From Methanobrevibacter sp. (GTDB lineage: Archaea > Methanobacteriota > Methanobacteria > Methanobacteriales > Methanobacteriaceae): a stretch of 46,871 nt of DNA. Where the stretch lies: contig NZ_JAZNIB010000252.1 in assembly GCF_045577275.1 (NCBI RefSeq), positions 1 to 46,871 of the forward strand, written 5' to 3'. The notes under the pieces are model-generated. The model made no database searches. It saw nothing but the letters and a program-made list of their open reading frames with translations, and was not told the origin of the DNA. The position numbers and the translations under genes are program-made. Shown here piece by piece: positions 1 through 46,871 of the stretch (position 1 is its first letter; each line of letters begins with the position of its first letter).

Positions 1-176
1 CCATCAAAAAAAAAGTACCCCAAAACAAATTCATTAGGATGATTCCATTGATCCCCTTTTTGTACCATTTCTGTTTTAGTAAATATGAAGTTTCCTTCAA
101 AAACAAAACTTAAAGCAATTTCAGAAATATCCAATTCAATATTGTTTTCTTTTAGAATTTCCCTAACAGTTGGCAT
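1..176 (-). CDS. partial small ORF, candidate immunity protein for upstream MuF toxin (runs off window)
   Basis: Manually translated MPTVREILKENNIELDISEIALSFVFEGNFIFTKTEMVQKGDQWNHPNEFVLGYFFFD..., open to position 1; GAGGT RBS upstream; overlaps the end of the MuF gene. Confidence 0.6.
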   Translation of the reverse strand, partial: MPTVREILKENNIELDISEIALSFVFEGNFIFTKTEMVQKGDQWNHPNEFVLGYFFFD

Positions 177-1873
177 TTTTTAACCTCTAAATCAACATAA
201 TATTTTATAAAATTCTTTAAAGTATGATTCTCTAAAATATTTTTACAATATTCATATCTATTTGGGAACCGTTCTTTCCAGCATTTTAATGAACATTTCT
301 CACCATTAGACAACCTTAAAATTGCTGATTCATTTTTCCCATCCAAGATTAATGCAGTGATAGCCATAGATTCAGGAAAATCCTCATGAATCCCTTTATC
401 TTTTGCATGATTTGAAACAAAATATTCTTGACCATATTTTTGTTCTTGATATTTTTTATCATTAGCTACAAAAAGGGAGTAAGTGTCATCTTCTATGGAT
501 AATCCATATTTCCCATTATTTTTAGATTTTTTATGATCTAACGCATGGGACATCTCATGATACAAAGTTAAATTAAGGTTAGTAGGCTCAAAATGAGGAA
601 TTGTAAATGCTAATGGAAGAATTGTAATTGTTTCAGTTCTATCATTATAATATCCTGTAGCATTTTCTTCACCAGACATATTATATGTACTAAATAATAT
701 TTTATTAGAAACTTGTTTAAATAGTTTTGGTGAATCTTTATACATTTTTAGAATGTCATATTTTGAATAATATATTTCATTATTTGAATTCATTTCATCC
801 AATTTTTCTAGGAATTCTCTATTGAACTTAAGTTCAACACCATTTTTATAATCTTTAAATATTTCATTCCCATTTACCCTTTCATAAGATAAAGCCAATT
901 CTTTTGCAATTTTTTTACTTTGAGAATAATCTTTAAATTTATCTTGCTTATGGATAAATGAGTCTAAATTCATTTGATTACCTACAGTTAAATCAACAAC
1001 TTCTGCATCAATTGGTGGTTCTTCTTTGCTTTTCCATATTGATAGGTATGTGCATCTGCAGTTTGGATGGAATGGAGGGAACATTTCTCCTTTAATTAAC
1101 TCTTTAATGTTATGTACTTTCTCTTTTCCATGGTTTTCAAAAATTACTGGAGTTTCTTCGTTGAATTCATAAGCGTAGGATAAGCATGTGTAGCAGACAT
1201 TACTGTCTTCAGCTGTCAGGATTTTCACTTCTGTGTATCCCTCGTTGACATATGATTGGAGTATTCCCGTATTTTGTGTTCGACTTATTTCTGTCCTTGC
1301 TATCATCACTGCACGTTGCATTGGCGTGAATGTTGATCCTTCAAGACGTGTACCAATAGTATCCATAATCTTTGGTGCTATGCTACGAGGATTTTCACCT
1401 GATAATACTGCACTTGTGATATTGTTCTTAATTTGTTCCCTTGTGTCATCATCCAATCGTCTGATTAAAGCAAAGTTATAATTAGTCACGAATTCAAGTG
1501 CTAGTTTGTCTGTGTCTGTGAAACGGATATGCTCTCTCATCTCAGTATACCCTTTGGCTTTTCCACGATTATAAACTTCTTGCAGTAAGGCTTCAATGCT
1601 AGGATATTTGTTTTCTAGGATTTCATCCCATTGGTCTTCCAATGCTCTGAATAGTTCATGTTGGTATTCTGCTTCTCCATAGAAGAGTTCCTTTGCTTCT
1701 TCACTGTCCAACCATTTGATTGATTCATCAACCTGATTATTTAAGAGATTCATTATGTGGTTGTAGTAACGTAGTGTCCATTCGTCATTAATGGCCTTTA
1801 CAGTTAACTCATCCCAATAATCTAACTCATCCATCAGCAACAGGTTTGTTTTTATTCTTTCCTCTGAAACCAT
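152..1873 (-). CDS. MuF/SPP1 gp7-like minor head protein with C-terminal HExxH metallopeptidase-like domain (copy 2)
   Basis: MuF motifs RAVMIARTE and PPFHPNCRC; C-terminal LYHEMSHALD followed by EDFPES (zincin-like). Confidence 0.85.
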   Translation of the reverse strand: MVSEERIKTNLLLMDELDYWDELTVKAINDEWTLRYYNHIMNLLNNQVDESIKWLDSEEAKELFYGEAEYQHELFRALEDQWDEILENKYPSIEALLQEVYNRGKAKGYTEMREHIRFTDTDKLALEFVTNYNFALIRRLDDDTREQIKNNITSAVLSGENPRSIAPKIMDTIGTRLEGSTFTPMQRAVMIARTEISRTQNTGILQSYVNEGYTEVKILTAEDSNVCYTCLSYAYEFNEETPVIFENHGKEKVHNIKELIKGEMFPPFHPNCRCTYLSIWKSKEEPPIDAEVVDLTVGNQMNLDSFIHKQDKFKDYSQSKKIAKELALSYERVNGNEIFKDYKNGVELKFNREFLEKLDEMNSNNEIYYSKYDILKMYKDSPKLFKQVSNKILFSTYNMSGEENATGYYNDRTETITILPLAFTIPHFEPTNLNLTLYHEMSHALDHKKSKNNGKYGLSIEDDTYSLFVANDKKYQEQKYGQEYFVSNHAKDKGIHEDFPESMAITALILDGKNESAILRLSNGEKCSLKCWKERFPNRYEYCKNILENHTLKNFIKYYVDLEVKKCQLLGKF

Positions 1874-1889
1874 AATACTTAGGCTCCCT

Positions 1890-1946
1890 TAAAAATAAAA
1901 AAAGGGGGCCAAACCCCATAACAGTAATGTTATCAAGCCGGCCCCT
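1890..1946 (-). terminator. GC-rich hairpin followed by a T-run, downstream of the holin
   Basis: Minus strand GGGGCC..ATAACA-TTAC-TGTTAT..GGCCCC then TTTTTTTATTTTT. Confidence 0.6.
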
Positions 1947-1992
1947 AAAAATTTTTTTTTACATCCTTTAATTAATTTTTTCCACTTCTTCA

Positions 1993-2334
1993 TTAACATC
2001 CATCATCAGAAACATCAGCATTCTCTGCCTCAGCATCTGAATCATTTGGACTAGTATACTCATCATTTAAAACTATTCCACCATCGAGTGGAGCTCCCAA
2101 TACAGTTGTGGATTTTTGCATTGCCAATTCCTCGGCACGTTCAACACGTTTTTCCTCACTGTATTGGTTGACAAGTGCTGCGGCAATTACAATGATCAAG
2201 GCAGCATAGCCTTCATATCCTGGAAGGTAACTTGCCAAGGTTTCTGGACTCATGGTTGAAATGTAGGTAAGTGCAGCTATAACAATGGTGACAATTACAG
2301 TTACACATCTTGATTTGTATTTTAAGCTTTCCAT
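1993..2334 (-). CDS. putative holin
   Basis: Two hydrophobic helices and a charged C-terminal tail; adjacent to the lysin. Confidence 0.65.
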   Translation of the reverse strand: MESLKYKSRCVTVIVTIVIAALTYISTMSPETLASYLPGYEGYAALIIVIAAALVNQYSEEKRVERAEELAMQKSTTVLGAPLDGGIVLNDEYTSPNDSDAEAENADVSDDGC

Positions 2335-2357
2335 AATCTTTTTTCTCCTTATTTTTT

Positions 2358-2534
2358 TTATTGAACATATTCGTTTAGGTCTTCATCAATGTGGATAATC
2401 TCACTTTTATCAGGAATGTCTTTTTCATGGCGTTTGGTGTTTATGTAAGCTTGAAAGCTTATGACAAAACTTGCATCTTTAAAGATACTATGAAAAAAGT
2501 TGTTTAATTTTTGCAATAATCTTAGATAAGTCAT
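2358..2534 (-). CDS. 58-aa hypothetical protein in the lysis cassette
   Basis: Manually translated MTYLRLLQKLNNFF...EYVQ; GTGAT RBS; fills the gap between lysin and holin. Confidence 0.55.
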   Translation of the reverse strand: MTYLRLLQKLNNFFHSIFKDASFVISFQAYINTKRHEKDIPDKSEIIHIDEDLNEYVQ

Positions 2535-2546
2535 TTTTAATCACAT

Positions 2547-3614
2547 CTATTTTTTGAATTTGAGTATGCATACGCTAGGTTGGGAAATGCCTTTAAGATA
2601 TGATTCCCAATTCTTGAAGCTCCTATCTTCAATATATCCTTGGAAACTGCCATCTGCATTTCTTACTCCTAAACTGTTCATGGTTTTTGTAGAGGAAGAA
2701 TCCAATAATATTTTCCATATGTCTTCATAATGGCCATAAAGTAGCCTATAAAGATTATGCAATAGTACTCCAACATTAGGTTGTGATAGAAGTTTGCCCA
2801 GGTTTTTCCATCTTTCCTTACTTGTTTTTCCTAAATCTGAAAAGTTTTTCCATTCTACAGTGATATGAACGTTGTATTTTTTGTTCACCATGGCAATGGC
2901 AGTGTTGATTCCTTGGTGGGATGTGCCTGCTGAGGTGGTTCCGGCCCATTTTTTCAGTTGTGTTTTGGAAACTTTAATTCCAAATTTCCTTAAGAGTTCC
3001 CATAATGCCTGGACTCCACAACTTACATTATCTATTTGCCCAAGACAATCTTTTCCTTGTTTCAGGCAATGGCCTTCACTAACAAAAATAGAAGAGTTTT
3101 GTTCTTTTTTACTGGTTGATGTAGATGTTGTTTTGGTAGTTTTTTTAGTTTTAGTGGTGTTTTGTTTTACTGTCAAATCCGACTTATTAAACTTACAATA
3201 GTTGGGCAATGTTTTATTATTTTGATAGTAAGTTAGTATTTTAGCCAAACAATATGTGAACAATTCAAAGCTCACCTTTACCTTTGACTTTGTAGTGGTA
3301 ATGTAAGTTGGAACTCTTTTATGTTCATGACAAAAATTGACAAAATTACTAGTCATTTTCAAGTAATCCTCTTTCATCACCTTCTCATTAACTGTATCAG
3401 TTAAACGAGCATTTTTATAAATGATGACTGGACTGAGATTATAAGCATCTGATTTGAATTTATCCTTTAATGCAACACTCATCAAATAAGCAGTGGAGTA
3501 TACGCTTAATTGAGTATTGCTGAGGGTGCAGGATAAAGGCAATTTCCTGTTTTTTTCAATGAAACTTTTAATCTCTGTTGCTTCTTTAAGAATTAATTTT
3601 TTCTTTATCTTCAT
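2547..3614 (-). CDS. pseudomurein endopeptidase (endolysin): pseudomurein-binding-like repeats plus C39-like cysteine peptidase
   Basis: Three F/Y..N..LP-type repeats (FIEKNRKLP, FCHEHKRVPTY, YYQNNKTLPNY), Thr/Lys linker, QIDNVSCG / GHY / NSLG papain-like motifs; position after the fibres. Confidence 0.8.
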   Translation of the reverse strand: MKIKKKLILKEATEIKSFIEKNRKLPLSCTLSNTQLSVYSTAYLMSVALKDKFKSDAYNLSPVIIYKNARLTDTVNEKVMKEDYLKMTSNFVNFCHEHKRVPTYITTTKSKVKVSFELFTYCLAKILTYYQNNKTLPNYCKFNKSDLTVKQNTTKTKKTTKTTSTSTSKKEQNSSIFVSEGHCLKQGKDCLGQIDNVSCGVQALWELLRKFGIKVSKTQLKKWAGTTSAGTSHQGINTAIAMVNKKYNVHITVEWKNFSDLGKTSKERWKNLGKLLSQPNVGVLLHNLYRLLYGHYEDIWKILLDSSSTKTMNSLGVRNADGSFQGYIEDRSFKNWESYLKGISQPSVCILKFKK

Positions 3615-3762
3615 TATAGGATACCTCTAATTTTTTCTTTTTAAATTCTTTCATCTTTTTTATTTCCACGCTGCAGATAACTGGATTTTCATCTGAAAAA
3701 TCACAATAATATTGGCTTTCAGGATTATAAAAAGCACAATTTTCACAGGACGTCTCTTTCAT
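3586..3762 (-). CDS. 58-aa Cys-rich hypothetical protein
   Basis: Manually translated MKETSCENCAFYNPESQYYCDFSDENPVICSVE...; AAGGAG RBS. Confidence 0.55.
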   Translation of the reverse strand: MKETSCENCAFYNPESQYYCDFSDENPVICSVEIKKMKEFKKKKLEVSYNEDKEKINS

Positions 3763-3852
3763 AAAAAAATTTCTCCTTAAAACTTATCCTTTGAAGAGTA
3801 GATTACCTTCATGGAGTTAATCTAGTATTCGAGTAAAAATGCTGGAGATTAG

Positions 3853-3948
3853 ATTAATCCACCATCCATGTAGATATATATTCAACCAACTTCCGCTTGA
3901 GACTGTTATGTAATTGGTTGTACCATATCTTTGCACCATAGATTGCAT
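3853..3948 (-). pseudogene. relic alternative C-terminus of the upstream tail fibre
   Basis: Reads MQSMVQRYGTTNYITVSSGSWLNIY then, after a 1-nt shift, TWMVD*; parallels the fibre end STYIRNGEWINIFVTYMV*. Confidence 0.55.
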
Positions 3949-3955
3949 AAGATTT

Positions 3956-4954
3956 TTATACCATATAAGTTACAAAAATGTTTATCCATTCGCCATTTCT
4001 GATATATGTGCTTCCATTCTCATTCCTTGTCCTTGCAACACTCAATGTTCCATCGGAATTGACAGAAAAAAGGAATACCTTGTTCCCACTGGCTTGTTGC
4101 AAAGTCCTCTCTGAAGTTATGGGTCTGAACTCACTACTAATCGCATGAGCTATTTGAGTTGCAGTTGCTCCATTGCCTATTTGACTTGTTCCAGTATAGG
4201 TGAGTGTTCCTCTCAGGTGTACGATATTGCCAATTCTTCGTGCCTTTAATTTGTTACTGGCTGAATTTTCATATGCAGATATGGTTGAATAGAGCTGACT
4301 TGACAAGTCCACCCAACCAGTATCATATATTACATTTACTTGTATGCTTGCATTTCCTGCACTAAATGTTATTAGTCCTTCAGCATTGCAAGTGACCGTA
4401 AACATTACAATGCCCTTATTGTTCGTTATTCCCTTGCTTAACGAACTTCCATTCTTATAAATTTCAACATTCTTGTAAGGTATGGGATTCCCCAGTTGAT
4501 CAGTTAAAGTAGCAGTCAAAGTAACAGAACCATTAATATTGACATTATAACTGGAAGCTTCAAGTTCAACATCATAATCATTCAATAATGAAACAGTGCC
4601 TTCTGCAGAGTCATAAAAATAGAAATGGTCAAGAACAATGAAAACAGTATCATTATCATAACTATGAGCAGTTACAGCATATAATATGCATTCTTCCACA
4701 CCATTCTCGCTTAACCAATCCTCATACGACTCGGCGAGAATCTGTAACTCATTATGGACTACAGTTTCAAGATCAACTATAGTGGAACAGGCCTCTAATT
4801 TATCGATGACCCCTGTTTTCTTAAATATTTCTAGAGCAACATCATCAATCCTATCTTCTACATTATTGATAGCAGAATTCATTTCAGTAGTAAAAGGGAA
4901 CCATTGATGCATTAAAGTTTTAAAATTTGTTAACAATTCGGCAACGCTTGCCAT
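3956..4954 (-). CDS. tail fibre/receptor-binding protein with Ig-like domain
   Basis: Ig-like VTLTATLTDQLGNPI..ITNNKG segment; DTGWV..RRIGNIVHLRG..FRP fibre-tip motif. Confidence 0.7.
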   Translation of the reverse strand: MASVAELLTNFKTLMHQWFPFTTEMNSAINNVEDRIDDVALEIFKKTGVIDKLEACSTIVDLETVVHNELQILAESYEDWLSENGVEECILYAVTAHSYDNDTVFIVLDHFYFYDSAEGTVSLLNDYDVELEASSYNVNINGSVTLTATLTDQLGNPIPYKNVEIYKNGSSLSKGITNNKGIVMFTVTCNAEGLITFSAGNASIQVNVIYDTGWVDLSSQLYSTISAYENSASNKLKARRIGNIVHLRGTLTYTGTSQIGNGATATQIAHAISSEFRPITSERTLQQASGNKVFLFSVNSDGTLSVARTRNENGSTYIRNGEWINIFVTYMV

Positions 4955-4983
4955 AAATAATCACCATCCTTTAAGATTGAATA

Positions 4984-6267
4984 TTATAATGTTCCACCAT
5001 ATTCAATTAAGTCTTCAACAACATTATTCATCTCAGTAACCATATCGCTAACGGTAAGCACTCCACTAGCACCAGTCACAACCAATTTGCCACTTGTAGA
5101 ACCGATGGCCCCAGCACTAGTAATGTTTCCATGTGCATGGGTGCTATTTGCTTTTCCGGATAATCCATTATTCAATGCAGTGATGGTTGCATAACCGGAA
5201 AGATCTATGCGTGCAGTGTCAACTTTCTCCCAACTGTAATTATTGCCTGATTTGACAGTTACAAAAATCTCGTAAACATCTTCAGTTCCTGCAGTGGTCT
5301 CTGGAACCATATACAACTTATTCATAGTACTGGCTGAAGCGGTAGGACGTGTAGAAACCACTTCAATCAATTCCACACCTAACAAACTACCCATTTTTGT
5401 ATCAATAGCTGCATTTATAGTTGCCTGGTTTGCTCCTGCACTGGTTCCAATGTTTGCATGAGCGGTAGAATCAGTCACTCCAGTTGCAGCATGAGTGTGA
5501 TTCGCTTCAGCATAGAGTGAACTTTTTGGGTGTTTATGATCTTCACGTGCATATTTGACACTGGTTCCTACAGCACCAGAAGTGGTGTCTGCACTTGGTG
5601 TAGCGCTTGCAGGGGTATAAGTGGTGTTAGTGTCATTATTACAGTAAATATCAGTATCAGTCCCATTGATTGTAATGGTCCCAACTTTAGTGCCGCTAGT
5701 TAAATTCCTTGTGAAACTTACAGCATCAGCAGATTCATTTATGCCCGCTAATTTATTTTTTTCTGCAGTAGTATAATCTTCTGTAGACAAACCTTTGCCA
5801 TTGACTTTATCAACTTTATTACCCAATTCTGTGTTGATTACCTTATTTTGCAAAGGATTAGTGCTGGTACTGCTCAATTCACTGTCCACAGTAGTCTTAT
5901 TTGCTTCACTTTCAATATTGGCCAATTTATTTTTTTCAGCTGTGGTGTAATCATTAGTTGATAAACCTTTGCCGTTTACTGCATCTACCTTATTGCCTAA
6001 TGCAGTGTTAATTGCTTTGTTCTGAACAGGATTTGTGCTAGAGGCAGATAAGCTGCTATCTACTGTAGTTTTGTTAGCTCCAGTGGCTATTCCATTTAGT
6101 TTTGTCTTATCGCTGCTGCTCATAAATCCTGAAGCGCTTGTGGTTGCATCACTATGGCTATGGCTGCTATTTGCCTTTTCATTTAATTTTGTATCAACTT
6201 CACTTTTCAAATAATGCCATTGACTGGTTAAAGTCTTAAAATGATTGTATAAATCGCTTAAGCTCAT
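4984..6267 (-). CDS. tail fibre protein
   Basis: HSH/HTH metal-knot motifs, GFMSSSDKTKLNG, duplicated GKGLST.DYTTAEKNKLA. Confidence 0.75.
   Translation of the reverse strand: MSLSDLYNHFKTLTSQWHYLKSEVDTKLNEKANSSHSHSDATTSASGFMSSSDKTKLNGIATGANKTTVDSSLSASSTNPVQNKAINTALGNKVDAVNGKGLSTNDYTTAEKNKLANIESEANKTTVDSELSSTSTNPLQNKVINTELGNKVDKVNGKGLSTEDYTTAEKNKLAGINESADAVSFTRNLTSGTKVGTITINGTDTDIYCNNDTNTTYTPASATPSADTTSGAVGTSVKYAREDHKHPKSSLYAEANHTHAATGVTDSTAHANIGTSAGANQATINAAIDTKMGSLLGVELIEVVSTRPTASASTMNKLYMVPETTAGTEDVYEIFVTVKSGNNYSWEKVDTARIDLSGYATITALNNGLSGKANSTHAHGNITSAGAIGSTSGKLVVTGASGVLTVSDMVTEMNNVVEDLIEYGGTL
5746..6093 (-). repeat. internal ~58-codon tandem duplication in the tail fibre
   Basis: NKTTVDS.LS..STNP.QNK.INT.LGNKVD.VNGKGLST.DYTTAEKNKLA occurs twice. 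Confidence 0.8.
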
Positions 6268-6270
6268 ATT

Positions 6271-6882
6271 TTAAACTCTCCCTATAAGATTCTGTATTGT
6301 AATATCCATCTTTTCAACGAAATCAAAAATATCCTCTTTATTATTTAATGCATTGCTAATCACTTTATTCTGCACCGGATTCAGACTAATTTCACTTAAT
6401 TCATCATCAACTGTTGTGATTATTGGTATTTCACAAATAATTTCATTATTAGCATAACATACTATTGAAGTTTCAGTGTATTCAACTTGATCGATTTTAG
6501 ATTCAAGCTCTTCAAAAATCTTGACAAAAACATCCTTTGATCCCTCGCTTGCAGGACTTATCTCTGTTGTATAACCAGAGGGGATAAGCAATATGGTGAG
6601 TTCATTGCTTGTTACTCTGTCCCCACCATAAACGCTAATTTTGATGTGTGTTCCTTTCAAAACATCATTAGGCACATCACATGTACAATCACAACTTTGT
6701 CCTAATGATTGTGTATATGCATGCCCCCAACTGTCTTTGAATATGACAAATTTCTCTATACCTCTCCATTCCTTTGTAGAGAATGTGAAATTTGCTTTTA
6801 CATAGTTCTTAGATTTATTCACCAAAATGTTTTCATCTAATCTTTTAATAATTTGTTTTTTAATTTCAAAATTTAAATCCAC
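6271..6882 (-). CDS. tail/baseplate accessory protein (BppU-like N-terminus)
   Basis: Beta-rich N-terminus (NYVKANFTFSTKEW); shares the TTVDDELS..SLNPVQNKVI motif with the neighbouring fibre. Confidence 0.55.
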   Translation of the reverse strand: MDLNFEIKKQIIKRLDENILVNKSKNYVKANFTFSTKEWRGIEKFVIFKDSWGHAYTQSLGQSCDCTCDVPNDVLKGTHIKISVYGGDRVTSNELTILLIPSGYTTEISPASEGSKDVFVKIFEELESKIDQVEYTETSIVCYANNEIICEIPIITTVDDELSEISLNPVQNKVISNALNNKEDIFDFVEKMDITIQNLIGRV

Positions 6883-6949
6883 AATAACCTCACCTCATTG
6901 AAGATTTGATAAAAAAAAGTTTTAGAAATTTTCTCTTAATTTTTTCTCT

Positions 6950-7702
6950 TTAATATAACCATACAAAAGTGCCTCTGATATCTCCAGTATAGGATGTGCT
7001 TTTGCTAGTTTTTAGAATAATGTCTCCGGCATTATTTACTGCCAATATTGTGTAAGCATCAGAAGGAGATGTTCTTTGAGTGCCTGTAAAACGATATTGC
7101 TGAGGTATGGCTCCTGAGTGAAGTGTTACGTTTTTGCTAACTGTATAACTTTCACGATAATAAATGAAAATTACCATTCTCAACAAAGGATTGATCTTCA
7201 AAGTTCCATAACTGCCTACCTTTTGAGTTTGCCATGTTCCAATAGCAGTTCGGAGAGTATCAATCAAGTTGTTTAAGTCATATCCCTGTTTTGCAGATAA
7301 AGCCTCTCCATCTGCATAGATGCTTCTTGTAAGATTATTAATGATTTTTGCATGCCCATACATAGTTTGATTGCTTAAACCATACACATTATCTTTGGAA
7401 GAATGGTCTGTGGGAGCATATTTATCCAGATGCTCATGCTCTTTTAATGCAAAATCAGTAGACGAATAATTGTCTAATGTTTGGGCATTAACACTAATTT
7501 TAGATAATGTGGATTCCAAATTATCAATTGAGATGTAAGTTTCATCTAAACCATCAAGCTTAGCTTTCAAATCATCAAAATCTTTTTTGCTTGTTACTTG
7601 TATACTCCCAATATTGTCTCCTTCTTCGGAGTACACAGTAACTTCCGCTCCTATTATCTCATCTTCTTCAGCATAATAAATTTTTGACTTAAAATCTACC
7701 AT
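6950..7702 (-). CDS. tail fibre-like protein
   Basis: HEH motif, YGHAKIINNL..ALSAKQG fibre motif, beta-rich tip ending GTFVWLY. Confidence 0.65.
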   Translation of the reverse strand: MVDFKSKIYYAEEDEIIGAEVTVYSEEGDNIGSIQVTSKKDFDDLKAKLDGLDETYISIDNLESTLSKISVNAQTLDNYSSTDFALKEHEHLDKYAPTDHSSKDNVYGLSNQTMYGHAKIINNLTRSIYADGEALSAKQGYDLNNLIDTLRTAIGTWQTQKVGSYGTLKINPLLRMVIFIYYRESYTVSKNVTLHSGAIPQQYRFTGTQRTSPSDAYTILAVNNAGDIILKTSKSTSYTGDIRGTFVWLY

Positions 7703-7705
7703 AAT

Positions 7706-10201
7706 TCACACCTTATATTCTATATAGTTTGGTTTGATAGTGCATTGATGATTTGTATCATTTCTTATTGCACGGTAACCTATTGAAATACCTGTATCCT
7801 CTAAATTTGGAGTGTAAACCACCTCCAAAGTATCGTTTACTTGTAGAACACTTGATTTATTATCATTATTCACGATTGGGAATACAAGTTCTTTAGAATC
7901 ATAATCCACATTAAAATCAATATCTTCATACAACTCTTTTTCATTATCTGAGTCTTTGTTAATAATCACCTGTTTTATAGGGTCTACAGGAGCGCATCTT
8001 AGACTTACTCTCCTTGTTTCAACATTAGTTTCATCAATGATAAATTCCTGTTTGAAATAATCAAGTATGAGTCCTTCTGAAATTAATCCTGTCTCCTCAT
8101 CAATTGATTGGCCTACCTCTTCCAAGGTTAAATTTTGTAGGAAAACTGGGTTGTATGAGATTCCTAGTGCTCCTGAAGGAATATTGGTTAAAATTGTTTT
8201 ATCAAGATTTATGATGTCCTCATCATAATCAACTATGTAATCATACCATTCTCCAAAGCTTACAACTTCATCTCCACCACTAGGTTGTAGCAAGCATTCT
8301 TGAATTGGATAAGCTGGACTATTATTCAATTTTAAGCCACTGATAATTTGTTTCTCATCATCGGTTCCCTCATTTTCTAACCCTCCATCAAAACTGAGAT
8401 AATAAGTTAAAACCTTATTATCTATTGTTGTGGTGTAAGGTTTCACATAAACATTATAATTTTTTAATGACTCAATTACAGTTGGATTATCAAACAAATA
8501 TCTTGCTCTGTCATCATCGTCAATTCCCACACCGATGACACTTTCACTGTCCAATATAGGGTTGCCTTCAGAATCAAGCAATTCTAAATAATCTGATAAA
8601 TCACTTACTGTAATGATTGTAAAATGTTCAGTGACTAACCTGTCTTGGATAATTTCTGCAGAAGCATTAATACCATTATCATTTGGGCTTAATTCAAATG
8701 GGGCATATATTCTACCCCACAATGCAGCACCTATCATTGGGGATAATTTTGGATTATAAAAATGAGTGCGAACGTACATTTCTTTTGGCAATTCCGTTTT
8801 AAGATCAATGCTCATATTCTCGATACTTGGTGTTTTGCTGCCACTAAGTGTTTTCATTTTAGCACGTATGAATAAGATTTGGCTTGTTTCTGTTAAATGT
8901 TTCCATTCCCCACTACGAATGCTTGTCCAATCTTCATCTTGTCCAGTTGTGCTGAATTCAAAGTCTAAGAATTTATCATCTTCATTGTCAGCGACTGTTT
9001 CCCCAGTATATTCTCCACTAATTTTAAGTGATTTTATAGGGTTTGCAAGTATTGGTTTTAAGTAGAGGTAATAATCAGTGCTTGTGTGACGTCCGCTAGT
9101 GAATGTGTCAATATGACATTGATAGGCAAAATCTGATGGGGTTAACTGTCCCATTTTATAATCCTTTACCTTATCATCGTTACGACCATATCTAATCCAG
9201 CTTCTGCCATTGTTTTCAGACAAGAATGCATCACCAGACATGTCTTTTGCTTTTGCACAATTACGGCCCCAACCCCCAATACGAGGACAATGTTCCCAAT
9301 GGCTAAGAGGGGATGATATTACAATAGCATAATGTTCATCAGAATTAGCATTTCCCACATCAATGGCCTTATCAAATAGGAAATTTTGCCAGCTAGGATT
9401 TGTTTTGCTTGGTTGGTATTTTGCAGTTGCTAATGCATTATGAGGATGGCCTATAGGCCAATATATGTCTTCATATTGTTTTGGATCGTGAGATTCGCTT
9501 TTTTTGAGTTTTTTATTCCATTCTGTTTTTTCAACATGCTTTAATTCTGTTCTGAAAATTTGGACATACAAAGGACTGCCCCAATTACTCACAGTAGTGC
9601 CGTTATTTTGTATTTGCAGATCTACACTAACAAGTTTACCAATAAGTCCTGCAGGTATTGTTATTGTTTGTGCTCTACAAATAGCTGGGATTTCATGGTC
9701 AAATTCGTCTTTAATCCAATCAGGCCTTATCTGGTAAGATTTGTTTTTATCAAAACCAACATACCAATAGCTATTGGTTCCTCCGCCCTGATGGTTTCTC
9801 ACAGTAAAATCTGTGGATTGAACTTCTTCCATTGGAACAACAGCCCTTATATGAGTACCATAATTATCTACATATGTCTCAAAAGAACAATCAGATTTAT
9901 TTTCATCAACAAGATTCATATTTTGGAAATCAACATTGATCTCATCACTTATGCTGTTGCTGAAAATAACTTTATCCCCATTGCTTATCATATATCCGTA
10001 AGAGTAATCCTGATTTAATAGAATAGGTGCAAACCTTTTTCTAACTGCTGGAGGGGACAAATATTTCAATTGTTCTACTTGTTGTCTTAACCATTCATCA
10101 TTCATACAGACTTGTTTAGCCCATTGAACCGTAGCATATCCTTGCTCTGAATACGATTTAATTCTATTGAGATTCTTATAATTTGCAGCACATTTTGACA
10201 T
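7706..10201 (-). CDS. large baseplate/tail structural protein
   Basis: 831-aa ORF in the tail module; beta-rich; family not recognised. Confidence 0.6.
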   Translation of the reverse strand: MSKCAANYKNLNRIKSYSEQGYATVQWAKQVCMNDEWLRQQVEQLKYLSPPAVRKRFAPILLNQDYSYGYMISNGDKVIFSNSISDEINVDFQNMNLVDENKSDCSFETYVDNYGTHIRAVVPMEEVQSTDFTVRNHQGGGTNSYWYVGFDKNKSYQIRPDWIKDEFDHEIPAICRAQTITIPAGLIGKLVSVDLQIQNNGTTVSNWGSPLYVQIFRTELKHVEKTEWNKKLKKSESHDPKQYEDIYWPIGHPHNALATAKYQPSKTNPSWQNFLFDKAIDVGNANSDEHYAIVISSPLSHWEHCPRIGGWGRNCAKAKDMSGDAFLSENNGRSWIRYGRNDDKVKDYKMGQLTPSDFAYQCHIDTFTSGRHTSTDYYLYLKPILANPIKSLKISGEYTGETVADNEDDKFLDFEFSTTGQDEDWTSIRSGEWKHLTETSQILFIRAKMKTLSGSKTPSIENMSIDLKTELPKEMYVRTHFYNPKLSPMIGAALWGRIYAPFELSPNDNGINASAEIIQDRLVTEHFTIITVSDLSDYLELLDSEGNPILDSESVIGVGIDDDDRARYLFDNPTVIESLKNYNVYVKPYTTTIDNKVLTYYLSFDGGLENEGTDDEKQIISGLKLNNSPAYPIQECLLQPSGGDEVVSFGEWYDYIVDYDEDIINLDKTILTNIPSGALGISYNPVFLQNLTLEEVGQSIDEETGLISEGLILDYFKQEFIIDETNVETRRVSLRCAPVDPIKQVIINKDSDNEKELYEDIDFNVDYDSKELVFPIVNNDNKSSVLQVNDTLEVVYTPNLEDTGISIGYRAIRNDTNHQCTIKPNYIEYKV

Positions 10202-10204
10202 AAA

Positions 10205-10891
10205 TTATTCACCTGTAAGTATTATTATTTCTTCAACAGTAGGTGCAAAATTTGTTGATGTATGAATATACAAGTTTTTAGTGGTATTGTTATAGTAGTA
10301 TGTTGCCTTCTTTTCTTCCACTTCAATTATGCTTTTTGCTCTAGTATATCCGTTTTTAGTGTTGTTTTCGAATACTCCGACAACATTATTCGGTTCAACT
10401 AGATAGTATACATTACTTATTCCTGAAACTGGTGCCCATTCAGTATTTCTAATTGCTCCACTGCTTAATTCAATGTAATAATCTATTGTTATTTCACCAG
10501 TGGTTGCGGTTAAAAAGGAGTCTATGTCATCATAAACATCATGGGTAATTAATATTTCCCCGTTATGAACTCCTATTTCCTTAGTGCCTTGGATTTCTTT
10601 AGCTTGAAAACTAGCGGATAATTTAATTGTTTTTTTATCTAAATCTACTGTTTTGACACATTTTTTTCGTATTGTTTCATTGCCAAGGTTGATATCTTTT
10701 TTTCTTGGTATGTTAGCACTATTTCCTAGACAAATATATTGTATTGGAGAAAGTTCATTCCCTATTGCTCTGTTAAGGAAAAAGGATTCTCCGAGGAAAG
10801 TGATGATGTTTTGATTATGTAGTGTTATTGTCTTATTTAAGAACATTCCTTGAATGGGAATGTGAATTTTATAGTTACCTTTAAACATCAT
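10205..10891 (-). CDS. baseplate-fibre connector-like protein
   Basis: NIIT.LG..F..IQYICLG...EIGV pattern typical of myovirus fibre N-termini; synteny. Confidence 0.55.
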   Translation of the reverse strand: MMFKGNYKIHIPIQGMFLNKTITLHNQNIITFLGESFFLNRAIGNELSPIQYICLGNSANIPRKKDINLGNETIRKKCVKTVDLDKKTIKLSASFQAKEIQGTKEIGVHNGEILITHDVYDDIDSFLTATTGEITIDYYIELSSGAIRNTEWAPVSGISNVYYLVEPNNVVGVFENNTKNGYTRAKSIIEVEEKKATYYYNNTTKNLYIHTSTNFAPTVEEIIILTGE

Positions 10892-11277
10892 ATGAATTTT
10901 ACCTCCTGCCCATCTACTTTCATTCTTGTATTAATCCTTAAAAAATTAGTTTGATTTATCTGGTTATCCCCTATTTTTAAGTGGATAATCTTGCTTGTGG
11001 GCATTAGTTTTTGCAGTCTGATTTGTAAAGATCTAGCAGTTTCCGGTGAGATATTAGATGGAATGTTGTTATGGTCAAATGTTAAATCATAATTATTTGG
11101 GGTCATATATGGTTCTTGGTGGAAAGATTTGCATTCACCCTCATATATGGGGAGAGGAATAGTTTCATCTTCATTAATGATTTCAATATTTTCTTCCCCT
11201 TCTCCTTCCAATTCAACATCTTCAGCAGCTTCATTTTCTTCGTATATCTCTTCGAATTCTTCAATATTTTCTGGCAT
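10888..11277 (-). CDS. acidic baseplate-region protein
   Basis: Tightly coupled to its neighbours; LQKLMP motif resembles the C-terminus of wedge proteins. Confidence 0.45.
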   Translation of the reverse strand: MPENIEEFEEIYEENEAAEDVELEGEGEENIEIINEDETIPLPIYEGECKSFHQEPYMTPNNYDLTFDHNNIPSNISPETARSLQIRLQKLMPTSKIIHLKIGDNQINQTNFLRINTRMKVDGQEVKFI

Positions 11278-11280
11278 TGA

Positions 11281-13671
11281 TTATTCTCCTTCAGTTAAAT
11301 CTCCCATACGAGTACAAATTAATGAATCATCACTGATGCTTAAACTTATTATTGCATTGAATAGATCTTTAATGTCCTCATAACATAGGTTGTTTTGTTC
11401 TAAATAATCCACATCATTCTTATTAGATTTAAACCTATTTAAGAAAATGTTTTCATTATCTATTGAAACATCCAGCAATACATCCTCTAGATCATTGATA
11501 GTGCGGAAGTCAGTTAATGGAGTTTCTTCTACTGTGAGATCACCGTTATCCTTTACAACTATATTTGTTACAAATGATTCCGTAGGCAAATCATTTATAG
11601 AAAGGTATGTTTCAATTATCCATTCATTATTGACACTAGTTCCATCAGAACTTGTATAGATAGTGGTTAATCCAAACTCTGGAAGATAATCTAAACTTGC
11701 TATTCCATGGGAATCTGCTGTTTTTGATTCTATGATTGTGTTATCCTTATAGAATTTCACAGTTTCTCCGGAATTGTGGCCTGTTGAGGTTAATGTTATG
11801 GAATTTCCATAAGCTGTCATTATATCTATAGGTTCTTTGCTTATTTCTACAGATTGGGTTAATTCTGTAGATATATAAGTGTCTGAACCTTCAAAAATAA
11901 GTTCAATATCATAATCGCCTTTCATTAATTCCCGTATAGGAATGGTGGCAGTAAATTGCCCATTATTATCTGTTGAAGTATCAATAACAGTTTCTGCAAG
12001 TATGATTTTCAAATTGGCATTTTTAATCCCATTATTTTCTTTTGATTTCATTGTTCCTGAAACAACAATATTATCATAACTTGTAAAGTAATTCTGCTTA
12101 TCTGTACTTAAACTTATTAATGGAGTTCCTCCATTCACAAGCACAGTTAAATAATTATTGTAATCCACATTATTGTTAGTGTAATTTGATGATTTGATAT
12201 ATGTTTGAGCACCATTGCTATCCAATGTAATATCAAGCAGGGATAATGTTAAATTTTTATTTCCAGTAATGTGGAAAAACTTATTGGATAAATCATTATG
12301 GATTATGGCATTTCCACAACCCAATATTGTACAATTGTCGTTTATAATAGTTGAATCATTTACAGTGACTTCCCCTTGAACAACAATCATATTTCTTACA
12401 TTTGAAACTTTTTCCAGAGCTTTATTAATTGTTAAAAATGGATTATCTATTGTTCCGTCATTGCTGTCATCCCCATTACTTGATACATAGAAATCGGCAT
12501 TATTACATCCTTGAACATTGATTTCCATTTCCTCTGTACCAATTATATCATTATCATTGCGGGCTATGAAAGTGAAAATATTTGTAGTTTCCTCATCAAG
12601 TAATGTGTATGGCACAAAAAAAGAAGATCCGTTGCTTTCGAAACGTTGATTGTTAAATAATATTTCTACCGTGAAATTTTCATCAAGTTCTTCAGCAAGA
12701 TTATTCATTAGCTTAAAGCTGAATAGAACATTTGACCATTTTTTAGGGAAATTAGTGTTGGCTGAAACAAAGAAATATCTTCCCAAATCATCTGTACAAT
12801 CCCCAAAACCATCTTTATGTTCCCATGTTTTAGGAATCCAATCGAGAACATGCTCATTTTCATAATCAAAATCATGTCTTGTTTCATCGAATAATTTTAA
12901 CAAATACTTTTCACGATTGACCATACTTGCTTCCAAGCCATATAACTTCCATATTTCAAGAACAGGTAACGGGGTAGTATGTAAACGTGAAAGGTAATTT
13001 ATGATACGGTTCATGTAATGGTAATCATCTTCAGTAAGTTGATTGTTATAGGGAGGTTCAGTATGGGAGTAATCTTCTGTTGGAATATAATTTTTTCTTG
13101 GAATATTATTTAAAGATCCAATTCTGTCGAGACTAGTGTCATGGTCAAAAATATCATTTAGTGTATCATCATTTTCTGGGAATCCTTTTTCAATGATAAT
13201 TTCATCATATGTTTCAATATATATGTGGAATTTATCTTGTGGAATGATTGATTGTTCCTCTTCAACATAGTCTTCTGTTTCTTCATTTTCCCCTTCCGTA
13301 TCATTCAAGATACTTATTAAAGTATCATTTTCCATTGTGCTATCGTAGAGATGAAGGAATGATGAAACATTGTCATCATAGGAATAGTCTTCCCTACATA
13401 TCACATCATCATTTTTATAGCAAATAACAGTTTTTAGATGAGGATAATTGGCAACAAAATGTATGACATAATCAAATGGGACATTTTGCTCTTTCCAAAT
13501 CCAAACTTTTTTTAACAATTTGAAACTTTCAGCAGCCTCAAATATTGATTGATGCAATTCCTGGAATCTTTTATTGGTAACATCTTGAGACTTATAAAAA
13601 TTAGAGCTTTCCCTTTTATCAATAAAATAAGGGAATTTATCCAATAACTTTTTTAAACTATCTTTTGTCAT
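11281..13671 (-). CDS. baseplate wedge-like protein fused to adhesin-like domains
   Basis: Follows baseplate J; FYVSSNGDDSNDGTIDNPFLTINKA (DUF1565/beta-helix cap-like) and Ig-like TDNNGQF..FEGSDTY. Confidence 0.65.
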   Translation of the reverse strand: MTKDSLKKLLDKFPYFIDKRESSNFYKSQDVTNKRFQELHQSIFEAAESFKLLKKVWIWKEQNVPFDYVIHFVANYPHLKTVICYKNDDVICREDYSYDDNVSSFLHLYDSTMENDTLISILNDTEGENEETEDYVEEEQSIIPQDKFHIYIETYDEIIIEKGFPENDDTLNDIFDHDTSLDRIGSLNNIPRKNYIPTEDYSHTEPPYNNQLTEDDYHYMNRIINYLSRLHTTPLPVLEIWKLYGLEASMVNREKYLLKLFDETRHDFDYENEHVLDWIPKTWEHKDGFGDCTDDLGRYFFVSANTNFPKKWSNVLFSFKLMNNLAEELDENFTVEILFNNQRFESNGSSFFVPYTLLDEETTNIFTFIARNDNDIIGTEEMEINVQGCNNADFYVSSNGDDSNDGTIDNPFLTINKALEKVSNVRNMIVVQGEVTVNDSTIINDNCTILGCGNAIIHNDLSNKFFHITGNKNLTLSLLDITLDSNGAQTYIKSSNYTNNNVDYNNYLTVLVNGGTPLISLSTDKQNYFTSYDNIVVSGTMKSKENNGIKNANLKIILAETVIDTSTDNNGQFTATIPIRELMKGDYDIELIFEGSDTYISTELTQSVEISKEPIDIMTAYGNSITLTSTGHNSGETVKFYKDNTIIESKTADSHGIASLDYLPEFGLTTIYTSSDGTSVNNEWIIETYLSINDLPTESFVTNIVVKDNGDLTVEETPLTDFRTINDLEDVLLDVSIDNENIFLNRFKSNKNDVDYLEQNNLCYEDIKDLFNAIISLSISDDSLICTRMGDLTEGE

Positions 13672-13672
13672 T

Positions 13673-14827
13673 TCATATCATCTCAATAGTTATATTATTA
13701 CTTACCCCTTTTTCATCATCAAGAATGGGAATATAATCAGTAGGATAATTAAAAGTTATGCTTTTCAATTCTGGAATTTCTTCATCCAGGAATACGGCTA
13801 GTTTATGAGGTATGAAATCCTCCCCTATTTCAAGCCCTATATAATACATCCCATCATTAGTGTATCCTCCATCAATGAATGTCTTTATGGAGGCCAGTAT
13901 TTTTGATTTGATTTGCTCTTTTTCAACTGCACTATAAGGGTTTATCTGGTCAATGTCAACATTAATTATAGCATAAACATCTATCAGTTTTTCAGTTGGT
14001 GCAAACATTATAATATCTTCAGTAGCTTGAGAAACAATATTTTGCAATCCCTCATAAGCTTCGTTTAATTGGTAATCTGTTCCAGGGTCAATAATGACTT
14101 TAACTGTACCTGTAACATCCCAATTAGGTACAATACGGTAACCGTCAATACCATCAAAACTTGCAAAATAATATTCATAAGCTTCATTTGACCCTTTTAG
14201 ATTGATTTTTATCCAATTCTTCAATAATTCCCTATACTGGGAGTCTGTGTAAGTTTCACTACCTCCAGATGAAGATTTCATATTAGTGCATGTTATGTTT
14301 CCTTCAATGTCAAATTCTGATTCAATATTAGTTAATGTGTTTTCAATTACTTTGCTGCTTATTCCTGGTTCCAATGCTATTGCTTGAACAGTTGCGCTTG
14401 TTTCGTCAATTGGAATGTATACTTCTTCAAGTGTCCGGTATTGTATTCCCTTTTCTGTTGAAACTATTATCTCATCAGTTATGATAATTTCCTCTTCGTT
14501 TTGTATTTGGCTTATTGTGAAAGTGATTTCTGCCATAGCATAAGTTGCCATTGGCCTTGATATTCCCACAATCTTCCCAAGGTTATCCAAGTCTTTGCCT
14601 TCAGCAATGTCTATATCAATACTGTTGTAGACTGCAGTTAGATCTTCATAGAATGATGCAAACATTTCTGCTATCACTGATTTGTCCATAACATAATAGT
14701 TGCTGATATCCTCTTTATTTTCAATGTAACTGGTAAAATCTTCAGCATGACTTATAAGTCCGTTTTCTACAGAGTCATTTAACATCTTTTCAAAGATTTC
14801 TTCATAATATTTTTGAGAGTAATTCAT
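13673..14827 (-). CDS. baseplate J-like protein
   Basis: AEGKDLDNLGKIVGISR, GGSETYTDSQYR and GTVKVII motifs. Confidence 0.85.
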   Translation of the reverse strand: MNYSQKYYEEIFEKMLNDSVENGLISHAEDFTSYIENKEDISNYYVMDKSVIAEMFASFYEDLTAVYNSIDIDIAEGKDLDNLGKIVGISRPMATYAMAEITFTISQIQNEEEIIITDEIIVSTEKGIQYRTLEEVYIPIDETSATVQAIALEPGISSKVIENTLTNIESEFDIEGNITCTNMKSSSGGSETYTDSQYRELLKNWIKINLKGSNEAYEYYFASFDGIDGYRIVPNWDVTGTVKVIIDPGTDYQLNEAYEGLQNIVSQATEDIIMFAPTEKLIDVYAIINVDIDQINPYSAVEKEQIKSKILASIKTFIDGGYTNDGMYYIGLEIGEDFIPHKLAVFLDEEIPELKSITFNYPTDYIPILDDEKGVSNNITIEMI

Positions 14828-15258
14828 ATTTCGACACTTCCTTCCACTATTTCATCATTAATGCTTGTTACATTGAAAGTTATTTTGTATGCATTATCTT
14901 CGGAATCGGTTACTTCAATCCAATTCACTTCCAGTATTCTTCTCATTTTTTCAAGGATTTCAATGACAAATAGTTCAATCTTATATTCTACCATTGGCGA
15001 TTTATTTGCTTTAATCAATTCATGTAAATGGCAACCAAATTCCTCATATAATGGATTATCTTTAAGCTCTCCATATCTTGTCATTATTGCAATACATATA
15101 GCATTATGAAGTGATTGATTTCCAGCAACATTTACATAATCTCCGTTTTCCATCTGAAGATCCCAACGATTGAGTGCATCTGGTTTAATTTGAACATCTT
15201 CATTTAATGATCTGTAAAATCTATAATCATCACTTTCAACATCAACTGCCAACACCAT
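14824..15258 (-). CDS. baseplate wedge/sheath initiator (gp25/gpW-like)
   Basis: GDYVNV.G..SL..AI...TRYGE...FG pattern; upstream of baseplate J. Confidence 0.75.
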   Translation of the reverse strand: MVLAVDVESDDYRFYRSLNEDVQIKPDALNRWDLQMENGDYVNVAGNQSLHNAICIAIMTRYGELKDNPLYEEFGCHLHELIKANKSPMVEYKIELFVIEILEKMRRILEVNWIEVTDSEDNAYKITFNVTSINDEIVEGSVEI

Positions 15259-15264
15259 CTAGTA

Positions 15265-15909
15265 TCAACTCCCTTGAGCAAGTTCCTCTTTTAACTCTTC
15301 CAACATTTGATCAATTTCCTTTTTAGTGTAAACATCAGCAGGATTAACATATTCCTCTTCAATCATATCTTCATCCATTTCCCCAGTATTAATAGTCATG
15401 GAAGTTGGTAAACGAATGTCTAATCCATCATAACCAAATTTTATAAAAAACTCATTGGTTCCTCCTTCAGTACATATTTTCAAGTTGCCTTGAGATGCTG
15501 GATTGATTCCTATTAACTCTTCATTGTTATAATATCCTAATAACAAATATTCATCATCAAAACTATTGATATCCACAATAAGGCAATTTAAGTCTCCACG
15601 TGGAATAATGCATTTTTCCTTCATTTCTTCATCAAAGATTAAATCCCCATTGGGAGTGTAAAAATCAATTAATTCTCCACCAAAACGGTGCAATATTTTG
15701 CATAAAACTTTTTTATTAGAATTTGATATTTGCACTTCGGCTTTATCAAGATGAGGGTAAAACTTTGTTACAACACCAGCAGATATCTTTGAATCATCTA
15801 TTGCTTCTTGAACTATTCTTGTAGTTTCATTTTTCACAATTTGACCAATACTATTTGAGAAAGCTTGTTTCATGCGGCCTTGTGTAACCGTAACATTATC
15901 TGACTTCAT
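15265..15909 (-). CDS. baseplate central spike (gpV-like)
   Basis: OB-fold-like GVVTKFYP..KAEVQ; position between hub and wedge. Confidence 0.6.
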   Translation of the reverse strand: MKSDNVTVTQGRMKQAFSNSIGQIVKNETTRIVQEAIDDSKISAGVVTKFYPHLDKAEVQISNSNKKVLCKILHRFGGELIDFYTPNGDLIFDEEMKEKCIIPRGDLNCLIVDINSFDDEYLLLGYYNNEELIGINPASQGNLKICTEGGTNEFFIKFGYDGLDIRLPTSMTINTGEMDEDMIEEEYVNPADVYTKKEIDQMLEELKEELAQGS

Positions 15910-15923
15910 AATTTTTCCCTCCT

Positions 15924-17015
15924 TTAATTGTTAGTTGTCTCCTCTTCAGGTTCTCCCAAACTTGGAGGATAATCAACAAGAGCTAAACTACAAACCCAGT
16001 TTCCATCATCATCTTCTTGAGAAACTTTTATGATGTACATGTAATCATCAATATTAAAGGAAGGAAGATAAACCCTGCACCATTTCCCCACTTTCCATTT
16101 AGAATTTCCTAAGACTTTGCATTCAAGCTTATGCCCATTGTCACGACGTAACTTTGCCCATTCAAGTCTTGCAAATGATTGCGCTTCCTTAAGAGTTTTA
16201 GAGTTTTTAGCCGAGATTGTGGAACTGATTTTCCCAAAACGTTTTATTAATGAATCATCCTGAACAGTGATGATATGATTATCATAAATGACTTTCAGAT
16301 GATTAACTGTGGAAGGATTTACATCAGTTACAGTTACAGAATCATAGAAAATATCCTGGGATTCAATAAGTGATAATTCTGCGGTGGATGGATCACTAAT
16401 CTTTTGAACATAAACAGTATCATCACGAATAAAACATTCCACATCACCATCCCAACCAGATAAAACATCTCTTAATGCTTCTTTAATGCTTGTTGCAGAA
16501 TTGGTATTTGATGTTGAGTTTGTTTCTCCACCCATTGCCTTTACTAGGTTATTACCCAATTCTTCTGCAGATGCTCCACAAGCATAAGCAATATAATCGG
16601 AATATTTTTCACATACTTCTGCGGTTGTCATTCCAACAATATCTGAAGTGAAAGATTTTGAGGAATAATCATCTGATGCCTTCTTAAGTTTTACTGTTTT
16701 TGCAGCTTCACATGTGCAGGTTTTCTTGTTTATCCATCCCTGAAGACCAAAATAACAATATTTTGTATGATAATATCCGTTTTTCATACCTGTGTAAAAG
16801 TCCTTATAGGTTTGTAGGTCTGCACCATTGACAAGAAATACAATTATTTTGCCCTTATTTTTCTTTTTTCCCATTAATTTTTGAGAGTTTCCAGGACCGA
16901 CATCTGCTAAAGTAACTGTATGTCCTGCTTTTTCGAGGATTTTCTTAATAGTTCTCTGTGTTTTTTTATCTTCCGAGACTTTGTTTTTATCACAACCAAG
17001 AATAATGCTTGACAA
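15924..17015 (-). CDS. baseplate hub-like protein (C-terminal part) with unknown N-terminal alpha/beta domain
   Basis: C-terminal D.SLIKRFG...GNSKWKVGKWCRV..YMYIIKVSQ resembles gpD/gp27 hubs. Confidence 0.6.
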   Translation of the reverse strand: MSSIILGCDKNKVSEDKKTQRTIKKILEKAGHTVTLADVGPGNSQKLMGKKKNKGKIIVFLVNGADLQTYKDFYTGMKNGYYHTKYCYFGLQGWINKKTCTCEAAKTVKLKKASDDYSSKSFTSDIVGMTTAEVCEKYSDYIAYACGASAEELGNNLVKAMGGETNSTSNTNSATSIKEALRDVLSGWDGDVECFIRDDTVYVQKISDPSTAELSLIESQDIFYDSVTVTDVNPSTVNHLKVIYDNHIITVQDDSLIKRFGKISSTISAKNSKTLKEAQSFARLEWAKLRRDNGHKLECKVLGNSKWKVGKWCRVYLPSFNIDDYMYIIKVSQEDDDGNWVCSLALVDYPPSLGEPEEETTNN

Positions 17016-17027
17016 TAATCACACCTC

Positions 17028-17969
17028 TTAACAACTTGGTTTATCTCCACATTTCTTAGAATATTTTAATCCTTTCCATACTTGGTTAATTTTTCTTTGA
17101 CGACTTGTTGCATCACTTTCATATTCCTTTCCATCGATAGTGATGATTGTCCAGAAATGGTTAGGACCATGGACTACTTGTGATTCAAGTCCTGCACTAC
17201 GATACATTGCACAACTCAATAAGGATGTGTCTGCACAATTATTGTGTAAGCTTTTAAGTGCAGCACTGGCCGAATCTTTTTTACTGCATTTATAAGAAGA
17301 GTATTTATTGTTTTTTCTTAACCATTCATGAATAAGAACCATTTTTTTATAATCATCCGTTTCATTTCCAATGATCTCTTTTACCTTAGCATCTATGTCT
17401 TCACCTTGCCCTCCAGTAGTGGAAGAGCTTGTAGAAGAAACATTAGTGTAATCGATTGAATCATCCTTTAAACCTTTCGTATTGATTTTGCATTTAAGGC
17501 CGGAAGATTCAATAATTCTTTTAATGATTTTAGATCTTTTGGTTTTTTTGAAAGTGAATTCTTTTTCTTGATCAAGTAATTTGCTCATTCCGCTAATTTT
17601 CAGTTCAATGTTGTCTGTAGAATATTTCTGTTCAGTGATGAATCCAAGCAAAACCGTATTTAAATCTTCCCATTTAATATTTTTATCTTCATTTTTCCAT
17701 GCTTTTTTTAGACAAACCTTTTTGCCCTTGAAAAATCTTTGTTCGTTAACATTTGGGAAAGCAATAGACCCATTTGAGCTTATGTCTTCATAGTCCTGTT
17801 CAAATGAGTTTTGAAGAATATTATCATAGTAGGCAATTTCCGTTATTTGCCCATTATGCAATACAAAACCTTCTTTTTCATCTTCTTCAGTTGTTCGTTC
17901 TATGTTTGTGTCTTTGGTTTCGTATATTTCTAGGCCGGATTTTGCTAGTTTTACTTGGACCATAATCAT
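17028..17969 (-). CDS. hub-associated protein with C-terminal transglutaminase-like cysteine protease domain
   Basis: NCADTS..HGPNHFW..DAT Cys-His-Asp pattern; start moved to 17969/17963 (GAGG RBS) to avoid overlap with the upstream gene. Confidence 0.7.
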   Translation of the reverse strand: MIMVQVKLAKSGLEIYETKDTNIERTTEEDEKEGFVLHNGQITEIAYYDNILQNSFEQDYEDISSNGSIAFPNVNEQRFFKGKKVCLKKAWKNEDKNIKWEDLNTVLLGFITEQKYSTDNIELKISGMSKLLDQEKEFTFKKTKRSKIIKRIIESSGLKCKINTKGLKDDSIDYTNVSSTSSSTTGGQGEDIDAKVKEIIGNETDDYKKMVLIHEWLRKNNKYSSYKCSKKDSASAALKSLHNNCADTSLLSCAMYRSAGLESQVVHGPNHFWTIITIDGKEYESDATSRQRKINQVWKGLKYSKKCGDKPSC

Positions 17970-17976
17970 ATCCTCT

Positions 17977-18495
17977 CTATTTTTTTGCTTTTTTCTTAGA
18001 TTTGGATTTGTTTTTAGAATTGGATTTTTTACTATTCCTATTGGTGGTGACTTTAACTTTCTTCGGCTTAGGAACAGTGAAATTCTCACCAGGAATATTG
18101 GACTTTGAGCTTGGAATCTCAGTGACAGTAAAGTCCAGGACCATATGGTTAGGGGATGATTCTTCAATGTTCTTTTGGATTAAAACTTCTGCTTTTAATT
18201 TACCTCCCATATATGGAGAAATAACTTCTGCTGTATTAGATACGATCTGTCTTAAAATTTTTTCATAAGCATCTGGTCTGTTTTCAGGGTGATAAATAGT
18301 GGTTGTGAAACTGTAGCTGCGAGGAACATATTTCCCTTTAGTCACTATTTCAGTACCTCCCAATATACTGTTCCGATTCAATTCACGCCTATTATATGCT
18401 TCATCAGAACTAATATTTTCTGCAAAGAAAGGATAACCATTGATTTCAATGTTTTCACTGACATTAACTTTAATATCTTTATACATATTAACCAT
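17977..18495 (-). CDS. tail tube initiator-like protein
   Basis: Directly after the tape measure gene; beta-rich with a Lys-rich tail. Confidence 0.55.
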   Translation of the reverse strand: MVNMYKDIKVNVSENIEINGYPFFAENISSDEAYNRRELNRNSILGGTEIVTKGKYVPRSYSFTTTIYHPENRPDAYEKILRQIVSNTAEVISPYMGGKLKAEVLIQKNIEESSPNHMVLDFTVTEIPSSKSNIPGENFTVPKPKKVKVTTNRNSKKSNSKNKSKSKKKAKK

Positions 18496-18501
18496 GTTTT
18501 A

Positions 18502-21500
18502 TCATGCTCCAGTTACTCTAATATCTGTAATGCTGTCTAAACTTTCTAATGCAGTGATCATTATTTGCTGTGCTTCCCTTTCAGTTTTGTTACGTGCATC
18601 AACATTTACTGCCCCTTCACCAACAATAATGGTTACATTACTATAAGCTCCGTTACCTGGCACTTGGCTTAAGATAGTTTGCAAAGATCCCATTTGACTG
18701 GAAGTGAAATCACTAATGGAATTGTCTAATCCTAAACCAAGACTTGGATTGCCGAAACCTGTAAGAATGCTATTACCTAATCTGGCTCCAGTTGCTTTCA
18801 TCACACCATACTTACTAGTCATAGCCTCTTTAATATAAGCTACTTCATCCATCATAGTATGTGCAAGGTTACCTGGAGAACCAGGGTTGATAGCAGGCTG
18901 TGATTCAAAACCTTCTTTAACTGCTTTACCTAAGTCTACACCAGCATTATAGAATTCTTGTCTTTTGTCAGTTATAGCAGATAAGGTGTAACCTAATTCT
19001 GTAGACATTGTTTCCTTTAGTTTTAAGGCAGAATTCATACCATTGGTTGTTGAAGTTCCAATATATGCTCCTCCAGTCCATCCACTGCTAGCAGCACTGC
19101 TAGTGGCAGAGGTTATTGCCCCTTGAACAGTGCCAGTTAAAGGGGATAAACCGGATTTGACGCCATTGACAATTTGGGAACCAATGCTCATACTAGGTGC
19201 AGAGAAACCAGATGCGCTTGAAAGAGTGTTTTTTAAACTTTCCATAGCAGTTTGGATAGTTCCAAGTATGCCTGTGGAATCTTCACCAAGTGTGATTCCA
19301 CTTAGTTTACTCAATTCTGTCGCAGCATTTCTTACATTAGTTACTGCAGTTGTAATTGTTTCACTGCTAAATCCTTCCATTGTTGGTACATTTGTCATAG
19401 ATTTAACTACTTCTGAAACTTTTCCAAGTGCTGTGTTGATTTTTGTTATTTTCTCTGTTACATCCTCATTAACATTGGCAATAGTTGAGAGGCTTGCCAA
19501 TCTTACTGAAACCATTCTAAGGTCATTTCCAATATTTGTTATGGCTGTTGCAATATCTGCTCCGCCTAGATCCATAAAGCTATCCCAATTGGTATCATCA
19601 CGAAGCTTACGTAATGATTGGAATGCATCGCTAACACTAGTCAAAGCATCTGAAACAGATTTAATCTTAGTTCCAACATCCTTAGGAACTTCTTCTAAAC
19701 CAGTGAATTGCCTTAATGCTTGGCTTGCTTTAACAATGTCCCCTTTTACATTAGTTAATGCAGTTTGAATATCCGCTCCACCAAATATTTGGCCTAATGC
19801 ACCATCCCAGTTTACTCCATCACGAACACTACGTAATGCTTCCATAGCTTTTCCTACACTAGCAAGACTATCACAGACATTCTGAATATTACTGGCAGTG
19901 GCATCATCAAAAGGTTTTAAATCTTTGAATTCCTGAAGTTTACCAGAAGCACTTATGATATCATTTTTAGCCTGTTCTAAACCATCTGTCACACTTCCGA
20001 AACCGAGAGCCCATGCAACAAAATCACTGAATCCTGTAGTGATGTTAGTGGAGGTTAATGCCATCATTGCATCTGAAACTGAATTTAAGCTTTTACCAAT
20101 GTTTTGTAGATTTTTAGGAATTGAATCATCAATGGAAACTGCACTAAATTGCTGAAGTATACTTGCTGCTTCTGTTAAAGTATCAGTAGCCAATTGAAGA
20201 GGAGCAGTCATTCCGAGGAAACCGCCAGTTATATATGTTAATCCAGTCATGAGACCAGCAAATGACATGGCTCCCATAGCTAGACCTACCCATGCAATGC
20301 CTTCAGCTAATTTTTTAATGCTATCAACCGACTTGGATAAATCTATATCATCAAAGTTTAATGCATCAAATACTAACTGAATTGCTTTTAGTCCGAGCAA
20401 TGCTTCTGCAGCTAATGCAACTGCAATAGGAATCATAACCGCTATAACTGCTGCAAGACTTAATAAGGGTACAATCATGCTTGTAAAACTTGCGGATAAT
20501 CCGGCCATTATTCCGCTGCTTGCTTCCACTTCTGCACTTACAACTGCTGCTTTTGAACTTGTAGAACCAATTCCTGCAGCCGCATCAACAGTTTCTTCAG
20601 TACTCTTAAAAAATTTACTGAATAATCCTTTAGACTGTGTTTTTTCCAAGTTTTTGCTAGTTTTACTTGACACATCCTTCAATCTATTGGATTTAATATC
20701 TAAATCTTCATATTTCTTTTCAAGCAATGCAGTTCTGTAATCCGCTTCATTTATACTGCTAATTTGATGATCTAACATGTCTTGAAGATATTCTGAGGAA
20801 TTATCTTTTAAAAAATTTCCTCCGGCATGAGCTTGAGCTACTTGTATAGCTTCAGGGGATAAATCAGTGAGGATAGATGCAGTTTCACTAGCAGTAGTAA
20901 CTGTTTCAGTAGTTTTGCCAAAACTTTTTATCATGCTTGCAGCACCACTGGCTGCATCTTTAACTGCAACAAAACCCTCTTTTAAATCTTTGATTCCTTG
21001 AACAGTAGTGGAAACATTCCATAAACCTTGGTTCATTACTTCAATAGCTCCGCCAGTAGCAAGAATGGACCCTGCAAGAGCCCCTCCAGTTTCCTCATCT
21101 ATCTCAATAAATGCCTTTTTAATTTCTTTCAGTTGCGGTAAGAATTCATTACCTATCTTTTTTCCTGCACGGCTAAAAGATTTGCCTATTAATGCATCCA
21201 AACCTTGATTAGTATCCATTAATTCATCAGTATCACCAATGACTTTTTCCACTGCAGCCATATACCCTTTAACATCATCTTCCTTCCCAGACCAAAGATT
21301 GGTCCTCATTAAAGCGTCTTCACTCACACCATACTGGTCTAGACTTGCAAAAGCACCTTTAATACCCTTGCTTAAGTCCATCATAGCACCTTGTGCAAGG
21401 TCAGTACTTCCAGTCTGTGCCAAAACTGCTGCACCAAAGTTAGCCATTTCATCAGTGATGCTTTCAAGTTCCTTATCTGAAGCACCAGTAGCGGAACTAA

Positions 21501-21864
21501 ATGCATTCATTGCAGGAATTAAATCTTGCATAGATGTCAAACTTTCATTAGTAACATTATCTACCGTTTTATATAATGAATCAGCAGCATTCTCCGTGTC
21601 AGTCATCATTCCAATTAAAACCTTGTTAGTTTCAGCTTTGGAACTGGTGCCTAAAATGTTATCAAGTGCTGATTTTCCGGTTAATCCTTGCAAAGCATTA
21701 TCAGATATGGCGCTGAAATTCATCATAGAATTGCTTATGCTTGACATTGATTTGGAAAGGTTGCTTGCCATTCCTTGAAAACTGCTGTCAATATTCTTTG
21801 CAACATTTGAAGCATTATCTCTAGCTGCAATAGTTAGCATTATCTGCTCATTAAGATTAACCAT
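18502..21864 (-). CDS. tape measure protein
   Basis: 1120 aa, Ala/Ser/Gly-rich helical, hydrophobic central segment, internal repeats, N-terminal I.ARDNAS. Confidence 0.9.
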   Translation of the reverse strand: MVNLNEQIMLTIAARDNASNVAKNIDSSFQGMASNLSKSMSSISNSMMNFSAISDNALQGLTGKSALDNILGTSSKAETNKVLIGMMTDTENAADSLYKTVDNVTNESLTSMQDLIPAMNAFSSATGASDKELESITDEMANFGAAVLAQTGSTDLAQGAMMDLSKGIKGAFASLDQYGVSEDALMRTNLWSGKEDDVKGYMAAVEKVIGDTDELMDTNQGLDALIGKSFSRAGKKIGNEFLPQLKEIKKAFIEIDEETGGALAGSILATGGAIEVMNQGLWNVSTTVQGIKDLKEGFVAVKDAASGAASMIKSFGKTTETVTTASETASILTDLSPEAIQVAQAHAGGNFLKDNSSEYLQDMLDHQISSINEADYRTALLEKKYEDLDIKSNRLKDVSSKTSKNLEKTQSKGLFSKFFKSTEETVDAAAGIGSTSSKAAVVSAEVEASSGIMAGLSASFTSMIVPLLSLAAVIAVMIPIAVALAAEALLGLKAIQLVFDALNFDDIDLSKSVDSIKKLAEGIAWVGLAMGAMSFAGLMTGLTYITGGFLGMTAPLQLATDTLTEAASILQQFSAVSIDDSIPKNLQNIGKSLNSVSDAMMALTSTNITTGFSDFVAWALGFGSVTDGLEQAKNDIISASGKLQEFKDLKPFDDATASNIQNVCDSLASVGKAMEALRSVRDGVNWDGALGQIFGGADIQTALTNVKGDIVKASQALRQFTGLEEVPKDVGTKIKSVSDALTSVSDAFQSLRKLRDDTNWDSFMDLGGADIATAITNIGNDLRMVSVRLASLSTIANVNEDVTEKITKINTALGKVSEVVKSMTNVPTMEGFSSETITTAVTNVRNAATELSKLSGITLGEDSTGILGTIQTAMESLKNTLSSASGFSAPSMSIGSQIVNGVKSGLSPLTGTVQGAITSATSSAASSGWTGGAYIGTSTTNGMNSALKLKETMSTELGYTLSAITDKRQEFYNAGVDLGKAVKEGFESQPAINPGSPGNLAHTMMDEVAYIKEAMTSKYGVMKATGARLGNSILTGFGNPSLGLGLDNSISDFTSSQMGSLQTILSQVPGNGAYSNVTIIVGEGAVNVDARNKTEREAQQIMITALESLDSITDIRVTGA

Positions 21865-21870
21865 TCTGCA

Positions 21871-22116
21871 TTATCTCCTTAATTTTCTTCTTAATCTGTT
21901 CTTACGAGCTTCTTCTTTTATTTCTTTAGCCCTTTTTTGTTCATTTTTCACTTCTTCACCATACTTCCTCATGAGCAGCATTATCTCTAGATCATGGGAA
22001 AAGAACCGGTTCATTACTTCAAGTATTCCGATACCATAGTGTTTTGCTACACGAAAGTAGACTTCCCCTAGGAAACTATCTAGGAGTTGGAAAAAGCTCT
22101 TCTTCAGTTTTATCAC
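21871..22116 (-). CDS. tail assembly chaperone, downstream (T-like) ORF
   Basis: Overlaps the upstream chaperone; lies directly before the tape measure gene. Confidence 0.6.
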   Translation of the reverse strand: MIKLKKSFFQLLDSFLGEVYFRVAKHYGIGILEVMNRFFSHDLEIMLLMRKYGEEVKNEQKRAKEIKEEARKNRLRRKLRR

Positions 22117-22825
22117 TGATGTTGAGTTTTTCTTTTATCTTATTGAACAATAATATTCTTGTTGGAAGGTCTATTTGCTTCCAGAAATCCAATTTTTCTG
22201 TGTATGGTTTTTCTGGATCATCAACAAAATCAACAATGCGTGCAAGTATTTCTGTAATATCCTGCGCATTTCCTTCATAATCCATTACCTTTTCATTGAT
22301 TTTGTCCTGAATATGCTTCATCATATTGGTCTCTTCAGGACTTAAATTGTTTCCACCATTTGCTGCTTTTGCATACACTCTTTTTTCAGTGTCATTAAGG
22401 TCTCTGAAAACTCTTGTTTGGGTGTCAAGCAATCTAATGTAATCTGAATCAGGCAATTGTTTAATTTTAAGTTTTAATCTGAATGTTTCATCACCAATAT
22501 GGTAATTCATATCGATGCGGAAACGGTTAGGGTCATTTAATAATCGTAATAATTCATCACTTGTTTTGATGATTCTCAAGTTATCATCCAAGTTTTTTTC
22601 TATGCTTACTACATCATAATCATTGAAATGTGGCCTGTATCTTGCCAGTAATTCTTTCAAACTGGATAATTCATCTTCAGTGAATTCTTCATGATTTATG
22701 CATTTGTCTACAAGTTCTTTTTCATTTGGTTCTAAGTATTCGTAAGGCAGTCTTTTGCATTCCTCTGGGAATCTTGTTCTGAGGTTATGTTTGTCTGCTG
22801 CTTTAGTGTCAATTTCATTCATCAT
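22076..22825 (-). CDS. tail assembly chaperone (G-like)
   Basis: Position between tube and tape measure; helical and charged. Confidence 0.65.
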   Translation of the reverse strand: MMNEIDTKAADKHNLRTRFPEECKRLPYEYLEPNEKELVDKCINHEEFTEDELSSLKELLARYRPHFNDYDVVSIEKNLDDNLRIIKTSDELLRLLNDPNRFRIDMNYHIGDETFRLKLKIKQLPDSDYIRLLDTQTRVFRDLNDTEKRVYAKAANGGNNLSPEETNMMKHIQDKINEKVMDYEGNAQDITEILARIVDFVDDPEKPYTEKLDFWKQIDLPTRILLFNKIKEKLNISDKTEEELFPTPR

Positions 22826-22955
22826 AAAAATAATCTCTCCTGACTGTATTAAAGGATAAAAAAAGGGATATTAATTGCATTATAATAAAAAATTAAAAAA
22901 AAGAAAATAAAATAAAAGTGGATAAAAAAATGAGGAGTAAATTTTTATTTAAGAT

Positions 22956-23363
22956 TTATCTTGGTAATTCAAAGCCTAAAGCAGTACCTGAAACATCAAG
23001 AGTTACTCCATCATCCCCATATGAAAAGTTAACTTCACTGATTCTTGCATTGGTCATAGTGCCCACTGCTTTGTAATCTCCATCAGGGCCAAAACGGAAA
23101 ACTCCTATAGGGAAAATTTTCTTTTTGAGTTTTGCTTCAACGAGGAAATCATAAAATTCTGGTTCAACACCTGAAGCTCCCCATTCATATGTGTTCTTGG
23201 TACGGCCGTAACGGATAGGGTCTGCACTATTTGTTACGCTTTTAGGGTCTCCGCCATCTTCACCAAGGTCCATGTTAAATTCATTGGAATAGATTCTTTC
23301 TGAATCAATTCTCATTTCTGCCATTTCATAACTGTTATCTGTAGGGTCTATTTTAATAGCCAT
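22956..23363 (-). CDS. tail tube protein
   Basis: 135 aa, beta-rich, directly after the sheath. Confidence 0.75.
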   Translation of the reverse strand: MAIKIDPTDNSYEMAEMRIDSERIYSNEFNMDLGEDGGDPKSVTNSADPIRYGRTKNTYEWGASGVEPEFYDFLVEAKLKKKIFPIGVFRFGPDGDYKAVGTMTNARISEVNFSYGDDGVTLDVSGTALGFELPR

Positions 23364-23365
23364 GC

Positions 23366-24529
23366 TTAAGCGCCTCCACTAATTGCATTAGGTTGTTCTA
23401 TATACATGCTGAAACCAATGAGTAAAGTACTGTTAACTGGTACTGCCACACCTTCAGCATGCAAATCCCATGGATTAACCTCATCTTCAACCACTATAAT
23501 ATCGGTTCCGTCTTTCATTATGCCTTCACGTATTTTAGCATTGACCAATACATCCAAGTCAGATTGCAAGTAATTGATATTGATTTCAGTTTCATTACGT
23601 TTCAACTGTGTGTACAATTTCATATATGCTTCACGTATGAGTTGATCCACATTTCTTCTTGCATGCAATAATGCATCATTAGGCCTGCTATCTGGAGAAG
23701 CTGCAAATGCAGTGCTTACTGCAAGGTTGATTCTTGGATGGATTTCAGAGCCTGCTCTTTCATCACGATTGAAAATCACTCCTGCAGCTTGCAATTCATC
23801 CTCTTCCTCAGGGGTTCTTTCAATGAAAGTTCCTGGTGAAACACTACGATAATCAGTGTAACCTGGTTCCTCTTCAGGAGGCGTATTTAATACATTAGCG
23901 ACAGTCTTTCCAAATAAAAGGAATTCACATAATACAGCTCTGCTGTTTTGAATATAATTTGTTTGACTGTCATCTGCAATTTGTTTTAATTCTGCATCTG
24001 TGCATCCTTCGATAGTGAAGTATGCCACTCTTGGATTACCTGTCTGACTGTCATCTATGATTTTGTCAACTGCAGAATCCATGAGACTGGTAATGGTTGC
24101 TAAGGTGTGGGATTTTTTAAATCCTACGAATACTTCTGCTTGCACTTCTCTTTTGCTTTTTGCTAATGTCATTGCATTAGTCCAGTCAGCAGTTTTAAGA
24201 GCAGGGGTTTCTCCAGTAGTCATACCAGTTCCGAGATCTATAACATACACATAAGGTACACTAAGTTCGTCTGAACTTTTCTTTTTGTTTTCTTCAAAGA
24301 ATTCTTTTAAAAATGCAAGTAAAGGGTTGTTGGTGGTATCAGTTCCTAACCCTCCGTTTGCTACTGTGGCATTGCATGCAGAAAAGTTTTTAAACTTTTG
24401 GATGCCTGATGCAGGATTTGCATTGTTGGAGATTCCGATAATTATTGGGATTTCCCCTCCTGTTCCTGAAAGGGTTGGATTGGAAGTCCCTTCAAAATAT
24501 TTTACTTTTGGAGTTTCTGTAATAGCCAT
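23366..24529 (-). CDS. tail sheath protein
   Basis: N-terminal P.VKY.E, PIIIG; C-terminal L.AAGV..LHARRN.D..GIM sheath-like pattern. Confidence 0.8.
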   Translation of the reverse strand: MAITETPKVKYFEGTSNPTLSGTGGEIPIIIGISNNANPASGIQKFKNFSACNATVANGGLGTDTTNNPLLAFLKEFFEENKKKSSDELSVPYVYVIDLGTGMTTGETPALKTADWTNAMTLAKSKREVQAEVFVGFKKSHTLATITSLMDSAVDKIIDDSQTGNPRVAYFTIEGCTDAELKQIADDSQTNYIQNSRAVLCEFLLFGKTVANVLNTPPEEEPGYTDYRSVSPGTFIERTPEEEDELQAAGVIFNRDERAGSEIHPRINLAVSTAFAASPDSRPNDALLHARRNVDQLIREAYMKLYTQLKRNETEININYLQSDLDVLVNAKIREGIMKDGTDIIVVEDEVNPWDLHAEGVAVPVNSTLLIGFSMYIEQPNAISGGA

Positions 24530-24541
24530 AAGGTTTCACCT

Positions 24542-24787
24542 TTAGTTTATAAATTTTTTAATAATTTTTTCTAATTCATCATCTGTAATGCTTGGTTCAA
24601 TATCCTCTTTCCCATATACAGATTCCTCATAGCGGTATTGTTTGAGTAAACCTGCAAAAGATAAAGCACCAACTATAACATGTTTTGAAGTACTGTTTTC
24701 TTTTACTGCTTCAAAAAGGATTTTCTTCTCCTTCTTTAGCTTTGGAGCAGCATCAGTTTTTTTAGTACTTTCTTTTTTGGTTGTCAT
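24542..24787 (-). CDS. small neck-region hypothetical protein
   Basis: In-operon ORF overlapping the upstream stop. Confidence 0.55.
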   Translation of the reverse strand: MTTKKESTKKTDAAPKLKKEKKILFEAVKENSTSKHVIVGALSFAGLLKQYRYEESVYGKEDIEPSITDDELEKIIKKFIN

Positions 24788-25398
24788 AATAAATCCTCTC
24801 TAATATTTATGGAGTCATAAGTTTTTCCACCAATTCGATAGAAAGTGTAATATTCCATTTGAGTTTTAAAAATGGTTCTGAGTATTGTTTCGCTAGTGTC
24901 TAGTTCATCCAAATCTGTTACACTATTAATTGAAAATGTTCTTTTTACAATGTTGTTATGCTTAAAGAAAGATTGGTAACTCTGGAGGTTTGGGCATTGC
25001 TTTTTGTTGGTTCGTCCGTTGAGTGTGTTTAACGCTTCACATTCATTCATAGTTGCATTGCACTTACTGTTTACTGGGTTGAAGTTGGCACAAGCGCTGT
25101 AGTGATTAGCTTCTGCCTTAAGTATTCTGTTATTGATTTCTGTGATTAATGTTTGGCGCTCTTCTTCTGAGTTGCACCAAATGTTAATCCATATATCTGC
25201 AGAATATCTTTTGCTGATATACTGGACATTGTCAATTTCAACATATTTCTGTTTGATTATTGATTCATCAGCCAATGAAACATTTACACATGGAGTTATG
25301 TCACTTGGCCTGTAGCGATTCCCTGTGTAAATCTTATTATCTTGGACTGTTAAATGTCCACGTAGCAAATCTATGAATGCCTTTTCCAACTTATGCAT
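24784..25398 (-). CDS. tail terminator-like protein with Cys-rich insertion
   Basis: Synteny; P...V..I.INIWCNS.EER motif; four clustered Cys. Confidence 0.6.
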   Translation of the reverse strand: MHKLEKAFIDLLRGHLTVQDNKIYTGNRYRPSDITPCVNVSLADESIIKQKYVEIDNVQYISKRYSADIWINIWCNSEEERQTLITEINNRILKAEANHYSACANFNPVNSKCNATMNECEALNTLNGRTNKKQCPNLQSYQSFFKHNNIVKRTFSINSVTDLDELDTSETILRTIFKTQMEYYTFYRIGGKTYDSINIREDLL

Positions 25399-25770
25399 TT
25401 ACTCAAACACCCCACTATTTTTAAGTTCTTCATGAATATACCTTGTGAGTTTAGGCCCTACTTTCCTAGCAGTTCGTGTTACAAAAGGGTTAGGACTCAT
25501 TTTGCTGGTTCCATATTGGAGATAAATCCAGTAAGGAGGGTTGTGCAAGGAACTGTGTATTTGGCCTTGGCATTTCCCTGGTTTGAATTTGCTAATGCTC
25601 CTACGAAGGTTACCTGTGTCAATCGGAGCTTCACGTCTCATAGTGTTTTCTGCATCATGTAATGTGTGGTCAACGGCAGTGTCTAGTGCATCTTCATATC
25701 CTCCTTCTTTTAATCCTAATTTTTTAAAATAGGAATCATCGAATTTGATATCTACACTAAAGTCAGCCAT
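25399..25770 (-). CDS. HK97 gp10-like tail completion protein
   Basis: APIDTGNLRRSI and YLQYGTSKMSPNPF motifs. Confidence 0.85.
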   Translation of the reverse strand: MADFSVDIKFDDSYFKKLGLKEGGYEDALDTAVDHTLHDAENTMRREAPIDTGNLRRSISKFKPGKCQGQIHSSLHNPPYWIYLQYGTSKMSPNPFVTRTARKVGPKLTRYIHEELKNSGVFE

Positions 25771-26108
25771 TACTCCTGCACCTCTTTTCTTTGTCTTTTT
25801 ATAACCATTTCCTTATGAGGTATCAATCCATGATTGCAGTTTTCTATAGACCCAATTATCTCATACTTGGCATCATTGATTCTTAATTGGTCGGTGTCAT
25901 TGATTTCTACAGTTTCATCCATGATGACTCTGTAGGTGTCTTGGAGTATCTTACCAAATTCTCTCAAGGATGATGTAGGAGAAATGAGTTGCATGTCTAC
26001 ACTTATGGTTTCCTTATAGACATATTCATTCTGCGAACCATAGTAATCGAAACTTTCATTTTGACAAGTGTATATATCCATCTCTTCATTGGGAAACAGG
26101 ACTGGCAT
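25770..26108 (-). CDS. head closure protein
   Basis: Synteny; D.L.I....YEIIG pattern. Confidence 0.65.
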   Translation of the reverse strand: MPVLFPNEEMDIYTCQNESFDYYGSQNEYVYKETISVDMQLISPTSSLREFGKILQDTYRVIMDETVEINDTDQLRINDAKYEIIGSIENCNHGLIPHKEMVIKRQRKEVQE

Positions 26109-26109
26109 C

Positions 26110-26601
26110 TTATATCATCCTCACCAAACAATTGTAACGGTTGCGCAAATCAGCAATCATATTCTGAATAGTCGCACCCTTACTTAGACTGGTATCATAT
26201 GAAACACTTACATTGATTTCTTTTACACTGGAAACATCCTTTTTCCAATCAGTATCAAGTTCATGTTCCATCATCAAGTCAATTATAGGGTTAAATTCAG
26301 TTTCAGGCAAACCGTAAGTATACTCAATGTATAAAAGATTCCCAGAATATTCATTAGGCAAATGAATTATTCCTTCATCTTCAATTATGATAATTTCCTC
26401 AAGATCCAGGGCATTGCCATCAATTTTCAATAGTTCAACTGAACGGATTGGAAAGTAAGACAATATTATTTCAGAACCTTGGAAATTTCTTTCTAATTCT
26501 TTAGCGGATTTAGGTATGAGAGGCAAACCTACTTCAACTTCCAAACGTTTTAGAAGTTTGTCTTTTAGGACATCTTCATTAATATTGCTTTCATCAGTCA
26601 T
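26110..26601 (-). CDS. head-tail adaptor
   Basis: After the capsid gene; PIRSV..IEYTYG..SSVKE..VSVSY pattern. Confidence 0.7.
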   Translation of the reverse strand: MTDESNINEDVLKDKLLKRLEVEVGLPLIPKSAKELERNFQGSEIILSYFPIRSVELLKIDGNALDLEEIIIIEDEGIIHLPNEYSGNLLYIEYTYGLPETEFNPIIDLMMEHELDTDWKKDVSSVKEINVSVSYDTSLSKGATIQNMIADLRNRYNCLVRMI

Positions 26602-26667
26602 CGGACTTTTTCACCTCTCAAAAAAAAAATTAATGTTTAAAAATTAAAAAATCAAAAGTTTAAATTT

Positions 26668-27711
26668 TTATCCTGTTCCTTCAGCTTCAGGAACATTAAC
26701 AGTCACATTGTAAGGAGATGCAACTTCCAAACTGGTATCGATACCTTTAATCATACCATTTCTGAACTCAGCAATATTATTGGCAGTGGCAAAGCTGACA
26801 ACTGCATTTTTAGTACCGAGCTTATTGGTTGGCAAATTGGTCATCAAGGTAGGTGCAAGTAAACGTTTAACTTCAATAGTGGAAGAATCAACGAATAACA
26901 TCACATCTTTGCTGTTGATTTGAGCCAAGTTGGAATCAATAAGGATAGGGATTTCAGAACCATTAGGAGCTTCATAAGCTATAACCCTGTGACCTAATCC
27001 AATATCAATCTTATCGTTGAAACGTCTGTATGGAGCAACTAATTTCTTGAGTTGTTTTGCAACAGCATTAGTGGTGACAATACAATCAACTACACCTCCA
27101 TTGCCGTCAATGATACTGGTTAACATGTCATCAATAGCATCTTCGCTAATAGGTTCATCAGCATCAAGAGTATCTACATTGGTAGAGACTTGTTTGGTGA
27201 AACCTTTGAAATCTTTAGCAGCTGCAGTTCCTGCACCTTGCAAAAGGGTGCTATCCAATTGGTTAGTGACTTTAATGAAACCTTTGTCGATTTCCCTGGC
27301 AAGGATATCAATTGCATTGTTACCCATTTGAGCCATCAAACTGACATCAATAGGGTGAATCAAGGTTTTCATCTTGCTAACTTCTTCTGCATAAGAGGAA
27401 GCGGTTTGAGTTGGGATGTCATCTGATTCGTCAATCCAACTTGCAGCACTGTTATCTGTTTCTTTGTAGAAACCTGCATAGGTGGAGCCGAAACTGTCAT
27501 CTACACGGCCTTTGGATTCAAGGAATCTGAAGTATGGTGCTTTTTCAAACACTTTACTTTTAAGGTCTGGACTGTATGCGATTTGACTGGATTGCGGTGC
27601 ATTATCAGTAGTCATCATGTCTTTTTTCAAGTCTTCATAAGCTTTGCTTAAAGCTTGTAATTGTTTGTTTTGAGAAGCAAATTGTGCTTTAATCTCATCT
27701 ATTGCGGTCAT
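26668..27711 (-). CDS. major capsid protein (HK97 fold)
   Basis: 347 aa after the protease; WIDE, LLQGAG..FKG motifs. Confidence 0.85.
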   Translation of the reverse strand: MTAIDEIKAQFASQNKQLQALSKAYEDLKKDMMTTDNAPQSSQIAYSPDLKSKVFEKAPYFRFLESKGRVDDSFGSTYAGFYKETDNSAASWIDESDDIPTQTASSYAEEVSKMKTLIHPIDVSLMAQMGNNAIDILAREIDKGFIKVTNQLDSTLLQGAGTAAAKDFKGFTKQVSTNVDTLDADEPISEDAIDDMLTSIIDGNGGVVDCIVTTNAVAKQLKKLVAPYRRFNDKIDIGLGHRVIAYEAPNGSEIPILIDSNLAQINSKDVMLFVDSSTIEVKRLLAPTLMTNLPTNKLGTKNAVVSFATANNIAEFRNGMIKGIDTSLEVASPYNVTVNVPEAEGTG

Positions 27712-27770
27712 AAATAATCTACCTCGGTATAAAATAATTCAAATTCATTCAATTTTTTTGTGGAGAAAAA

Positions 27771-28835
27771 TTAATCTTGATTTAATAAGGCTCTGATGAA
27801 TTCATCTTGAGATTGATTAGCGAACATTTGCTCTGCAATCTGTTTGCTAGTCATACCCTCATCCTCAGACTCTTCATCTTGCAAGTATTTTTCTTTTACA
27901 TCATCAACATGGAATTTTGGGTCACGGTTATCGCCTAATTCTTTGAAGAGTTTTCCCATGGATTCATCCATTGCTTTGGTGACTGTAGATTCAATGAAGG
28001 ATTTCATTTTCTCTTCATCTATTCCATTTTCTTCTTCATCTTCGTCTTCATCAGGTTTTCCTTCATCATTAGAGTCAGCTTTCAATTTATCAAACTGGTC
28101 TTTAATGATAGTTTCTAATTCTTTGCTCACTTGATTTACAGTTTCACGAGCGATTTCTTCTTGTTTAGTACTCATCAACTCGTTAAAAAGGTCTACTGCA
28201 TCATCTTTAGTGAAAACATCAGACTCCTCTTTAACATTTTTCTGAGTTTCATCAAATTTTTGTTCTTCTGACATTTTATCATCCATTAAGTTTTTTCGTA
28301 TAACATGACATGCACCGGTCAAACACTTGGACTCCACTACACCATTACTTGCAGTTATGGTGCCGTAGGTGTCCCAATTGGCAGGCATACCAGTTAAACT
28401 GATTTCCAAAAGGTCAATATCCTTTATCTCCCACCCATCAGGAATAGTATTATACTCCTTAATCCGACCACCAATGCTGAGGCCAAGATTGATACCAATG
28501 TCCAACATTTCCTTTATCTCAGCTGCAAACTTGGAACGGATAACAGACTTGATCTTCAACACATTCTCATCTGTATCCATCACTTCCTTGATAGCGCCGA
28601 TAATACCATCAAACAAGTCATACCTATGATCCCCATGAAGGTTCTTGCTGCTTGAGAGCAATTGTGTTTTCATGGAGTCAATAGCTGATGGCAACACTAT
28701 ATCCCCTTGAAGGTCCTTATTGGTGGTTGAGGCAACTCCCTCTATGGTGAGTGTTCCGTCAGGGTTTAACTCGTATGATTTCTGTGTGGATGGTGCATAC
28801 AATTTAAATTGCTTTGTTATGCTTTTAGTTGACAT
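27771..28835 (-). CDS. prohead protease fused to acidic scaffold domain
   Basis: IEGVAST..DLQGD, DH, GLSIGG, LLEISLTGMPAN. Confidence 0.9.
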   Translation of the reverse strand: MSTKSITKQFKLYAPSTQKSYELNPDGTLTIEGVASTTNKDLQGDIVLPSAIDSMKTQLLSSSKNLHGDHRYDLFDGIIGAIKEVMDTDENVLKIKSVIRSKFAAEIKEMLDIGINLGLSIGGRIKEYNTIPDGWEIKDIDLLEISLTGMPANWDTYGTITASNGVVESKCLTGACHVIRKNLMDDKMSEEQKFDETQKNVKEESDVFTKDDAVDLFNELMSTKQEEIARETVNQVSKELETIIKDQFDKLKADSNDEGKPDEDEDEEENGIDEEKMKSFIESTVTKAMDESMGKLFKELGDNRDPKFHVDDVKEKYLQDEESEDEGMTSKQIAEQMFANQSQDEFIRALLNQD

Positions 28836-29019
28836 TACTGTTCACTATCCATTCATAAATAGTTGTTTTTTTTTGAGGTGTGGGATTAGGGACTCAAACC
28901 CTTAAGTCATTAATGAAAAAAATTTAGTAAAAATTTAAAATTTAAAAAATATTATCCCACAAAAGAAAAATCTAAAAATTAATTAAACTTTATAAGTTTA
29001 TAAAAATAAAAAGTAAATT

Positions 29020-29529
29020 ATGTGTGAAGTAGATAAGAATAAAATTGAAATAATTGTAGCAGATTATGAAAACTTGCAAAATATAGATTTTGATTGTGGG
29101 GATGATGATTTAAATGAGTTTTTATTAGAAAATTCTTTTATTAATTTAAATAACAATTTAAGTGTAATATATTTATGTAAGTATTATGATGACATAATTG
29201 GGTACATAGCAATTTCATCAGATTCTATTTCCCTCGAAGAAAAATTAGAAGTGAGATATCCCTCATATCCAGCTATTAAAGTAGGTCGTTTGGCAATAGC
29301 TAAAAATTACCATAGAAAAGGAGTGGGTTCTTACTTATTACAGTGGGTAGATGGATTATGTTTAGAACTACAAGAGCAAATTGGTTTGAGGTTTGTGTCT
29401 GTAGATGCTTATAATGATGGGAAAGTTATAAAATTTTATAATAAAAATTCATTTAGGGCATTATTAAAAGATAATGAGGATAAAGAAAATATCCCTATGT
29501 ATAAAGATTTACATATTTATAACGAATAA
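29020..29529 (+). CDS. GNAT acetyltransferase, toxin-like
   Basis: FDCGDDDLNEFL, YPAIKVGRLAI..YHRKGVG, VDA..FY..F motifs of AtaT/TacT-like GNATs. Confidence 0.85.
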   Translation: MCEVDKNKIEIIVADYENLQNIDFDCGDDDLNEFLLENSFINLNNNLSVIYLCKYYDDIIGYIAISSDSISLEEKLEVRYPSYPAIKVGRLAIAKNYHRKGVGSYLLQWVDGLCLELQEQIGLRFVSVDAYNDGKVIKFYNKNSFRALLKDNEDKENIPMYKDLHIYNE

Positions 29530-29535
29530 CAATTT

Positions 29536-29685
29536 TTATTTTCTAATCCTATTTGATTTAAAAATTTTTGTCACATCTGATCTAGATGGGGCATTTCTTG
29601 CAATATAAGGTTTATTCAAATTTTTTATAAATCTTTTTGCATCCTCCCCTTTTAAAACAGGAGTTGCGTTAATTGGTTTTGCCAT
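29536..29685 (-). CDS. 49-aa putative antitoxin for the GNAT
   Basis: Manually translated MAKPINATPVLKGEDAKRFIKNLNKPYIARNAPSRSDVTKIFKSNRIRK; GGTGAT RBS. Confidence 0.7.
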   Translation of the reverse strand: MAKPINATPVLKGEDAKRFIKNLNKPYIARNAPSRSDVTKIFKSNRIRK

Positions 29686-29807
29686 ATTATCACCATGTCG
29701 TGTAAAATTTTCATAGTCTATAATTTTAATTTTATATATTAGTATATATAATTTATGGTTCCGTAGTATATAAAAGTTATTAATTGGTTTTAATAGTAAT
29801 TGGTTGA

Positions 29808-29840
29808 TTAAAAAAGGCCACTCACATAAGTGAAGTGACC
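29808..29840 (-). terminator. hairpin plus T-run after the candidate immunity gene
   Basis: Minus strand GGTCACTTCAC-TTAT-GTGAGTGGCC then TTTTTT. Confidence 0.55.
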
Positions 29841-29870
29841 AAAAATAAAAATAAAATGTAAAAATAGATT

Positions 29871-30104
29871 TTATAATTTAGATTCGTCAATAGGAATAGG
29901 ATTATTAGGAGTTCCAAAAAGATCTGGAAGCCCACCTACATCCATACAGTATTCTTTCCATTCATAATACTTTTCAGGATCTTCCTGCCATAACTCCTTG
30001 ATATAGGCTTTTTGTTCTTCAAGACTTTTTTCTTTTATGCGGCGAATTTTCGCCGTATTCCCCCAATCACCATAACCAGTATTTTCACGCCATGAATAAT
30101 TCAT
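29871..30104 (-). CDS. small protein downstream of MuF, candidate immunity protein
   Basis: ORF track 29871..30134; likely start 30104 (MNYSWRE) after a G-rich RBS; role inferred from position only. Confidence 0.55.
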   Translation of the reverse strand: MNYSWRENTGYGDWGNTAKIRRIKEKSLEEQKAYIKELWQEDPEKYYEWKEYCMDVGGLPDLFGTPNNPIPIDESKL

Positions 30105-30166
30105 AAAAACCCCCACATAAATATTCAATTTCATAAATAAAATTATATACTTATATTTTGTATGAT

Positions 30167-31768
30167 CTACTTAATAAATATTATCTTCATATCAAAATCA
30201 TTTAACACATCTTGATATTGTTCACAATATTTTTCTTTATCATTATCTACAAATTCACTAATTAATTTGTTATGTTCTGGATTATCCTCATCAAATTCCA
30301 TATTATTCTCTACTTCAAAATCATCAATCATATTGTCTCTGATTTTATCAATACCTTTTTTTAATATAGAATTTCCATTTTCGTCTTTAATTTCAAATGC
30401 TTTTTTATTTTTTTCAGTTTCTTTATTTTTAATAATTATTGTCCCATAATCATTTGTAATAACCCCATATTTGATTCCTAATGTAGTAAAATTTACAAAA
30501 TCATCAAATGAAGGGAAATTAGATGTTTTGAATGGATGATTATGAATTACAAATAGAAGTTCCCCATCTTTACCAGTTTCTTTAATCCATAATGGGAGAT
30601 TTACATTATCAGTTTCCCAATCTCCAAAGCCTAAAAAAGTATTATTAATAAATACACTCATAAATTCAAAAAATACATTAGGCAATTCTTCTCTAAAATG
30701 AGATACAAGATTTGCAATCCATTCATCCTCACCATCATCGACAAAGTCTTTAATTTGATTAATGAAATACTCTTTATCAATTTCAGTTAATTTTTTTTTG
30801 GATACTCTGTGTTCATTACCTTTTAATGATGAAGAGAATAATCCCCTTAATGGTACTCCATAGGAATTATTATCAAATAAATGAACAATAATCGGATTTT
30901 TTGGAGGCTCTCCTTTTGTTTTCCATATGCTTGTGTATGTGCATCTGCAATTGGGATGGAATGGAGGGAACATTCCTCCTTTAAGTAATTCGAGGATATT
31001 GTGTATTTTTTCTTCTCCATGGTTCTCAAAGATTACTGGAGTATCTTCGTTGAACTCAAAAGCATAAGTTAAGCAAGTGTAACAGACATTGCTATCTTCA
31101 GCGGTTAAGATTTTTACTTCTGTGTATCCCTCGTTGACATAAGATTGCAGTATCCCTGTATTCTGGGCACGGCTTACTTCAGTCCTTGCTATCATCACTG
31201 CACGTTGCATAGGAGAAAATGTAGATCCATCAAGTCGTGTACCTAATGTATCTCTTATTTTAGGTGCCAGATTCTTTGGATTTTGACCAGAAATAATTCC
31301 GGAAATAACATTATTTTTTATTTGATAACGTGTATCAAAATCTATCCGAGTCATTAGTCCAAAATTATAATCTCGAACAAAATCTAAAGCTAGTTTGTCT
31401 GTATCTGAGAATCGGATGTGTTCTCTCATATCTGCATAACCTTTAGCCTTGCCACGATTATAAACTTCTTGCAACAATGCTTCAACACTAGGATATTTGC
31501 TTTCTAGAATCTTATCCCATTCGTCTTCTAGGGATTGGAAGAGTTCATGCTGATACTGTGCCTCCTCTTTGAACATCTGTTCTGCTTCTTCACTTTCCAA
31601 CCAGTTAACCGCCTTATCTACTTGACTGTTGAGAAGGTTCATGATTGTGTTGTAGTATCTCAGAGTCCACTCATCATTGATGCTTTTAACACTAAACGCA
31701 TCCCACATATCCAATTCAGTAAGAAGGATATGATTAGTTTTGATTCTTTCTTCAGAAATCATATTCAT
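30167..31768 (-). CDS. MuF/SPP1 gp7-like minor head protein with C-terminal JAB/MPN-like domain (copy 1)
   Basis: Canonical position after portal; IARTE and PPFHPNCRC; C-terminal IHNHP..FPSFDD. Confidence 0.85.
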   Translation of the reverse strand: MNMISEERIKTNHILLTELDMWDAFSVKSINDEWTLRYYNTIMNLLNSQVDKAVNWLESEEAEQMFKEEAQYQHELFQSLEDEWDKILESKYPSVEALLQEVYNRGKAKGYADMREHIRFSDTDKLALDFVRDYNFGLMTRIDFDTRYQIKNNVISGIISGQNPKNLAPKIRDTLGTRLDGSTFSPMQRAVMIARTEVSRAQNTGILQSYVNEGYTEVKILTAEDSNVCYTCLTYAFEFNEDTPVIFENHGEEKIHNILELLKGGMFPPFHPNCRCTYTSIWKTKGEPPKNPIIVHLFDNNSYGVPLRGLFSSSLKGNEHRVSKKKLTEIDKEYFINQIKDFVDDGEDEWIANLVSHFREELPNVFFEFMSVFINNTFLGFGDWETDNVNLPLWIKETGKDGELLFVIHNHPFKTSNFPSFDDFVNFTTLGIKYGVITNDYGTIIIKNKETEKNKKAFEIKDENGNSILKKGIDKIRDNMIDDFEVENNMEFDEDNPEHNKLISEFVDNDKEKYCEQYQDVLNDFDMKIIFIK

Positions 31769-33059
31769 TACCTAATCTTTCCAGAGATAAAGCCTTCTTC
31801 AGCATTTTCACTTGTTCAGTCGGTTGAATCAAAGTAGAATCCTGAATGGCTTCAGGGCTTGCAGCAAGTGCAAACTGTGAGTAATTCATAGGGACATTAC
31901 CCCACTCAACAGGAGGCAAACCATAACCAGACCTTACCTCATTAATGAAAGTGGTACCATTACGCAACTGCTTGTCCTCTATATCCGCACGGTTCAATTT
32001 GTTCTCATGATCTTCACGGATAAACTCAAACAGTTCCTGGAAACCACTTCGGCCAAGGTTCTTATTGAAGGCATCTTCTATCACACGGCAGTCCCCATTG
32101 ATGACTTTGCCAAAGTTCTTGTCCTGAGACTCACCAGTCCCAGTACCAATATTGCCGGTCTCAATGATTCCCACCTTAGCCGGTGGAACACCAAACATTG
32201 TAATGATACGGTCACGAGCATACTGCAACAATGCCAAAAACTCCATATCCCTGTTACTGTTATTGGTGGCCTGATAATTGGCACCTTGAGTGACAATCAT
32301 TCCTTTTTTCTCTTTCTCTTTCTTTAACCTAGCAATATTACCTTTGACAATGTTTGAGGATACGTCCTTGTCAAAGTTCAATACTCCTCTTGGATCTAGA
32401 CCATGATTGGAGAAAATGTCCTTGTTATGGCCAAGACCTAATACTTCCAATGCTATGTCCATTGAAGCTGTATCGATAAGACTGGTTCCCCATTTGCTCC
32501 CACGGATAGTTATTTTCGGTTCGTAAATGTGTATGAGGTTTTCCGGCTCAAAGACATGTTCAGTGTTACGAAGGCGCCATGCTCCAAGTTCATAGTCATA
32601 GCCCATCAACTCGGTTGGTATGAAACGGAACCCATTAGGCACGTTTCCGAATAGTTTGTCATGGTTGACTTCTATGAATGCATCACCTGTAACCTTCCAG
32701 CTTGGCACTATCTGTTTGATGAATGATGAGAATGTGTCATCAGCATATTTTCCTCCAGGTGCATTGAAAAGGTCTGTCAGGTAATTCACTTTTTCAAAGT
32801 TGACCTGTTCCTTATTAGGATTATTGATTTGGTAACCTGTGCTTAGTATTTCATCACATATTACTCCACAACAGCGCCTTACCCATACGCAACTGTCATA
32901 GGCATCATAGTAGGTCCGTAGGTCTCCTATGTGTTTGTCTGGAGTGGTGAAACTCCACCCATATTCATTCATGAATACGTCTACCAAGCTGCTTCTTTCA
33001 GGTCTTCGTATTCCTGGCAAATGATTTTTTACTGTATCAATTAATCCCATAAGTATCAC
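31752..33059 (-). CDS. portal protein (HK97-like)
   Basis: GDAFIEV, FSNHGLDPRGVL, DMEFL, FGVPPAKVG, INEVR. Confidence 0.92.
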   Translation of the reverse strand: MILMGLIDTVKNHLPGIRRPERSSLVDVFMNEYGWSFTTPDKHIGDLRTYYDAYDSCVWVRRCCGVICDEILSTGYQINNPNKEQVNFEKVNYLTDLFNAPGGKYADDTFSSFIKQIVPSWKVTGDAFIEVNHDKLFGNVPNGFRFIPTELMGYDYELGAWRLRNTEHVFEPENLIHIYEPKITIRGSKWGTSLIDTASMDIALEVLGLGHNKDIFSNHGLDPRGVLNFDKDVSSNIVKGNIARLKKEKEKKGMIVTQGANYQATNNSNRDMEFLALLQYARDRIITMFGVPPAKVGIIETGNIGTGTGESQDKNFGKVINGDCRVIEDAFNKNLGRSGFQELFEFIREDHENKLNRADIEDKQLRNGTTFINEVRSGYGLPPVEWGNVPMNYSQFALAASPEAIQDSTLIQPTEQVKMLKKALSLERLGNEYDF

Positions 33060-34357
33060 ATGTCAATTATTTCTAAAATTATGCTGCCATTGTCTCTTGG
33101 GCCAAGTATTCCTCCACGCCACATGTCTGGGCAGTGATCATCTATCTTTAATGGTTTGTCTTCCCCACGCTGTTGGGCTTTCTTATCCCAACTGTAGGTT
33201 TGTGCTTGGCTTATGCTATGCTTGCAGCTTGTATGTATCTTGAATCGCCTATTCTTTATCAGGTCCTGTATTGTTGTAATGTCTTCGTAAGTGTTAGGTG
33301 CATAGGTTTCCACATTCATTAGTATTCGTGGGTCCTGTTCGCAAGCGCTCTTTAGGCTTGCTGCATCATGCGGTAAAAAAAGAGTATTGTTATTGGTTAG
33401 TTCATATTTGTCTTGCAGGTAGAGTATGTCTTCCACCCTTTGGCTGTCTGACTGGGTAACTCCCTGCTCTTCAGCATCATAATAAGTTTCCTCTAAGAGG
33501 TAGTAATTGTTTCCTAAGGTTTCGTTTTTCTGTATCCCCATAACCCCAAAGGTGGTTACAGTACTGACACCGTAGTCGCAGCAGATGTTCATTTCATGAA
33601 GTTCAGGCCTAGTGGTGAATGTGTTTTCGGATTCTACAAATTGGTCGTAGATGGCTCCTTCTGCAATGACCCACTGGCCAAGGATGTTTCTTTTGTAGAA
33701 CACGTCACTTTTCATATTGACTCTTTTGAGTTCCTCAACATATTTTCGGGGAAGGTTAGGGTTATCCTCGAGGAGGAATTTAAAAACTTTGACTGATCCA
33801 GAGTCTATCAAGTTTTTATTGCTGATATAATTTGTGTAAATGTAATGGTAGGGACTGTCTGGATTGGTGTTCCAGAACATTCTAGCTCCTTCATCACTGC
33901 AACGGCTTATTGCCATTTCCACTGCGGATTGAGGGCATCTTGATATCTCATCAGCATACCATCCTCCCACACTCATACCTGCAATGACATCCACAGCTTT
34001 CTCATCATTAAAGCCCATGCAGTAGCAGAGCTTGTCTCTGATTTCCAATTCCCCATCATGCTTACGGTATTCATAGGGGATATTGTCAGTGTTCATCATT
34101 TGGATTAATGGTTTTATCACATTTCTTCTTAATGATTGGCTGGTTTTACCGCTGATAAGGAATTCTGTTGAATTTGATTGCAATAGGAACAATAGCCATC
34201 TTGCATTGCATGCGATTGTTTTACCGGACCTTACGCTTCCATGGCATATGTTTATCCAGGATGTACTGTTTTCCAGGAATTTTATAGCTGTTGGTCCCCA
34301 TTTCCCATAATGGAAATAATTTTTATTCAACAGAGTACTCTTTTTTGCTTTTTTCAA
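33056..34357 (-). CDS. terL: terminase large subunit (PBSX-like)
   Basis: Walker A GSVRSGKT, Walker B WYADE, NTNP, CCDYG, DDHCPD nuclease motif. Confidence 0.95.
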   Translation of the reverse strand: MKKAKKSTLLNKNYFHYGKWGPTAIKFLENSTSWINICHGSVRSGKTIACNARWLLFLLQSNSTEFLISGKTSQSLRRNVIKPLIQMMNTDNIPYEYRKHDGELEIRDKLCYCMGFNDEKAVDVIAGMSVGGWYADEISRCPQSAVEMAISRCSDEGARMFWNTNPDSPYHYIYTNYISNKNLIDSGSVKVFKFLLEDNPNLPRKYVEELKRVNMKSDVFYKRNILGQWVIAEGAIYDQFVESENTFTTRPELHEMNICCDYGVSTVTTFGVMGIQKNETLGNNYYLLEETYYDAEEQGVTQSDSQRVEDILYLQDKYELTNNNTLFLPHDAASLKSACEQDPRILMNVETYAPNTYEDITTIQDLIKNRRFKIHTSCKHSISQAQTYSWDKKAQQRGEDKPLKIDDHCPDMWRGGILGPRDNGSIILEIIDM

Positions 34358-34919
34358 TTGACTCAGCCAACCCTATTAATCCGTTATTAATGTTAACTTC
34401 TACTGGTTCATCTTGCTTGAAATATTCATTATATAACTTATTTGCATCTAAAGATAATCTTGCAACATCTTTCGAGGTGACATTACTATCCGGGTCTTTC
34501 GCATCTTTACATGCTTCTTCAAATCTTTCTGGAAACTGGGCTGCAACACGGGCAACTCCTTCCATATTGATAGCAATCGTTTCAGCAACGGAATTTATTG
34601 TTTCTTCTGCAGTTTCTTTTTCATCTGCTTGACGTTGCACTTCTTTTTCTGTTTGAGCTTGAACTTTTTTATTCTTTTTGGGTTTTTTCTTTTTCTTTTT
34701 AGCTCTTTTATTAAGTTCGGCTTCAACACGATCTTCCATTCTGATATTTTTGGATTTGTACCGGTTCAATGCAGCGAATGATATCTTTTCGTTATATGTA
34801 TTTTCCAACCAAGCAGATACTTTTCTTCCACTTTCTCCCTCACTTAATCGTTTGACTATTTCATTAAAATGAGGACTTTCTTCTACTTTGTTTTTTCTTG
34901 CCAATGTTATCACCATCAA
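34323..34919 (-). CDS. terminase small subunit
   Basis: N-terminal HTH-like region and coiled coil; immediately upstream of terL. Confidence 0.7.
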   Translation of the reverse strand: MMVITLARKNKVEESPHFNEIVKRLSEGESGRKVSAWLENTYNEKISFAALNRYKSKNIRMEDRVEAELNKRAKKKKKKPKKNKKVQAQTEKEVQRQADEKETAEETINSVAETIAINMEGVARVAAQFPERFEEACKDAKDPDSNVTSKDVARLSLDANKLYNEYFKQDEPVEVNINNGLIGLAESIEKSKKEYSVE

Positions 34920-34933
34920 GTCATATTTTTTTA

Positions 34934-34991
34934 GTGAAACGTTTCAGAAAGTGAAACGAAACGAAACGTTTCAATGAAACAATTGAAACGA
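34934..34991. repeat. GAAAC repeat/palindrome cluster upstream of the small terminase
   Basis: gtGAAACGTTTCagaaagtGAAACGAAACGAAACGTTTCaatGAAACaattGAAACg. Confidence 0.75.
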
Positions 34992-35001
34992 AAAAAAATG
35001 T

Positions 35002-35334
35002 TTACATTAGTATGTTCACGATTACTCCTGCCACACTCACAACTATAGTAACAACTGTAAATATCATAGGCAGAATATATTTCAATGTCTTTATCCCTGC
35101 CCTTAACTCGGATATTTCATTTTCCAATTCTATCAGTTTGCGTGAATCCTGTTCACGCATCTTCAATGTATTCGATAGCTCCGTTACAGCTACCACCAGT
35201 TCATTAATATCTTTCTTTATTTCTTTATTGTCTTGAATTAGACTTTCAAATTTTTCATCCTGGTATCCTAGTTTTTGCTCTAGAGTAACTATTCTTGTTT
35301 CGTTTTCACATATCTCTTTGGCATGATTTGTCAA
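35002..35334 (-). CDS. coiled-coil protein with C-terminal membrane anchor
   Basis: Heptad pattern followed by ILPMIFTVVTIVVSVAGVIVNILM. Confidence 0.7.
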   Translation of the reverse strand: MTNHAKEICENETRIVTLEQKLGYQDEKFESLIQDNKEIKKDINELVVAVTELSNTLKMREQDSRKLIELENEISELRAGIKTLKYILPMIFTVVTIVVSVAGVIVNILM

Positions 35335-35437
35335 GGCATTGGCACACTCCTGTAATAAAAAAAAATAATAGTTTAGTATTTTTAATGTGAAAAAAGTATA
35401 AGGATGAAAAAAAGATCAGTTTTTTATTGAAAAGTAA

Positions 35438-35758
35438 AATGAGGATCAAGCCCAGGAAAAGAATGTTTAAAAAAAAAATAGTTTATTATTATTTTTTTCG
35501 GAAAGGGGGTGACATCACAATTAACTTTTTTTCCAGGCTTAATCTCTCATTTGTTTTTGCACATAGTGATATTATGTGGCAGTGAAAAAAATGGTAGTTT
35601 TTCATCGGATAGGATGGAATAACTGTCACAAGAAAAGAATTATAAATGAAAATTTAGAACACGACAAGAATTAACACCAAAAAATTACACCAAATAACTT
35701 TAAAAACAAGATAAAAATAGTTTTTTTCTTTCCCCATGACAGTTATTCCATATTATCC
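35438..35758 (-). ncRNA. putative structured RNA / late-operon leader
   Basis: Perfect 15-bp inverted repeat 35614-35628/35737-35751 extended by G-U pairs on the minus strand; second long stem 35438-35460/35529-35551. Confidence 0.45.
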
Positions 35759-36004
35759 AATATGTTTTTTACCTTCTTTTTTCACCTTCACTCTTTTGTT
35801 TATGTACATTAGTCTTTTGTTGCCGATTATGTATCCGTGGGGGTAATGGTCTACTGAAGGCACTCCCTGTATTACCAGGCCACATTTTCGGCAATAGGTT
35901 TCGTCTTCTTCAAAGCAGAGGTTGGTGCTTCCACACAATGTGCAAGATATTCTTATTTTTTTATTTTTAGGAGGATCATCTTGTTCTTCTTGTGTGGACC
36001 TCAT
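35753..36004 (-). CDS. TFIIB-type zinc ribbon protein
   Basis: CTLCGS...ETYCRKCGLVI. Confidence 0.75.
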   Translation of the reverse strand: MRSTQEEQDDPPKNKKIRISCTLCGSTNLCFEEDETYCRKCGLVIQGVPSVDHYPHGYIIGNKRLMYINKRVKVKKEGKKHIG

Positions 36005-36190
36005 AGGATTAGCACCATTATCAATGAAAGCTTTTGCATATTTCTTTTTGTAGAGAATTTTTTACATAGTTTTAATAGCTTTTGTCTTTTTGTTTGAAGA
36101 TTTGCGATAACATATGTATGTAATATCTTGTAGTACGAGATTACGTTATAATCTAGAGGGGCTATATGAAAGAAAATGGTAAAAATTTTT

Positions 36191-36541
36191 CTAATATATA
36201 GTTTCCTCTAACTTATGCTCTAACGATTTAGAAATGAAATTATACTCTAGGCCTAACCTCTTTTTTTCTGACTGGATGCTTCGGTATTCATCATGAAAAT
36301 TTTCTTTGCTATGGGAAGTTTGGCTTGTTCCTTTGCTTCCTAAGTCTGTGATGTTGCGACTGTTGGTATTGCCTATTTTATGTCGGTAATAGTATCTTGA
36401 TTGCCTTTTGGCAGCTAATTCTCTGTTTCGGTTTTCTTGACATTCTTTGCTGCAGCATACTTGCCTATTGCTTGTTTTCTCATATTCTTTTCCACACCAA
36501 GCGCATATGCATTTTTTACTCATAATAAATTCTCCACTCAT
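36191..36541 (-). CDS. zinc finger protein
   Basis: CAWCGKEY..RQVCCSKEC. Confidence 0.7.
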   Translation of the reverse strand: MSGEFIMSKKCICAWCGKEYEKTSNRQVCCSKECQENRNRELAAKRQSRYYYRHKIGNTNSRNITDLGSKGTSQTSHSKENFHDEYRSIQSEKKRLGLEYNFISKSLEHKLEETIY

Positions 36542-36861
36542 GTCTAATGCAATAAAAATTTTCCCATATTTTTATAATTGTTCAATATTTTTATATATTT
36601 ATTGAACAGTTTAAATCATATTTTTGGAAAATACATAGGTTTCATTTTTTCATGTTCAACATTTGCTATCTAAAGTTGAACAATTATCATAATTCTGTAT
36701 CTTCCTGTTCCAGTATGACAACCTCTCCAAGGAAAGGGATGCTTTTTACCTGGACATTATCAATGTCTTGGATGTTTCCATAACTGTCCAGGTAAAACAC
36801 TCTTATGTTTCCTTTGTGCTTTTCCTCAACCTTCAATAAAAGGTTAATGATGTTTTTCAGC

Positions 36862-37026
36862 TTAATGTTTTTTAGCCTCCCAGAATTGGCAAGTGGTCAA
36901 TCCGCCTTGTGCCTTTCTATGTTCAATGTAACGGCCAAGATAACAGTCTGTAATGTTATGATCCCATACTATGAAGTGTTTGCATTGGCTGCATACTCTT
37001 TTGACTATTATTGTTTCTTTCATCAT
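36862..37026 (-). CDS. 54-aa Cys-rich protein
   Basis: Manually translated MMKETIIVKRVCSQCKHF..DC..CQFWEAKKH; GAGGAGG upstream. Confidence 0.55.
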   Translation of the reverse strand: MMKETIIVKRVCSQCKHFIVWDHNITDCYLGRYIEHRKAQGGLTTCQFWEAKKH

Positions 37027-37029
37027 ATC

Positions 37030-37509
37030 TTATTCATCCTCCTCAACAATGACATTCTCATCCAACAGCTTGACTGTATTCCAATAGGCTCTTTCTAGAA
37101 GATTTGGGTCTTTAAGTTTCAGATATTCTGGGGTTATGTGGCCGGTGCGGCCTTTTCCTGCCATCACACAATCCACTATCATCTCAATCACATCTATAAG
37201 GTTTACATCCAATGGGCAATTGGCATTTAAATGGTGTCTTTCTTTAAAAATATGTTTCTGATACCATTCCTTATTGGTAAACTCTTCATTGGTATGTCTA
37301 CTTAGGACGTTTTCTGCATATTCATCAAAGTGGATTATTTTAGTATAGTCATGCAGATTGCCTCTTCTCTGAATGGATCCGCTGATAAATTCCATGCCTT
37401 TTTCAACATCATGGATATGTTGGACTGTATCGTCTTTTAAGGTTTCATAACTTAGGTTTTCATCTGCTGTTCTGCTGTCAGCATTCTTGGTTCTTCTAAT
37501 AGTGATCAT
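37030..37509 (-). CDS. DUF5662-like (HD-like) protein
   Basis: HDYTK, H..ERHHLN, VNLIDVIEMIVDC. Confidence 0.65.
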   Translation of the reverse strand: MITIRRTKNADSRTADENLSYETLKDDTVQHIHDVEKGMEFISGSIQRRGNLHDYTKIIHFDEYAENVLSRHTNEEFTNKEWYQKHIFKERHHLNANCPLDVNLIDVIEMIVDCVMAGKGRTGHITPEYLKLKDPNLLERAYWNTVKLLDENVIVEEDE

Positions 37510-37796
37510 AGTAGTAACTCCAGGTTTTCCAGTTCTATCTTATATGTTTCCTTCAGGTTTCCCAATTGCACTAGTTTTTGGAAAGTTGATTCCCTTAGGC
37601 AGCTAAATGTGGGTTTGCATTCATTTTGAAGTTGCTCATCTATAGCAAGTATGCTCATTTTCAAGGAATAAATCCTATTGTGTAATTTATTCATTTCAAC
37701 ATCTTCAGATTCTACAACTTCGATGTTTTCCTTTAAGTTAGTGACCTCACTTTTCAATAATTTAAAGTTGCTCATCATCATCCCCCAAATCCTCAT
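37506..37796 (-). CDS. hypothetical coiled-coil protein
   Basis: In-operon ORF with overlapping start/stop. Confidence 0.5.
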   Translation of the reverse strand: MRIWGMMMSNFKLLKSEVTNLKENIEVVESEDVEMNKLHNRIYSLKMSILAIDEQLQNECKPTFSCLRESTFQKLVQLGNLKETYKIELENLELLL

Positions 37797-37980
37797 ATAT
37801 TAGACCCATTGAACATCGGCAATTAACATGGTCTGGAACATTCCAAGAATATAATTCCTTTTCCTTTTCTTTTATTTTCTCATGTGTATTCCAGCATTCC
37901 TGTAAAAACCATCCTAACATTGCCCCTGCTACAAAAACACATATCATTAATATGGTTATTTCATAAGCTGCTTCAAGCAT
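37762..37980 (-). CDS. small membrane protein
   Basis: N-terminal hydrophobic helix; GGAGGAG RBS. Confidence 0.55.
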   Translation of the reverse strand: MLEAAYEITILMICVFVAGAMLGWFLQECWNTHEKIKEKEKELYSWNVPDHVNCRCSMGLIYEDLGDDDEQL

Positions 37981-38089
37981 GATTTCTCCTCCTTGCGTAA
38001 AATCTTCAAAACATTCAAATCAGGCCTTGGCTTCATTTCCTCCGCACTGATTTGAGTCCTTAATACCCTCAATTTTTCGTTCAGCTGAT

Positions 38090-38446
38090 TCATTCTTCTG
38101 ACTCCATACTCTCTTTAGGCATGAATCTGAACTTTATGTAATACAATAAAGTTGACTCTTCCAAATCATCATAAATGTTATACAATGCTTCCTTCAGCAG
38201 GTCTTCATGCAAATAGCCTTCAGTTCCTGCAATTTCCTTATCAATTTCATCAAAACGTATATACTGTATGCTTCTGATTTTAATATAACCAAATAATTCC
38301 CTGCCACTGACTAAAGGGTTACCCTCAGTTTCATAAGCTGGAATTTCATCTCCCACCTTTCCGTCAAAGTGACGTCTTATAGTGCTTGTCTTTATGTGTT
38401 CCTTAATAGGCTCCACATATTCCCCATAAAATTTCAATTTTTTCAT
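38090..38446 (-). CDS. ASCH domain protein
   Basis: LKFYGEYVEPI...KTSTIR..GD...A.TEG. Confidence 0.8.
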   Translation of the reverse strand: MKKLKFYGEYVEPIKEHIKTSTIRRHFDGKVGDEIPAYETEGNPLVSGRELFGYIKIRSIQYIRFDEIDKEIAGTEGYLHEDLLKEALYNIYDDLEESTLLYYIKFRFMPKESMESEE

Positions 38447-38476
38447 TTTCAGATCACTTCTCCTACAACACTTTTT

Positions 38477-38698
38477 TTAAAAGTACACATTCAGGATTTT
38501 TCTTCTGAAATCCCTAGCAAAAACCTTGCAATGCCAATCCTTGCCCGTGAAGTCATAAATCTTACCACTTTTCATGGTAACTCTTACCAAAGGGTTCCCC
38601 TCTTCATTCCTGTAGACCCCACAGCTAAGGACATTAGATTTTATCCTGGAAAACCTATCCAATAGATAGTCTCGTCCTTTCTTGGTCTTTATTGTCAT
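38477..38698 (-). CDS. hypothetical protein
   Basis: In-operon ORF overlapping the upstream stop. Confidence 0.5.
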   Translation of the reverse strand: MTIKTKKGRDYLLDRFSRIKSNVLSCGVYRNEEGNPLVRVTMKSGKIYDFTGKDWHCKVFARDFRRKILNVYF

Positions 38699-38855
38699 TC
38701 GATATCAAACTCCATTACCCTTTGTTTTATCTTATTGAAATCTTCCCTGGTTAATCCATAATTTATAGCTGGAGTGCAGAAGATTATGGGGCAACTGGAT
38801 TTAGGGTTATCATTCCTTTTCACTTGGAACTTATCCACTTCCTTATCTTTCCAAT

Positions 38856-39068
38856 TCATATTGATTCCTCTGTTAATTTTTTCAGTTCTAAAGTTTCTGC
38901 TCCATGCAATAGTTGGTAGCATGCTTGCATCATGATCCTGTTCATTTGCTTGTTTCCTGTGCATATTTCAATGACGATGTCTTGGGTTATTTCATCGTAT
39001 AGGTATATGTTGTTGCTGTTGCGTGGTTTCATGATTCGATATCTTTCAATCATTTTTATTAGCCTCAT
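38856..39068 (-). CDS. hypothetical protein
   Basis: In-operon ORF. Confidence 0.45.
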   Translation of the reverse strand: MRLIKMIERYRIMKPRNSNNIYLYDEITQDIVIEICTGNKQMNRIMMQACYQLLHGAETLELKKLTEESI

Positions 39069-39242
39069 TTTTTTATATTTTGAAATACTTTGTATAGTGA
39101 ATTAATGTTTTTATTCCAAAAAGGACATTTATAATAATGCTTTTTAGGGAAAAATCGTTTATCGCTCATTTAACCACCTATAAATTAATATTGAAATAAA
39201 ACCACAAAGAACATACCATAAAAAATCATTAATCATATTCCA

Positions 39243-39461
39243 TCACCTTGTATCAATCACCCAATCAGGACAATCAGTTCTCTCTTTTTCTAATCTTCTT
39301 GTTTTACCGTCTTTTACACAAATTATAAACAATTCGCCCTTGCTTTTAAATCCTTCATAATTCATGCAATCTCTGCAACGGCCTTCCTTCATTATCCCTT
39401 TATTGACTAGTTCCTGCTCAAACAAGCCACATACATATAATGTACCACTCATCATTATCAC
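39243..39461 (-). CDS. Cys-rich hypothetical protein
   Basis: CRDC..C..CPDW; GGTGAT RBS. Confidence 0.55.
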   Translation of the reverse strand: MIMMSGTLYVCGLFEQELVNKGIMKEGRCRDCMNYEGFKSKGELFIICVKDGKTRRLEKERTDCPDWVIDTR

Positions 39462-39796
39462 CTGTAATAAAAGAATAAAACAATGAAAGAAACAAACAAG
39501 ACACTTAATAAAACCACTAAAGCGATTGTATCATAAATCATTCATCATCTCCCCCATTGAAAATGTAATTCTCAAAGCAGATTACATCATCAAACAATTC
39601 ACAATAATCATCAGTCCTATGCTTGCAATCATCACACATCAAAAACCACCTACACTAATAATCATATTATCATACAAAACATCCCTTAATTCAGAATAGG
39701 TTTCACATGACCTGCATTTTTCTAAAAGTTCCTCTTCGGAACATTTCCATTTTAAGATAAAATTAATTTTTACATCACCAATCCCCTTGATAGCCA

Positions 39797-40273
39797 TCAT
39801 TCATCACCTCTTTCCATATTGCATAACATTACTAGCTTGCAGGCAGTATTATAAACTGCCATCTGCAAAACATCTTCAGGAACCTTCAAATAATTCAAGT
39901 TCAATTTCCCACTCCTTTGGAGTCCTGCACTCACACAGTCACAGGTGAACTCCAAAACATCCAACAGATCAACATCATCATGAACCCCTGTAGAAATGTT
40001 CAAATGATGGCGTTCAATTTTCATATGCTCCTCAAAGGTCAAATTAGGGAAATCGAATTTGGTCCAATCATGGTTAAGGCCACGATACAACAAGGCCTTA
40101 GAAATGACCTCCATTAACTTATTCACCATATCCACATGAACCCGTGTATCCTTTAGGGCCTCTTCCCTATCAACACCCTCCTTGCAATAAATGTAAGTGG
40201 CCATTGGAGCATGCTCAACTTCGAGTTCATGAATATGCTCCTTGTACCAACTGTTATAATCAAAATCCAACAT
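39797..40273 (-). CDS. DUF5662-like (HD-like) protein, second paralogue
   Basis: HDWTK, H..ERHHLN, VDLLDVLEFTCDC. Confidence 0.65.
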   Translation of the reverse strand: MLDFDYNSWYKEHIHELEVEHAPMATYIYCKEGVDREEALKDTRVHVDMVNKLMEVISKALLYRGLNHDWTKFDFPNLTFEEHMKIERHHLNISTGVHDDVDLLDVLEFTCDCVSAGLQRSGKLNLNYLKVPEDVLQMAVYNTACKLVMLCNMERGDE

Positions 40274-40277
40274 ATGC

Positions 40278-40556
40278 TTATTTGCCTCCTTTTTGCTCTA
40301 TCCAGTATAATTTATGTCCACTGTTAGGGTGCTTGCGTGCAGACTGGACCATATCCAGGAAATTACGGTTGCCACTGGCCATAGTGGATTCCTTGATTAA
40401 TGCTCCAACTTCACCAGGAGTCACTCCCCTATATATCCCAAAATCGTTACGTGTTATCCAATCGCTAATCTCTTTACTGGAATGTTTTCCAGGATGAGTC
40501 AAGAGATACGCTTTGATTAGGCATTTGGCTTTAGGAATATTCTTCTTGCCAATCAT
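40278..40556 (-). CDS. winged-helix-like DNA-binding protein
   Basis: IKAYL..HPG..SSKEISDWI pattern; GGAGGAG RBS. Confidence 0.5.
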   Translation of the reverse strand: MIGKKNIPKAKCLIKAYLLTHPGKHSSKEISDWITRNDFGIYRGVTPGEVGALIKESTMASGNRNFLDMVQSARKHPNSGHKLYWIEQKGGK

Positions 40557-40666
40557 CTTAAATCATCTCCTCCCTATAAGAAAATTGCATTTGCTTTTCA
40601 GATCATTTATCAGCATATCACGTACCCCTTCTTCAAGGTAGAAGAACCTTAAGTCAATCTGAAAAC

Positions 40667-41077
40667 TCATAACTGATTCCACCTTAAATTCCTGTTTTTC
40701 AAGTATTGGTGAACAGGCACACATTGAGTATAACCTAATTCATCAGCAACAGAAGACATAGTTTTGCCCTTGTTTTTCTCTGCAGAAAGAAAATTGATTC
40801 CCCCTGCGTGGTCTATTCGGCCATTGTCCCATCTTGGGTGATTGGTTCCTTTCATATGCAATTTATGATGATGACTTTTAGAAAGTATCATCAAATTGTC
40901 TGGGGCATTGTTTTCCTTATTGTTGTCTCGGTGGTGTACGCAGAACCCTTCAGGTATAGGGCCGAATGCATCTTCATAGACTAAACGATGCAACAATTCA
41001 CCTTGGTGAACTCCACTGCTGATTTGCCAGTATCCGTCTTTTCTTTGATATGCATTGCCAAACTTTGTACTAATCAT
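40667..41077 (-). CDS. HNH endonuclease with C-terminal HTH-like region
   Basis: LHRLVYE..GPIPEG..VHHRDNNKENN...NL...H...H. Confidence 0.9.
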   Translation of the reverse strand: MISTKFGNAYQRKDGYWQISSGVHQGELLHRLVYEDAFGPIPEGFCVHHRDNNKENNAPDNLMILSKSHHHKLHMKGTNHPRWDNGRIDHAGGINFLSAEKNKGKTMSSVADELGYTQCVPVHQYLKNRNLRWNQL

Positions 41078-41342
41078 ATGGGACCCTCACTATTTTGCTG
41101 TTCATTTCTTCTTGGATTTCAGGATCATTTTTCACTTCTGCATATTTCTCCAACATTCCATTGGTGATTTGCTTGAAGTCTTCCTCCGGCAATTCATGCA
41201 TTACTGCAATGCTTGTGATGACAGTAGCGCAGACACTTGTCATCTCATTAGGCTTGTTCAATCCCATCTGCATCAGCATTTTGAAAAGCTTGAACTGGTT
41301 TTTCCTTTTCTTTATGTCTCCGATTTTGTTAAAAATTCCCAT
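41070..41342 (-). CDS. hypothetical protein
   Basis: AAGGAGG RBS; overlaps the HNH start. Confidence 0.55.
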   Translation of the reverse strand: MGIFNKIGDIKKRKNQFKLFKMLMQMGLNKPNEMTSVCATVITSIAVMHELPEEDFKQITNGMLEKYAEVKNDPEIQEEMNSKIVRVPYD

Positions 41343-41461
41343 ACGTTTTTTCCTCCTTTACATAACAATTGTTATATTATATATAATATAATAAAAAAAA
41401 ATATTATAATATAATATAATAAATAAAAAAAATTTCATCTGAAACTGAAAATATAAACAAA

Positions 41462-41500
41462 AATACATACTAATACATACTATACATACTAATACATACT
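41462..41500. repeat. (AATACATACT)x4 tandem repeat next to a very AT-rich tract
   Basis: aatacatact aatacatact atacatact aatacatact; A/T-only stretch at about 41373-41435. Confidence 0.8.
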
Positions 41501-41522
41501 CCACCTACCAGACCGAAATTTT

Positions 41523-41990
41523 TCAGTAACCACTAGTGTCACCATTCAACATACCTACTGTTTTCTGCTTCTGCTTCCTGGTTTCCCCATTACTAACCTC
41601 AACAATCTTAAAGCCTTCCTCTTCAGCATAAGCCAACAAACCGTCAAAATCAACATTACGATGCTCCGCTAACAAACGAATCTGATTCTTGCCAATACAA
41701 TCATTGGCATTCTGCATCCTCTCTAAAGTATCATAAAGAAGAGCATAATTGTTCTTATTGTTGATTTCATTGATTTTAATCTGCTCCAATCTAGCCTGTT
41801 TAGGCCTTAATGCCTGAAGTTTCTTTTCATGTCTTTCAATCTGCTTATTAACTTCATCAAGCTCATCAGCAACCAATAATGATTCCTGCAGATAATTATT
41901 CAAATCAGTGCTTAATGGCACTGAAGATTTAAGCTTATGGAGATCCACAAGCTCAGCATCCAATGTTACTGTACATTTTCTTTTAGCCAT
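41523..41990 (-). CDS. ribbon-helix-helix-like coiled-coil protein
   Basis: KRKCTVTLDAELV..LS..LNNYL N-terminus. Confidence 0.55.
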   Translation of the reverse strand: MAKRKCTVTLDAELVDLHKLKSSVPLSTDLNNYLQESLLVADELDEVNKQIERHEKKLQALRPKQARLEQIKINEINNKNNYALLYDTLERMQNANDCIGKNQIRLLAEHRNVDFDGLLAYAEEEGFKIVEVSNGETRKQKQKTVGMLNGDTSGY

Positions 41991-42279
41991 CCATCAGCAC
42001 CTCCGCAACAGCCAACATATGATACACAGGAACATCATCCCTCCTGATCTTAAGTATTTCCGTTATATGCTTGCAATGATTCCTTTTGTCATTGATGTTT
42101 GCGCCTCCATACTTTTCTGTCTGCTTCCTAAAACGGAAATCAGGGCAGTCGCAAAAGACAGTGCCTTCCTGTTTGTCAATGTCAACACCATAGCTAATGT
42201 TAGGATTGGAGTCAGAACGTACACGGTACAATGCAACAGTATCATCCTCTGCTACATGGATAATATGGGGAGTGTTCAT
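41983..42279 (-). CDS. SWIM zinc finger protein
   Basis: CDCPDF...CKHI. Confidence 0.8.
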   Translation of the reverse strand: MNTPHIIHVAEDDTVALYRVRSDSNPNISYGVDIDKQEGTVFCDCPDFRFRKQTEKYGGANINDKRNHCKHITEILKIRRDDVPVYHMLAVAEVLMDG

Positions 42280-43262
42280 AGGAACTCCCCTTTTTCATCG
42301 AGCTTCAAGCCCATAATGTATGTAGCGACTTTCTTGCAGGTTTCCTCATCACATAATCCTTTTTTATTGTACCCTCCAAGCACTTTCATAGCAAGTGAAG
42401 GCTTTCTCTCACAATCCTCAATGTCTAATCTTGACTTGACGATAAAGAATATTTGGGCACATGTCAATTTAGTGTCATACTTGTTGATCATGATGCTGTT
42501 CTGTAGCAATTGCTCCCTAGCGCCTTGCTTCAAGTCAAGTGGAGCGTGCAGCTTGTTGATGACTTTAAGTATGTTTCCAGGATCATTGTTTTTGCTCAAG
42601 CGGGTGGCGTATGCAATGACGTCACCGATGGTCCTGTAGACCTTATCCGGGTCCTCTTCACCATCTTCTGCTTCAGCTTTTTCTTTTTCTTTCAGTTCCT
42701 TTGCAGTGCTGAAACTGGTATCATAAGCTGATTCGACTATCTCTTCAACTTCCGCTTCAATGACATCATTATGCAGGTTATTATAGCTTGGGTCCAATTC
42801 CTCAGCACTTACCTCGCCTGCACCTATGAGTTCTGCAATGGCCCTGTTAGTTGCACGAGTCTTTGCAGTGGACATGATAGTGTGGTCAGTTGATTTATCT
42901 TTTCCAGTTTCAGACCTGGAACATATGGCATCAGATTCCACATGCCTTCCGTTGGGAAGGCTGGCACGTATGCAGTAATATGCCTCTTTAACCCTACCAG
43001 TGTTTGTTCTTTCGAGTTCACGGGCCACTATCTCTGTGTCAACATTGAATGCTCTTCCCAATTTTTGCCATGCTGATTTCTTTTTGAACTGTTTTTGGAC
43101 TTTAACATATTTTCCGTTTTCATCTTTTTGCTTGACAGTGATTTCCTGGTAATCTGTGTCATTCAGTAATCCTTTGCATAGTTCCTGGTAAGCGTCCCAT
43201 TGGGCTATTGCTGTCTTGACATCAGGAACATTGTTTTCATTGGTCATTGGTAAATTCATCAT
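42276..43262 (-). CDS. putative recombinase / single-strand annealing protein
   Basis: KKSAWQKL..FN and TAKTRATNRAI..LIG.GEVSAEE N-terminal domain, acidic linker; early-region position. Confidence 0.5.
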   Translation of the reverse strand: MMNLPMTNENNVPDVKTAIAQWDAYQELCKGLLNDTDYQEITVKQKDENGKYVKVQKQFKKKSAWQKLGRAFNVDTEIVARELERTNTGRVKEAYYCIRASLPNGRHVESDAICSRSETGKDKSTDHTIMSTAKTRATNRAIAELIGAGEVSAEELDPSYNNLHNDVIEAEVEEIVESAYDTSFSTAKELKEKEKAEAEDGEEDPDKVYRTIGDVIAYATRLSKNNDPGNILKVINKLHAPLDLKQGAREQLLQNSIMINKYDTKLTCAQIFFIVKSRLDIEDCERKPSLAMKVLGGYNKKGLCDEETCKKVATYIMGLKLDEKGEFL

Positions 43263-43694
43263 TCACATCCTCCTCTTTATGTCTGTTGCTAACCTATTGC
43301 AGCCGCTGGCTGCATCGCCCCAACGGATGACACCTGCGCTATGGTGTCTTCCATTGTATAATGGTATTCCTCTGCTGTCTTTCCACATTGGAGCGTAATG
43401 GTCTCTCACTTTTTCGGCTTCCTCTTTTACACATGATAATAGGTATGGATCATAATCCCCATTTCCCAATTCAAGTGGGAAATGGTCATATAATGTCTTG
43501 TCATGTGTGTATTGGAAGTAGTCCTCGAATAGGTGCTGGACTGCCTCGTATAGCCTTTCGTCATTGTTGGTTCTGGCTTTTTCCCTTAAAAGCAAGAGCC
43601 GTGTTTTGTTGATTTGTATGAAATCGTTGAACACTTTCATATCCTCAGGGTATTCGGGATATTTCCTTTTTAGTTCCTCAATGCTTGCAACCAT
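43263..43694 (-). CDS. hypothetical protein
   Basis: Start moved to MVASIEELK (GGGAGG RBS). Confidence 0.6.
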   Translation of the reverse strand: MVASIEELKRKYPEYPEDMKVFNDFIQINKTRLLLLREKARTNNDERLYEAVQHLFEDYFQYTHDKTLYDHFPLELGNGDYDPYLLSCVKEEAEKVRDHYAPMWKDSRGIPLYNGRHHSAGVIRWGDAASGCNRLATDIKRRM

Positions 43695-43714
43695 AAATAT
43701 TCGCCTCCCCATTT

Positions 43715-43894
43715 TTACCAGTGGAAATATCCATAGGTTGGAGGTATGAGTATGAAGCAAACAATTAGGAATAATATAATGGCTAGGATGATTAGTGTTG
43801 TGATGCTTATTCTAATCACCAAGTCATTCTGTAGGATTGATTGTCTTGGGTCTGCTCTTTCAAGTGTTCTTGAACTGTTTGGTTTTGTGAACAT
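43715..43894 (-). CDS. 59-aa membrane protein
   Basis: Manually translated MFTKPNSS...ITTLIILAIILFLIVCFILIPPTYGYFHW; GAGGAGG RBS. Confidence 0.6.
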   Translation of the reverse strand: MFTKPNSSRTLERADPRQSILQNDLVIRISITTLIILAIILFLIVCFILIPPTYGYFHW

Positions 43895-44153
43895 TTTTAG
43901 TAGTCCTCCTCAAAGTTTTTAAGGTCTTCAATTGCTTCAAGGCATTCTTTTGCGTCTTGGTCTAGCTCATCAAAGAAATCTGTGTTCATTCTATCAGCTC
44001 CCTGGTGTGGCCTGTATTTTCACTCCATGTTAGGTAGATTTGGCCTTCTGGGTGGAATTTGTCTCTTGCTTCCTTGGCTGTTTCCTCTAGTCCTCTTATG
44101 TGGGAGGTTCCCTTGTTGTGGATTATGAGGTAACTGTTTTCTTTGCGTACCAT

Positions 44154-44390
44154 TTAGATCACCTCGAGGATTTCCCATTTGTCATAGGTGTAGTTTGTGT
44201 TTCCGCTTGGGCTTGGATCCTTGTATGTTTCCATGTGTTTGCAGTTTGCTTCGCCTACGAGTTTTACCTCTGTGTTGAAGTGGGAGGTTCTGTTGTCGAA
44301 TTTGAAGCATGCGCTTGTTGTGTAGATGATCTCACCCTTTTTGAGGGGGGTGTGGTTGGTGGAGTAGATGGGGATTATTGTTTCCATCAT
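44154..44390 (-). CDS. hypothetical early protein
   Basis: ATGA overlap with the upstream 59-aa ORF; GGTGG RBS. Confidence 0.55.
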   Translation of the reverse strand: MMETIIPIYSTNHTPLKKGEIIYTTSACFKFDNRTSHFNTEVKLVGEANCKHMETYKDPSPSGNTNYTYDKWEILEVI

Positions 44391-44566
44391 TTACCACCTT
44401 CAACGACTGCTTTGTTGTTTGTATTAAAACCAGTTACATTTTTATCCACTTTTGTTGTGGATTTTCCGTTTCGTGTTCTTTGCAGTTCGTGGACGCATGC
44501 GATTGCACGTTGTGCTTCGTCATGTTCCTTGTGAGTGTAAAGAACACCATCTCTACAAAATTCCAT
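44387..44566 (-). CDS. 59-aa first early gene (antisense target)
   Basis: Manually translated MEFCRDGVLYTHKEHDEAQRAIACVHELQRTRNGKSTTKVDKNVTGFNTNNKAVVEGGK; GTGAT RBS; stop overlaps the next ATG. Confidence 0.65.
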   Translation of the reverse strand: MEFCRDGVLYTHKEHDEAQRAIACVHELQRTRNGKSTTKVDKNVTGFNTNNKAVVEGGK

Positions 44567-44612
44567 AAACTATCACTTGGACAATAAATTTGCAAATTTT
44601 TGGAACTGCCAT
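44553..44612 (-). CDS. 19-aa leader peptide candidate
   Basis: MAVPKICKFIVQVIVYGIL*; covers the RBS and start of the 59-aa gene. Confidence 0.35.
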   Translation of the reverse strand: MAVPKICKFIVQVIVYGIL

Positions 44613-44624
44613 TCACAAAAATTC

Positions 44625-44747
44625 ACTTAAAGTTATATATGTTTTTCTTATATATATACTTATGCAATTATTTATGCAACTTAATATACATAAATATATA
44701 TAATTGATATTACATATTTAATATTATAAAAAAATAAAAAGGAGCGT
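44625..44747. promoter_or_regulatory. divergent promoter region with candidate operator repeat
   Basis: TATA-like runs facing both directions; TTATGCAA direct repeat at 44660-44667 and 44672-44679. Confidence 0.55.
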
Positions 44748-44930
44748 ATGAATATGCTAATGAAAGTAAAATCGAAAGTAGGGAAAGCAAACACAATAAA
44801 TGATTCCCTAAGAGTAATTATACCTCAAAACGTTAAACAAATATTACAATTAGAAGCAGGGGACACTCTTGAATGGAAAATCAATAGTGAAAATGATAAA
44901 ATTGTAATAATTGTTGAAAAATCAGAATAA
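44748..44930 (+). CDS. AbrB/MazE/SpoVT-family DNA-binding regulator
   Basis: SLRVIIPQNVKQILQLEAGDTLEW; AAGGAG RBS. Confidence 0.85.
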   Translation: MNMLMKVKSKVGKANTINDSLRVIIPQNVKQILQLEAGDTLEWKINSENDKIVIIVEKSE

Positions 44931-44991
44931 AAATTTTAAATTTATTAAAAAATTTTTTTTAAAAATAGCTTTGTTCGTGATATTGCGAAAC

Positions 44992-45045
44992 TGTAAAGAA
45001 CACCATCTCTACAAAATTCCATTTCTACCACTTGACAATAAAATT
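44992..45045. repeat. direct copy of the 5' end of the 59-aa early gene
   Basis: tgtaaagaacaccatctctacaaaattccat is identical at 44536-44566 and 44992-45022, then diverges. Confidence 0.85.
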
Positions 45046-45071
45046 TTAGTATCTTATATTAAACTATTCCT

Positions 45072-45090
45072 GTAAGTAAAGTTTAAATAA
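45072..45090 (+). promoter_or_regulatory. archaeal BRE/TATA promoter with no downstream ORF
   Basis: Purine-rich gtaagtaaag followed by TTTAAATA at 45082-45089. Confidence 0.55.
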
Positions 45091-45112
45091 AATCATAACA
45101 ATATATAATATT

Positions 45113-45245
45113 ACGACACAGACACTAAAAATACTATCACTTGGACGTTTTAGCTATTTTTTTTATTCTGATGTCTGCATAGTTGATGAAATACTGTGTA
45201 GACAACTGCCATTGTACTACTAGTATTTCGCTTGAAACTATGCCA
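45113..45245 (+). ncRNA. putative two-loop antisense regulatory RNA
   Basis: Stems 45119-24/45172-77, 45125-30/45148-53, 45177-84/45236-43, 45188-95/45222-29; loop sequences match 44569-82 and 44604-13. Confidence 0.6.
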
Positions 45246-45334
45246 TTAACCATAAATGACTCATTTTTATTATAACCAATGCATTATAAATTTACTACTT
45301 CTCACATAACATAACCACACCAATAAATATTAAA

Positions 45335-45709
45335 CTAATTTTCTAAACTTTCTAATAAAGAATTAATATCATCACGAGCCTTTTTAGCATTTCGGATAAT
45401 ATTATTCCTAAAACCTTGATAATAATCAGCCCTATTACGATAAGTCCTCAACTTACTTAATGCCTCAGCAAGATCAACTTCTTCCTCATCCCCATAAAAA
45501 TTTAAACGCTCAATCAATGTTTCATGAGGATGTTTTTGGTACCCTAAAGAATGATACTTCTTTTCGTAATAATTCTTCACAAGATGATAACAGGAATAAT
45601 AGTAACGTCCTACAGCAGAACGCTGATAAGCCTCTTCTGAAGAATGCTCTTCCAAATGAACCCCCACATCATTAAATTCTTTCCAATCAAAAACCATAAT
45701 AATTACCAC
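45335..45709 (-). CDS. HEPN domain protein
   Basis: RSAVGRYYYSCYH, HETL and LRTYRNRADY motifs. Confidence 0.85.
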   Translation of the reverse strand: MVIIMVFDWKEFNDVGVHLEEHSSEEAYQRSAVGRYYYSCYHLVKNYYEKKYHSLGYQKHPHETLIERLNFYGDEEEVDLAEALSKLRTYRNRADYYQGFRNNIIRNAKKARDDINSLLESLEN

Positions 45710-46188
45710 AAATCTACAGATAATAAATTTTTCACTGAATCATCATAAAGAGATAACTTTCTAATCTCCCTATTGACTTTTTTTACCTCTTCCCAATCTT
45801 CATCAAAGGAGCCATCATCTCCTTTTACATACACTATTATTTTATTGAAGCTTGGGATTTCCGGATCTTTATCAAACTCTAGACCAAAACCATATCTTGG
45901 GAAATGATTTTTTAATACGGGAGCAACTTTTTCGATTAATTCGATAAGACCAATATTTTTAATAATAAAATCAATTATATCATCCTCATTGACCAAATCA
46001 AAATTACTTAAAGTATTTTGAATGAAATATACAATAGAAGGATAATTCTCAACATTGGTAACAGAGTAACTTCCATTTATACTTGAACTGTCCTGACTAA
46101 AACTAACATCAAATGATTCCTCTGTCCCCATATTATCATTAATGGATACAGTGTCTCTTATAGTGGTAGTTGTAGCTATATCATTCAT
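45703..46188 (-). CDS. acidic protein coupled to HEPN, candidate antitoxin
   Basis: Overlaps both neighbours; Ser/Asp-rich N-terminus; HFP..LEFDKDPE alpha/beta C-terminus. Confidence 0.55.
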   Translation of the reverse strand: MNDIATTTTIRDTVSINDNMGTEESFDVSFSQDSSSINGSYSVTNVENYPSIVYFIQNTLSNFDLVNEDDIIDFIIKNIGLIELIEKVAPVLKNHFPRYGFGLEFDKDPEIPSFNKIIVYVKGDDGSFDEDWEEVKKVNREIRKLSLYDDSVKNLLSVDLW

Positions 46189-46871
46189 GTGAATCCTCCT
46201 TATTCATTTCTTCTCTTAAAACATCTGTAATGGCTGCATTATATTTGAACCATATAAAACTGTTCATTTGTTTTAATTCATCAATAACTTCATCAATTTC
46301 CTTAACCTTTTTAGTGGTGCAATCCAAGTCCAGGATAAAATCCTTATCAAAATTAGGATTAGGATATGCAGCATTAAATAAACCATATTGGAAATTTAAA
46401 ATATAATCTCCTTTCTTAATGGACAATCTGTTTAAAATCTGTATGAACTCTTCATCCTCATCAAGGTCCATAATATAACTGGAGAAATATTTTGGTTCAA
46501 TGCGTTCTTTAAGTTCAGGAATAGATTTTCCATCGATTTGGTTGATGTATCTTAAACCCAAAAATGAGATATCCTTTGGATCATAACCTTTTATTGCATC
46601 GGTTAATAGGATGATATCATCTAGGAAATATCTGAAGTGTGTGTAAGCCCCTTTTTTATAATGGAGAATTAAACTTTTTGAGGTTAATTCTACAGATTTG
46701 TTATGTAACCTGTTTTTGAAAACCCAAATGTAAGTTCCATCTGGAGTTATTTTTGTAGGTTCGCCTGTCTCTACATCAATCCCTATGTTTAATTCATGAT
46801 GTCTTTTTATGGTTAGGTTTGGGAATTCTTTAGAGATTTTTTCACGGAAATCTTTTGCAGCTTCTTTATTA
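46181..46871 (-). CDS. TIGR04255-like protein (5' end outside the window)
   Basis: Frame checked manually and is open to the window edge; LGLRYINQI and FILDLDC motifs. Confidence 0.6.
   Translation of the reverse strand, partial: NKEAAKDFREKISKEFPNLTIKRHHELNIGIDVETGEPTKITPDGTYIWVFKNRLHNKSVELTSKSLILHYKKGAYTHFRYFLDDIILLTDAIKGYDPKDISFLGLRYINQIDGKSIPELKERIEPKYFSSYIMDLDEDEEFIQILNRLSIKKGDYILNFQYGLFNAAYPNPNFDKDFILDLDCTTKKVKEIDEVIDELKQMNSFIWFKYNAAITDVLREEMNKEDSHE

Follow-up and report, generated by a model that had tools for sequence, protein, structure and literature searches.

A candidate two-loop antisense RNA predicted to pair with the early leader of methanogen viruses

When a contig of Methanobrevibacter sp. 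(46,871 nt, analysed at its full length and called the window below) was compared with related loci, we found that a plus-strand element at 45113..45245 carries two loops matching two sites in the leader of the early operon, and that loops and sites vary together in relatives. The element is probably a virus-encoded, trans-acting, C4-like antisense RNA of about 133 nt with a predicted promoter of its own, which would keep the first early gene from being translated and so aid provirus silence and immunity against viruses of the same address. Judged by the sequence comparisons presented here, RNA–RNA pairing with the leader is highly probable, a block of the RBS by the RNA is predicted with good confidence, and a role in lysogeny or immunity appears rather likely. 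A promoter-like box, two covarying hairpin domains, a K-turn motif and two loop/target matches are seen in the sequence, and the elements most likely represent a new archaeal family of C4-like antisense regulators.

The window spans an entire contig with the gene set of a tailed virus (terminase, portal, capsid, baseplate, and a PMBR/peptidase C39 lysin), and its host is a pseudomurein-walled methanogen. Its three closest relatives (G014, G009, and G025) lie in genomes of the same genus. There is no integrase on the contig, which ends 1.6 kb beyond the RNA; an integrase lies 3–4 kb past the element in two of the three relatives (G009 and G025), a temperate context. Elsewhere, the window holds two MuF head-morphogenesis genes (152–1873 and 30167–31768) that are 75% identical over the first 295 aa and have unrelated C-termini, which we take to resemble MuF proteins with variable C-terminal domains, as well as two DUF5662 paralogs (37030–37509 and 39797–40273) and a single plus-strand GNAT acetyltransferase gene within the head module (29020–29529). 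Past the RNA, minus-strand cargo occupies 45335–46870, namely a TIGR04255 family gene, a 161-aa gene, and a 124-aa gene, presumably HEPN-like, as we read its RNRADY as such a motif. This slot holds different cargo in each relative.

The early operon lies on the minus strand. Its first gene (44387..44566, 59 aa) has no family match, and its stop overlaps the start of the second (ATGA). The second gene (44154..44390, 78 aa) also has no family match and is kept in relatives; a distant match of its protein showed the same layout with unrelated sequence. The predicted early promoter (44649..44680, minus strand) consists of a TATA-like box at 44650–59 and two TTATGCAA direct repeats at 44660–67 and 44672–79, which we infer to be candidate AbrB operators. 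Other repeats occupy this position in the relatives, and the repeats track the AbrB type. Divergent from the operon, and between the leader target and the RNA, sits a plus-strand gene for a 60-aa AbrB/MazE-type DNA-binding protein (44748..44930; Pfam PF04014, E 2e-5, 24.9 bits against a cut-off of 24.7; other profile matches weak), which is likely to be a protein repressor.

Between this gene and the RNA promoter lies a second, unexplained plus-strand element (44956..45070). At 44992–45022 it repeats the opening 31 nt of the 59-aa gene (44536–66), so that a perfect direct repeat flanks the AbrB gene. Among the relatives, G009 has its own 33-nt version of this start-of-gene repeat, G014 has 17 nt, and G025 has none. 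A plus-strand reading of the copy would be antisense to the first ten codons of the 59-aa gene, and recombination between the two copies would delete AbrB.

The first-pass annotation had proposed an RNA switch downstream of a promoter box in an ORF-free segment. The box TTTAAATA is indeed present at 45082–89, preceded by a purine-rich BRE-like stretch at 45075–81 (predicted promoter 45075..45089, plus strand), and the segment contains no ORF of at least 40 aa. The predicted RNA is conserved in three congeneric proviruses, and its 3' end may extend to a T-run near 45263. The two-domain fold was also confirmed, with an energy of -39.0 kcal/mol (z -5.54) that was reached by none of 200 shuffles. 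Domain 1 (45115..45175) comprises a closing helix, an A-run paired with the T-run at 45157–61, and the apical loop UUGGAC. The register originally suggested for it (CAGACA/TGTCTG plus CTAAAA/TTTTAG) was not borne out, as it gave -5.3 kcal/mol compared with -13.6 for the MFE register, which is GACACAGA/TCTG-A-TGTC plus AAAAATA/TATTTTT and pairs five of the eight T residues of the run at 45157–64. The same annotation had cautioned that this run could terminate transcription after domain 1. Since the run lies in a stem and a conserved closing helix follows it, the working form of the RNA very likely reads through; that this helix and loop 2 are both conserved speaks against termination there as the working form, and it might occur as a minor product.

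Domain 2 (45177..45243) is a long hairpin with a K-turn motif, in which GA at 45185–86 stands opposite the bulge CUU (45231–33) and GA at 45234–35. By the definition given in the available part of PMC5061560, the window sequence CG[CUU]GAAA / UUGAUG has a 3-nt bulge followed by G.A and A.G pairs and a canonical helix 5' of the bulge, and the motif is a predicted L7Ae site. Two G-U pairs (45187/45230 and 45196/45221) that had been said to favour plus-strand folding are part of the MFE structure, but the energy scarcely distinguishes the strands, as the minus strand folds with -38.8 kcal/mol (z -3.74).

Both matches between the RNA and the early leader are exact. The 14 nt at 45133–46 are identical to 44569–82, the 10 nt at 45204–13 are identical to 44604–13, and each sequence occurs exactly twice in the window. 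A leader match of 14 nt arose in none of 20000 shuffles and one of 10 nt in 374 of 20000, so the shorter match is weak alone and draws its support from the relatives. The 14 nt constitute guide 1 (45133..45146, loop part 45141–46), whose target combines the Shine–Dalgarno-like GUGAU (44572–76) with the variable 6 nt upstream of it, GUCCAA (44577–82), in a weak minus-strand hairpin (leader site 2, 44567..44585) ending 2 nt before the AUG at 44566. Loop 2, CUGCCA (45206..45211), is complementary to the loop UGGCAG (44606–11) of leader hairpin 1 (44592..44626, minus strand), a 14-bp hairpin lying where the early message is predicted to start. The matches had been described as exposed in the two domains; this holds for the 6-nt core of each (45141–46 and 45206–11), which is unpaired and costs 0.01 kcal/mol to open, but the remainder of the 14 and 10 nt is not loop.

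When the window was aligned with G014, G009, and G025, the scaffold proved to be kept, and the words adjacent to the RBS all differed (TTGGAC, TGCTAG, TACTAG, and ATTCCATG). The word is mirrored in loop 1 in each case, i.e. guide and target have changed together in all four. Cognate guide-1 matches are 14, 14, 13, and 15 nt long, whereas non-cognate matches reach 7–9 nt. In G025, loop 2 and the leader loop are both TGGCGG, the stems around them are unrelated, the upstream AUG is gone, and a change in the outer stem is compensated.

For a wider survey, an AbrB profile was run over 314 Methanobacteriaceae genomes, 86 of which had matches, at 106 places in total. The 72 loci examined were 70 of the 72 best places together with two IMG/VR loci. 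A two-domain element was found within 420 nt downstream of the AbrB gene in 39 of them, and further off in three more. The statistics were calculated for 35 loci, after L204 (the same as L179), L192 (RNA identical to that of L191), L212 (RNA identical to that of L203, with host-like DNA upstream), and L232 (leader apparently deleted) had been dropped. As the loci are related and mosaic, the counts that follow are not independent.

Loop 2 occurs in 11 alleles among the 35 loci. Under a strict stem rule, 33 loci have its reverse complement within a hairpin loop of their own leader, compared with a mean of 5.3 and a maximum of 15 in 20000 permutations; the hexamer itself was found in the cognate leader in 35/35. 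Pairs of loop 2 and leader carrying different alleles matched in only 2 of 1032 cases, and the stems flanking loop 2 have only 0–6 of 8 nt in common with the target stems. Guide 1 matched its cognate leader over 12.7 nt on average and other leaders over 6.5 nt, the cognate being strictly best in 27 loci and best or tied in 32, and by duplex energy it was best in 30. Of 18 internal guide mismatches, nine are G.U-compatible for a plus-strand RNA, one for the minus strand, and eight are transversions. Co-variation of loop and target, as seen in the four close genomes, extends to the wider set. The locus L192 is a counter-example, as its leader is 2 nt short within the guide-1 site even though its RNA is the same as that of L191; in L195, guide 1 matches only 7 nt exactly, and 16 with two G.U pairs. 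On the AbrB tree, a weak one with few columns and many open forks, the loop alleles required 23 changes, compared with 23.0 after shuffling. Being scattered in this way, the alleles argue against shared ancestry as the explanation of the loop/target match.

The stems are kept with compensatory changes. Both comparative outcomes that the first-pass annotation had named as able to refute it, unconserved stems and independent variation of loop and target, were thus looked for, and the results went in its favour. In a sequence-only MAFFT alignment of 24 short members, 14 of 22 pairs changed on both sides, and the covariation score of 0.458 exceeded all 500 shuffles (0.199) and the slid controls (at most 0.151). 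An alignment of 48 members fitted to the model, which leans to the model, gave two-sided changes in 18/22 pairs. The K-turn motif, with a 3- or 4-nt bulge, was present in 30 of 35 loci on the RNA strand, in none on the other strand, and in 1.1 in shuffles, and a TATA-like box started 28–34 nt (about 31 nt) before the 5' stem in 33/35. A word of at least 10 nt shared between leader and downstream region was found in 33 of 34 RNA-bearing loci, as against three of 31 AbrB loci without the RNA.

The first-pass annotation had read loop 2 as complementary to the first AUG of the leader. The site that it matches is the hairpin loop at 44606–11. An AUG overlaps this site in only 7 of the 35 leaders, the close relative G025 has no such AUG, and masking of an upstream AUG was rejected. 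Most likely, loop 2 pairs with the leader hairpin loop instead.

Seven loci with an upstream leader that were met after the rule had been set (L253, L263, L264, L278 copy 1, L279 copy 1, L282, and vir075) all fit with both loops, and one of them carries, from sequence reading, a ribbon-helix-helix-like gene in the place of AbrB. The model R1 found additional copies in 16/150 and 14/150 genomes. Model searches of the other families sampled found copies in 0/9, 0/5, and 0/1 genomes (15 in all), and psiM2 gave a match of only E 0.26. A second conserved element of about 47 nt with two hairpins (AGC-N4-GCU, a linker, and a UCGC/GCGA or CCUC/GAGG hairpin; e.g. L180, L193, L206, and L215) was found by a loose pattern between the AbrB stop and the RNA promoter in 24/35 loci; outside genus g1, no target for it was found within about 1.5 kb.

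With family models built without the window's genus, default filters missed the window RNA; with the filters off, it ranked first, in the right place and on the right strand, at scores that are not significant (12.4 bits, E 0.1, and 15.6 bits, E 0.6). Its closing helix differs from that of the GGUUAC-type family, and its domain 2 is longer. It has the family layout in its slot behind AbrB, the TATA spacing, the two domains, the T-run, the K-turn, and loops matching its own leader. As the model score is weak, it is the position, the layout, the spacing of the promoter, the K-turn, and a loop allele in common that speak for homology to the GGUUAC-type family, and the window RNA may be a divergent family member or a parallel form. 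The evidence from the window's own type (four genomes, two covarying sites, the compensated stem of G025, and the K-turn) stands apart from this question. Neither protein scans nor phage blastn found a match to this type in the viral and metagenome collections; a 14-mer scan of these collections gave 120 loci, none with two copies, and the scaffold pattern gave no viral match and 22 metagenome matches, all due to chance. In the GGUUAC type, a 3' tail UUACA can pair with the 3' strand of the closing helix (5 or more bp in 22/31, 4.0 in shuffles) and varies with that helix (UUAUA, UUACC); such a tail was not seen in the window's type. It possibly provides an alternative pairing after target binding.

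Second copies of the RNA with their own promoter-like box were found in four places in proviral regions (one in G285, one in G190, and two in G202). The guide and loop of G285 copy 2 are identical to those of the G299 virus and fit the G299 leader, and G285 (92% complete) contains no target for them. Likewise, copy 2 of G202, on C2, equals that of the G029 virus and fits the G029 leader, with no target in G202 (99% complete). The remaining two have no known target. These copies of foreign specificity provide the best comparative hint of an immunity role; the plain alternative is that they are relics of recombined proviruses. Eight further copies lack a cognate leader nearby, several of them amid host-like genes (L252, L254, L258, L260, L265, L280, L281, and L283); promoter-like boxes accompany L252, L254, L258, L260, L265, L281, and L283. 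No known leader matches them, and G136 contains no convincing target for L252. They may be either domesticated antiviral RNAs or provirus relics.

One family member is identical to the isolated temperate virus MSTV1, in which the RNA lies unannotated at PP537965 5230–5328 between ORF7 and ORF8 and has the ORF9 leader as its predicted target. The virus vir075 also carries the element; an annotated hypothetical ORF there (BK068243 3128–3508), which overlaps both the RNA and the AbrB-like gene but is read from the other strand, is probably a mis-call. RNA-seq of the MSTV1 lysogen (Supplementary Data 4 of PMC11375127) gives averages of 1.5 for ORF8 (AbrB) and 0.12 for ORF9, most viral genes being low. 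The low level of ORF9 is compatible with repression by the RNA and not specific, as protein repression alone would also produce it. In Supplementary Data 5 of the same paper, most inducers tested had little effect. The authors annotate ORF8 as a MazE antitoxin and propose an ORF6/ORF7 switch, which is absent from relatives, and the main text does not contain the words 'antisense', 'non-coding', 'small RNA', or 'AbrB' (PMC11375127). As the same virus has the element between ORF7 and ORF8, the RNA would constitute a second, unreported layer of control. A search of public runs for the MSTV1-type locus returned eight runs with shares of 0.05–0.15; RNA contigs from four runs on this locus and four on L278 did not cover the element, and as they derive from other strains they are uninformative.

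We propose that loop 2 (CUGCCA) would kiss the loop UGGCAG of leader hairpin 1 and that loop 1 (UUGGAC) would seed on GUCCAA, the K-turn, possibly bound by host L7Ae, bending domain 2 such that both contacts can form. Pairing would then spread from loop 1 into the 5' arm of its domain, covering the SD-like GUGAU and stopping 2 nt short of the AUG; the computed guide-1 duplex has 14 bp and -21.8 kcal/mol, or about -13 after opening of both RNAs. The loss of first-gene translation would be transmitted along the operon by translational coupling through the ATGA overlap, with further polarity perhaps arising from FttA/aCPSF1 termination or decay of the ribosome-free message. Because the RNA would act in trans, an incoming virus with matching loops would be silenced as well, and extra copies would widen the range. 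As a tentative extension, methanogen viruses might run an RNA immunity address system, in which an L7Ae-bound K-turn scaffold presents two variable loops that double-kiss the early leader, and proviruses, perhaps also hosts, collect copies against other viruses. This would amount to a small, Cas-free, RNA-guided antiviral library, with guide and target perhaps rewritten together by copying between direct repeats.

A less probable reading, though one to be taken seriously, is that the RNA does pair with the leader in the way proposed, yet exerts its effect chiefly on transcription or on the stability of the mRNA, by termination as with P4 CI or cleavage as with phiH Tant, the cover of the RBS being secondary. 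In its favour, the hairpin contacted by loop 2 is close to the extreme 5' end and well away from the RBS; FttA of archaea works in a Rho-like manner and cleaves RNA as it is being made, as stated in the available part of PMC13681488; Tant leads to cleavage of its target (PMC4284463, available part); and the counts of the target gene in MSTV1 are below those of the next gene (0.12 vs 0.58; PMC11375127). However, no terminator was identified in the leader, counts for such short genes are noisy, and guide 1 ends within -5 to +9 nt of CAT in 32/35 loci and covers the SD-like motif.

It is unlikely that the RNA serves type I toxin–antitoxin-like addiction or copy-number control, neutralising a toxic or replication-related first gene and conferring no superinfection immunity. 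Plasmid copy number and toxins are both under the control of kissing-loop antisense RNAs, and the targeted first genes are small (38–90 aa) and of unknown function. These genes, however, fall into many unrelated groups while the leader architecture is kept, suggesting that the leader, not the protein, is the conserved target. In addition, they head a long early operon opposite the AbrB-type gene, and extra copies of the RNA fit foreign leaders.

Still less credible is that the RNA directs a protein enzyme to the viral leader, be it as a modification guide of the box C/D or H/ACA kind or as the guide of an unknown RNA-guided nuclease. The K-turn motif implies an L7Ae site, a constant scaffold carries a variable guide, and many members end in UUACA. 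Yet there is no bipartite pocket and no conserved enzyme gene beside the RNA. A box C/D guide was rejected since RUGAUGA and a C box before a D box were each found in 0/35 loci, and an H/ACA guide since guide 1 forms one unbroken stretch in domain 1, away from the K-turn; the tail, which becomes UUAUA or UUACC along with the closing helix, is not an ACA box. Finally, DNA-level repeats with no RNA function (operators, products of recombination or gene conversion, or a decayed duplication) are a most improbable explanation: the real 31–33-nt gene-start duplication next door in the window and G009 indicates that copying between these sites happens, but site 2 shares only six loop bases while its stems differ, stem changes are compensatory, the G.U and K-turn signals are strand-asymmetric, separate operator-like repeats are present at the promoters, and G014 and G009 have different site-1 words beside near-identical AbrB genes.

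The element, carried by viruses of gut and rumen methanogens, spans many Methanobacteriaceae genera and bears on how temperate methanogen viruses choose and maintain dormancy. As MSTV1, the one isolated example from the gut, itself contains it, a cultured host is available for an immediate test of the antisense RNA model. If correct, the model would give P1 C4 an independent counterpart and place a K-turn in a regulator of viral origin; it would also offer methanogen genetics a small repressor that can be programmed, and it bears on the use of viruses against rumen methanogens.

In the literature searched, including the available parts of PMC2864571 and PMC12197685, no description of the two-loop RNA of methanogen viruses was found. 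Among the candidates of Fremin et al. 2023 (PMC10690425, available part) are three anonymous ones that come from Methanobrevibacter viruses, one of them 94 nt long, and the element may already be among them. The nearest likeness is to c4 of phages P1 and P7 (RF01695), a trans-acting structured RNA whose two loops pair with two sites near the RBS; changes in the c4 loops set immunity specificity, and copies of c4 also occur in host chromosomes (PMC5320573, available part). Both systems have two loops that are complementary to, and covary with, two target sites, one at the RBS. Unlike c4, which comprises three stem-loops and is released from a longer transcript by RNase P, the methanogen virus RNA has two hairpin domains and a predicted promoter of its own, is encoded on the opposite strand to its target across the repressor gene, contains a K-turn motif, and is directed against hairpin loops. 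An Rfam search of 43500–46871 of the window (up to E 5) and of 10 family loci (up to E 1) gave no C4-type match, only sub-threshold chance matches. With two covarying loops and targets, no Rfam match, and a different fold and gene arrangement, the view that the RNA is analogous to P1 c4 and P4 CI and probably independently derived was supported. P4 CI is a small RNA that pairs with two early-leader sites and holds the lysogenic state (PMC4825925, available part). It arises by processing of a transcript that carries both its targets, one on either side of it, and it brings about termination, whereas the methanogen virus RNA (plus strand, 45113–45245) and its target (minus strand, 44569–44611) are divergent units of their own, with 550 nt between them; neither the sequence nor Rfam revealed a similarity to P4 CI. 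On one point the first-pass annotation needs amending, as an antisense RNA of archaeal virus immunity is already on record: the Tant RNA of halovirus phiH, directed against the first early lytic message of this temperate virus, is linked to immunity and triggers cleavage (PMC4284463, available part). Tant is cis-encoded on the opposite strand of its target, whereas the methanogen virus RNA lies more than 500 nt from its target, has only short matches to it (pairing via 6 and 11–17 nt), and diversifies its loops. If our interpretation is right, archaea would have in it their first trans-encoded family of two-loop immunity RNAs, as far as the literature searched shows. CopA/CopT and RNAI/RNAII likewise begin with loop–loop recognition, followed by helix extension, and their loop alleles define specificity groups. 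Since these plasmid RNAs are cis-encoded, one mutation changes both loop and target, whereas in the methanogen viruses two separate loci must change together.
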